Source of the DNA: Octopus vulgaris
Lineage: Eukaryota
Assembly (NCBI GenBank): GCA_951406725.2
Contig: OX597826.1
Span: forward strand, 17,112,001-17,176,000
Direction: 5' to 3'
DNA length: 64,000 bases
Made by a program: the position numbers and the translations under genes. The notes below the pieces were generated by a model. The model was not told where the DNA came from and did not search any database. It worked only from the letters and a program-made list of their open reading frames with translations. Shown one piece after another: positions 1-64,000 of the stretch (its first letter is position 1; each line of letters starts with the position of its first letter).

Positions 1-1000
1 AACAATCATTTGTGCAGTTCATAACTAAAAGCATGTAGCTCTCGCATCATCAGCTTGCTTCATATTTAATACGGTGAAAACCGAGAAGGAAAATTATGAA
101 CGAGTTATGATGGAGACAGCGATTTAGTTAGCAAAATATGTAGACACGTAAATAGCTAAATAGCTACATAGATAATCAGACAGAAATACAGGCATATGCA
201 TATTTATGCATACAATAGACAGAAAGATAAAAGAAAGACAGTTAGGTACGAATATAGATGCCTGCATTAAAATCCTTTCATTTTCCTCCATATTTTCCAA
301 ACTTTACCTTTGCCTCTATTTTTTAGATTCACATTGATTTAAATGAAACGGAAATGTAATTCAAAAACTGAAAGCGAAACTGCAGATTGCAAATGAATGA
401 AATCAATAGGTCGGAAAGAGAAATGAAATTAGTTGGGAAGGGATCCTAGCTAAAACTTCAAAAGGGTAACAAAAAGAAATCATGGACTATATCACAGATG
501 ATAATGGCTCATGAGTAGTGCTGCTTCATTAGTAAATAGCCGATTCAGAGATATCTTCACTCAAATATATTTTTTACCATTCTAAACATTGTTTGCATCT
601 TTCAATGTTTTCTCATTTTCCTTTTCATTGTTATTATTTATTATTTTGATATTGTTTTTGAATAAAAAATTTTCTTGATTATTTATGACATTATGAATAT
701 ATTTGCTTAATGTTAGAGCTATTATAGGATATCTTGCAAGAATAAAACAAACGACTAAATTCCTGTACTTCTTTCGCAAACATGTTTCTTTCTTCTCGTA
801 CTTCTCGTTCTTCTGACCAATGTAACTGATTTTATTTAATCCATTCTTTTGTTTATTTACCAGATTAGCGTAATAGTCACAGAACTGTTCCCCGAAAATG
901 TTTATCTAATTTCTGTAATAGTTTTCGGTATAGTTCTGTCATTCCCCTTCAGTTTGAAACGGTCTGCTCGTCATTCAGTCGTCAGTTTTCACAATTTCTC

Positions 1001-1126
1001 TCATTCCCAGTTCATACGATTCATGACACTCTCTTCATCTTTAACTTCCACCAGAGATGAACGAGGAGGGTGAATTCCATGACGCTTCGGTGTCATACTC
1101 ATTTCATTGTCCTTGTAATGATTTCC
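1001..1126 (-). CDS. Probable terminal coding exon of the iGluR gene (GNHYKDNEMSMTPKRHGIHPPRSSLVEVKDEESVMNRMNWE*)
   Basis: Acceptor ttggttatttgtag and a phase-0 open frame of 41 codons to TGA at 1001-1003, in locally higher GC. No homology support because the C-tail is variable. Confidence 0.6.
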   Translation of the reverse strand, partial: GNHYKDNEMSMTPKRHGIHPPRSSLVEVKDEESVMNRMNWE

Positions 1127-2555
1127 CTACAAATAACCAATAAAACAATTTTAAAAAGCTAGAAATATTTTAAGAGACTGTTTAACCACTTCTGAACAGA
1201 AATACAAGCAATATATTAAATACGACAAGCCCCATTACAGGGCTACTACCATTTTGCAAATACCAGGAGGCACATCCAACAGCAATGAAAGCTTTTTGTT
1301 TGTGTCTCACTCAACTTCTAAATTTTATATTTCACCGTTTTCTATTCAACCAAGAAGTTGAAAAACATGTATTCTTTTCACTAACTACTTCAATTTACGA
1401 ATTTCTTATGTTTAATACTGTTTGTGATTTTTTGTTTTTTACCACATATGAAATGATAACTATAATATTTTAAACCGATTTGCTGCTATGTTTACTTGTC
1501 ATGTGTTTAAGCACCCCATATAACCCCGCATAGCGTTTTGGAATTTTCAGAAAATGTTTTCGAATTTCTGTTCTACACACGGGAATTCATACGACGATGC
1601 GGTTTTATTTTTTCATTTTTTAGACCTTCATCCGCCCTAAATCTTAAAACCTCCACTATTTTACGGTTTTTATTAAAATCAGAATTTAAAATACGGATAG
1701 TCCAATTTTTTGCTTAAATCCCAACAATGGACAACACTTAGGTACATCACCATTTCATTAGATGTGGTTGTGGGAAGAAAATCATTGAAAAATATCAATA
1801 CATGTCAGAGTGACAAAGAAACGAGAACGTTATCAGGTGGTAATGAGATGTGCTAAAAACAACGGCTAAATTGCCCTTAAATCACACATAAAAATTCTCT
1901 TTTGTTGCATGATCGTATGAATTTCCGTATTTAGTACACAAACCAGAATTTCACCATTAATGCTATTATACTTAGCTGTTTCTAATAACAATACACTTCC
2001 ACTACGAATACTGGTCAAAAAACAGCTTCGCACAATATAAAAGAAAGCAATGCAATGAATCCAACAAATGGTGTGCTGTGTTTGCGTAGAATGCTATTTT
2101 AAAGTCTTTGATTTTATTAATTCATTTTTTTTTCTTTATATAAAAGAGCTGCAGACATGGATAAGAAAGTTGGTTTCACAAACTAATTTGTTTCAGTTTC
2201 GATACCACTGCACGGCATCTTGGACAAGCATCTAAGGTAGAAGCACCTACGACCAAAACTTGTAAGCTAGACTGAAATTTTATGAAAGCTACGCTGAGGC
2301 ATCTTCTGTTCTAGAGTAGATCATTATATTCCTGTAGTGGATTAAACCGACTAACAAAGGCATACGTTCAGCTAGCGGTACCAATGTCACTCCAGCCATT
2401 CGATGTCGTTACGTAGTCCCGGAAAAGTTTCATGAGTGATGTTAATCATTTCCTGGCTAAATCACATAATTTTGGGAGGCTTGTAAATAAATCAACGATT
2501 ATTATATAAGTAGGAATCTAGTTAGAAAAAAATGTGATATGATGTCATTAGTTAC

Positions 2556-2739
2556 CTCTTTGACGTTGTTACTGCTGCTGTGTCTTGTGCGTGATGTACA
2601 TTGATGCACACTGCACACTATTGTTGATAGTGCTATACCTCCGAGAACCACGACGAACAAGCCTGCCACGTTTTCTAGACGAAGCGATGTTGTTTTCGTA
2701 CTTTGGTGACCATCTGGGCAGGATGACACTCGCCACCAT
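2556..2739 (-). CDS. iGluR-family gene, end of S2 plus M4 exon (K-WWRVSSC...SLRLENVAGLFVVVLGGIALS...NNVKE)
   Basis: Acceptor ttgccttgcag. The first A completes the AA of the previous exon to give the conserved KWW. Contains the second S2 Cys and the M4 motif LENVAGLF. Donor GAG|gtaac. Confidence 0.92.
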
Positions 2740-2850
2740 CTGCAAGGCAAAAGAAAATAATTTTAATTACATACCTACGATACACACACACACATACTCA
2801 CATATATATACATGTATGTACATATATATACATATATACACACAAACACT

Positions 2851-2916
<66 letters not shown>

Positions 2917-2947
2917 CAAAATAAGCAACAAGGATATCCAGAGGTAA

Positions 2948-3034
2948 TGCAGCACGATCGTTTCATGCAACTCCATTTAATTGAACAATGCAATCACTAC
3001 ATCAATTTAAAATGAAAAGCAATCTTCAGCTGCA
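2948..3034 (-). ncRNA. Type I hammerhead-like motif with a non-cleavable GUG triplet (left arm of an inverted repeat)
   Basis: Minus strand: tgcag CTGAAGA ttgc...gcat GAAA cgatcg TG ctgca. Confidence 0.6.
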
Positions 3035-3243
3035 CAAAGACATAGAATTTAATTGAATTAGAACAGATAGACATATTAGCATAATGATAGCTGAAATCTC
3101 CAAAACGTTAATGAGATAGACAAACTTCTATGCTGGATCGAGGCAGCATGTTCGTTGTCAATCTCCTTAACTTCTTGGAGAGTTTAGGTATAAATATACT
3201 AATGTGTCCATTTGTTCTAATTTAATTAAATTCTATGTCTTTG

Positions 3244-3330
3244 TGCAGCTGAAGATTGCTATGCATCTTAAATTGCTGTAATGAATGCATTGTTCAATTA
3301 AATGGAGTTGCATGAAACGATCGTACTGCA
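3244..3330 (+). ncRNA. Type I hammerhead ribozyme motif (Penelope-pLTR type, palindromic stem III)
   Basis: tgcag CTGAAGA ttgc...gcat GAAA cgatcg TA ctgca. Stem I is perfect, the triplet is GUA, and there is a U-U mismatch at the base of stem II. Confidence 0.7.
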
Positions 3331-3498
3331 TTACCTCGGGATATCCTTGTTGTTTATTTTGATTTTAATCACCTTAATTTGAAATTGTATGGAATTGTAC
3401 TAAATTCTTGTGCCTCAACTTAAGTACCATATTCAGCTGAATCTATCTTTCTGTCTCTCTCTCTCTCTCTGTGTCTCTCTCCCTCTCTCTCTCTCTCT

Positions 3499-3537
<39 letters not shown>

Positions 3538-4309
3538 TTAAGGTGTATTCCGTTAGAAACGTAGCAAAGTACAAATTAGAGCACGTTCACCCTTAGGATT
3601 ACCAAATACCCGATAGCATTACGGTATAATTCCAACTCTCTATGTTTAGACATACTTCATTGACTCTATCTTATTCCTCAATTATGTGTGTGTGTGTGAG
3701 AGAAGTTTAACAAGGAAAGGGTAAACACTAACTTCGAAGTTTCAGCTTGCTCGCCTTTATAAGACCCTCATTTACCTTCGTTCTTTCACACTCTAAATAG
3801 TCTTCGACAGCTTTCTTTCCTTTTTTTCTTTGTTGACAGGCGGATTAATGTCAGATATACATTGGGGATATATCGGAACGTAGGAAAAGAATATTTTATC
3901 GTAGGCTATGACTTGATAGCAAGTTATAGTGAAGGAATTTATTTGGGTTTGCTGTGGAAATTTGTTATTTTTTAGAGTTCATTCAAGGGTGTGTGTGAGA
4001 GAGTGTGTTCTTGTTGTTTTTGTTGTTGTTGTTGTTGTTGTGTGTGTGTATGTGTGTGTATGTGTGTTGTGTCTATAGACAAAGAAAGTGGTATCTATAG
4101 ATATATATTCATGTATACTTATACACAAACACACACACACACACCACACCCAGACTGTTAATGTATCTTTACAAAAGAGTGTTCAATAAACTCTTTGCAC
4201 GGAAGTATATAGCAGCTTGCTTTCTAACACATAAACTATGTGTGTTTTCTCAGGGTGGAAAGGGATCAGTGCGAAATGATAAGGTGTGCAATAAATGTTG
4301 GTTTCATCT

Positions 4310-4482
4310 CTTGGCACAAGGCCAGCAATTTCGAGGAAGCAGGCCCAAGTGCTTAACTGGTGCTTATTTTATCGACCCCGAAAGTCGGCTTCGGTGGAAT
4401 TTGAACTCAGAACTTGAAGATACACGAAATGCTGCAAAGCATTTTTCCCAGATGTACTAACGATTTTGCCAGCTTGCCACCT
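4310..4482 (-). mobile_element. Degenerate tRNA-derived SINE (family A)
   Basis: ttttatcgaccccgaaag...ggaatttgaactcagaac matches the copies at 9395, 10189 and 13140. Confidence 0.7.
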
Positions 4483-4678
4483 TAACGTGTGCGATAAACG
4501 CTGACAGTGGAAATGCGAAATGTGAAATAATATTGCAAGACGTATTATACAACTAAGTTTCACAAATAGACTTGAAACAAAATTTTACTGTGAAACCGTA
4601 GTAAGAGTAAATACTAATCTTATTACATACAGGCATATATACACACGCGCACACTGACAAGCACAGGCATATGCACAC

Positions 4679-4721
<43 letters not shown>

Positions 4722-4760
4722 GGTAAACAGTAAAAATAATTACAATAAAATATATATATA

Positions 4761-5187
4761 TCGTCCAGAGGTGTTTAGCACTTGCTAATCGTAAGGGTAT
4801 TGACTACTGTCACGGCAATGCCAGACTGCACACTTCTTTGCATGTGTGGAAGAAGTTACAGGGACTTGGCTGCGAGATTTTGTCGCACCCTTGATATTCG
4901 CCCGACATTGCACCCTCAGATTTCTACCTGCTTCGGCCTCTTCACAATTCTTTTAATAGACAGACTTTCAATTCCGAAGAGGTTGTAACAGTTCACCTAG
5001 AAGTTGTTTTTGTCTCCAAAGACAGGTAATTATTTGAGCAAGGAATAAGCGATCTGCCCTAGAAATGATACAAGGTACTGGAACGAAACAATGATTATAT
5101 CATTGATTGAACAAGCTGCCTCATGTTTAAAAATTTGCCTATTTTCACTTAAAAAAAAGCCTAATTGACTTTTTGGTCAACCCAGTA
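4761..5187 (+). mobile_element. Mariner transposon 3' fragment (pseudogenised transposase and terminal repeat)
   Basis: Translates as HGNARLHTS...EILSHP*YSPDIAPSDFYLL (mariner HDNARPH and YSPDLAPSD motifs). Ends in TIR-like aattgactttttggtcaacccagta. Confidence 0.85.
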
Positions 5188-6611
5188 GTATGCCCGCATA
5201 TATATCGTACACAAATATGCTTACTTTTATACATCTATATATATATATATATATATGTGTATGTGTGTAAGTATGTATGTATGTATGCATGTATGTATGT
5301 ATGTATGTATGTATGTATGTATGTATGTATGTATGTATGCATGTATGCGAACGTACCGCAACAGAATTCTAATAATATAACCAAAACGGACGACACTTAA
5401 GCCTGATATCCAACTTGTAAATCACTAACAGCTATTGTGTAGAATAAAAGAAATTTTCTTTTTGGTTGCATATGTTATCAGAGCTTCTTCACAATCAAAC
5501 GTGCAGAATACAGTTTAATTTTTCCAGTTACGATATTACAATTAATTTAACGTCTACATAGAGCCTTTGAGAAATTCTTTTCAGTGTCGGCTGACTGATT
5601 TCAAAAGGCAGAGCGTGTTACACGCATAGATCTTTCAGGCCTTGCTAGAGAGGTGAAATCTACACGGTTATTCTTTCTTTTGAGCATTTGCAAGTCGATA
5701 TTTTAGAGAAAACATATTCAGAAAAGAAATTCCGAAGTACTAAGTTCTGAAGAGGACGAAATGTTTGTAGTCAATGCAGAGTGTAATGGGAACACAGTAT
5801 TCACGACTTGAGAAGTAAAGCTGGTAAGTTGAGAGAGATTTAGTGTGGATCTTGCAAGACACCAGCTGGATCAAAGATTACTAGTAATGACAGAGAAGGA
5901 GGAAGGTGAATGTGTGCAAATGACATTCAGAAATTTTCCTTACGGATAGAGTGTGCTCCTTGCATCTAACTGCATTACACATATTTTTCCAGTTATTCTC
6001 TCCATTAACGTATTTTGGAATCCGATGGTACAGTGTACTCAAATTGCCATATATGTATATGTTCATAGTATTACATTAAACTATGATATTTCTTGCATCG
6101 GCTAAAAATTCTATATTTTTCGAACATCATTTTCTTTGATGAGTGAAGACACAAGTGCGGTTTGAAAGGCACAAAAGAAAACAAATTATAAATATGTCTT
6201 CGTATGTTTCGAAAAGAGACAACTGTAGTTGACAGCTTCTATTACGTTGCTATCAATGCTTAATGATCCGTAAATAGTTATCTAAATTAACATATTAAAG
6301 TAAAAAAAAATATTTCTGTTTATTCGAAAATAGCTTTATCTTTCGAAGACAAATTTTCAAAAATATATCGTCCTTTTCTTTAAAAGAAAAAAAAATAACT
6401 TCTACACAATAGCCAACAGAAACAATTGTATGGCCGATGTATTTGTTATCAGAATTGAATCTAAATGTGACAATTTATTCTTTCTAATAAAGTTGTGTGA
6501 ACTCTAGTCTGTCACTATTTGCGTTGTGTTTGCTATATTCCAATTTCATTAACTTTTTTTACTTTTGCTGTAAATAATTTTTATTATTTTTTCAAGATGA
6601 GCCCAAAACAG

Positions 6612-6915
6612 AAAGTCCCTGAATAAGGGTTGTTTCAGGATGTTTCCAGAGGTGAATTATTCAAACTGCACTGAGTTCCGTTCAACACATAGCTATGATG
6701 CTAGCCCCGCTACTTCTGCTCGTGATCGGAGATGCACATATCGTCAGTCAGTTGTGAACTTGCTCAAATTGTAATGGTCAAGCAACTGACAAGGAAATCT
6801 GCAGAATATTTGCCATAGCCCATCTTTTATACCAAAACAAAACATTTACATGATAACAATTCCAATCAGTTAAGATCACAAGCCATAAGAACCACTGTAT
6901 AGTGCTGCTTCAGGA
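6612..6915. repeat. Dispersed repeat family C (TAA-flanked, likely a non-autonomous Dong/R4-associated element)
   Basis: ccctgaataagggttgttt...ctacttctgctcgtgatc...gatgcacatatcgtcag is shared with 10975-11224 (inverted), 36655-37040 and 49441-49970. Confidence 0.8.
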
Positions 6916-6954
6916 ATTTATAATTATTACTATTATTATTACTACTACTACTAT

Positions 6955-6998
<44 letters not shown>

Positions 6999-7029
6999 GT
7001 ATTTGTATTATTATCTATTATCGTTGCAC

Positions 7030-7500
7030 AGCTTCTAATGCTGGAGATGTACTGCGGTGCAAGCTGTTCACTACCAGTGAACTAAGGTAGCACCCCTTAT
7101 TTTTCGATCACCTTCCGGAGTATTCGAGCTGTTCCAAACTGTGCTGTTTTCTGCAAGTGTTCCACCCTTATTGCAACCCATATTTGTTCCATGTACATCT
7201 CAAGATTTTTACTCACTGTCACCAGGCTTCCGACAATTATTGGTATTACTACCACCTTTCACAGCGACCACAACTGCTTAACCACCCAAGCTAACCTGTC
7301 ATATCTATCGACTTTTCTTTCTTCCTGTTGTCAGCTGGGCATGATATATCTATGATTGAGCATCGTTTGCTTTCTTTATTAATATTATGTCTGGCTTCCT
7401 ATTCTTTATCTCATTGTCGCATTGAATCATAAAATCCCATTTGATCTTTGCATTATCATTTTCGATGATGCCTTCGGGTTTATGTTCTTACCAATTTTTT
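7030..7500 (-). mobile_element. RLE-type (Dong/R4-like) non-LTR retrotransposon 3' fragment
   Basis: Minus-strand translation WDFMIQCDNEIKNRKPDIIL...IIDISCP...IPIIVGSL...LQKTAQFGTARILRKV (PD-(D/E)xK endonuclease tail), abutting a TAT/TAC microsatellite. Confidence 0.85.
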
Positions 7501-8356
7501 GCTCTGTCAAGTCCTCACTTGTATGTATATGTGTCTATAAGTTCATTTCTGCATGTTTTCGAATGCATACATTTATATGTACGTGTATTTATATTTATAT
7601 TGTGCGTGTGTTTTTGCTTGTATTTAGGTATGTGCATGAGCATCTAACTGGCCGTGGATATTGCTTTGGTTTCACTACAGTTCATTGAGATAGAAAATAT
7701 TTTGCAGTCTTCCGACCTTTTAACCTTTTTTGAAAATAATTGTTAAATACTAACTCTTGGTTTAATCTTTATACCTCTAGCTGTCTATTCCATATTGAAT
7801 TCGTTTATATTGTATTTTTTATATTTTTATTTGTCCTTTTACATACTTTCTTGTCTATTTATATAATATATTTACTTTACTTCCTTTCCCATCCTTTCCT
7901 GACTTTTGTTAACATTAAGGATGGTCACTTCCCTGCAATTAGATTCAGCACCTTAAGTGATATGAAGCAAAATACATTTATTAACTATATTGATTTTAAC
8001 GACCATACCGTAATAATTTTACCTAGTATCGGTCTTCCAAACATTGTATATATAAGGTGAGATTTTTATATGCTATACTAAGAGCCGAAGTATTGGTGTA
8101 ACCATCATTTTCTTGATGGTTTGTTGATCTGATGAGATATCTCTCTTTATCTGCACTCGTCTATAAATATTGTAACATGTACAGACATATAAAATAGTTT
8201 CATTATATACTGAAATTATTTTTTCATTGTGAAGGCTGCAAAACAGATGTAATAATGATAACATATAGTTAAATGAAAGCATTCACCACTCATACTTCTT
8301 GATCCTATATAAATATGTGTGTTTGTATCTGTGTCCACACGCACGAACAGACACAT

Positions 8357-8488
<132 letters not shown>

Positions 8489-8897
8489 AGACAGAGTGAG
8501 ATACATGGAAGACAGGCAAATAGATACATACGTATGTACATTTACATAAATATGCATATAAGCACATACATATACCTTCGTATGTACTTTTATATGTGTT
8601 TATAAATGTATATTTGTACACACACACGCATATATATATATATATATAAATAAATAGAAAGAGAGAGAGAGACATAATAAGGGTGAAAAATTGAATATTT
8701 GTATATATATTTAAATCTAAATAACCATGTTCTATAACCGGCAGGATTCAATGTAGAAAATAATTTTTCTGCAGAGATATTTCCGGTTTTTGGCGCGCCC
8801 AAACGAAAACATTTTAACTATACTCCCAAATATAATTTTTTTCTATCTCGTGTGGACGTCTCGTGTATAGTTCTGCATATTATATTTTGCTATGACG

Positions 8898-8969
8898 GTC
8901 ACACTGATGAATTGCGGACATTTCCGTATGTAAGTATGTAAATGGTAACAATGAAACTTGATATGTGAC
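8898..8969 (+). ncRNA. Type I hammerhead-like motif
   Basis: gtcaca CTGATGA attg...caat GAAA cttga TA tgtgac. Stems I and II pair; stem III is degenerate. Confidence 0.6.
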
Positions 8970-9112
8970 TAATCATATTTTCTGTCTTGTCATTTGCCTT
9001 GCTCGCTTACGTTCTGGCGTTTGCTGAATTTTCTTGAGAACAATCTTTTCTTAGTGGTCAGACTATATGAGGTCTACATCTAGTATATCGGATGCCCACT
9101 TAGTGGTCATCT

Positions 9113-9300
9113 GACGCCATGATAGATCGTTAGCCACTACACACATTTTTTTCTTTCCTTGTTCTCTGTCCCTTTCTGTAGAAGAGCGTATGCTCGAAAC
9201 GTAAAAGACTTTTTCTATTCCTGAGCGTTATACTAATACATCTGTTTGTTTTGTACACCACCTGGCTTCGTCTTTTGTTTTTTTTTTAGTAAACTCTCCC
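9113..9300 (+). mobile_element. Short pLTR-like repeat with a variant minimal hammerhead (9172-9207)
   Basis: cttt CTGTAGAA gagc gtat gctc GAAA cg TA aaag. A near-identical inverted copy lies at 53981-54172. Confidence 0.65.
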
Positions 9301-9329
9301 TATATATATATATATATATAAACTTACAA

Positions 9330-9722
9330 GTCCTGTACATTGTCCTAAGCGCTGGACTTGTACTAATTTCCTCGACTCTGAAAGGACGAAAGGCAAATGC
9401 AACCTCGTTTGAATTCGAACTCAGAAAGCAAAGCCGAGAAGAAATACCTATTTCTTTATTACCCACAAGGGGCTAAACACAGAGGGGACAAACAAGGACA
9501 GACATAGGTATTAAGTTGATTACATCGACCCCTGTGCGTAACTGGTACTCAATTTATCGACCGTGAAAGGATGAAAGGCAAAGTCGACTTCGGCGGAATT
9601 TGAACTTACAAGGTAACTACAGACGAAATACGGCTACGCATTTCGCCCGGCGTGCTAACGTTTCTGCCAGCTCGCCGCCGAGAAGAAATACCGCTAAGCA
9701 TTTTGTCTGGTTTGCTTACGAT
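9330..9722 (-). mobile_element. tRNA-derived SINE family A (nested/partial copies)
   Basis: Reverse complement of ggcggcgagctggcagaaacgttagcacgccgggcgaaatg...gttcaaattccgccga...gcctttcatcctttc. Confidence 0.85.
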
Positions 9723-10114
9723 CATACCACGTTGTCATTCTCTACACAAACTCCATAATACAAACAATAATCCTTTTAAAATACTGTAATGTATGTAAAT
9801 AATTCATGTGTGCCTGAAGAAGATGAAGATTTTGGATCAAGAAGTAATCTTTATTTTCATATTGCAATTATCTTCCTTGCCTCGGATTATTTCAATATTC
9901 CATCAGCTTTTATGCAGCAATATGGAATCTAGAATTAATCCGTGTGAAAAGTAACAATCTGGACAGCCGCTGACGTCATACTACTGCAGTTCTTCGTAAC
10001 CGAAAAGAATCACTAACCGAACACACTCAGTAATGGTTGTTGTAGTCACGTAGTGGACTAAGAACTTTCTACGACCAATCGTGCTGCTGCTGAAGCTGCT
10101 ATTCAAACAGCAGT

Positions 10115-10170
<56 letters not shown>

Positions 10171-10187
10171 ATGTTATTATTAGTAAG

Positions 10188-10582
10188 ACGGCGAGCTGCC
10201 AGAAACGTTAGCACGCCAGGCGAAATGCTTAGTGGTATTTCGTCTGCCGTTACGTTCTGAGTTCAAATTCCGCCGAGGTCGACTTTGCCTTTCATCCTTT
10301 GCAGGTCGATAAATAAAGTACCAATTACGCACTGGGGTCGATATAATCGACCTCATCCATTTGTCTGTCCTTGTTTGTCCTCTCTGTGTTTAGCCCCTTG
10401 TGGGTGGTAAAAAATAGGTATTTTGTCTATCTTTATGTTCTGAGTTCAAATTCCGTTGAGGTCGACTTTGCATTTCATCCTTTCGGATCGATAAAATAAG
10501 TACCAGTTGCATACAGGAGTCGATCTAATTGACTGGCCCCGTCCCCCCAAATTTCGGACCTTATGCCTAGAGAAGAAAAGAA
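10188..10582 (+). mobile_element. tRNA-derived SINE family A with internal duplication
   Basis: A/B-box-like head (gagttcaaattcc); the body gtcgactttgcctttcatccttt...gtcgataa...agtacc occurs twice. Confidence 0.85.
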
Positions 10583-10723
10583 TATTACTACTACAGCGAC
10601 GACGATGACAACAATAATAGTAATAGTTTCTATCATAGGCAAAATACCTGAAATATTCAGAAGGTTATTTGAACTCAGAACTCATTTTGTCTGGCAGTCT
10701 AACGAGTCTGCTGTCTCGCCGCC

Positions 10724-10962
<239 letters not shown>

Positions 10963-10974
10963 TTCGTTCAACGT

Positions 10975-11223
10975 CCTTAAACAACCCTTATTCAGGGACC
11001 TTTTGAGCGGGATGGGTTACTCGATCTGAAGAAAATTTTAACTGGGCTCCACCTGCAAGATCATGTGCTGTTTATCTTGATATGAGATCACCATGTCGCG
11101 CACATATGGTTGTGATGCATGTGCCTGGTGTACCCTTATCAGACGGGTAGTCATGATGGGTATACTGGGCTTCGTATATGTTACCCCAGTGTCACTTTGA
11201 TGGCATGCTCTGCTCGCTCACTC

Positions 11224-11224
<1 letters not shown>
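10975..11224. repeat. Repeat family C copy, inverted relative to the 49441 copy, between two (AAT)n tracts
   Basis: Reverse complement of 49441-49665. Confidence 0.85.
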
Positions 11225-11262
<38 letters not shown>

Positions 11263-11329
11263 TGCGTTGCAATTAGACAATTACCTACATAGCTGTACAG
11301 TTAATGAAAGATTGGTCAAATAGCAATGA

Positions 11330-13083
11330 GATTAGCAATTACCGACCCATTGCTTTCTTAACCTCTTATGGAAAGTATTAACAGGTACCCTCGCAGGGAA
11401 AATATATACGTTCCTTGCGGAAAACAATCGTCTGCCAGTAGAAGAAAAGGGGTGCTGAAAAGGATCCAAGGGCACCAAGGACCACCTTGTGATAGATAAG
11501 GTTTTAATGAAGAACTGTAAACGGTAGCAAATATCTTATGCGTGGCCTGGATAGACTTCAAAAAGGCTTACGACATGTTGGAGCATTCGTGGATTTTGGA
11601 AACACTCGACATGTGTGGAATAGCTGAGAACGTGTTGGAAAACACGTCTTTCCTGTAAGAACCAGTACTTAGCCGAGGTAACAACCAAAAGAGTTATGTT
11701 CCAGAGAGATTCTTATTCACCTCTGTTGTTTGTTATAGCCTTGATCCCACTTTCTGTAATTCTACATAAAATCAACGTGCACTATGGGTTGAGAAAGAAC
11801 GGACCTCGTCTCAAATACCTTCTCTTCATGAATAATTTAAAACTGTTCACAAAAATAGAGCCTAAAATGGAGAGGCTGGTTGAGACTGTCCAAATGAGCA
11901 GCAAGGATATTGGGATGGAATTTGGGATTTTGAAGTGTGCGGCGCTTACTTTGAAGCAGAGGGGTAAAGAGTAAATTGTAGGGGCATAGAATTGCCAAAC
12001 GGAGAGAGAATGGAAGGCTCGGATGATGATGGATACAATTACTTTGGGATCCTGGAGCTGGACAATAACTTACACAGAGAAATGAAAGACAAGATCATGA
12101 CTGCATATTCCAATCGCCTCAAACTTCTCTTGAAATCAAATCTCAACTCAAGGAACCTTGAGATTGTGCTATTAACATATGGGCTGTTGCTGTGGCCCAC
12201 TATAGTGCACCCGTCTTGAGATGGATACAAGCAGAGATTAACCAACTTGATTGCACTGCCCGAAAGAAAATTACAATGCATGGTCACCTCCACCCTAAGG
12301 AAAATGTACACATGATCTACATGAAGAGAGGTAAGGGCGGACGTGGATTGATTAGCGTATGGGCTTGCATCAAAAGTGAAAGGAAAACATGGCAGAATAT
12401 TTGGTAAACAGCAAAGAAGAACTGCTACAGTACGCTGCTAGTGCAGTAGGAGTTAACAAAAATGGACTTGATAGTGCTCATGAATTCCGAACAAGAGCAG
12501 TCAACGAGAGAGAAGAAAGCCTACTCCGTATGGAATTACATGGTCAGTTCCATCGTGAAACCAACAAATTAAAAGACTAGGAAGCATCATGGAGGTGGCT
12601 CAACAAGAATGACATAAATAAAATACTGAAAGCCTAATCATCGCGGCACATGATCAGGCATTGAATACCAACTCAGTGTTAGAGTACCGAAGGCCGAATA
12701 TAGTAACCTTTAGTAGTAGTGACTAGCAAGAGTGCCTAATAATCGACCTATCATAAATGAAAGAGAAAAGGTTGAAAAATATGGAAACTTGAGAATTCAG
12801 ATCACTAAGATGTGGCAGCTACGAGAGTCTAACATAAAGGTTATCCATATTGTCATCGGAGCATTGGGTTCAATATCACCCAATCTGAAAAAAATCTGGA
12901 AACCTTAGAGATACGCTACAATCTAGATGTATTGCAAAAGTCGGCATTACTTGGAACAGCACGCATATTGCGTAAAGTACTGTCTGTCTGAGGTCCTTGT
13001 TCTGACTTGACAAATAGTACAAACCCCGGTAAACACAATATCTTCAATTAACAACCTCACGATATTACATCCTGTACGACATC

Positions 13084-13085
<2 letters not shown>
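11330..13085 (+). mobile_element. Decayed Dong/R4-like non-LTR retrotransposon (RT plus RLE endonuclease)
   Basis: NYRPIA, AWIDFKKAYDM, FQRDSYSPLLFVIAL, LLFMNNLKL, LHGQF, IVIGALG and LQKSALLGTARILRKVL, with stops and frameshifts. (AAT)n on both sides. Confidence 0.9.
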
Positions 13086-13124
<39 letters not shown>

Positions 13125-13137
13125 CAACAATAGTAAC

Positions 13138-13533
13138 CCTTTCTACTGGAGGAACAAGGCTTCACATTTGAAGGGAAGGGGCTAGTCGACGAAATTAACC
13201 CCAGTATTTCACTGGTACTTAGTTTATCGACCCCGAAAGGATGAAAGGCAAAGTTGACCTCGGCGGAATTTGAACTCTGAACGTAGCGACGGGCGAAATA
13301 CCTATTTCTTTACTACCCACAAAGGGCTAAGCACAGAGAGGGTAAACAAGGACAGACAAACGGATTAAGTCGATTATATCGACCCCAGTGCGTAACTGGT
13401 ACTTAATTTATCGACCGCGAAAGGATGAAAGGCAAAGTCGACCTGGGCGGAATTTGAACTCAGAACGTAGCGGCAGACAAAATACTGCTGAGCATTTCGC
13501 CCGGCGTGCTAACGTTTCTGCCAGCTCGCCGCC
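13138..13533 (-). mobile_element. tRNA-derived SINE family A with internal duplication
   Basis: Reverse complement of the 10188-10582 element. Confidence 0.88.
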
Positions 13534-13534
13534 T

Positions 13535-13536
<2 letters not shown>

Positions 13537-13606
<70 letters not shown>

Positions 13607-13642
13607 GTAATAGTAATAATAATAATAATAATAGTAATAGTA

Positions 13643-13731
<89 letters not shown>

Positions 13732-13790
13732 AAGAAGAAGAAGAAGAAGAAGAAGAAGAAGAAGAAGAAGAAGAAGAAGAAGAAGAAGAA
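13537..13790. repeat. Compound (AAT)n(AAG)n microsatellite
   Basis: Direct inspection. Confidence 0.95.
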
Positions 13791-15555
13791 TGAAAGTATG
13801 AAACTTTGGAATACTGAATCGATCGAAGAAAAACCAAAAACTCGGAAAAGTGAACATCAGACATGGAATATTCCAAGGTGATAGCATATCTCTATGGCAA
13901 TTCATATTGGCCATAACACTGCTCACTATGAATCAACGAAAAGTTGAAGTTGCTTACGATTTGGGAAAAGGAAATGGTCAGATAAAATCATCTCCTTTTC
14001 ATGGGTGATATAAAGGTTTATGCGAAAAATGAGAAACTGGTTGAATGTCTCGTGCATACTACCCGCATTTTCTCAAATGACGTAGGTAAGCAATTTGGGA
14101 TAGAAAAGCGCGCTATATTGAAAGTGCAACGAGGAATATTTGAAAGAAGCCAGGGAATCGAATTACCATACGGGCAAACAATGAGAGCAGAGAAAGGACA
14201 GTGGTATAAGTACTTGGGAATGCTGGAAGGAGACGAAATTTTTAAAAAAATTAAGAAATGAAACAAATTACCGGTAGGGAGTCCACAAGGAGAGTAAATT
14301 ATTGCATTCAAAGCTGAATCCAAAACATATTATCGAAGTATTCAATTCATGAGCAGTACCCTTAATCAGATATGGTGTTGAAATTATAGACTGGGCCACA
14401 AATGATATAAAGAAACTTGACAGAAAAACAAGAAAGTTGTTGACAATGTGTGGAACCCACCACCCGAAAGCTGACATTAACCGGCTGTACACGAAGAAAG
14501 ACCAGGGTGGAAGAGGCTTAACAGCTGTCGAAGAATGTGTACAAAGGGAAAGAAAAAGCCTAGCAAAGTACTTACAGAGCAACACAGAAAAATATTAAAG
14601 GCAGTAAATAAAGAATAGTTGATCAAGCGCGTAATAGGAGAAAAGGACAAGAATGAAATACAATGGGAGCACGTCAGACAGATTGAAGAGAAACCTCTGC
14701 ATGGCCAATTTTGGAGAGCCACCGAAGATGTATGAGGATCATATTCCAGGGCTTGGTTAAAAATGTGCAATTAAAAAAAGAAACAGAGAGCCTAATTGTT
14801 GCAATCCAAGGTCAAGCGATAAAAACAAAGATCTTGAGAAAATATGTATATATGGAGAGAATGTGGCAGAAAAATGTCGAGCCTGTGGAACTTGGAACGA
14901 GACAGTATCACACATTATGAAAGAATATAAGAAATGGAGACACGACCAGGACGTAGTGGCTTTACACTGGAAACTGTCAAGAATGAGGATTTGAACCCGG
15001 AAACACATGGTATAATCATCGAGTCGAAAGAGTACTGGAGTCGAAGAAATGTAAGATTTTGTGGGACTTCCCTATACAAATGGTTGTGCCACCATTTCTT
15101 ATATTCTTTCATTATGTGTGCTACTGTCTCGTTCCAAGTTCCACAGGCTCTTCATTTTAGGTAAAGCGAGGACGCTTCCTGTTCGACTCATCATGTCCGT
15201 TTGATTCCAGGATCGTAAAGAAAGAGAACGAAAGACAAAAAAAATACAATCCCTTTGAATTTGAAATAGAAAGAATTTGGACCATTAAAACAGTAAAGGT
15301 CGTTCCAATAATAATTGTTACACTGAGAACAATAAGCTAAGATGTAGACAAATGGCTGAAGGAGATTGGAATAGAATTCCCGGTAGAGCTCCTTCAGAAA
15401 GTTTGTCTTTTAAAGATAGCAATGATTATCAGGAGGCTTCTAAGCACTTGAAAGACAGCTGAAAACTTGTGGATACCTAAGGTTGCAGGTAGTAACCCGC
15501 TAGCTACATAAATCCTACCAAGAATAAGACCAAACCTGAGCCAAACCAAAATAAT
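13791..15555 (+). mobile_element. Decayed Dong/R4-like non-LTR retrotransposon (second subfamily)
   Basis: GIFQGDSISL, HLLFMGDIKVYAK, YKYLG, LHGQFW, ETESLIVAIQ, CRACG..ETVSHI and LLQKVCLLKIAMIIRRLL; 5'-truncated. Confidence 0.88.
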
Positions 15556-15839
15556 ATTTTTTCTCCAGTAAATGCTCTGTCATTTGTGAGGCCCTTTTGC
15601 CACCTCTTCCCTGAAGCAGTTTGTGGGTGTTAATTCCCCCATAAGTTATGACGAAAACAGAAACAGTTGAATGTAAAATAAAATTTCAATTATGCCTTTA
15701 AGAGTACAGTTAGGCGGATGTCTCACCAAAGTGGAGCAGGGGTTCTTATTTACAGAACAAAAATATTTTACGATAAACAAGTTTTTCTATAAATTCTGAG
15801 ACAATGTAAACATGTGTGAACGGAGTAATAATAGATTCA

Positions 15840-16040
15840 AATTTTGGCACAAGGCCAATAATTTCGGGGAAGGGGTTGAGTTGATTACATCCACTGCAGT
15901 TTTCAAATGGTACTTATTTTATCGACCCCGAAAGGATGAATGGTAAAGTTAGCATCGGCAGAATTTGAACTCAGAATGTAAAGCCGGAAGAAATTTCGCT
16001 AAGCGTTTTGTCCAGAGTGCTCACGGTTCTACCAGCTCAC
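15840..16040 (-). mobile_element. tRNA-derived SINE family A
   Basis: ggtacttattttatcgaccccgaaaggatgaa...gaatttgaactcagaatg. Confidence 0.8.
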
Positions 16041-19000
16041 ATCCGTAGAAATAGCGCTTAGTGCGGAAGCTGATAACCATAAGAAATTTGTATAGATTAA
16101 ATTATTTTGAACAGTGTAATTTACAGAAATGTTTGACTAAGGGTTCAAATGTTTTCTTTCTTAATCATTTCTCATTCGTTTCACCTTCAGAATTATTTAT
16201 TTCCATCTTGACATCAAGAAGAGAATGTGTTTACATGGTGATACATGCAACTGTTGATAAGAAAACACGGGTTCACTTCTCTTTGTCATTCATTTGGGAT
16301 TGTGTAATCCCAAAATATTCAAACTATATGCTGCTTATTGTCAAAGCTGTAAATAACTGGACTATCAAAAGAAATTGAAGATATAATCTATCCAAAATGT
16401 TATTTTGCTTCAACAAATTTTGGGCTGCATTATGTTCTTTGGCTTGAAACTAGAATCTCAGTAAATATTGTTAGCTGTCCTAGCGAAGTACGGATTCTTG
16501 AAACATTAATATGTGTATATTACATTTAATTAAAAGTATCAACTTGCCATTCAAGTGTCTGACAAATAATAGAAGTATTATGTTATGCTTATTATTATAT
16601 CTTCTATGTAATTCTATAGGCAATCATTCGTTGCTTTAGGAATGATACGTTGGTATCTATAATAGATTTTGTCTTGATTTCGTTCGATCGTTTATCAGTC
16701 AAACATCTTATAGATAACTTTCAAGAATATAATAGGTTATGCCTTTATAGTATCGCATGTTTAAAACCTTACATTCGTAGACCGTAGCGGAACAATATTA
16801 TGTTTAGGTTTCATTAGCAGAATGAGAGAATCGAAAGAGCGTCGGAATATATCTTGCGATATTTATTACTTCTCGCTCTAGGTTTTCAGTTCAATGCTCG
16901 CTGCAGTCACCCTTCATCACTTCGGAGTCAATAAATTACCAGTCAAGTATTGAAACCGATGATCCCGACTAACTCTTTTACTTAAAATTACAGACGTTGT
17001 ACCTACACTACAAACAATATATTATACATGTTTTCATCTTCGTTTTTTTTTTGTTTTGTTTTGTTTTTTTACCCAGAACAAAAATTGTCGGATGGAGAGG
17101 TGGCCAGTTTAATTGATCACTTTACATGAATTGTTTTCGAGTAGAGCTGAAATATAAAGTTTGTCCAAGTGTGGTTTGAACTCAGAACGTAAAGTTTTAT
17201 TTCCACTGCTCTGCCAATTCTTCCACCCTTCAGACTTTATATTGATTATTTCTGCTATAGTCACAAGTACTGAAATTTGTTGGGAGGAGGCTAGTCTTTA
17301 TCATTCACTCCAGTGCTCGACTGGTACCTATTTTATGCACTCCGAGAGGATGATGGTCACAGTTGATCTCGGCAGTATTCAGAATTCAGAAACAATGATT
17401 TTGATATTTTAAAATTTAGTATAATTGAAGAATTAAAAACCGTAGAAGAACTTAGCATGGACCACCTAATGTACTTCCAAAAATTAGACTCAATAATAAG
17501 AGAGCAACAAGAATGTAAAAATATATAAAAACATCTATCACAGACGTAATGGCAACAGGAGCTAACGTCAATATCACCAGTCTCTGTAGCGTCAAAGGAA
17601 AGTGGAGACACCTTCAAATGCACCCAGATAGGAGTATCTAAACATAAACAGACGATGTGGGGAAATAATGGTAATGCATAACGTAGTAACAATGCGACAG
17701 CTTTCTTGCCAGTTAGGTCGACTAGATTCGTATCTCTACCTGACTAGCATCTTTTACATGAAACTTTGAAGTATTTATAATAACAGTAATTTTGGAAAAC
17801 ATAAGCAGCCAGAGTTAATAGTTATAAATGATTAATAAAAACCCGTGAGAAATAATTGTGGAAACTGCCTTTAATTTATAGCAAAGAAGAAAAACAATGC
17901 CTGGAATATTCCTAACTTTCTGTTATGTCATCATAGCAGATTTAAACTAAAAGTAATCGAAAGTACTGAGCATATCTTAACTAGGCAGCAGAGAGCTGAG
18001 AAGAAATCTGAGACAAGACGTGGTGGATATTAGCAGAAGACATCAAGACCCTTATTCAGGAAAGAAACAGATATTAGCCCGGAATGCAATGTAACAATCA
18101 TTTATGTCCGTTAAAAATGTTTCTCGTGACAAGGACGGTTTCTAGCTGAACCTCGTGGCATAAATCTGTCTAGAGAAACATTGCTATAATAATAACGACA
18201 CCATTCATTGTAATAATGGTCCAGCTGCATGTATGAAATCAATAGCTAGATTTCAGTAATCGCAACTTGATATACCGTTTCCTAACGGAAACTGGTATTT
18301 CATATAACATGTTTTTTTCTCTCTCTCTCTCTCTCTCTCTCTCATTCTTTCTTTCTCTCTCTCTCTCTCTCTATCCCGCTCTTCCCTTTTAACTTTACAC
18401 CATGCTTTTGAACATTTGGTCGGATTGATTCGTCCTGCATCCAATGTATTAACACACCTACACTGAGCCAGAAAAGACTCAAGAATTGCTAAGCGATGCT
18501 GGTGATTCTTAACGTTGATCATCTGACGAAAACAAGAGCTTTAAAAAACATCTATGTCTGAAAGCTCTTAAGAAGATTACAGTTCCGTTAATCCTAGATC
18601 TAGTGTCATAATATTTTTTCACTTCTAAAAGGATCTTCATATGTCTGTTGATAAAGAAAAAAGACGTGAAAAGAAGCTTTAACATTTCTTAGTTAAAAGT
18701 GTATACTTCCATACATTTTTATGAATTAATGCAGTTTTCTTTGCTAAATATAAATGGCGATTGCAGGTAGAGCTCATTCTCTTTCTCTACTACCTCTCTC
18801 TCTCTCTCTCTCCCTCTATCTATCTATCACTATCTCTTTATCTATCTATCTATCATCCTCGCTCCTCCTCTCTCTCTCTCTCTTTCTCTCGTGTATACAT
18901 GCGTATAGGTACAAAGTTAAGTAGGTATGTATGTATGTAGGTAGGTAGGTAGGTAGGTAGGTAGGTAGTGACGGTTATTCTTTAAATCTCTATTATCCAA

Positions 19001-19215
19001 TGCTCCACATACGTAAAACACATCTCATCCTTCAGATACTGTCCGTCTAAGAGGTCACTTGAACCAACTACATCAGAAGGATCAGACATACTCCGACGGC
19101 TGTAAAACTCTGGGTGATACACGTTCAAATCCAAAATTGTTGATATAGATATTAAATTATACGAGATTAAATGTCTGTATCTCTTCGTCGTTTCGCTTGT
19201 ACACCCACACGTTTA

Positions 19216-19250
<35 letters not shown>

Positions 19251-19455
19251 GAGTAGTTGAATGAATTATCTTATTATGGATAATTCGGTTAACCGATACC
19301 TGGGTAGCAAATATTCACGTCAGAAAAACACGGTTGAAGCTACATGCCTAGGGCAGAGATCACGTGCTATCGTGTGGAAATTTGTGTTTTTTTTTAAATA
19401 CAAATAAATGAAAGAATGGAGTTGAACGACGAATTAACAAAATTCCTTTATTTTA

Positions 19456-19538
19456 TTTTCGACATATGTTTCGAAGGCTGCATATTCCTAATTTCGAAGG
19501 AATAAAGGGTGCATTATGCCGCCTTCTCATCAGGAAAA
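19456..19538 (-). ncRNA. Canonical type I hammerhead ribozyme motif, sense to the iGluR pre-mRNA
   Basis: ttttc CTGATGA gaaggc...gccttc GAAA catatg TC gaaaa. All core nucleotides are intact, stems I and II are perfect, the triplet is GUC, and stem III is palindromic. Confidence 0.8.
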
Positions 19539-19599
19539 ACAAGGAACTTATGTCAGCATCAAGATGCACAAAAAAACTTTTAGATGACTGCCCACACGG

Positions 19600-22120
19600 A
19601 GCCCATAGTGATAATGAGTATTTCTTTAAAGATTCCAACATTTGCCAAGTTTGAGAGTAGGATATTATGGTCAACCCTGTCGAACGCTTTACTGAAGTCA
19701 AGATATATGACATCAGAGTTCGAACCTGATCCCAAGGCTTTAAGTATATCTTCAATGTGGTGTAAGAACTGTGTTAGACAGTCCCTGCCACGGCGAAAGC
19801 CATGCTGATTTTCATTTAGGAGTTCGTGGGTCTCCAGGAAGTCAGGTATCCTTGATCTTAACACTCTTTCAAACACTTTAATGATGTGGCAGGTGAGTGA
19901 GCTTGGGCGATAGTTGACTGCGAGGGATCTGTTTCCCTGTTTGAAAACCGGGATGACAGACTGAGATAGAAGCTGTTTCGGTATATAAACTGAGTCTAAG
20001 GAATTTCTCCAGAGGTTGGTCAGAGGGACTGCAAGTTGGTGTTTACATTCCTTCAGGAGACTTGCGGGAATCTCTCAGGGCCTACAGCAGAATAGTATTT
20101 GACCTCATTTATTGCTGCTATGATGTCAGAAGCAGTGAAGGTAATGTCCGAGATTTTATGTTGGGAATCAACTTCGTTCGCTTCTCTTACGTCAATATCA
20201 GTGGGATCACTAAAGACAGAGCAGTATTGTTTCTGCAGTATTTCTGCCATTTCTTTAGCATCGTGTTGGGGAATGCTGTTATAATCGATCAATGGTCCAA
20301 TGGGTGAGACAGTGGTTCTATGCTTATTTGCATAAGAATAGAACACTTTTGGGCTGTTTGATGTTTTTGATTACCCACTGTTATTCCACAGCTCTTTGAT
20401 TTTCAATGGAAGTTTTCATGTCGGTCTGCAGATGAAGTTTTTCCAACTCCAGCCTTTTCATTGTTGATGAATGTGGATGATGTATGTGGGAATATTTTAA
20501 TTGGTTGATTTTTTTTATTGAGTCTTTTTATGCGCCTGATGAGTGTTTTTCTCTTTTTAGGGATCCGGTTTCTGTTTGTGTTAGTGGATTTCGTAGGAGC
20601 GTGTTTTGAGAATGTATAGGTGACAATGTTCTCAAAGTGCTGTCATGCGGTCTCAATTTGAGTGGAACTGAGAGTAAAAGACCAGTCGATGAAAGACAGA
20701 TCCTTTCTGATTGCGCCGCAGTCCACTTTGTAGCAGTTTATGTTATCAAAGGAGTGCCATGGAGTTGGATTGGCTGGTTTGGTTTTTATATGTCGGGAAT
20801 TAAAATTGGAGAGTACCATGTCGTGGTCTGAGAGGAGAGTTTTTTCAACAGAAATACTGTGAACGGAGCTTAAGTTGTTGATTAATATTAGATCCAAGAT
20901 CGTTTTATTCTGTCTTGTTGGTTCGAGCACTAGCTGGGTCAGGAAGAATTTATCCATTAGATTAAAGAGTAATTCTGCTGCTGCTTTATCTGGTGTAGAG
21001 CATTTGCCTAACTTCAGAGTATTTTTGGGCCAGTTTATGAGGGAGGTTTAAATCACCCATCACTAGTATGTTTCCGGAGTTGTATTTTTGAAGGAAGGAC
21101 TTGATTTTGTTGAGGCACTCTTCAAAGCACTTTAGAGGTGCTTGGGGAGGCCTATCAAGACCAATAATGACTATGACTTTGACCTTGTTGAATACTGATA
21201 TAGATTCACAATAGCCATTGGAAAATATTCCTTGGCATCAACTGAAAAGGAGTCAGGGAGAAAGATGGCTGTTCCTCCTTTATTTCGGTCTGTGCGATCT
21301 GCACGAACGATGGTGAAATCTTTTATTTTCACCTCGGTATCCATATGCGTGTTGTTTATGTGAGTTTCAGTAAGGATAAAGAAAGGGAAGCAATGTGCCG
21401 TTTCGGCAAGCCAACTCTCTATATATGGGAGATTCCATTTTATGCAGTGATTGATGGGTTGATACCACGTACATTTAATAGGAATGTCGAGGTAAGGGTA
21501 GTGTGATGTTTGCATTGTTCTAAGTTATGTTTTATGTTGTTCAGTGGTAGCAATGAGAGTAGTTTTTGTATGGAGCTGTTTATCTATGATTTTCTAGTTG
21601 GTAGTGGGTATGTGGTCCTTGTGATTTGCATAAATGCTTGGTGATAGCTCATTAGATCTGGCTTAAGTCGGCCTGTCAGTAAAAAAGAGTTGCTTCTTTG
21701 GTTTGCCACTTGGTCAGAGGATACATAGTTCATGTTTATGTTATTTGGTGTTTTGGTTTTTTCATGGTTCTGTCTACGTTGTTTGACTGTAGGAGGTGAA
21801 ATGTGGTTGTATTTTGTTTTTGTTGTTGTCGTAGGTCTCCTTTGTTGCTATTTATATTTATTTTGCGATCGTTTTGTGTCCTTCAGATGGTGGTGGTTGC
21901 ATTCTGGGTTCAAGCACCTCCTTAGTGACACAGAAGTTTGGCACAGTTTATGATGGAAGAAGGTGCATCCATTGCCTTTTGTGCATCCATATTTGGGATC
22001 AGGACCATGGACTCTGTATTTACGACAGTATTTGGGGTGGATGAATACGTAGGAAGCGACCAGTAGGTGAAACTACATATCCATTCGCACGTATCACTGT
22101 CCGTAATCTCCGTCATTTAA
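19600..22120 (-). mobile_element. Decayed CR1-group LINE (Cys/His-rich ORF1 remnant, APE endonuclease, 3'-truncated RT)
   Basis: ILTETH, RADRTDRNKGGTAIF, PTRQNKTILDLIL, LSDHDMV, FYSYAN, NYRPSSLTCHIIKVFERV, NQHGFRRGRDCLTQ and IYLDFSKAFDRVDH. Confidence 0.88.
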
Positions 22121-22943
22121 TGTCTCTTCTACAACGTATCGGAAGAACATACATAAAATTGATAAAACATTTAGCCCAGTGAGAGAGATACTGGGGCCGG
22201 GGACCGATACCCATCGGTTTCCCAGTATCTAACGGATTCCAAAGAACGACACTGAATCAATGAGTAAATATATTGCCTGCTAATTTTCCCCATTTGCCTA
22301 TAAATGATGCCACCTCAGCTCAGAATTATACTAAATATATGGATGATTTAGTATAAGTATCGGTGAATTTTGTACAAATAAAAATCACTTTTATACGGGC
22401 AGCTGATCTTCAGGCGTTTAATACTGTAAATATGCAATATGCAACTGCAGACTGATAGTGTGATGATATTGCCACACATTGTACCGTTGCTTTATTTGTT
22501 TACGAAAGATTGTAGCTTGATCAGCAATATCGATTCAATCAGTTTCAAGAACATAGTTAATTTTCGTTTCATATATTGTTATGTAAATGCCAGTATATCT
22601 GATTGTAGGCCGTAAAATCTGCTTTGGTCGTAATTGAGAAAATGGCAATAGTCATCTGGCACCGTCACAGTCATTTTCTGCTCTGTAGATTTATCAAATA
22701 TCTAAACACTACATTCTCAGTCGCATTTAGTTGAATCGCCTTAGTCTGTTTACGTATTTGACATATCATTATTCAGCAATTAATTGTTTCTGCTATTGTC
22801 TTCTTAACATATGTCCCGAGAGATAAAATTCGATGTTTTGCTGTACTATGGTATAATTGTTATCTATGACTAAAAAAAAAATCCTCTGTCATACGCTTAG
22901 CAGTGCAAATGTAAGTGGCGCACATGAATGTATGTGCATATAC

Positions 22944-23143
22944 TCTTTTACTTGCTTCAGTCATTTGACTGCGGCCATGCTGGAGCACCACCTTTAGTCG
23001 AGCAAATCGACCCCACGACTTATTCTTTGTAAGCCCAGTACTTATTCTATCGGTCTCTTTTGCCGAACCGCTAAATGACGGGGACCTAAACACACCAGCA
23101 TCGGTTGTCAAGCAATGCTAGGAAGACAAACACAGACACACAA

Positions 23144-23174
<31 letters not shown>

Positions 23175-23346
23175 CATATATACAACAGGCTTCTTTCAGT
23201 TTCCGTCTACCGAATCCACTCACAAGGCATTGGTCGGCCCGAGGCTATAGCAGAAGACACTTGCCCAAGATGCCACGTAGTGGGACTGAACCCGGAACCA
23301 TGTGGTTGGTTAGCAAGCTACATACCACACAGCCACTCCTGCGCCT
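22944..23346 (-). mobile_element. tRNA-derived SINE family B
   Basis: Minus-strand head aggcgcaggagtggctgtgtgg...ccgggttcagtccc with an internal CA/TA microsatellite. Near-identical to 58875-59310. Confidence 0.88.
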
Positions 23347-23835
23347 ATGTATGTGTTTTAAGTATGTCTGGCTACGTACATAGTTAGAAAGAGATGTACG
23401 CGTACACAGACAAGCTCAGTCAAACATAAATACACAGACAAGGAACACTTGCACAAACACACACAGACACACAAACACATAGGTGGGCACGTATAGCTCT
23501 TGAATACCTGTTGTAATGTATGTGAAACATTTAGCTGGAGGTGTTCAGCATCTGCATATGTATCTTTAAATTCAAATATGGTGGCATATTGGAGTATACT
23601 TGTAGGAATGGCTTACTCTTTTGAAGCATAACTCTCTCCTGTATGTATGTATGTATGTATGTATGTATGTATGTATGTATGTATGTATGCTTGTATGTAT
23701 GTATGTATGTGTATATATATATTACGTGATCATGTGACCGACAGACCATCAGATGTTGCTACACATCGCTGGTCACAATGAGTTCGCATTGTTTTAGCCT
23801 TCGAATGACGCCACCCCGCTGGCTAAGCGAGCAGA

Positions 23836-23911
<76 letters not shown>

Positions 23912-23913
<2 letters not shown>

Positions 23914-25144
23914 TCATGTCATTAAGAATGAAATGTCCGATTTTCTTATGCACCAAGCTTGAAATGAAAGTCGTTAACTCTGATGTTTTTGACATTTCTT
24001 TGTTTCACAACATTGGAGAATTACATCATCGCTTTTAGAAATGCAATTCGTGTGAATTTTCTTTATCGGAAATCAATTTTTGGAAACCCATGAATAGATA
24101 AACAAAAATCGTGTTGTTTATGAAGAATGAGTTCCGTTGTGGAAACAATGCATTACAGAGGGCTTGAAACATCAATGAGGTGTTTGGTGAAGATGTGGCG
24201 TCGATGGTTTGAGAAGTTCCGATCTGGCAATTTTACTCTTGAAAATCAGCCCCTGGTAGACCTGAGACTGAGGTAGATAATGATGAGCTGGAAACTGTAG
24301 TGGAGGCGGAGTTAGTAGCAAGGTTTGATGTTTCGATTCCAACTGTATTGGATCATCTGAAACACATCGGCGAAGTAAAGAAGCTGGACAAGTGGGTACC
24401 ACGGGAATTGAACGAGCATCAAATGACACGTCAATTTGAAACTTGCAGTTCTTTGCTGTCACGGCACAAAAGCGAACACTTTTTACATCGTGTTGTTACG
24501 TGTGATGAAAAGTAGATTTGTTTTCAATAATAGCAAGCGTTCTGAATAGTGCTTGAATAGAGACGAAGTGTCTAAGTACAATCCAAAGAGAATATTCACC
24601 AGAAAAAGCTAACAGAATGTTTGCTATTCCAGCACTGGCATCATCCATTACAGCTTCATGAGACCTGGTAAGTCAATTACAGCGGATATAAACATCAACT
24701 AACTGGATGAAATGATGAATGTACATGCAATTAAACAACCGAGATTGGCCAATAGAGACAGGCCAATTCTCTTGCAAGACAATCCTCGACCACATTTTGC
24801 AGAAAGAAAGCTACTCAAGTTACAGGAACTGTACTCTGTCATCCACCATATTCACCAGACTTTGCACCAACTGACTATCACATTTTCCAGTCTAATGACA
24901 AGTTTGCATGGAAAAAATTTCAAATCTGAAAAAGATTCAAAAACAACATGTCGTGATTTCATACCCTCTTCTTGCTCTCCAGAATTCTTTGCTGCAGGCA
25001 TAAATAAGCTAGGGATAAAATGGCAAAATTGTGTTGATAATTTAGGTGCATACTTTGGTTAACTGCATTGCTTTTTGTTGAGATAAAATAAAATAAAATT
25101 TTCAGATGTTCAACATCGGACATTCCATTCTTAATGAATTGATA
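23912..25144 (+). mobile_element. Full-length but decayed mariner element with TIRs, inserted in a (TA)n tract
   Basis: TIRs tcattaagaatgaaatgtccga / tcggacattccattcttaatga. Transposase motifs WVPREL, VVTCDEK, LLQDNPRPH and HPPYSPDFAPTDYH, with stops and frameshifts; about 1.23 kb. Confidence 0.92.
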
Positions 25145-26039
25145 TATATATATATATATATATAATATGGTGAATTTATAGAACGAAGACCCATAAAACG
25201 CGTCAATTTAGTTCAAAATAGAGGAGACAAGTTGTTAAAATATATAACATGCTTAATTCTTGCAGACGATCGTTTCGTACAGAGATATAATAATAATGTA
25301 AATTCATAATTGAATTACATTAAATTAATTACATTGATTATATATCAACGGACTCTTTAGTGCAGGAAGTAAAAACCATAATACAAAGAACTTGAGAATG
25401 AATATAGCAGAAAAATTGAATCTAGGAGATTCATATGTGTATTCGTGTGAGAAAGCGATGAGGGTCATGTCGGATATATAACGATAACTATCGGCTGCAA
25501 CAGATATTTGAAGATATAAGTAAAGAGGCTTCATAAACGTTGATGAGTATGGAAATTAGACATTCAAATTCCAAATAAGTAACGTAGGGCAATATGTTTT
25601 AGAGATGTCCAAGGTTTGGACATCCCTATACATCCCTATACACACCATGTATAGGGATGGGATGTATAATCCCGAGTATTAACCAAATTTCCATTCATTC
25701 TCATTATGTTATATCTTTCCTCTTAACACAGCCTCCAAATCTTATTATTATTTCTGTAAGAGGGGGCAGAAGATAGGATTTTATATGAGATGGAAAAATT
25801 ACTATTGTTTCTTTCGAGGTGCCAAATTTTTTTAGATAGTCCTATACTATTCTCTTTTCGATGATGTGGATGCAAAGTAGAGACAATTCTCCCCCTTCCT
25901 ACTTAGCCATCCAGTTACCTTACTGCAAAACTGATGCTAGTACAACTGTACAAGTTGTTTATGCAATGGTAATCTAGATCTCAGTGATTAGACACTTACT
26001 TGCAATTAGCTATTCCTATTGTTCTCAAAAGTAAAGATT

Positions 26040-26397
<358 letters not shown>

Positions 26398-26811
26398 TGT
26401 ATGTATGTGTGAATGCACGCCTGTTTATTTGTGTATAAATACATACATTACTATGAATGACATTCAAGTCGTAGATGGCTAATGAGAGTTTTGAAATATC
26501 TTGTTGAACAACCTGTACAAAGCATGTCTTTATAGTGATTAAATGCTTGTGCTATATATTTGCTTCCTCTCTCAGTTTAAATGACATTGCTTGTACAGCT
26601 GCGCAATCAAATATCGAAGTAATCGCAGTGCAACGGGAAATCAATTTCATTAAACAAGAACGCCAGCACCACCCGGTCCAAACATTGAAACTACGATCAT
26701 TGGATCGTGAAGGCAACTCTCCAACTACTAGGTCATACTTACATTCATATATATATATATACAGACATACGTAGGTACTTACATGAATACATACATATAT
26801 AGATACATATA

Positions 26812-26878
<67 letters not shown>

Positions 26879-26887
26879 ACATATAAG

Positions 26888-26926
<39 letters not shown>

Positions 26927-27077
26927 ATAAAAATGGTAAGACAACAAAAGAAAGAAAGAGACCTCGATACTATGTAAATAGAGGAGTTTATGAAGAGATG
27001 GCGGCGTGGATTTCCACTTCGGCATCCGAAACTCGGAGTTTTATCATGGCTACAGGATAATTGTCACATATTACATT

Positions 27078-27129
<52 letters not shown>

Positions 27130-27546
27130 GATATTATTGTTTATAATAATAATCGTGGCTTAGCATGCGTAAAAATCCCGGAAAGGAAAAAATTCTAAGC
27201 CACTGATATTATAATAAATAATAATATCCTCACGTATATTTACACAATTTTTATTCACTTCGATAACCTTTTTAAATTTGCTGCAGCATTAAAAACGGTT
27301 ATCGCACACATTGGTTGAGATGAAAAACTCTCCTGCCCCGGGGTAAGTAAGACACGCTGTAGATGAACGAAGAATATTTCTCAAAGTTCGAAATCACGCT
27401 GATACGGATATGTCTGACTTTTTTAATTTTCTATTATTTTCGTCATTGGTACAGAGACTTGGGGTTTTGTTAATTTGCCCGATTTCACCTTTGTCTTTAA
27501 GTGAAAACTTGTCGTTTGGTCATTTTGTCTGATATGTTAGCGTGCC

Positions 27547-27768
27547 GGAGCTGGCAGAATCGTTAGCACGCCGGGCGAAATGCGTAGCCGTATTTCGTCT
27601 GCCGTTACATTCTGAGTTCAAATTTCGCCGAGGTCAACTTTGCCTTTCATCCTTTCGGGGTCGATAAATTAAGTACCAGTTACGCAGTGGGGTCGATATA
27701 TTCGACTTAATCCGTTTGTCTGTCCTTGTTTGTCCTCTGTGTTTAACCCCTTGTGGGTAGTAAAGAAA
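27547..27768 (+). mobile_element. tRNA-derived SINE family A
   Basis: gagctggcagaatcgttagcacgccgggcgaaatg...gcctttcatcctttcggggtcgataaa. Confidence 0.88.
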
Positions 27769-28741
27769 TTGGCACTGCTTGTTAGGGATCTAGGACAATG
27801 CACTGTAAGGCATTTCGCCGTGGGACAATTGACTGTAGTACTATTCACCCTAAGACAATTCATCGTACGACTAATTAAAAACAGTAGAACTATTTTTAAC
27901 ATTTCGAATTTGAAAAGAAAAGGGGCGAGCGATAAAAGAGCTAATGAAGGAACATATATTGGACTGTTTCAGGTACGATTGATAACAGCTGAGGTCGAAA
28001 ATAACCGCATACGACAGAGAAGACAGAGGGTTCGAGAGACACAATTGCAACAAAATATACTTCATGTATACATCTTTTTTTTTTTGTTAGTATACGTGTG
28101 TCTTAATTCGTAGATGCGTGTATGTGTGTTCGTTTATGTGTGGGATTTGTTAGGCAGTACACAAATTATGTGTGCAAATTTTGTGTGTGAATTGAAGTAT
28201 GCGAGTATATGCGTGAAAGTGCCCATCTACTATAAGGGCGGAAGGGTAATTTTCTTTCAATGTTAGGTTGCGCAATGACGATACTGTATGTATGGACTAG
28301 TACGTATGGATGTATGTGCATGTGTATACATATGTATGTTTGTGTCAGTGTGTTAGCTGTCTCAATGGGTGTTATGTAGTGATGTCATGAGAACATTGCA
28401 TGGTGCGTGTATGCTTACATTTCTTTGTTGACGAGAGCGTGCGTCTTTACCTGTTTTTGTCTTGTTAGTGTGGTTAATGTTCTGTCCTAATACGTGATAT
28501 TTCATTCTTGTATATTCGTGGAATTTCTGTGTGGAGTGTGTATGTATCACTGCGTGATTCGTGGAATTTGTGCGTTTGTGTGAGTCTGTATTTGTTTGAA
28601 TGATTAAAAGGTATTGATCAGGCCGACATTGTGATAGACAACACGTACACGACGTGTCGAGAAGTGTGATCAAAGTTTAAAGCACGATATTTCGAGACGG
28701 ATTTTTTTTTATTGCAATCCAGATGTGTGTGCACGCGTGGT

Positions 28742-28820
<79 letters not shown>

Positions 28821-28979
28821 TCTTTCAGTCTGTGCGTGTGTAAGAGAGAGAATATCTGTGAGAATGTGTGTTTTACTTGGTGAGTCCGCAGGCAGGGACA
28901 GAGCCCATGACCACCGCCGTCCCTCCGAGACTGGTGACATTCATGTCATTAATGTTCTATTGAACTAGTCAACAATTTC

Positions 28980-30800
28980 AGGAAGCCATCATCTGGGAGA
29001 AAATTCCGTGGGGATGATATCCTGAGGATGAGGTATTATGCATAGGGGTTAGTGTGAGAGAATGATGGGTTGAACGCACCAAGGGTGACGATAGGTGAAG
29101 GGAAGAGTAGATAAGAGATGAATTTATGAGACTAACCAGTTCTGAAGAGCAGGGCCAAAATATTAGCGATAGAAGCATAGAGACGGGAGATAAAGACAAC
29201 TGTACTCCAAAGACAAATGATGTACTGTCAGTGATGAGCGTTTTTGTAAATGATGGAGAGACACTCAGCCGGGTTACTTTCTTTGGTTGTGGTCCAAGAT
29301 AATTGTGTGCGTAGTAAACAACTGCGAACCTCTCTTGAGCCTTGTCGAGTGTCAGAAACAACAGTAGGTGCAATATCTTCCGGCCTTGATGTAAAGAACT
29401 AATGTTGGGCATTATCTATAAGAAGGATGTGGTCTCGCCAGGCGAAATTTATGGTGATAATGAGGCCAAGCATTACGACTGACTGTGTGAGATTTAGTTG
29501 AGTAACGCTGATGTTTAGAAGAAATATGGCTGGGTAGTGTCTTCTTGATATCATTAACACTTGTGATGTTTTTTCACAGGGCTGTCAACGTTTGGTTTTT
29601 GCAGTCTGGGTTGCGTATGATAAGGAAAAGTTAAGGAAGGGATAATGTCATTTGCATAACTGTGGACATTTCGTGATGAACCGGCAAGTAGATCGCTGAT
29701 GTACAGAGGGATCATGTTATAGAAGGAATACCAAACTTCACCAAAGATGTAGCAGAAATAATTCCATTAACACAAGCTGAAATTGTACAAAGCTGACGAA
29801 AGGGAAATGAGATAGGTAAAACACGTTGATGACAAGTTTTGATCGGGGATTTGCATGCCTGAAACGATCGAAAGTTTTGCTGAGATCTTGAGCAACATCA
29901 TTATTTTAGCAGAATTTCTCTAAAGTGAGAGCACATTAGTGAGTGATATAGAAAAATAGATCGCCAGTGGATCTGACCCTGAGGAAGTTCTTCTGGTAGT
30001 CATTGAAGAAAGAGATTCAAGATGACGGAGGATGTTATTGTAAAGTGCTTCCCTTATTTTGGAGAAATTAAAAGTTAGAACAATAGTGCAATAACTGGTT
30101 GCATCGAAGAGGTTGTCATTGTTTTGGGATGGGACAAACTAAGACGTCCGTCTAAATGTTAGTGTATATCCCTGTGGAGAGTGAAAGATTAGAGATTTTG
30201 GTGAGTGTAGGAACAGGTTTTGGGGTACAATATTTGAGAATACACGAAGGGATCCTGTCAAGGACTGTGACATTTGTGTGAAGTGGCTGGAAATATGTCC
30301 GAACTTGTCCTTTGTGTAGCAGACTGAGAGCTCATTGGTTAGAAAAAGAGAAAAAGAGACTCTGCAAACGATCGGCTGCAGTTTGGGAGGCAGAAGAGCT
30401 TGAGGAATGAAATCATCCTTTGCACATTCATTATTGACCTTGCAGGTATTACGCGGCTGGGACAACTTCAACTAATTTTCGGATGTGAATGAGAACTTCC
30501 AGATATTTCAGGCCTTGGTTGTAGCCTGAACAGCTGCTGCACAACTACGAGTGAACCACTCGGAGCAATAGAAATAATGCTTTTGTTGCGTGACGGACTG
30601 ACAGCTATAAGGATACTCACAAGCAGAGTTTTCGCTGTTTCTGAATAATTAAGACTGAAGCACGTGTACTGTCAGGTATAAGTGACATAAAACTGGGGAA
30701 ATTCCAACCAGTTAGCCGAACTTGGGTATTATGCGGGTATTTGAAAATATCCCACGGAGTGACGACTGTACCTTGCATAGTTACGGGCAAGGCATAACAC
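28980..30800 (-). mobile_element. Heavily decayed LINE RT region (Jockey/I-like)
   Basis: Minus-strand remnants NYCTIVLTFNFSK, FLRVRSTGDL and DLSKTFDRFRH (RT NYRPI, GFR..RSTGD and D.SKAFDRV.H motifs). Boundaries are approximate. Confidence 0.6.
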
Positions 30801-31638
30801 ATGTTGCCAGGGATACGGCGAATTCATGGGACTGCAGCTTGGTAGGATGTTAAAAGGTAGCAGAAGGGCTCAGCAGAGTCAAGAGTGCTTCTTACATTGA
30901 TGCTGAGTGGAGAAACCCTAGAAGATGAACGGCCAGGATCACCAAGCTCTATCTAGCGAGTAACTGCAGCGATGGCGAGAAAGAGTTATGGAAATCCGCA
31001 GAAGCAGACGACCTGATGTGGGATAAGTTCCGGAATAAGGCGGTGTGGAATAATATGTGATTGTATGTTGAGCAGTTGTGATGAGGCGTGACAATATGAC
31101 CCGACCGATGTAGTGACAGATTTGGTATAGTAGAGGTCAAGTTTTTAGATGAAGAAGAGGAATCAACTCTTAATAATCACTTCCACATCAGACGTTTCAC
31201 CGTGTGATGACTGAGAGGGCTATGAAGGAATTGTGACCCCTTACACTGGAAAGATTTCTTGGCAGTCTCCGGAGTTCGAGGCGCGATAGGGAAGTGGATG
31301 TTTTGTAGAAACGGAAGCTGAGCAAGAGTAACTAAAAGTCGTTGATGCTGAAATTCAGACAACTGAAGTGATAGAAAGTGAGAGTGGAGTGGAGTGCAAG
31401 ATTCAAGTGCACATAAAGAGCTGAACAAAAGAAAAATAAAGAATTACGTTTACACCAGATATTTCGCTAAGAAACCGCAGTCTCTGCTCCGTTACTACTG
31501 CACATCCTTATTGAGATGGATGGTGAGAGCATCATTTTCGTTTATTTTTTGCTTATAAATTATTTTACGAGTTTTTTACCTTTGCACTTGCTTTACTTTT
31601 ATAATCACCAACATAGCCATATTTTCTCTTACTTTCGT

Positions 31639-32000
<362 letters not shown>

Positions 32001-33024
32001 GCATAGCTTCGGCTAAATGGCATCAATTCATGGAGTATGTCGTGGATAGTTTCATTATGTTCAGTCATGCAACATAATCATTTCCATTGAATCTGTAACA
32101 CTCTGGGTTCAATATCTTGAATATTACTCATTGATTTAGAGCACGTGGTGTTAGGTGAATCGATTCCCGTTTAACAAAACAATAACGAATCAATGCCTGC
32201 ACAAATCTGAGACTTATATCATTATTGTTATCTAACCGCCCGTGATGCGTGTCATGTAAGGGAAGTTGTGAATGCATTACAACTTTGAACTTCTCACTCT
32301 AGGTCTTCGGTAAATTTACTCGATGTCAGAAAAACGAAGGTACATACATATATATACATACATACACACGCACGCACATACGCAGACCCACACACACACA
32401 CACACACTCATATATATTCTTCCACTTCATTAATAAATGCCTGACACTAGACCTCAGCATCCAAGGATAAAGAAGCCGAAATAATGTAATTATGCATTCT
32501 GTTCTCAACTTAGGAAAGAATTCAATGCTGCCAGTACCTGCTGGGTTTCTTCACAGGTCCCACCTACAACACTTGTATATATATATACGGTTGTGGTGAA
32601 AATGAAAGTGAAACTTGTAGTTCGCTGGTTATTAGTAAGTCAGTAAACGAAGACGACGATGACGACGAAGGGGGGCTGCGGCAGCGGCGGCTGCGGTTAT
32701 GACTACGATATAACATGACGATGATAATGCAGATGGAGGTGGCGGTGATGAGTCCTACGGCGAATCTGAATCATAACAGTAGTATGTTCTAGATAAATCT
32801 TGATGACAATATTATTAGATGATGCCGATCAACAACAACACAATGAGAATTATCATCATGTATATTCTAACCGTTTATCGTATATTTTCTTTCGGACGTG
32901 TAAGAGAGCAACACTCAAAATTTTATTAAAGCTATTTGTTTTAAATGGGAGTACGTAATTTTTTAGATTTCGCTGCAATTTTTAGGTGTAACAGCCGCAA
33001 AGAAACTGGCACATTGGTTGCAAT

Positions 33025-33545
<521 letters not shown>

Positions 33546-33548
33546 AAA

Positions 33549-33780
33549 ATTTCGAGTTCGATTCCAGGCAGTGGCCTGAACAATAATAATAATGACAACA
33601 TCGAAAAATGTTAGGAATGAGAACCCAGGTTCGAAATTTCCCCGAAGACACCTGATGAAGGCTGGAGGGTATATCAGCAGAAACGTTGTGTTATCAACAA
33701 ACAAGATGAGGACATATATCCGTCAATTGTAAATAATGTAAATAATGCACATAATTCCTCATCTCTTAAATATAGAACTG
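33549..33780 (+). mobile_element. Inverted copy of the same SINE-like element lacking the A box, with hammerhead motif 33647-33692
   Basis: Starts at the B box (cgagttcgattccaggcagtggcctgaa) and mirrors 33025-33495 without the expanded microsatellite. Confidence 0.8.
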
Positions 33781-34175
33781 TATTAGCAGCTTACCGAACA
33801 CCCCTAGTATCATTCAACACGGAAAAATATCCATTAGTATCTTAAATTGCCATGAGTATTCTACCGCACTGACTTAGGCAACAGGAGAGTAAGTGTTGTG
33901 AGGAGGTTGGTCAGTGGATGCCATCAAAACCACTATTTGAAAAGTATGTTAATTTACCGACCCCCAACAAAGGAAAGGAAAAGCTGATCTTAGCGGGATT
34001 TGAACGTAGATCATCAAAGGCAAGAACAAGTACTGCAATGCATTTTACGGCGCTCTAACGTGTCTCCCAGCTCGCTGCCTACATAGTGCCCAAATAAGGA
34101 TAAATTCTAACCGCAAGGTCACAATCCTTAGAGAAAAAGACACCTACTTAATTGACCTTTAATTATAAATAGCAC

Positions 34176-34303
34176 TCGCCGAGGTCGACTTTACTTTTCA
34201 TCCTTTCGGAGTCGATGAATTAAGTACCAGTTGCGCACTGGGGTCCATCTAATCGACTGACGCCTCCCCTAAATTTCAGGCCTTGTGCCTATAGTATAAA
34301 GGA
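34176..34303 (+). mobile_element. SINE family A fragment; an opposite-strand fragment lies at ~33950-34080
   Basis: cgccgaggtcgactttacttttcatcctttcggagtcgat. Confidence 0.75.
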
Positions 34304-34311
34304 TTATTATT

Positions 34312-34390
<79 letters not shown>

Positions 34391-34404
34391 TTATTGTTAT
34401 TATT

Positions 34405-36170
34405 ATATGTTTGATTTTTGCTTTGTATTTGTACAAGTTTACTCTAAATCTAACCCAGAGACCTCAAGAGACAACAAGCTAGAAATTCAATTTGGTGTTT
34501 ATGCCTAGGGTACCACATTCTTAGTTTAAGAAATCATAAGAAAATTATGTTTGTTTTAAAATTTGAAATTACATAGATAGTATTTTACATAGGATATGGG
34601 CTTTTGAATTTCGGCGACTTTGGAGTTTCCTGGTATCTGAGCTAGTTAGCAATCAACCCCTTTAGCTATAATTACTAGGGCACCTATGACAACAGGTATT
34701 GTTTTAGTTTTCAGGTTCCACATTTTGCCAATTTCTATTTCAAGATCTTTATACTTGCTCAGTTTTTAGTAGGTCTTGACAGATACATTTATGTCAACTG
34801 GAACAATAAAATCAATGAGGAAATATGATTTTTGCCTGAAGTCCTTCAATATAATGTCTGGCCTATATACGCATATAATGTCTGGCCTATTTTCTGTCAG
34901 TTTGAACGGTGAAGCTCCTGAGGAGTGAGATGTAATCATTTTCAAGAACTGCAGGGGATTTGTGTTCCCACCAGTTTTTTATCATGGGGCAGGTCCAGGT
35001 TCTTTTCAAATTACCCAGTGAATATATTGTGCTGCTCTATTATGCATGTTGAGATATTCTGTTGGCGCAAGCAGACTGAACATGGAGACAACATTATCAA
35101 TGGTTTCATTTTGTCGTTTACATACACGACATGTAGAGCTACTACTGTTCTTTAATACGTTGGCCTGGTATCTCCTTGTCGGTAGGGATTCATCTTGGGC
35201 TGCCATAATAAGTCCTTCTGCTTCTGATTTTAAACCAGAAGACACTAACCATAGATGGGCAGGGGCTTCGTCATCATCGGCACTATTACCTCTCTTTGAG
35301 TATTTTCCACTGCGAGGATTGTTTTACCATTTATCAGTAAGAATATCTAAGGCAGCACTTTTAGCACAGGTTTTCATACGCTTAGCCTTTTCTGTGCTTG
35401 CTTCTAGTACGTCTAATTCTGGGATTTGTTGTATTTAGAATTGACTTAGACATTTCTTTGCCTGTTTTGTTATTTAGTATGATGTTTTCTTGTTTTCGTG
35501 CTTTAAGTTTTAACATCCAGTCATCAGAGCTTTTCAGGTAGGTATTTAGGCCAGTTGTGATAATCTTCATTCCTAATTCCTGTTGCAAAAGTCCACGGTC
35601 ACCCTCATTTTCTTGACAAGTAAAATCTTCTATATCTGCATTCTATGCATTGTCAACAATTTTCGTATTTTCCTATCAACATTATATCTTTCAGTAATTG
35701 ACTAGTTAATGATATTGAAACATATAAATCACGACTGATGTGGCTAAAGTATTAATCGCTTCGATCATGTTTCTGATATTCAGCTCTGTCCTGATATTGC
35801 GCTTACCTTGCGATAACATTCTTTCCTTATCCTTTCCCTCATCATTGAATGTTTGATTGTATCACCTTTAAATGCCTCTAGGTATTTGTAGCTTTATGAC
35901 ATTCTGTTGGTCAAGATTAACGTTGGATGTTTCGATCACTTTTTCTTTGATAAAGGTAACTTTTGCACATTTATCGAGGCCTAATTGCACCCTGATGTCC
36001 TCACTGAATTATTTAACAATTGCTAATAAGCCCTGTAGTTGTTGATCATTTTTTGCAAAGACCTTTAAATCATCCATGTAAAAGAGATTATTTCTACTTT
36101 TATCAAATATTTTATAGCCATATTGTACATCATCGAACAATTTCGAGAGAAGTATTACGGCTAGACAAAA
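34405..36170 (-). mobile_element. Decayed Dong/R4-like non-LTR retrotransposon (third subfamily)
   Basis: FYMDDLKVFAK, FGLDKCAK-like, SSGLKSEAEGLIMAAQD, CRVC...ETIDNV, HNRAAQYIHW, RPDIILKD and IPVVIGAL. The 3' end abuts (TAA)n. Confidence 0.9.
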
Positions 36171-36199
36171 AAGAACTGTATCAGTGCTTTTTTATTATT

Positions 36200-36600
36200 C
36201 TTTTCAGTTTATCCTATATTTTATTGGGGCTCCTCGAATTTTGCATTCGCTCTTTTCAACTATCTAATACTTTCCTGATTATTCTGGCTGTGTCAAGGAG
36301 CCAAACCCTTTGTAACAATTCTACTAGGCACCTATTCCAATTTTATTTATATTTCCCTTGATGCCTTCTGATACGGTTCACAAGGACTCAACAATAATCG
36401 GCATTATCTTCACCTCCTTCATTTTCCATAGCCGGACTATTTTATACTCAAGAGAGTTGTATCTGTCTATATTTTCGCCTTCCTCCTTGACTATTCGTGG
36501 GTCAAAGGGGCATGCAATATCAACTATATAGCATATGTTGTGCACCTTGTCCACCACCACAAGATCGTGTCTCTTATGCTCTAGTACTTGGCCTATTTGG
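36200..36600 (-). mobile_element. RLE endonuclease 3' fragment of a Dong/R4-like element
   Basis: RHDLVVVDK...YIVDIACPFD...IMPIIVESL...LLQRVWLLDTARIIRKVL. Confidence 0.8.
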
Positions 36601-36654
36601 ATTCATAAATCCTTGGACCCCATTCGGTCCTGGGCTCTTCAAATTTGAGGATTA

Positions 36655-37040
36655 TATACGAAGCCAAGTATGCCCACCATGACTACCCGTCTGATAAGTG
36701 TACACCAGGTACATGCATCACAACCAAATGTGCACGACATGGTGATCTCATATCAAGACAAATAGCGCATTAACTTGCAGCTGGGGCTCAGTTTGTATAG
36801 CCCATCCCGCTCAAAAGATCCCTGAATAAAGGTTGTTAAATGATGATGAACAAAACACCCATATTCTCAGAGAAGAATTATTCATACCCTAAAAATGCTC
36901 CCCCACTACTCCTGCTCGTGATCAGAGATGCATAAAGTGTCTGCCAGTAAGGGACATGCTCAACTGGTTATGGTCAAGTGGCTGACAAGCTCGTCTCTGG
37001 TATTGAGCAGATTGCTTACTGCCGCCCATCTTTTTACAGA
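36655..37040. repeat. Repeat family C copy
   Basis: atatacgaagccaagtatgccc...catggtgatctcatatcaag...cccatcccgctcaaaag matches 49441-49970. Confidence 0.8.
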
Positions 37041-37083
37041 AAGTCCTCGACTTCCAGGCCAGATTCCAAAACTGGCAGGAAAT

Positions 37084-37205
37084 CTGGGACCAGTGTATTG
37101 CTGCGCAAGGTGCTTATTTCGAAGGAGATGATGTTAAAACTTAGGTAATTAAATTATTTTTTATTAAACATAACTAGTCCGGGAACCTTTTGATACCATC
37201 TCGTA
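37084..37205 (+). mobile_element. Mariner 3'-end fragment
   Basis: WDQCIAAQGAYFEGD (mariner C-terminal motif) followed by TIR-like ccgggaaccttttgataccatctcgta. Confidence 0.7.
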
Positions 37206-37330
37206 CATTTGATCATTATAAACAAATCGTTTGTGCAGGTTGTTCAGCAAGAAGCTGAACACTTATATGTTGTCTTGGACAGTAGAGTTCATCTTTCCCC
37301 CTCTCCTCCTCCTCCTCCTCCTCCTCCTCC

Positions 37331-37383
<53 letters not shown>

Positions 37384-37428
37384 GTCATCGTCATCATCAT
37401 CGTCATTATTATTTTGATTGTTGTTTTT

Positions 37429-37630
37429 AAGGCGGCATGCTAGCAGAATTGTTAGCACACCGAGCAAAATGCTTAGTAGCATTTCGTTCGTCTGAGTTCG
37501 AATTCTGCCGAGGTTGATTTGCCTTTCATCCTTTCGGGGTCAAGAAAATAAGTACAAACCAAGCACTGGAAGTCGATATGATTGAGTAGCCTCCACCTCT
37601 ACCCGCATTTTCAGGACTTATGTCTACAAT
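37429..37630 (+). mobile_element. tRNA-derived SINE family A
   Basis: aggcggcatgctagcagaattgttagcac...gcctttcatcctttcggggtc. Confidence 0.8.
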
Positions 37631-40104
37631 CGAAGAGCCTATTATGTTTTACTGTGGAGCTGAATTAGAATCAATCTTCCCTTTGAGAAGAATATTTCAA
37701 GATATGTACATAATATTATTTAAAAGGAAAAACACTTTCCTGCATCTGCAAGGTTTATTATTTGGTGAAGATCATATTCTGTTAGTGAGAAATTTTAAAA
37801 ATAGAATACACTTGAATCTTTCCAATGAATTATTGTCAGGTATTTCTGATGCTCTCTGAATGATTTCGCGTTTTATGATCCCCTCAAAGCAACACTAAAT
37901 ATGTTTTGACACACACTTTTTATTTCTCACTTATCAGAGTGGATCGGACCACTTTACTTCCCAAACATCTTAATAAAAGAGCCTAATATGTATAAATGTT
38001 TTCATAATGTCTTTCACTGTATGAAAGCTGCAATTGGCTGCTCACAATAGAGGATTCGTTTGCCGGCAACAAAAGCCAATACTATTTGCCTCATGGGTGG
38101 AAGCCATAATACTTAAGCAACAAAAGACGGTCTCTTCACATAGAAAGAAGTTTATGGGAACTAAACTTTGTGGCCGTCGATTAATAAATGAAAATTAGCG
38201 TTATGATTCATCACATGCCTAGCGGCATCTAAATTACGTTTGATGATGCAACAAATGCCTTTATTTCAGGATGCTTTCAATTGTCAGTCGTTAATGAAAG
38301 CTATATTCTAGGCACTCTAGTAATCTACAAAATGGGAGTAGTTTTACAATAAAAGGATGACGCAGACTTCCAAAATTTTGATGTTGACACCAATGATGTG
38401 CCATTATAGTGTCCTCTGATGCATTGTGTGCATGTGCTGGTATGTAATATCCTGCTGATGTAAGTCTAGCCATAAATATGTGTCTGACAAAATGTATTAA
38501 TGCATGACTACGATTGTGACGATGTGAAGGTGCTCTATTCTGTTATAAAATGTTATTGAAGAGACATTACTTGAAATGGTAATGGTAATGTAAAATTAAA
38601 CGTTTTGTTTAGAATCTAGTTTATGTATAAAATTATAGCTAACAACATATATTAACAGATAAACCATCATAATTCTCTATCTTTTGTACTGTATCATATT
38701 CTTGATGAGCTTTATATATATCCATATTACGCTTTTTATATGTATGAATTTGGGGACGAACCACATTGCAAACGCCATAAACACAAATAATCATTTCGCA
38801 TTTTTCTTCTTTACAGAAATATCTCATTTATCTCAGCAAGATCATTTGTATAGTTATGAGCACATGCGACTTTCGCGTCTATTATTTTGTGTGTAGAATT
38901 TCAAATGTTAGGAGTTAGCCAATTTTGTTGAGTGACTACACATACTCAACTAAGTTGAGTGTAGATATTCGGTGTAGTTTTGTAAATCAGTTTGTGTGTG
39001 TGCCTGAGTGCGTAAGTGCGTGCTTGTGGTGAGGAGTGTGTCTGTGTGTTCGTGTATATGTAATATGAAATGTTTGTTGTGACTTCGTAGGTTGATTGTG
39101 TAAGGGTTGCAAGATTGTATGTGAATGTGTGTATGCATGAACAAATGTATCTTTGTTAAATGTGGGGAGTAACTTAATGTGTATGTACCTTTCACTGCGC
39201 GTATTTTGTTGATGCGTGAATAGCATAAAACCCTTGCGTACACATGTGCGTGTAAATTTGTTGCGAGTGGCGAGTGTAGTAGAAAAATGTTGGTGCATGA
39301 GAATGGTGTGACTGGTAACTTGAGAGTGAAAGAGTTATAAGTTCGGAGAGAGAATATAAATTGCTGCGCTCGGCAAAGCCTAGAGCATGCAGATCCGGTG
39401 TGTAAAACCAAGCTAAGCACAGATAGAGGATATTTTGAGTAGTCCATAGAGCAGAACTAGTAAGCCTGCCTAATATCCGTGGAGATGCTCCATGAACTGT
39501 TTAGTCAAACGGAAGCAGGTTTTTTTACATTTATAGTGCATTGCAAACTGAAATACGGAAATTGCAGGGTGCTAGTAGCAAGTAAGAAAGATGGTGCTGG
39601 TGGGGAATGGACGGGTATGGAAACGTTGCCACGAACAGGAGATGGACCAGGATTACTACGAAGAAGGAAAAAGCTAGTAGGCCACGGAGGATGTGGGCAC
39701 GCTTGGAGACATAAAGGGGCGGGTTAATTCAGAGGTAGTAGTGTTCAGCAGTGTCAGAAAGGAAGGAGGTGGGAATGAGTAACATCATAGGGTGGAAAGA
39801 CTGAATAACATCATAAAGTAGAGGAAGGGTGAGCAAAATCACTTGGAATACGGCGGGTGTTTGGTAAGAAGGCAAAAAGTTTCACATCTTGCACTTGGTT
39901 AGGGTTAACAGTGCTAAATGAATAGATGTACTGTGCCTCTGAGTTGTGTTCGCAGATGCGCTGGCGACAGAGCCGGAGAATTGTGTGTGTGTGTGTGTGT
40001 GGCAAGATTGATAGGTGCGCATTAATAGCTGCAGCAGTGACACCTATCCCACTATGCCATTTGATTTTAATTGATATATACACACATACATACATACATA
40101 CATA

Positions 40105-40204
<100 letters not shown>

Positions 40205-40599
40205 TATATGCACTCTATGCAACGTATATCAAGAAAAGTGTGTTAAAATAAATCTATTGACAGCTTGCAAACTATAAATGCCAATAACTGATAAATGATA
40301 TTACTTATGAAGAATAGCTGAGATAGAATTACGGAAATGTAAACAGTCTTCGACGAAAGAACATATTTAAATGGAGTTATTGATAAAATACCTCAACTGG
40401 TATATAAACATCTGTGCACATACGTTTGTATGCACGTGTTTAAATATGTGCATGTGTATATGTTTTGGGTATTGATGGCATAGGCATTTTATAAGCTTTC
40501 GAGAGAAGGTGAATTCATTCCTTTTTGGAATATCTCGAATTACACATATGAAGCTATAAATGTATCATGCAAATATTGGATAGAAAAAATCCTTTTGGA

Positions 40600-41362
40600 T
40601 AGACGCTGTCGACTGTTTCAGTATTTTTCAAACAGTATTTTCTTAAGCTGCTAGAGCGTTTTCATAAAAAATACTTGAAATGAATACTCAACATCAAGTG
40701 GCAAAGTCAAACATCTGACACAGAAGTTTTAGAAAAGGCAGGATGCACAAGCAGCCAGTTATTTATCCTATTTATCCGAATGCTTTGACAGGATCGTGCT
40801 GTGTGCATTTGGAGGATAATGGGGTTCTGAAATAGTTGTTCAGCGGTGAGCTGTGCAATAGAAAGGGTCCTGTGCACAAAATGCATAAAAGACAATCTGA
40901 AGTAACTGCAGAATGGTAAAAGCGTATTAGGCAAGAGGGGCGTCTTCAGCTCGAAAACATTCAGCGCAGGTGTCAGAGAACATAAAGCGTTGGAGGTATG
41001 AAAAGTGAGCCTGGTTATGTCAGCCAACCGAAACCCATGAAAGGTCAACTCTATGCAATGCCTTTCTCCTAGACCGAGGTATGTAGCGTGTGAAAATGCT
41101 TGCAAGTCGATTTCAAGTCTGAAGATATAATAGTTCGCAGATCATATCTAGATCATATGCTAGATCATATCTAGCAACTTGGTCCGATCAATCCAGTGGA
41201 AATTACAACTTTCGTTTGTCATCTATGCTTTAAAGCACATAGATTTGCAGTGATACTGCATAAGCATGGGAGAGTTCATTGACGGAATATCTGAAATGTC
41301 ACTGACAAGGTGGAATCTCAGAGAGACAACAATCGTCTGTGAAGGTGGAGCAATCATCATGT
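40600..41362 (+). mobile_element. Decayed RTE-clade LINE 3' region
   Basis: LLERFHKKYLK*ILNIKWQSQTSDTEVLEKAG...K*LFSGEL and a terminal C2H2-like FVCHLC. Confidence 0.7.
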
Positions 41363-41699
41363 GTATCTACTCTTCAAACGGCCGCAACCGAAATGCATCT
41401 CCCAATGTTGCACCAGGAATTTTTGTTATCCTCAAATTTCATATCGAATGTCTGTATCAATAACGTTCGATGTATTGTAGGACTCATCGTCCTACAATAG
41501 TCTGCAGAAACTTCCGAAGTATATTGAGATTTCCACTTCTAATATTTCTATCACGAAGCAGTCGCCAGCAAAGTCTATTAAGTGTTGCGGAGTAAGATAG
41601 GAAGGAATGGAATCTGCCCGTAAATCTCATTTGTGTATTTGTGCCGACGCACAGAGATATTTTGTGTTCTAATGGGAATTCTAGTTTATATATATATAT

Positions 41700-41989
41700 A
41701 TCATCATTGTTCGACCGTGGTCGAGACAATGGAATTTACTATGCTACGCCAGACTTCACGGTCCATCATAGCATAACGAAGGTCCTGTTGCTTGATGCCT
41801 GTATCCCTGGAGATTACATCAGGATAGGAGAGTGTGCGCCCTCTAGTATCGCGAGTAGATGGCTACCAGAGGAGAAGAGTAAAAATTGCCTCGTTTCCAG
41901 CTCTACAACAATGTCCAGCAAACTGGACTCTCCTATCTTTCACAAGAGATGATACAGGTGGTAGTTTCCTATATATTTGTACTTTAGTT

Positions 41990-41992
<3 letters not shown>
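41700..41992 (-). mobile_element. RTE-clade LINE 3'-end fragment between TA tracts
   Basis: PTKVQIYRKLPPVSSLVKDRRVQFAGHCCR...GRTLSYPDVI...AMMDREVWRSIV. Confidence 0.8.
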
Positions 41993-42049
<57 letters not shown>

Positions 42050-42053
<4 letters not shown>

Positions 42054-43040
42054 AGCAATCGTGAAGCAACTTCTTATTCAAACTTTCGGCTTCTTGGCCT
42101 TAGAGTAAGGATTATTTGCCAACATAATGTGCCAGTTTTGGTAAGGACGATTGTTACTGTTATTTTACCCCAGGAAACATCGTCTCCAGCTGTTATACGA
42201 CACACTATATGTGTCCTTATATTTTCGAACAAGGGAGTTTAGCGTCCCCAATCACCTCAAAGCATTATCTGCCACCAATGGTTTATGGATTATTTCCCTT
42301 CTTCAGCACAGAATAACTGCTCGGCTAGAGATGGCGCCACTAAACTCTTGTCCGAAATATATACTTTTCAAAGCCACACCAACACAAATAAATAAAAAAA
42401 TTATTATTCCCAAATCTCTGAACGAGGGACACTCAGTAACAGTAATCTAGAGTAAAGATTATTTGCCAACATGATGTGGCAGTCCTGGTTAGAAAAATTG
42501 CTACTGTTTTTTAGCCCCAGGAAACATCGTCTCGAGCTGGCTATACGGCACACTATCTTCGACATTATATCTTCGAACCAGGGAGTTTAGCGTCCCCATT
42601 CAGCTCTAAGCAAAAACTGCGTAACAATGGTTTCTTGGTTCAACTACCATCCGTGAAACATCTGTATTCCTCACCATGCCTGTCATCTCTTATGTCCCAG
42701 CTGTAAGGCTTCCCTTCTACACACGCCAGCTTGATTTATTCCGTCCTTAGTCGAAAGACACCTGTTGTTATGTCCTGTTATTTGCATTTGTATTTGTGTA
42801 CCATTTCTCCGTATTTTTTCCGTCCTTGTCTTCGTATACATTCACTGCTTTCTTCCAAGGAATCTAGTGCTCTTAGCTTAGTTCTTCCTTGGGGTTGGCC
42901 AGATTGGAGCAATCTCGAGTATAACCAGCCGAAATTGCAAAGATAATCTGGAATTCGACTGAGGAAAAAAACTTCGAATGACCCGTCCCTTTTTGTATTC
43001 CTTTTTATATACATATTGCGGCGTACGTACACTTTGTTCT
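42050..43040. repeat. Unclassified repeat containing a diverged direct duplication (~42100-42290 and ~42447-42640)
   Basis: tagagtaa.gattatttgccaacat...ccccaggaaacatcgtctc.agctg...tcgaac.agggagtttagcgtcccca occurs twice. Confidence 0.7.
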
Positions 43041-43411
43041 TTCTCTCTCTCTCTTTATATATATATATATATATATATACAAAGGAGCGTGAAATATCTA
43101 ATGTGATTTGTATGCAATCATAATATACTATAAATTACATTAAATATTTTTTAGAAGTCAATCTCGCGTTCTGCTGCATAACAGTGCACTTTCTATAGTT
43201 TTTCATCTTCGGTCTCATTGTTTGTTTACATCTGACGTCTGGTATACGAAACATCGTAGCTAAAATCAGTGCTGGCTATGATTTCTATAGGATATCTACA
43301 GACATAAGTTCAATAAATAACATCATAAATAAGTAACAAAAATATATCTATGCATTTAAGTGTTTAAGTGTAACAGAAAAGAATCTGCAAAAACAAAACA
43401 GTGGTACTTAC

Positions 43412-44235
43412 TTGCCCTCGCTCTTCTGTCTTTCACCAGTGTCACCCAGTTTTAAAATGGCATTTGATAATGCCTCTGTATAGGCTGTGTCTTTCCGTAC
43501 AGCAAATCCATAACCTTTCAAATCGAATGGATTTCCGATTTCCATAAGATCGCATTTGTCAGCAATTTCCCATCGAAGTGTCGGAGAATCCCAGATAAAG
43601 GCATATTTGGTGTTTCTTGCTCTAGCTAATCCTTCTTCTACCCTTTGTACAATGCTCTTGTCATTAAATCTCATATGGAGCCACATCTTACTATAATGAC
43701 TAATATTGGTGTGCTTGAAAAAGTCTTCAATTTGGCTCTCATTTACCGTTCCATAGTCATATGCTGTTTGATATGCTAGGTCTGCTGCGTTTTCTATTGG
43801 TAAATAAATGTTAGTAACAGTGAGAAAAGCAGCAAGATTGGCTGTGTACACAGATATGATAATCAGTGAAAAAAGCCACCATGAACTACTTATGATTCTA
43901 CTAGATACTGCTAATGGGGAGCTCTTCAGACTTCCACGTAGTAATGTTCCCCATATGTACCAAAAGCTCTCGAGGAAGTTGTGCGTATATTTGCGGTGTT
44001 TGTCAGAGTTGACTCGACTCACGCCAAACAGTGCAAGGCTGACCACGAGAAAGGATAAAAATATTGCAATCCACACATAGTTTGATAACGGAAATAAAAA
44101 CTGAAACATCCACACTGTTCTCTGTGGCTTCTTTACGACCACTGTGGTACCTTTCGTCATGAATGACTTGGTAAAGTCCACCACTTGTGATCGCTCAGGG
44201 GTAACGCTAAATGGTGCCAAAGCAACATCAGCTTT
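43412..44235 (-). CDS. iGluR-family gene, large exon covering the end of S1, M1, M2 pore loop, M3 and most of S2
   Basis: KADVALAPFSVTPERSQVVDFTKSFM, WWLFSLIIISVYTANLAAFLT, YGTV, YAFIWDS, CDLMEIG, KGYGFAV. Acceptor tttcag, donor gtaagt; 824 nt ending in phase 2 (AA). Confidence 0.97.
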
Positions 44236-44239
44236 CTGA

Positions 44240-44429
<190 letters not shown>

Positions 44430-44679
44430 GCAATCATAATGATAATCATATTAATAATAATAAAGCATAAACGAAACAGAATATATTACGTAACATCAGA
44501 ATATGTACAGAGAAACAAGCATATTATTTCAGATAGCCCAGTCTTAGAGCCAAGAAGAATACATTTAGAATTAAAATTCATCTGAAGCTTTCAAACGTTG
44601 AAAATTTTGCCAGTATGTCAAAGGTGGTGAGGATAATAATAGTAATGTTTGAGCACCAGAAAATAATTTCGAATTTAGT

Positions 44680-46541
44680 ACAACTGAGAAACAAACTTCC
44701 TTTATAAGCATTAAATCATGAAGTTAGCGCTCATTCTTTCATTTTAATACACGCAGTTGGTGCTACCCATTTAGAATAATCCACTTTTTGAATAATTCCA
44801 TTTTCTCTAGTCTGTCTAATTCTTCCTCTACCTGTTTTATCGTAGCAAAAGGTACCTTTTGAACACAGGTACAACGTTTTCATATACTTACAAACAAGTC
44901 TGTATCTTAGTACAAAGACCTAATTTACCCAACAGCACTTCAAAGAACAAGTTTTTAAATATTTTCTTCAACTCAGCTGATGCGTTATTTTGAGTGGTAG
45001 GAAAGCCATTTAATTTTTACAGTACAGACTTATGACAAGATCCCATGAGACGAACGACTCCATCCAGTCCGTACTGAACAGGCTGGTTGTATCTTTTAAC
45101 AGGAAAACTTTTGCTCCACTGGTTTTAACACGAAATGTAATATCGCTCCACATTTCGCCAACGAAGTATAGTTTTTTTACCTGTCACACTTCGTGCAATT
45201 TTCGATGTTTTTTAAACTTAGGTTTCCCAATTCTTTTCCACGTGTCGGTATCAATAATCGAAATGTCGCTACCAGTAACTAGTTGTAATTTAATATTCAC
45301 TTCATTTAATTTTACATGTAAAATTTCCTCTTTTTGGTGTCGTTCCTATTTTCCGTTGAGAAAACTTTAGAATTTATGTTCGATCTTCTAGACTTTGCAC
45401 TGGCAACTGTAAAATTTCCGCGTTTTGAAAGGACAGTCTTTCTTGAAATGTAGGCCTCCACCTCTGTAGCATGGGTTTGGTCCTAACATTCTTGTTTTTG
45501 TCTATTCCTTCCCGGTCAACGTGCCTGTATTTGTGAGAAGTCCTTCTATTCTATATTTTTTACGTCCTGTCACAAGTTTACCATTCTTTGACACTCCTCT
45601 GCAATTGTCTGTAGGCTTAAACTCTGGTCCGCTTGTTTAGGTTTTGTGAGAATTCCTGCCCGTGTTGCCGCATTTTTGTTTGCCGTCAGCCCTTGTACAA
45701 AGAAGAGGCACTTAAGCATATCAGGAGTTAGTTCCTTCAGTTTAAGCCTTTCGCACATTCTGTTTACGGTGCCAGTATACGTGACAAAGACTTCATCCGC
45801 TTTTTAAACTAGATTGTAGCATTCCCCCCAAAGAGTATTAAATAGGGAACTCTTATCACTGAACAATTTTAATAGTAATTCAACTGTTTCCTATAAACAA
45901 ATTTCACTAGATTTTGGGGTAGTATATAGAGTTCTCTATTGTAGAGTTCGATACGCCGTCTGGTAAAAACGAACCTATAATGTTTCCAGACATCCATATT
46001 AATTCCAGCAACTGCTGTTAGACTCTTGGGTGCTTTGTTCGACTCTTGAGTATTCTTGTTTGACTCTTGAGTATTCTTGTTTGACTCTTGGGTGCTATTG
46101 TTCGACTCTTCAGTACTGTTGTTTCACTCTTTCAGATGTTGTTGCTACACTCCTACTGGTGTTCTTCAAGTTACTTATTCAACAGAATTATAGAAGCTAA
46201 TAGGTCTTCCATAATTGACAACTAGATATCACAAAAATTTGCATGAGCTCCGAATCCTCGGCTCCAATATTGTTGTATCGTCAATTGTTACGACGATACT
46301 TTTTTGCACTATAACCGTGTAGTAACAATAAAATATGTAACGAAGGGCAACAACAACGTAACAATCCAACAAACTCTCCAAGAGCTATACTCGAATCAAC
46401 AGGCTATATTCAGACAACTACCAAAACGACACCTTACGACTTCCTGCAATTAACGCCTATTCTCTCTCATCTCACTCAGACCGCTACTATTTATTGGGTC
46501 AGTCTATTCTGGCTGGCGGTGTCGTAACTCTCGCTACAACA
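44680..46541 (-). mobile_element. Gypsy-type LTR retrotransposon remnant (5' LTR, PBS, gag, protease, start of RT)
   Basis: LTR 46271-46541 (TG...CA with inverted ends) and PBS-like TGGAGCCGAGGATT just inside it. Gag KCLFFVQGL, zinc knuckle CYRGGGLHFKKDC, protease LVTGSDISII, and EEELDRLE...YSKWVAP. Confidence 0.85.
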
Positions 46542-46544
46542 ATA

Positions 46545-46933
46545 TCTTTCTATATATAAACGGCAAAATGTCTGTGTGTGTGTGTGTGCGTGTGTGTATG
46601 TGTGCGTGTCCATTATACAAATCCACAATTTTTCAGTTAGAGGGCTCGCACTTTCTATGATCATTCAAAACCGTCCAAGGGTGGTCGTGCACATCTTTAA
46701 ATTTCCCCAGTCACACCGCAAAGCCATTAAAAAATCAATAGAAGATACTTTTTTGTGAATTTTTTATCCGAAACCCAATCAAATTCCCGAAACTTAATAC
46801 GCCAATTGAATGCCAGCTAGCTGTATGTGATTGGTCGGAGATTTGGATAGTACTCGCGTGTATGTGTGCACGCACGCAGCTGTATATGTATGCACTAGCA
46901 CTATGACCCGGCGTTGCCGGGTCATAATGCTAG
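46545..46933 (+). mobile_element. Non-autonomous Helitron-like element
   Basis: A|TC 5' end (tctttctatatataaa), internal GT microsatellite, subterminal GC hairpin gacccggc-gtt-gccgggtc, CTAG|T 3' end; no TSD. Confidence 0.75.
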
Positions 46934-47401
46934 TCCGTATATACATGTCAATATGTATTCAATAGCGCTTCTGGGTGTGACTCGATTAAATGACTATGAT
47001 TTTTCCTTCTCAGTGACCAAACATCTTTTAGATGGTGGGTTAGTTTAATTTTTATCCATGAAGTAGTTGAAATATGGAACTGAACAGCTGTGCAAAATAT
47101 TTAATTGTTTTACATTTCATTTCCAAGTAATATTCACATGTTGCTTTTAAAATTATGCATTTGGTGTATTTAGGGATCATTACCTTTGGTAGCATCGCAA
47201 TATAGCATTTGAAAATGACACGTAAATCGAAATACTTTGGATTCATATACTAGTTTGATATTAACACAATTGCACACACATTTAAAAAAAAAACAGAAAT
47301 TACAATAAAAGCACATAGGCTTATAATTATATATCAGCGTAATGTAGGGTAATATGAAATAAAAACTAAAAAGTAAGTTGTATGTGATACTTGGTGCTTA
47401 C

Positions 47402-47623
47402 ATTATCCATTAGTTCTCGAATCATTCCTGTCCAACCTCTTTTCTTCTTGCTGCCAAATTTTCCATCGGGTGCGAGATAAATTTCAAATTGAAATTTTAA
47501 AATCTTTGACATGGCTTTAAGTATATCAATGCAAAACCCCTCCAACTGCAGGTTATTTCTGGACTTAACAGGATCATCGTTTAGATAATCGGTGGAGTTT
47601 CTCACTTGAACAAAAGGTGGTTC
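47402..47623 (-). CDS. iGluR-family gene, S1 exon (EPPFV...LEGFCIDIL...DGKFG...WTGMIRELMDN)
   Basis: Canonical S1 motifs GFCIDIL, DGKFG and WTGMIREL. Acceptor attcag, donor gtaagc; 222 nt, phase 0/0. Confidence 0.95.
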
Positions 47624-47976
47624 CTGAATAGAATAAAAGAACATTTTATTATGTGCAGCAGCATTTGACAAAGTCAGAATCGTAGATTCCCACCTACTGT
47701 GCTCCTCTTTCTCTCCCTCTTATCATCCCCCCTCTCTCTCCTTCTCTCATATTTTTATTTACATATATATATATACATACACCATACACACACACATAGG
47801 CGACTTAACATGAAATCCTTATAGGACAATGTGACATTCATTTGACTAAAGTATCTTTGGTCTGAAGAATAGCTAGTAGCAGAGTACCCTTCGTTTGAGT
47901 AATTACTACTTCCGAAGTTCTACTAACTAGGAGACCTATGTAGCTTCAATTTTATCTATTCCATTCTCTAATTTTG

Positions 47977-48410
<434 letters not shown>

Positions 48411-48586
48411 CGAGAAACTTTATCGATCACTACAACTGTTTCCACCTATATAGCATCTACATCGAGGGATACACCTAAACTAGATGTTCAGTATCCTACC
48501 GACATGGGATCTTCCGTCTTTCCCATGAATCATATATACTTTATATATATATATGTGTGTATTTATGTGTGTGTATATATATATAT

Positions 48587-48874
48587 ATAGCAAAGTGAGG
48601 AATACGTGTAACTTCATTACAGCTGTTTCCAGCGGATTTCTTAAATCGATTAATGAGTACATTACATCATAACTAAAAAAAACGACTGCTTTTATATGAT
48701 GATGCATAACATTTCAACACAATACAAGAATAGTACCTTACCACAGTAGGCCAGTCGAACATGATACCAGCCGAAGCTGGATTGGAAGTTCTGATGTAAT
48801 GTATTCATTAACCTATTAAAGAATTCCGCTGGAAACGTCTGCAATGAAGTGACGCGTATCCCTCATTTTGCTAT
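48587..48874. repeat. Imperfect inverted repeat, arms 48587-48674 and 48787-48874
   Basis: atagcaaagtgaggaatacg...acattacatcataact vs agttctgatgtaatgt...cgtatccctcattttgctat. Confidence 0.85.
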
Positions 48875-49366
48875 TTATTTATTTGTTCATAACATACCAC
48901 ACTAGAATCCCGATCCGTCAGATATTCTGGAGTATACCAAATAGCGTACGACCTACACAACGTACACTTTACAATTAGGTCACAGATTTATTTAAGATTT
49001 ATTTATACTTGCAGTCTTTAGGCTAATTTCCAACTCACCTGTGTTCTGATTAATACACTGCATACAAACAATGCAACTAGAACCTGGTGAATTAGTGTCT
49101 TATATAGAAAATTAATATGGACAGCTTTGAGAATTGTAACCAAAAATGAAAACTATAACTGTCACTAAATATGACTAGGGTGTAAGAACACCTACATTGC
49201 TAGAAATAGTGTAGGTGAAATACCCTAATCAATCGAATCGAGTGGTCCCTACTGACGACGCTACGAAGTTAGCCGAAACTGACTGATCAGTAAAGAGAAT
49301 TCTCGACCGGTGTTACTTGCAAACTTCCTACATTTGGAACCTTGGATCTTACTTACTTATATATAC

Positions 49367-49440
<74 letters not shown>

Positions 49441-49970
49441 GAGTGAGAGAGCAGTGCATGCCATCAAAGTGACACTGGGGTACAAATATACGAAGCCCAG
49501 TGTACCCATCAGGCACATGCATCACAACTATATGTGCATGACATGGTGATCTCAGATCAAGATAAACAGCACATGACTTTGCAGGTGGGGCCCAGTTAGG
49601 AATTTCCTTCTGGTCGAGTAACCCATCCCGCTCAAAAGGTCCCTGAATAAGGGTTGTTTAAGGCTGTTGAATGAAACACCCATGTTTCCAGAGGTGAATT
49701 ATTCAAACCCCAAAGAATCCCTCCCAACACACGGCTATGATGCTCCCCCACTACTTCTGCTCGTGATCAGAGATGCACATATCGTCAGCCACTAAGGGAC
49801 ATGCTTAACTGGTTAAGATCAAACAACTGACATGCAAATATGTGGTACTGAGCAGAATATTTGTTGTAGCCCATCTTTTATACCAAGACAAAACAAGGTA
49901 CATGATAACACTTCCAGCCAGTTAAGATCAGAAGCCATGAGAGCCACTGCCTAGTACTGCATCAGGGCAT
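49441..49970. mobile_element. Most complete copy of repeat family C, flanked on both sides by (TAT)n
   Basis: About 530-bp unit between TAT tracts; three other partial copies in the window. Confidence 0.82.
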
Positions 49971-49976
49971 TTATTA

Positions 49977-50034
<58 letters not shown>

Positions 50035-50090
50035 TCTTGTTATTATCATTATTATTATCATTATTACTATTGTTATTATCATTATTATTA

Positions 50091-50125
<35 letters not shown>

Positions 50126-50126
50126 T

Positions 50127-50187
<61 letters not shown>

Positions 50188-50727
50188 CATCATTAACTAA
50201 CGATCCAGAGAAGGAGTTAAGGATTAAGAACATTAGTTAGAATATAGAGAAATACTACATAATCCAAGCTTATTCCAACGGTTATATCGAATTGCTTCCA
50301 TAAAGTTTTAAAACTGCATTCTCTTTCGCTTACGTCTTGCATTAGACTACTTGCTGTTATAATTAAATTTCTCTATCAATAATTACCTTTTCAGATAAGA
50401 TTCATTAGTTTGTTGAAAATTAATTAGATATGCTTGCTCTTTAGGGAATTTCGATCTAGAACGTAAATTTATTTATGTATGCACTTCATATATACCTTTC
50501 CACTTCACTATAACATATGCCGATTATATTATTAACTTCTGGGAAATGTTTTCACAAATATTTTTACACTGTTTTAATATTATTTATCAGAATTAAATTT
50601 TCTGATTTTACTTCAAAGATATAATAGTAAAAGCAACTGCCTCTCCGATCTTTGCATGAAACAACGAATAAATTCGTTTTGTGCATTTGATGATATTGGT
50701 TGATTATTGTTTATGTGAAAGCATTAT

Positions 50728-50930
50728 GGAGCTGGCAGAATCGTTAGCGCACCGGGCGAAATGCTTCGCGGGATTTTGTCCGTCTTCACGTTCTGAGTGC
50801 AAATTCCGTCGACTTTGCCTTTTATCCTTTTCGGAATCGATGAAGTAGATACCAGTTGAGCATTGAGTTCGATGCAATCGATTTAGCCCCTTCCCCAAAT
50901 TGCTGGCCTTTTGCCAAAATTTGAAATCAA
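50728..50930 (+). mobile_element. tRNA-derived SINE family A; a second partial copy at ~51080-51240
   Basis: ggagctggcagaatcgttagcgcaccgggcgaaatg. Confidence 0.8.
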
Positions 50931-51496
50931 TATTATTCGTCAGAATAAAATTTTCTAATTTTACTTTATAATAGTAAAATCACTTGCCTCTCTGATCTCA
51001 GCATGAAACAGCGAATAAATTGGTTTTGAGTACGTGACAATATTCGTTGATTATTGTTAACGTATAAGCATTGTGGAGTTTAGCCGAAGTCGCTTTTGCT
51101 TTTCATCATTTCGGGGTCAATGAAATAAGTACCAGTCGTATACTGGGATCGATGAAACAAGTACTAATCACATATTGGAATCGACGTAATCGTTTAGTCT
51201 CCTACCCTAACTTTCAAGCTTTGGGCCTATAGTACAAAGGACTATGTAATTTACCGAATTCGGTTGGTTATCTAAATGATTATTACAAAGCGTTATTGTT
51301 ACAAATAGACTTATATCCAACGAGGTCTTTTTATTGGAAATGATATGCTTATACTCATATTTGCAACGCTGGATGATTTAAAAATTACTAGATATTAAAG
51401 ACAAACAGAAGCTTTATTACTTAAGAAAATGCTCTATTTATTACAATATAGGGTCACGACCTTGTGCTTATATACACTCACACACACATACAGTAT

Positions 51497-51535
<39 letters not shown>

Positions 51536-51700
51536 GATGGATTTTCAGTTTCCGTCTATCAAATCCACACACAAGGTTTCGTAAGGTTTCGTTCGGGTGG
51601 GGCTATAGTAGAAGACACTTGCAGCAGGTTACACGCTTAAGGTCTGAACCTAGATCAATAGGTTGGGAAGGGAGCTTCTTACCGTACACAAGTACATACC

Positions 51701-52045
51701 TCACTAAGCTGACTAAGGCTAGTAGTCAGCCCCGGTATTGCTAGAAATAATTGTCAGAACAACTCTTAGTGACGAGGAGCACTTATTCAATGACTGATTC
51801 CTACGCTATTTTCTATAAACTGACAATGCGTGTTACCTTTAACCCTCGGCAACTGGGTGATAGTCACTGATGAGGATAAATCAAATCCAAAATCATCGAT
51901 GATAGGGCTCTGTCTAGCTTGCTGTAGGGAGCTAGACTCCCTTGTCAGTCATTAGATAAGCGCTTCTCGTGGCTAAGATTTGTTCTGACTCATATTTCTA
52001 ACAATACTGGTGCTGACTAGTTAGTACCCTTAGTCACCTTAGTGA
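51701..52045. repeat. Foldback element with ~110-125-bp imperfect arms and a degenerate hammerhead (51862-51909) in the loop
   Basis: tcactaagctgactaagg...aatgactga vs tcagtcatt...ccttagtcaccttagtga. Loop: agtca CTGATGA ggat..atcc AAAA tcatcgatga TA gggct. Confidence 0.7.
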
Positions 52046-53223
52046 CGTCTGTTTATATATATGTGTGTGTGTGTGCGTGTTTATGTATGTATGTAAGTAT
52101 GTATGTATGTATATATGTATGCATGTATGTGTGTATGTATGTATTTATGCATGTATGTATGTATATATATGTGCATATGTATGTATGTATGTAGGTATGT
52201 ATGTATGTATGTATTATGTATTATGTATGTATGTATTATCATCTGTATGTATTAACAATTTAAGGTTTATTTATTCTTTGAATCTTTTAGGCTAATTTCC
52301 AACTCATCAGTATCCGGATTAATACACTGGATACAATCAATTCAACTAGAACTGGTGAATTAGTGTCTTATCTGTTTCGTTAGAATACCAGTTTATCAGA
52401 GTTAATTATTTCCTTTCGTGACTGATCACAGGGTTTTTCCATTTCCTTCACCCAGAGAGATTTAGACAAAGTTCTCCACAGCGGGAAATGAACTCAAAAT
52501 CTATACAACAGGAACAATTAAGGCAAGCCACGTTTTCCGGCACTCTAACTAGTCTTCCAGCACTTAATCCTTTTGCTGGCAGAGATAATGGCATCAAAGT
52601 TCATTTTGGCGAAACTCAATGTGCCTGAACGAATAGTGAAAAGTAGTCTTTCCGACGCTCTCACGTTTCTACCAGCACACTGCCTATTTGTCGCAGAAAT
52701 AATGGTTTCTCGTTTAGTACAAGTCCAGGGATATTTTTTAGTGAAGCAGGTACTCGATATCATCAACCTCAGTATTTGTCTGTGATGTAGAGTTAACCTC
52801 CATAGAATTTAAACTTATAATGTAAGGAGCCGGAATAAATGCCACAAATCGCTTCTTCCGAGATTCTAATTATTGTAATAATCAACTGCACGTTAGGAAA
52901 AATAACGTAAATAATAATTAGCAGTTTATTTGTATTTTGGGAGATCATTATGCCTATAATTAATACGCACAGAAACAAAATAAATAATGAATGCACAAAG
53001 ACAGACAGACAGACAAACAGAAAGAAAGAAAGAAAGAAAGTAAGAAAGAATTGGGAAGATAAGGAAAGTAAACGGAGTTACAGGGCTAAAGAATTAAAGG
53101 AAGCTTTCGAATCAGTATGTCTATATCAAACATCAGTCATACTTCAAATACCTGCCTAGTATTGTTTTTTGAGTGAGATAAAAACTTTTTAAGAAATGAA
53201 AATACTGAAGAAGCAGAACTTAC

Positions 53224-53352
53224 TATGATGGTTACTACTCTAAGAGGCTTCGTTCCAAAGATGTCTCCGCGGTACCGTGGAACACTGCTAACACTTCGAT
53301 TGATCATAATTCTCGAGTCTCTGGTCTTCGGACCGCTACGCCAGGTACTGCG
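53224..53352 (-). CDS. iGluR-family gene, exon encoding the end of the ATD/linker and start of S1 (RSTWRSGPKTRDSRIMINRSVSSVPRYRGDIFGTKPLRVVTII)
   Basis: Not in the ORF track. Acceptor ttcttgtcttag and donor gtaagt flank a 129-nt open frame. LRVVTII joins EPPFV of the next exon in phase 0, matching the iGluR S1 start motif. Confidence 0.85.
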
Positions 53353-53611
53353 CTAAGACAAGAATAACATTTTATAACACCAAAGCTGGAATGAGGTTTA
53401 AAACGACTATATAAGGAAAGAACATGATTAGCAGGTGTTTGTGCGCGATTGACTTTAGCTCTCAAGTTAAACTACAGTGACTGAGAGCAACATTTTTCAC
53501 ATACACACACACATTCAGCATTTAATATATATATATGTGTGTGTGTGCTTAAGTATGCTTGTGTAATACACAGACACACACACACACAGACACACACACA
53601 CAGACACACAG

Positions 53612-53646
<35 letters not shown>

Positions 53647-53980
53647 ACTGGTTTGCCTTTTGATATCGATGAACGGATTCTTAAGTAAGTGTTTGGAATT
53701 TTGAAAAGAAATTGGTTGACGGAAGCATTATGGAAACTCATCACAGATATGAGTGTGTATTCAAGAGAGACGGTGAGTGTGTGTTTGTGCTTGTGTATGC
53801 ATTATTGGCGTGGGTACTTGCACATATATACATGCATTCAATGTTTACAACTTACGCGATATTTTGAATGAAATATATGATGTCACATAACTTGGTAATT
53901 ATAATCTACACATATACGTCACCTGAGATTATATATCCAGGCATACGTGTGTATGTGTGTGTGTGTGTGCGTGTGTGTGT

Positions 53981-54172
53981 AGGGAGAGTTTACGAAAAAA
54001 ACAAAAGACGATGACAGGTGGTGTACAAGACAAACAGAAGTATTAGTATAACGTTCAGGAATAGAAAAAGTATTTTACGTTTCGAGCCTACGCTCTTCTA
54101 CAGAAAGGGACACAGAAAAAACAAGGAGAGAAAAAAATGTGTGTAGTGGGTAACGATCAATCATGGCGACTA
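53981..54172 (-). mobile_element. Second copy of the 9113-9300 repeat with a variant hammerhead (54072-54107)
   Basis: Reverse complement of 9113-9300. Confidence 0.7.
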
Positions 54173-54227
<55 letters not shown>

Positions 54228-54556
54228 CTATCATGAAATAAAATGTATGTGGTTACCACCAACACTTGACAGAAATATTCTCTTTATTATGCCTACATCA
54301 TTTGTATGCATGCAGTATGTATTGTCTATTGATATCAAGGATCATCCGAAATGACTAGACATAACGAAACACAAAATAAGAAAACGGTATTCAAGCCCGC
54401 AAACACGCAGATGCACACATATTTATGCACACAAACACATGCTTGTACACATACATTCCTACACACTCACGTATACAAGCACACACTCATGTGTGTGTGT
54501 GTATGTGTGTGTGTGTGTGCGCGCGTGTCAGTGTGTGTGTGTGTGTGTGTGCGTGT

Positions 54557-54598
<42 letters not shown>

Positions 54599-55125
54599 GC
54601 AAGATCCAAAGATCAAGGTGTAGGAAGATAGTAAGCTTCGAGTAGCCCGTAGAAGGTATAAAACACAAATTTCAGAACTAACTGTGGTTTATTGATGTTA
54701 AAGCTTGTAAATGTTCTCCCGTTTGATAAGTTGCAAAAATTGTTTTATAGCTTACGGTTAGCAGTAGGGGTTGCTGTTTATGCGAATAGAAATCCAAATT
54801 TCTATGGAGTATCTATAATTTGGGATATATGTGTATGTTTAAGATAAAGCTGAAGGTGACGACAATGACAACGACGGAATGATGACCATCATCATCACGA
54901 TGTGGTGGTGGTGGTGGTGGTTTTATTGATGATGGCGATAACGACCGTGAAATTTGTATTCGAGTAAGATCATTTCTCGGTGGATAGTTTTGTATCCTTC
55001 TTTCCTGGAGCCGACCGAATTGCCAACACTTTAAAACACTGCAAAACGATCACTGGACCACAAGAGGCCCGAACACATTAAATTAACGTGTATATATATA
55101 CGTATATATATATATTATATATATA

Positions 55126-55201
<76 letters not shown>

Positions 55202-55502
55202 CTGAAATCAAAACAATGCATGCAACACAGACAGTGTATATAAATGACGGCATATATATATATTTTATATACGGACGTATTTCGTATCCGTATAACTTAA
55301 AATTGTATGATATCATTTCATATTTCTTTACCTGTATGTTTGCTTCAGTGCTGTGTTTCTGATATATATATATTCTATTCGGTGTGTTGGTGACAATAAA
55401 CCCTAATTATATACTTAAATTTTCCTCGAATATTTTATGCCGAAATCTACTTGGTGTAATTGATAATTATTCCTAATTAATTAATTTCACCCTTTATTAT
55501 TA

Positions 55503-55581
<79 letters not shown>

Positions 55582-58500
55582 ATATGTATGTATGTATATA
55601 TATATGTATACATGTATACGTATGTATGTATATATGCATATTGCCTTGTAAATGAAAATATCACAGAAATTATTGCAGAATTCTGTTTAATATTCCCTCT
55701 TCCGAATTTTTTCAAATATTATCGATTCGGTTTGCAAAGTTAAGTTATAGGGAAAGTTGAATATGGCATTCTTTAGAGAACATGGAACTATGAGATGATA
55801 ACGGGTAACTAAACAATGGAACGATATAAGGCTTTACAATGACTGTTAATATGCGAAGAAAATTTGTAGAAAGTGTCAGACTTTTAAAGAAACTTTAAAA
55901 AAACTATTCTTTATTTTTTTTTTTTTCAATTCAAGAATTTTTAACATATGTCTTAGGTATCTTTAACCATATTTTTCAGGCATAGCTATACATTATTACA
56001 CTGGACTGTGACCGAGAATGGTGCATTATTTTTCATTTCAAATTGTTTAAATCTAACGAACGGATAAGCCCGTTGATGTTTTTTGTCCAATAAAGTCATT
56101 TCCATATAATAATCATACGGTTTACAATTTTTTTAAAAGATACACATCTTAAAAATTTATTAAGTTAGAACTATTTTTCTTCGTATGGGAATATGTTGGT
56201 AGAAAGCGTTGTTCTGTGTAATGACTACAGACAAAATATGAATATTTTAATTACATGAGCATTGACTGTCTGAAATGATAGGTGTAGGATAATAACAAAC
56301 ATACAACATTATCCGGCACAAACACCTTTTTACGATCTGCGTATCTGGATTTGTTTTGTCGCTATTTCGAATAATTTCAGTTGATCCTCTCAATTTTACA
56401 TAGTGGAATGTTTTAAAACAATCAACCGTCACTCACTGTCTTTCTCTTTTTCTATATCTTTTCCTTTCAACTTCTTTTACTATTTCTTTAACCACATACA
56501 ATTCGCTCTCGCTTACCGGATTTCCCTTCAACCTTTCCCCTACTTACAATCCATGCTCTCTTTTGATTTCTATTCGTTCTCAAAAAGCTGTCTTCCAACT
56601 ATTTCATAGATACGATACAAAATGTATGTGTGTGTGTGTGTGTGTATGAAAAGTGTAATTATATTGATATACATCTGAGATTTGTATTTTTATTTTCAAA
56701 ACAATTTCACCCTCACGTTCATTAAGTATAAGTATATATGATTTTATTTGCAAATAATGGTTTGTTAATCTGTGCCTGGAAATGAAGAAGTTATTTGCTT
56801 GTTTCGTAAATATTATATAACCTTTTTTCCTAGTCAAATATTGACATCTTTCTACCTTCCACCTACAGCGGTTACATAAAGAGCTAAGCAGGATAATGTA
56901 CAGATAAATCTACGCAGCTGCGATGTTCAGTTATCTGTTGTACAACTATCTCAAATAGAATCATAATATAATCCAAGTAAAACTGTTTTCCATCATCTGC
57001 AATTAAAATTTCACCAACTGATTTCTTATTGCAATGAAATACTACAAGAGATCCATTATTCATAAACGTCTGTCCTTAGAGATTATAGCAACAGAGGCAT
57101 GTAACTGAAGATAGAGAGGTTGAGAAATGATTGGGCAACATATTGTTTTGAACGAAGGCCCCCATCAAAATGTCAATACATAAATAATGGTTTTGCTCTT
57201 CTAATATTGAAAGTCTTATCACTGATTTCTTTGCATGTGTATATTCTGTTGAATTCTTGATTTCATTGATCTTGGTCTAATGCCGCGTCGATGAATTACT
57301 TCAATTTGAAAAATCTAATGGGGAAACAGAGTAACTAATTAATTATGCAATACTTAAATGATATCACGTTTAAAGCTGATTAACTGATTACATATTGACT
57401 ATGCAAATAATATCACAGAAACTCCGGTGTTAGTAACATGACACACCTTTTTGATAAGCTTTGTTGTAACATGGTTGAGCTACTGGATTTCAGATTTACT
57501 TAAAACTATGAAAAGATGGAATCAAATTATATCAATACATTAATCTGCTTCTATCGGTTTCAATTATATCGAAACATTCTGTAATTTATATCTATATATA
57601 CTACAGGATTCTACCGTCAATGAGATGTGGAGGATTCTGTAACGTAATGTTATGTAGAAAAGTATGAGTGGACAACAAATCTATACTCACCAGAGTTACA
57701 CCCAGAACTGACGTGTAGTGATGGAAGTATTTAACAAGACACAAGACAATGTCAAAATAAACATTCAAGCAACATGCACTCGTCTGATGAAACGTCGTTC
57801 TTTAATGGTCAAAATAAAAATTCCGACGGTAAAATCTACACCAAATGCATTAGCTCAACCTACAATAAATCAGGAGTATCATGCACCAACATCACTTCAC
57901 TCTGAAGCTGAGATTACGAATTTCTGGAAACGTTTTTGATGGGTTTAAGAACTTTAACTTCAAAGCAAGTGGCAAGACACTCATACGGCAATATGAAAGA
58001 GAACTTGATAGAAAAGCTAAACCTAAAACACGGTCACAATTCCAATACATCTAAAAAATAAAAGCGTTGACTGATAGAAATATGAAACTCTCCTCCATGT
58101 ACTGAATTCCTTATTCTGTGATTTTTTGTCATTATTTATAACAAAGTTTTATATGAACGCATATACCCATTTTAAACATATATTGAAATATTAATAATAA
58201 TCAGAAACAAATATATTTTTCTATGAAAAACATTTCAGTTGCTTTACATAAATAACACTTCAATTGTCTACTATTGAAACCTGAAAGATTCATCAAAATC
58301 AATTTTATAATTCTGCTTTATAAAGTGACAGGTTCTTTAAAACAACCCGAGATAAAATTTCCATTCAAAATGTAGGTTTTTAGCTATATTTGCTGTGTAA
58401 GACTAGGAGTTATTATGTCACGAAAAGTGTAAAACAATTTTCTGCGTAAGGATATATTTCAAAACAAAGTAGGCTACTAATAAAAATCACAACGGGAGCC

Positions 58501-58874
58501 TTATTAGATCTTATTAGATCATCGATTTGATGGGGACCAAAACAGGTGTGTTTCAAAGTGCGCAGGAGTGACAATAGAGATTCATATGAAACAGATTTTC
58601 CAAGAATAGTAAAATTATTTTAAATTAATTCCAGAAAATTTACAACTCATATTCGTAACTAAACACTGTCTATATAAGTAAATGAATATAAATAAATTTA
58701 TTAATCCAATTTACATCGAATATTTTTTTATCGATTACAATAAGAAAGATTACAAAAATTTTTCAGAAATTGCATTAAAAATCGGATTAAGCCCCTTGGC
58801 AGCTTTGCTGATTTGGGCGAGTTGGTATGAGGTTAGAAAATTTAAAAATAGGTCAATAACTATTCTCTCTCTTT

Positions 58875-59071
58875 TTACTCTTTTTACTTGTTTCAGTCAT
58901 TTGACTGCGGCCATGCTGGAACACCGCCTTTAATCGAGCAACTCGACCCCGGGACTTATTCTTTTGTAAGCCCAGTACTTATTCTATCGGTCTCTTTTGC
59001 CGAACCGCTAAGTAACGGAGACATAAACACACCAGCAACGGTTGTCAAGCAATGCTAGGGGTCAAACACAG

Positions 59072-59134
<63 letters not shown>

Positions 59135-59310
59135 TATACATATATACGACAGGCTTCTTTCAGTTTCCGTCTACCAAATCCACTCACAAGGCTTTGGTCG
59201 GCCCGTGGCTATAGTAGAAGACACTTGCCCAAGGTGCCACGCAGTGGGACTGAACCCGGAACCATGTGGTTGGTAAACAAGCTACTTACCACACAGCCAC
59301 TCCTGCGCCT
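58875..59310 (-). mobile_element. tRNA-derived SINE family B
   Basis: Near-identical to 22944-23346. Confidence 0.88.
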
Positions 59311-59559
59311 ATATCAACAACAAAAAATAGAAACGTCCTTTGCATGCAAGCAAGGTGGGCAAAAACGTATATAAAAAGTAAATCTCTTTTTGTCAAGAAA
59401 TATAAAATATTACGAATGTTATAAATACTGTAGGTCTATAAAATTAAGTTTATAAATGAGTTTGGTTCAGCAGAAGGTGGGTTTTTAATGATTTTTTAAA
59501 ATTTGACAGCGAAAATATGTTTTTCCTTTTTAGCTTTCGCGGTAAAATATTATTCCCTA

Positions 59560-59990
59560 TGTTAATACAGTTGTAAATAAAACTTTTTTAACAAATTGAT
59601 ACTCGACAACAGGGTGGTTCAAAATTCAAGTCATCGATACCTCTTGTTTGGTAGTTATGGGGGAGAGAATGGCGAACGAATAATTTCATAGAAATAAGGT
59701 TGTTGGTGTTGATGAAATATTTTGTGGAACTTGATGGTAGATTTGTATATATATATATATATATAAATATATATATACATATTATTAAACGAAAGTAATT
59801 TTGATTGAGGATTGTTTATTCTAAGAGTCTTCCATGATTTATGAATGGCATGGTTGAGTAGCGAACTTTGCTATTTCTCCAGGCAGCAACACAGTAAGAT
59901 AATTTTGAGTATATTAAAGAATAATAAAGAGTGAGTATAACATAAAAACAGTAGGCTGGAACTTCAAAGAATATGCTATATATTTCTATA
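59560..59990 (-). mobile_element. Decayed L2/CR1-like LINE C-terminal fragment
   Basis: LTLYYSLIYSKLSYCVAAW and PHNYQTR motifs. Confidence 0.6.
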
Positions 59991-60086
59991 TCAAATAGAT
60001 CTGCTATATATATGTGTGGTGCGTGTGTGTGTGCATGTGTATGTGCACACATACACATGCACACATATATCTATCTATCTATACAT

Positions 60087-60222
<136 letters not shown>

Positions 60223-60566
60223 GTATGGGTTATATTTTATTTATGCCAACGATATAGTGTCTATATTCTCGACCATCCAAAGAAAACTGCACCCCAGTCA
60301 ATATTAAAGCGTACGACTTATAGAACTGAATATCCCTTACGGCATTTCTAAACCAGTATACAAAACTTACATATATATATATATATACATGTAAGTTTTG
60401 TATACATGTGTAGGTATGAACAGGCGCGCTTACGCGAATACTATGAATTTTTTTACCTCCTTACTTAGCGGTCATTTGAATAGCTCTTTTGTATTAATAA
60501 TGGTCAATCACATAGTAATTTCTCTTTGTATAACGGTCATTTTTCATAGCATTTTTCCGATTGCCG

Positions 60567-60627
60567 GATAACTGAAGAGATGATGGCGTGGATTTCCACC
60601 TCGGCATCCGAAACTCAGAGTTTTATC
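60567..60627 (+). ncRNA. Type I hammerhead-like motif
   Basis: gataa CTGAAGA gatg...catcc GAAA ctc a gag TT ttatc. Stem I is perfect, stem II has one bulge, and the triplet is GUU. A truncated copy lies at ~26990-27046. Confidence 0.65.
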
Positions 60628-60719
60628 ATGGCTACCGAATAATTGTCACATATTATATTTACAGATAAGTTCCTCTATTTACATAATATTGAGGTCTTTG
60701 TGTTATCTTACCGTTTTTA

Positions 60720-60840
<121 letters not shown>

Positions 60841-61546
60841 TATATTGTTATTTAATTGACCTCATCCATTTCCAAGTAGATTTATCTTAACCTTTTTGAT
60901 CTATACCGTTTTCTTCCCCATCCTTCTCAAATTCCCTTTTTCTCCCCTTCACCGTTTTCTATCTTCCTCTCTCACCCTCTTTCTCTTTTTCTCCCCTTGC
61001 TCACACCTGATTATCGTCCATCTTTCTTTTCCTACACGACGTTCTAGGGCCTGGGCGTCTTCTATATCTTTCCTATCTTTACTCTTTTCAAAGAAAATAT
61101 TTCTTCCAGCGTTCACTACTTTCCACACGTTCCAATCTAACTACCACCCATGTTTATTTTTGTTCGGTTTCCTTGTACGTCTCCACCACTCTGTTTTTGT
61201 TCCCAAATCTGACTCTCCATAAGTTCAAAGTATATTTAATTTGACGTTAGGAATGATTGTTTGCAGGTTCTGTGATGGCGTTTATCGTCATCTCTAAATT
61301 GTAACAAATAGTATCCAGTAGGTGTCTTGAATGTAAGACAGTCTAATAGCAAATTTGCTTGTCTAAAGCCTGTAGAAAACATGCTGATGTGAAAGAAATA
61401 TTGTCTGGAGCTGACTTCAGTATTGAATTTCTATCATATTTCCTAGTATGAGTCATTACTGAGCTCGCCCAAAATTATTATCCTGTCGCCCACGCTGGGT
61501 GCCAGGTGAATGCGTATTTCCTTCATCCTCAAAGATAACTTCTCCA

Positions 61547-61604
<58 letters not shown>

Positions 61605-61648
61605 CATGTGTATGTATGTATGTATGTATGCATATATATGTATGTATA

Positions 61649-61682
<34 letters not shown>

Positions 61683-61763
61683 CGTATTAACATATACATA
61701 TAATATATATCTAAATATATATATGTATATGCATATATACATACACACATATATATACACATA

Positions 61764-61822
<59 letters not shown>

Positions 61823-62124
61823 CATACATACATATATACATACATATACATATACATAGAAAGAGAGAGAGAAAATAAACCAGTGTGTTAGAATTTCATA
61901 TGTTCCATTAAGCTTACAAAAGTAGAAAATTCGTCTTATGTATCAGATAATTTCACGTTAAATATTTGTCGCTTATAATGGAAATGAAATTTAAATAAAA
62001 GGAGCATACCAAGAGAATATAAAGCTATTTATTCATTTATGATGTATATAACGCGTGTAAAGACATTATGAATAAGTAATTTAACACTATATAATCTAAA
62101 CATATATCTTTTGTATATGTGTGA

Positions 62125-62169
<45 letters not shown>

Positions 62170-63638
62170 TGTGTGCGCGCGTGTGGGTGTGTGTGTGTGT
62201 GTGTGTGTATGTGTGTGTGTGTGTGTTTTGGCATGCGTTTTTGTATGTAAATTTTTTACTATTACAGATATATTATTAGATTCTTCTATTACTTTCAGTT
62301 TCGAGCACCGATTCTACTGAACACCTGCTACTCTTCTGGCTCCTAACTATTTTTTGTTTTAGTGTTATATTTTGAACAACACCTCTAATAATTGCAACAT
62401 AAATTTTAGCATACCATATAACATATGTATCTCAGATTGTCAAAACATTGACTATGAATCAACGATTGATATATATACTGGTAATAAAGAGAAGCACGGT
62501 AATTTTGTTTCAGTTTTCCGGTATAAAATACTTTCTTCCATTTATTATTTATATGCGATATTGAGTTCTACTTTCAGTCTATTTTGTTAGAACAACAAGT
62601 ATCAATTTAGATGTGTACACCACTTTGAATTATTTAATCAGAAAACAATAATGTAAAACATAATCAGAAGTTTTTTTAGATACATCGGAGATCTCATGTT
62701 GATTTAGAAAATGGTTGCAAGACCTCAGACACACGGGGTGAGAAAATAAGATATTATGATATTCATGCTTTTTAATAAATTGTTAGTCGTAATCAAAACG
62801 AAATGCCTAAATCGGCAAAACCAGAGATAGGTTACGTGCTTGTATTGTCGTGAGCTTATTATAAATATTGCTGCAGATATCCAAATAATAAATATTAAAA
62901 TAAAGAATATAGAGAATGTATTGAGTGATAGAATGAACACATGAAACATCTGCTTTGACTCAAAGAGATCTTGAATTACAATAAAGGATGTAAGTTAAAG
63001 CTTCATATTTCTCTACAGTAAAAACATGCAAGAGAGTAACAGAAAGAGTTAATTCTATGTCCACTGTATTCAACCTTTTCAGAACAACTTCATTAATTCA
63101 TGCAGTTTTCATAAGTCTGAAATAGAGAGACTGGCAATCCCTTTTATCATCAATATATGATATTGAAAGCAAGAAGCAATAGTTTGAAAAACAATCGATG
63201 AATTGATTGCGTAATAAAATGATATAAGGGAACACGAACTAGACTGGATTTCTTTTGTTCTTGCCTAGAGAATACGAATTAGCAATGTTAGCTAAGCAAG
63301 AAGTGATCAGATGATCAGTTCCTCCCTAACTCGGTCAGTAAACTCGATGTATCTTTTGATAAATAATATTTCTGACATAGAGCAGAGACCAAAAAATTGG
63401 GTGGTTAGAACAGACTATCACACTGGTCTCTGTATCTTTAAAGGTAGCATCTATGCTTCTTTCTGAGTGTTCCGTAACTTCAATGCGGAAGTTCTGCGTA
63501 GACTAGGCATATGGCTCAAAAATATGCTATGGGGGTGGACTGCGCTAAAGGTATGAAGAGCTGGTGTGTAATGTTAAACCAGGGTGCGGATTGTTTATTC
63601 TTCCAGTTCAAGGAATCTCTCTTTCTTTCTCTCTCTTC

Positions 63639-63673
<35 letters not shown>

Positions 63674-64000
63674 ATTCTCTTCTGTCTACTATATTTTGCA
63701 GGCGATGTTTTGAAAATGTAAGAAATCACTTGTTCGAGATTCTGTATAGTGTTATGAAAGTTTCAAACATGTAACTGCAAAACGAATTTCATAATTGCAC
63801 ATCCATGTATGCACCCAATTGACTGATACTAGATGACCGGACCATTTAGAATAGTTTTCTTCTTCAGGGACACAGAAATATTCAATGGTGATAAATTGTT
63901 AAAATGTCTCCATTAGTAATCCTTTTTCTTCAATGCGTTCTTCTAATAAATCCTTAAATCTCTTCCATCATTATTTCAAACGAGTATAAATCTCTGTCTA

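Follow-up and report, generated by a model that had tools for sequence, protein, structure and literature searches.

The window analysed here, a stretch of 64,000 nucleotides from Octopus vulgaris (contig OX597826.1, positions 17,112,001 to 17,176,000 of assembly GCA_951406725.2), covers five coding exons of an iGluR gene on its minus strand, the remaining exons lying upstream. The 824-nucleotide exon at its core is 100% identical to an 850-residue protein (P0001) named in the databases for Octopus vulgaris and O. sinensis, and the full gene for this protein, mapped exon by exon, extends over about 274 kb of the contig. In window positions, the features are as follows:

53224..53352, minus strand: exon linking ATD to S1, residues 357–399, from the exon mapping (residues 1–356 are encoded upstream of the window)
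47402..47623, minus strand: S1 ligand-binding exon, residues 400–473 (Pfam Lig_chan-Glu_bd, E 2.8e-18), joined to position 44235 in contigs
43412..44235, minus strand: 824-nt exon with AG/GT ends, encoding the end of S1 (with the R485 equivalent), M1, the M2 pore loop, M3 and most of S2
43936..43938, minus strand: Arg codon CGT at the Q/R (Q1) site, residue 573 of the 850-residue protein, kept in all 44 orthologues among the matches listed
43930..43935, minus strand: Gly at +1 and Ser at +2 (AGT, 43932-43930), the mollusc Zeta filter pattern, common to the Gln-type paralogue
43924..43926, minus strand: Lys codon AAG at +4 (the GluA2 D590 position), a coleoid trait without conservation across molluscs
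2556..2739, minus strand: M4 exon, across a 40.7-kb intron, its junction to position 43412 present in contigs
1001..1126, minus strand: last coding exon, C-terminal tail and stop, from the exon mapping

The ATD, the S1/S2 ligand-binding domain, M1-M2-M3 and M4 follow one another in order, as judged by Pfam, PF01094 on P0001 and the exon mapping. The 824-nt exon matches Pfam Lig_chan (E 7.8e-29) and the GluA2 structures (phmmer E 2.8e-60, gap-free over M2-M3), and fold searches, which confirm the family without a residue-level view of the pore, match GluA2 and GluK2. Eight of the 24 runs listed were examined, seven of them taken as RNA by guess and one unlabelled, none being recorded as RNA; in all eight, contigs splice the pore exon to both of its neighbours, across introns of 3.2 and 40.7 kb, and retain both the Arg and the Lys codon. 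The contigs of four runs carry a synonymous change at 43921 alone and those of three carry no change, while one run (X19) shows 15 differences of mixed kinds, none within the Arg or Lys codon, which are taken to reflect a divergent allele or species and not editing. A sequence error or a pseudogene is excluded by the mapping of the full gene and by the splicing, with both codons intact, in 8/8 runs; the gene is real, expressed and ancient. Its 40.7-kb intron contains broken open reading frames that resemble, by eye, fragments of reverse transcriptases, endonucleases and mariner-type transposases, at about 11600-15200, 19583-21524, 24243-25059 and 35009-36602.

Translated on the minus strand, the pore stretch reads S-F-W-Y-I-W-G-T-L-L-R-G-S-L-K-S-S-P. 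A preliminary description of this DNA had claimed an Arg at the Q/R site and a Lys at +4, and both are correctly placed: the ungapped alignment with GluA2 sets the CGT codon (43938-43936) at Q/R and AAG (43926-43924) at +4, with Leu at +3. The accompanying remark that CGT is not the CGG editing mimic carries no weight as an argument, since any Arg in genomic DNA is unedited; a Q/R-edited subunit, with a genomic Gln recoded to Arg, is excluded by the genomic CGT, which is also present in the spliced contigs.

Concerning a placement of the Arg away from the pore-loop apex, raised in that description as contrary to its claim, both the alignment and AlphaFold2 keep the Arg at the end of the M2 helix. 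All 120 aligned iGluRs run without a gap from the M2 Trp to the M3 Tyr, and against the 31 Zeta rows of the x-G-S/N type the helix, the loop (score 7.5) and the downstream segment all score best unshifted. With 47 x-Q-G rows the unshifted register is again the best for the flanks, whereas the five residues of the loop score higher when moved by one (2.4 versus -3.3). In the AlphaFold2 model built on the 120-row alignment the Arg, residue 100, directly follows the last residue of the M2 helix (99), with block pLDDT about 82 at the Arg and then 72 in the loop; in the first model, built on 28 rows, the loop pLDDT was under 50. It should be noted that such models lean on their alignments and that the direction of side chains is outside what they show. 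By helix register, the Arg is thus assigned to Q1, although the filter below it may differ in shape.

The receptor belongs to the Zeta class. Two O. bimaculoides proteins, XP_014790396.1 and XP_014790397.1, fall in the 90% cluster of the query, and these are, respectively, GluZ3_Obi and GluZ2_Obi in the table of Zeng et al. 2021 (PMC8437780), where XP_014768777.1 is GluZ1_Obi; because of these matches the octopus gene is taken as GluZ2/3. In the available text of the same source Zeta is defined as a mollusc class, sister to Phi. Aplysia GluR6 is the orthologue, with 64% identity over the exon and a place in the same clade; it was termed an ‘orphan’ and is expressed in all ganglia (Greer et al. 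2017, PMC5225553), and its down-regulation in aged sensory neurons has been reported (PMC6532900). The same gene is therefore already on record in both PMC8437780 and PMC5225553, and the class is named there, the accessible parts of these papers describing neither its pore nor its function. Across the literature searched—subscription journals and figure images, including two figures that could show the Arg (Fig. S6 of PMC8437780 and the pore alignment of PMC6307864), being outside the search—there was no account of Zeta pore or function and no recording from a Zeta receptor. The AMPA and kainate classes are excluded for the octopus gene, which lies outside both clades and has S-Q-I and Asp instead of Gly-Ser-Thr (653-655) and Glu (705); the database names ‘kainate-like’ and ‘U1-like’ are automatic labels. 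A divergent chemosensory IR, suggested by the large exon, is likewise excluded, as the gene has an ATD and groups in Zeta. Non-canonical pore loops are seen, too, in the iGluR-family genes L002, L005, L014, L017 and L020 of the octopus genome, L002 having Thr-Arg, for instance, and both L014 and L017 Gly-His.

The orthologue set comprised 44 of the 120 matches listed, at least 56% identical and covering 33 named species—cephalopod, bivalves, gastropods and one chiton—with isoforms included, so that its rows are not independent. Among these listed matches the Arg is present in 44/44, across four mollusc classes, and is probably genomic throughout, since the records are genome gene models. The neighbouring positions vary in the same set: +1 is Gly in 32 and Ala in 12; +2 is Ser in 23, Asp in 11, Asn in eight, Glu in one and Gly in one; and +4 is Ser in 11, Thr in 11, Asn in nine, Gln in four, Lys in four, Val in three and Cys in two, an acidic residue at +4 occurring in 0/44. 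Most M2 columns are constant in 43-44 of these 44. The four carriers of the +4 Lys are three coleoid records and one record reading R-A-D-L-K, whose cluster groups with bivalves, where Lys thus recurs. Within coleoids the Lys is constant in 19/19 records covering the loop, the whole loop being identical (two 90% clusters). No recoding of this Lys was seen in the contigs of the 8/8 runs, which drop rare variants, or in the 19/19 coleoid R-type records. The unionid and heteroconch bivalve orthologues (P0005, P0006, P0014-P0019, P0026, P0028, P0038 and P0044) read R-A-D or R-A-E, with an acid at +2, and make up 12 of the 44 listed.

The alignment of molluscan orthologues proposed in the preliminary description therefore bears out the conservation of the Arg but not that of the Lys. 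The orthologues have conserved the Arg and the lack of an acid at +4, but no second basic residue. The lost acid has given way to a variety of neutral or basic residues, of which the Lys is taken to be one, and the counts just given for +4 Lys and +2 acid do not support a ‘doubly basic’ loop as a conserved design. A special tie to cephalopod A-to-I recoding, also suggested there, falls away: the Arg is common to the chiton, bivalves and gastropods and, being invariant across four mollusc classes and older than cephalopods, is neither octopus-specific nor linked to recoding. Outside the orthologues, Arg or Lys occupies the Q/R site in 12 of 146 aligned segments of library representatives, one of these being a member of the R clade and one misaligned, and there is an Arg, too, in records from spider and midge and in two from teleosts; such a pore residue is uncommon, not unique. 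In the accessible text of Ramos-Vicente et al. 2018 (PMC6307864), only a third of the subunits of the unreported group, and no Phi subunit, carry Gln at this site, so that variation here is common in such classes.

The nearest relatives form a second mollusc clade, GluZ1 (Aplysia GluR8; XP_014768777.1). Among its 31 members, 28 have Gln at Q/R, all 31 have Gly at +1 and an acid at +4, and 29 have Ser or Asn at +2. The replacement of the +2 Gly by Ser, as stated in the preliminary description, is hence right as to the residue but not peculiar to the octopus gene, the missing Gly being common to both mollusc branches. The octopus Q-type paralogue, with a pore reading Q-G-N-T-D, shares contig and strand with the R-type gene, from which it is 1.66 Mb distant. 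In 19 of the 24 species with both types, the R-type and the Q-type are on longest contigs of equal size (judged by eye), two of the 19 pairing via a Glu-type paralogue and the five misses being scaffolds under 2 Mb; the accessions of Argonauta follow one another directly, and Elysia crispata has the locus tags 006867, 006865 and 006863. Such linkage shows a tandem origin, not co-assembly. In the octopus paralogue (L006 near 1516, contig position about 15,238,094, minus strand) the Gln codon CAA is followed by a single base and then by an intron whose donor is GC. The position of this codon at the exon end makes A-to-I recoding to Arg possible, vertebrate Q/R sites being edited with an intronic partner; no Gln-to-Arg recoding was seen in the paralogue, with Gln in 10/10 intact coleoid Q-type records. 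An additional Zeta paralogue of oysters (P0177, P0439 and P0444) carries Glu at Q/R and may be a high-Ca2+ counterpart.

The evolutionary tree, calculated from 69 rows with the pore columns removed (quick IQ-TREE, midpoint root; FastTree agrees), supports the R clade with an SH-aLRT of 100, the mollusc Q clade with 99 and the whole Zeta group of 47 rows with 98, the Zeta group standing apart from AMPA, kainate and delta (FastTree support 1.0). The sample excluded rows named as Phi and the O. bimaculoides GluZ4 and GluZ5. The stem branch of the R clade is long (0.46). Ten named nemertean and annelid proteins fall inside the Zeta group, none with Arg (five Gln, four Gly and one Ser); they are P0333, P0179, P0170, P0204, P0368, P0370, P0371, P0167, P0168 and P0221. 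The tree therefore places a Zeta class wider than molluscs, in which only the Arg-type branch appears mollusc-limited, and the Arg would most simply have arisen on the mollusc stem, the sampling outside molluscs being thin. Several of the nemertean and annelid Zeta-like genes are on longest contigs of equal size within one species.

Regarding the ligand pocket, the R485 equivalent and Trp-Asp at 704-705 are present in 32/32 R-clade rows; residues 653-655 are S-Q-I in octopus, Gln being found at 654 in 31 and at 480 in 21 of the 32. Receptors with S-E-A/WD and S-S-L/WD motifs are gated by glycine-type ligands (glycine, D-serine, alanine) or GABA according to PMC13648236, the accessible text of which also warns explicitly that ligand prediction from pocket motifs often fails. 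The octopus pocket resembles those of such receptors, and GABA or a small neutral amino acid, rather than glutamate, is its probable ligand. Its M3 gating motif is present with Val for the first Ser (window 43849-43851, minus strand); this position is Val, Ile or Leu in 32/32 R-clade rows, the rest of the motif being kept in 32/32, and the Ser is retained in 30/31 Q-clade rows. The hydrophobic M3 residue may co-vary with the Arg. The odd pocket and gate residues of the R clade could also mean that there is no gating. The Zeta class, the pocket of non-glutamate type and the linked Q-type paralogue had all been missed in the preliminary description.

As for what the Arg does, the comparison with other iGluRs leads us to lean, if only slightly, towards an R-type partner, in whose presence Zeta heteromers would admit less Ca2+, conduct less and be less subject to polyamine block. 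The Arg-type GluZ2/3 (Aplysia GluR6) would assemble with the linked Gln-type GluZ1 (GluR8) into cation channels, which this subunit with its genomic Q/R Arg would make Ca2+-poor, polyamine-insensitive and low in conductance; the GluA2(R) device would here have been reached via gene duplication in place of editing. The Ca2+-impermeable, low-conductance or dampening subunit of the preliminary description is, on this analogy, a sound proposal for an Arg that is genomic and strictly conserved. Co-assembly is suggested more tentatively, as is a ligand other than glutamate (glycine, D-serine, alanine or GABA). In the accessible text of Wang et al. 2026 (PMC13520880), rectification and the Ca2+ effect were lost from a brachiopod heteromer when either of its subunits carried Q1R, and in an acoel heteromer a genomic Arg at Q2 likewise removes both; in one acoel background linearity was not restored by Q1R. 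In the simulation of Heiser et al. 2025 (PMC12377769), Ca2+ is blocked once two Arg are present and K+ once four are, and for D590N/S, at the position of the octopus Lys, the same source gives a fall in PCa/PNa from 4 to about 1.2. Ala at GluK2 G592 (+2) or E594 (+4) removed polyamine block (Wilding et al. 2010, PMC2931155). A simple transfer to Zeta is weakened by the placozoan Epsilon Arg mutant (10.1101/2024.06.25.600656, PMC12226733), which still conducted cations, with a mildly higher PCa/PX and a tiny Ca2+ current, and rectified more. The loop geometry, too, may differ, given the absent +2 Gly and the loop scores that prefer a shift of one, and this counts against the preferred reading.

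These last points are the core of an alternative that we regard as quite unlikely, in which the Zeta filter is rebuilt, with Gly at +1 and not at +2, and the Arg is displaced or charge-paired, so that the channel would be an ordinary cation channel with a modest change in Ca2+ flux. The shift of one favoured by the loop-only score against AMPA/kainate-type rows, the loop pLDDT of both models and the PCa/PX retained by the placozoan mutant fit it; both flanks, however, fix the ungapped register, the loop scores best unshifted against the sister clade, currents are linear and insensitive to Ca2+ with an Arg at Q2 as well (PMC13520880), and the strict conservation of the Arg argues for a role. 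It is unlikely, although less so, that the subunit is non-conducting in practice, serving for silencing or structure—as a dominant-negative subunit, or as a synaptic organiser in the way of vertebrate GluD and kainate-binding proteins—with the Arg helping to keep the pore shut. The simulated block of K+ by four Arg would agree with a silent subunit, as would the rat GluA2 Q1R homomers, which gave no current without a TARP (PMC13520880), the poor expression of the placozoan Arg mutant in patches (10.1101/2024.06.25.600656, PMC12226733), the clade-specific changes in M3 and the ligand pocket and the long stem branch; against it, the clade shows strong conservation of M2 and M3 and has kept the backbone-binding Arg and Asp, in keeping with a gate that works.

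The strongest reading of the preliminary description, in which homomers, or heteromers rich in Arg, pass Cl- to a real extent through a channel of small conductance and so act as an inhibitory or shunting iGluR, an effect that the coleoid +4 Lys would strengthen, is very unlikely. The homomeric GluK2(R) has a PCl/PCs of 0.74 (as cited in Wilding et al. 2010, PMC2931155), and Q/R Arg couples to M3 L614 in shaping GluK2 Cl- permeability (Lopez et al. 2013, PMC3753602), a position that is Leu in 32/32 R-clade rows; the clade-wide absence of the +4 acid among the matches listed and the identical loop of the coleoid records point the same way. In an earlier scan cited in PMC2931155, however, basic side chains placed from GluK2 V571 to P597 supported Cl- permeation only from the Q/R site, so that the +4 Lys should add little, and the scan gives no support to an added anion effect from it. 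Further points against such a channel are the Asp or Glu at +2 in 12 of the 44 listed orthologues, the Gln-type partner at hand and the literature searched, in which no anion-selective iGluR was found; anion permeation is possible, by the GluK2 analogy, for homomers only. More improbable still would be a glycine- or GABA-gated mollusc iGluR whose Arg-type subunit is largely anion-permeable, inhibitory or shunting, and becomes a cation channel once the linked Gln-type paralogue is co-expressed; if true, it would be the first natural chloride-passing member of the iGluR family.

Returning to the R-type partner of Zeta heteromers, its closest parallels are the edited vertebrate GluA2(R) and GluK1/2(R), alike in having an Arg at the pore apex beside Gln-type sister subunits. 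The octopus subunit differs from them in that its Arg is genomic and not edited, its Gly stands at +1 and not at +2, the +4 acid is missing, the clade is a separate one, and the pocket has S-Q-I and Trp-Asp where the vertebrate receptors have G-S-T and x-Glu. The arthropod kainate-like records from spider and midge (P0075, P0077, P0113, P0118 and P0083) share the Arg at Q/R but keep Gln at +1 and fall in the kainate clade (P0075 and P0083 in the tree), being protein records only. A genomic pore Arg after gene duplication is found, too, in the acoel AMPA subunit Hof-98014323 and in fish GluA2 (PMC13520880), the fishes having a chromosomal Q1 Arg (Kung 2001, as cited in PMC13520880); these genes are of the AMPA class, the acoel Arg being at Q2, whereas the mollusc gene is of another class, has its Arg at Q1 and is known by sequence.

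A genomic pore Arg is thus already known from fishes and acoels, and the mollusc case is an ancient variant of it in an uncharacterised class. It matters less than the preliminary description held, because other examples of such an Arg are known and the second basic residue is confined to particular lineages, the ‘doubly basic’ part being weak. If the R-type partner reading is true, molluscs would have kept a hard-wired Q/R paralogue pair since their common ancestor, in a class seemingly never recorded, and the GluA2 calcium switch would have arisen independently once more, this time in a receptor that is neither AMPA nor kainate and whose ligand is perhaps not glutamate.
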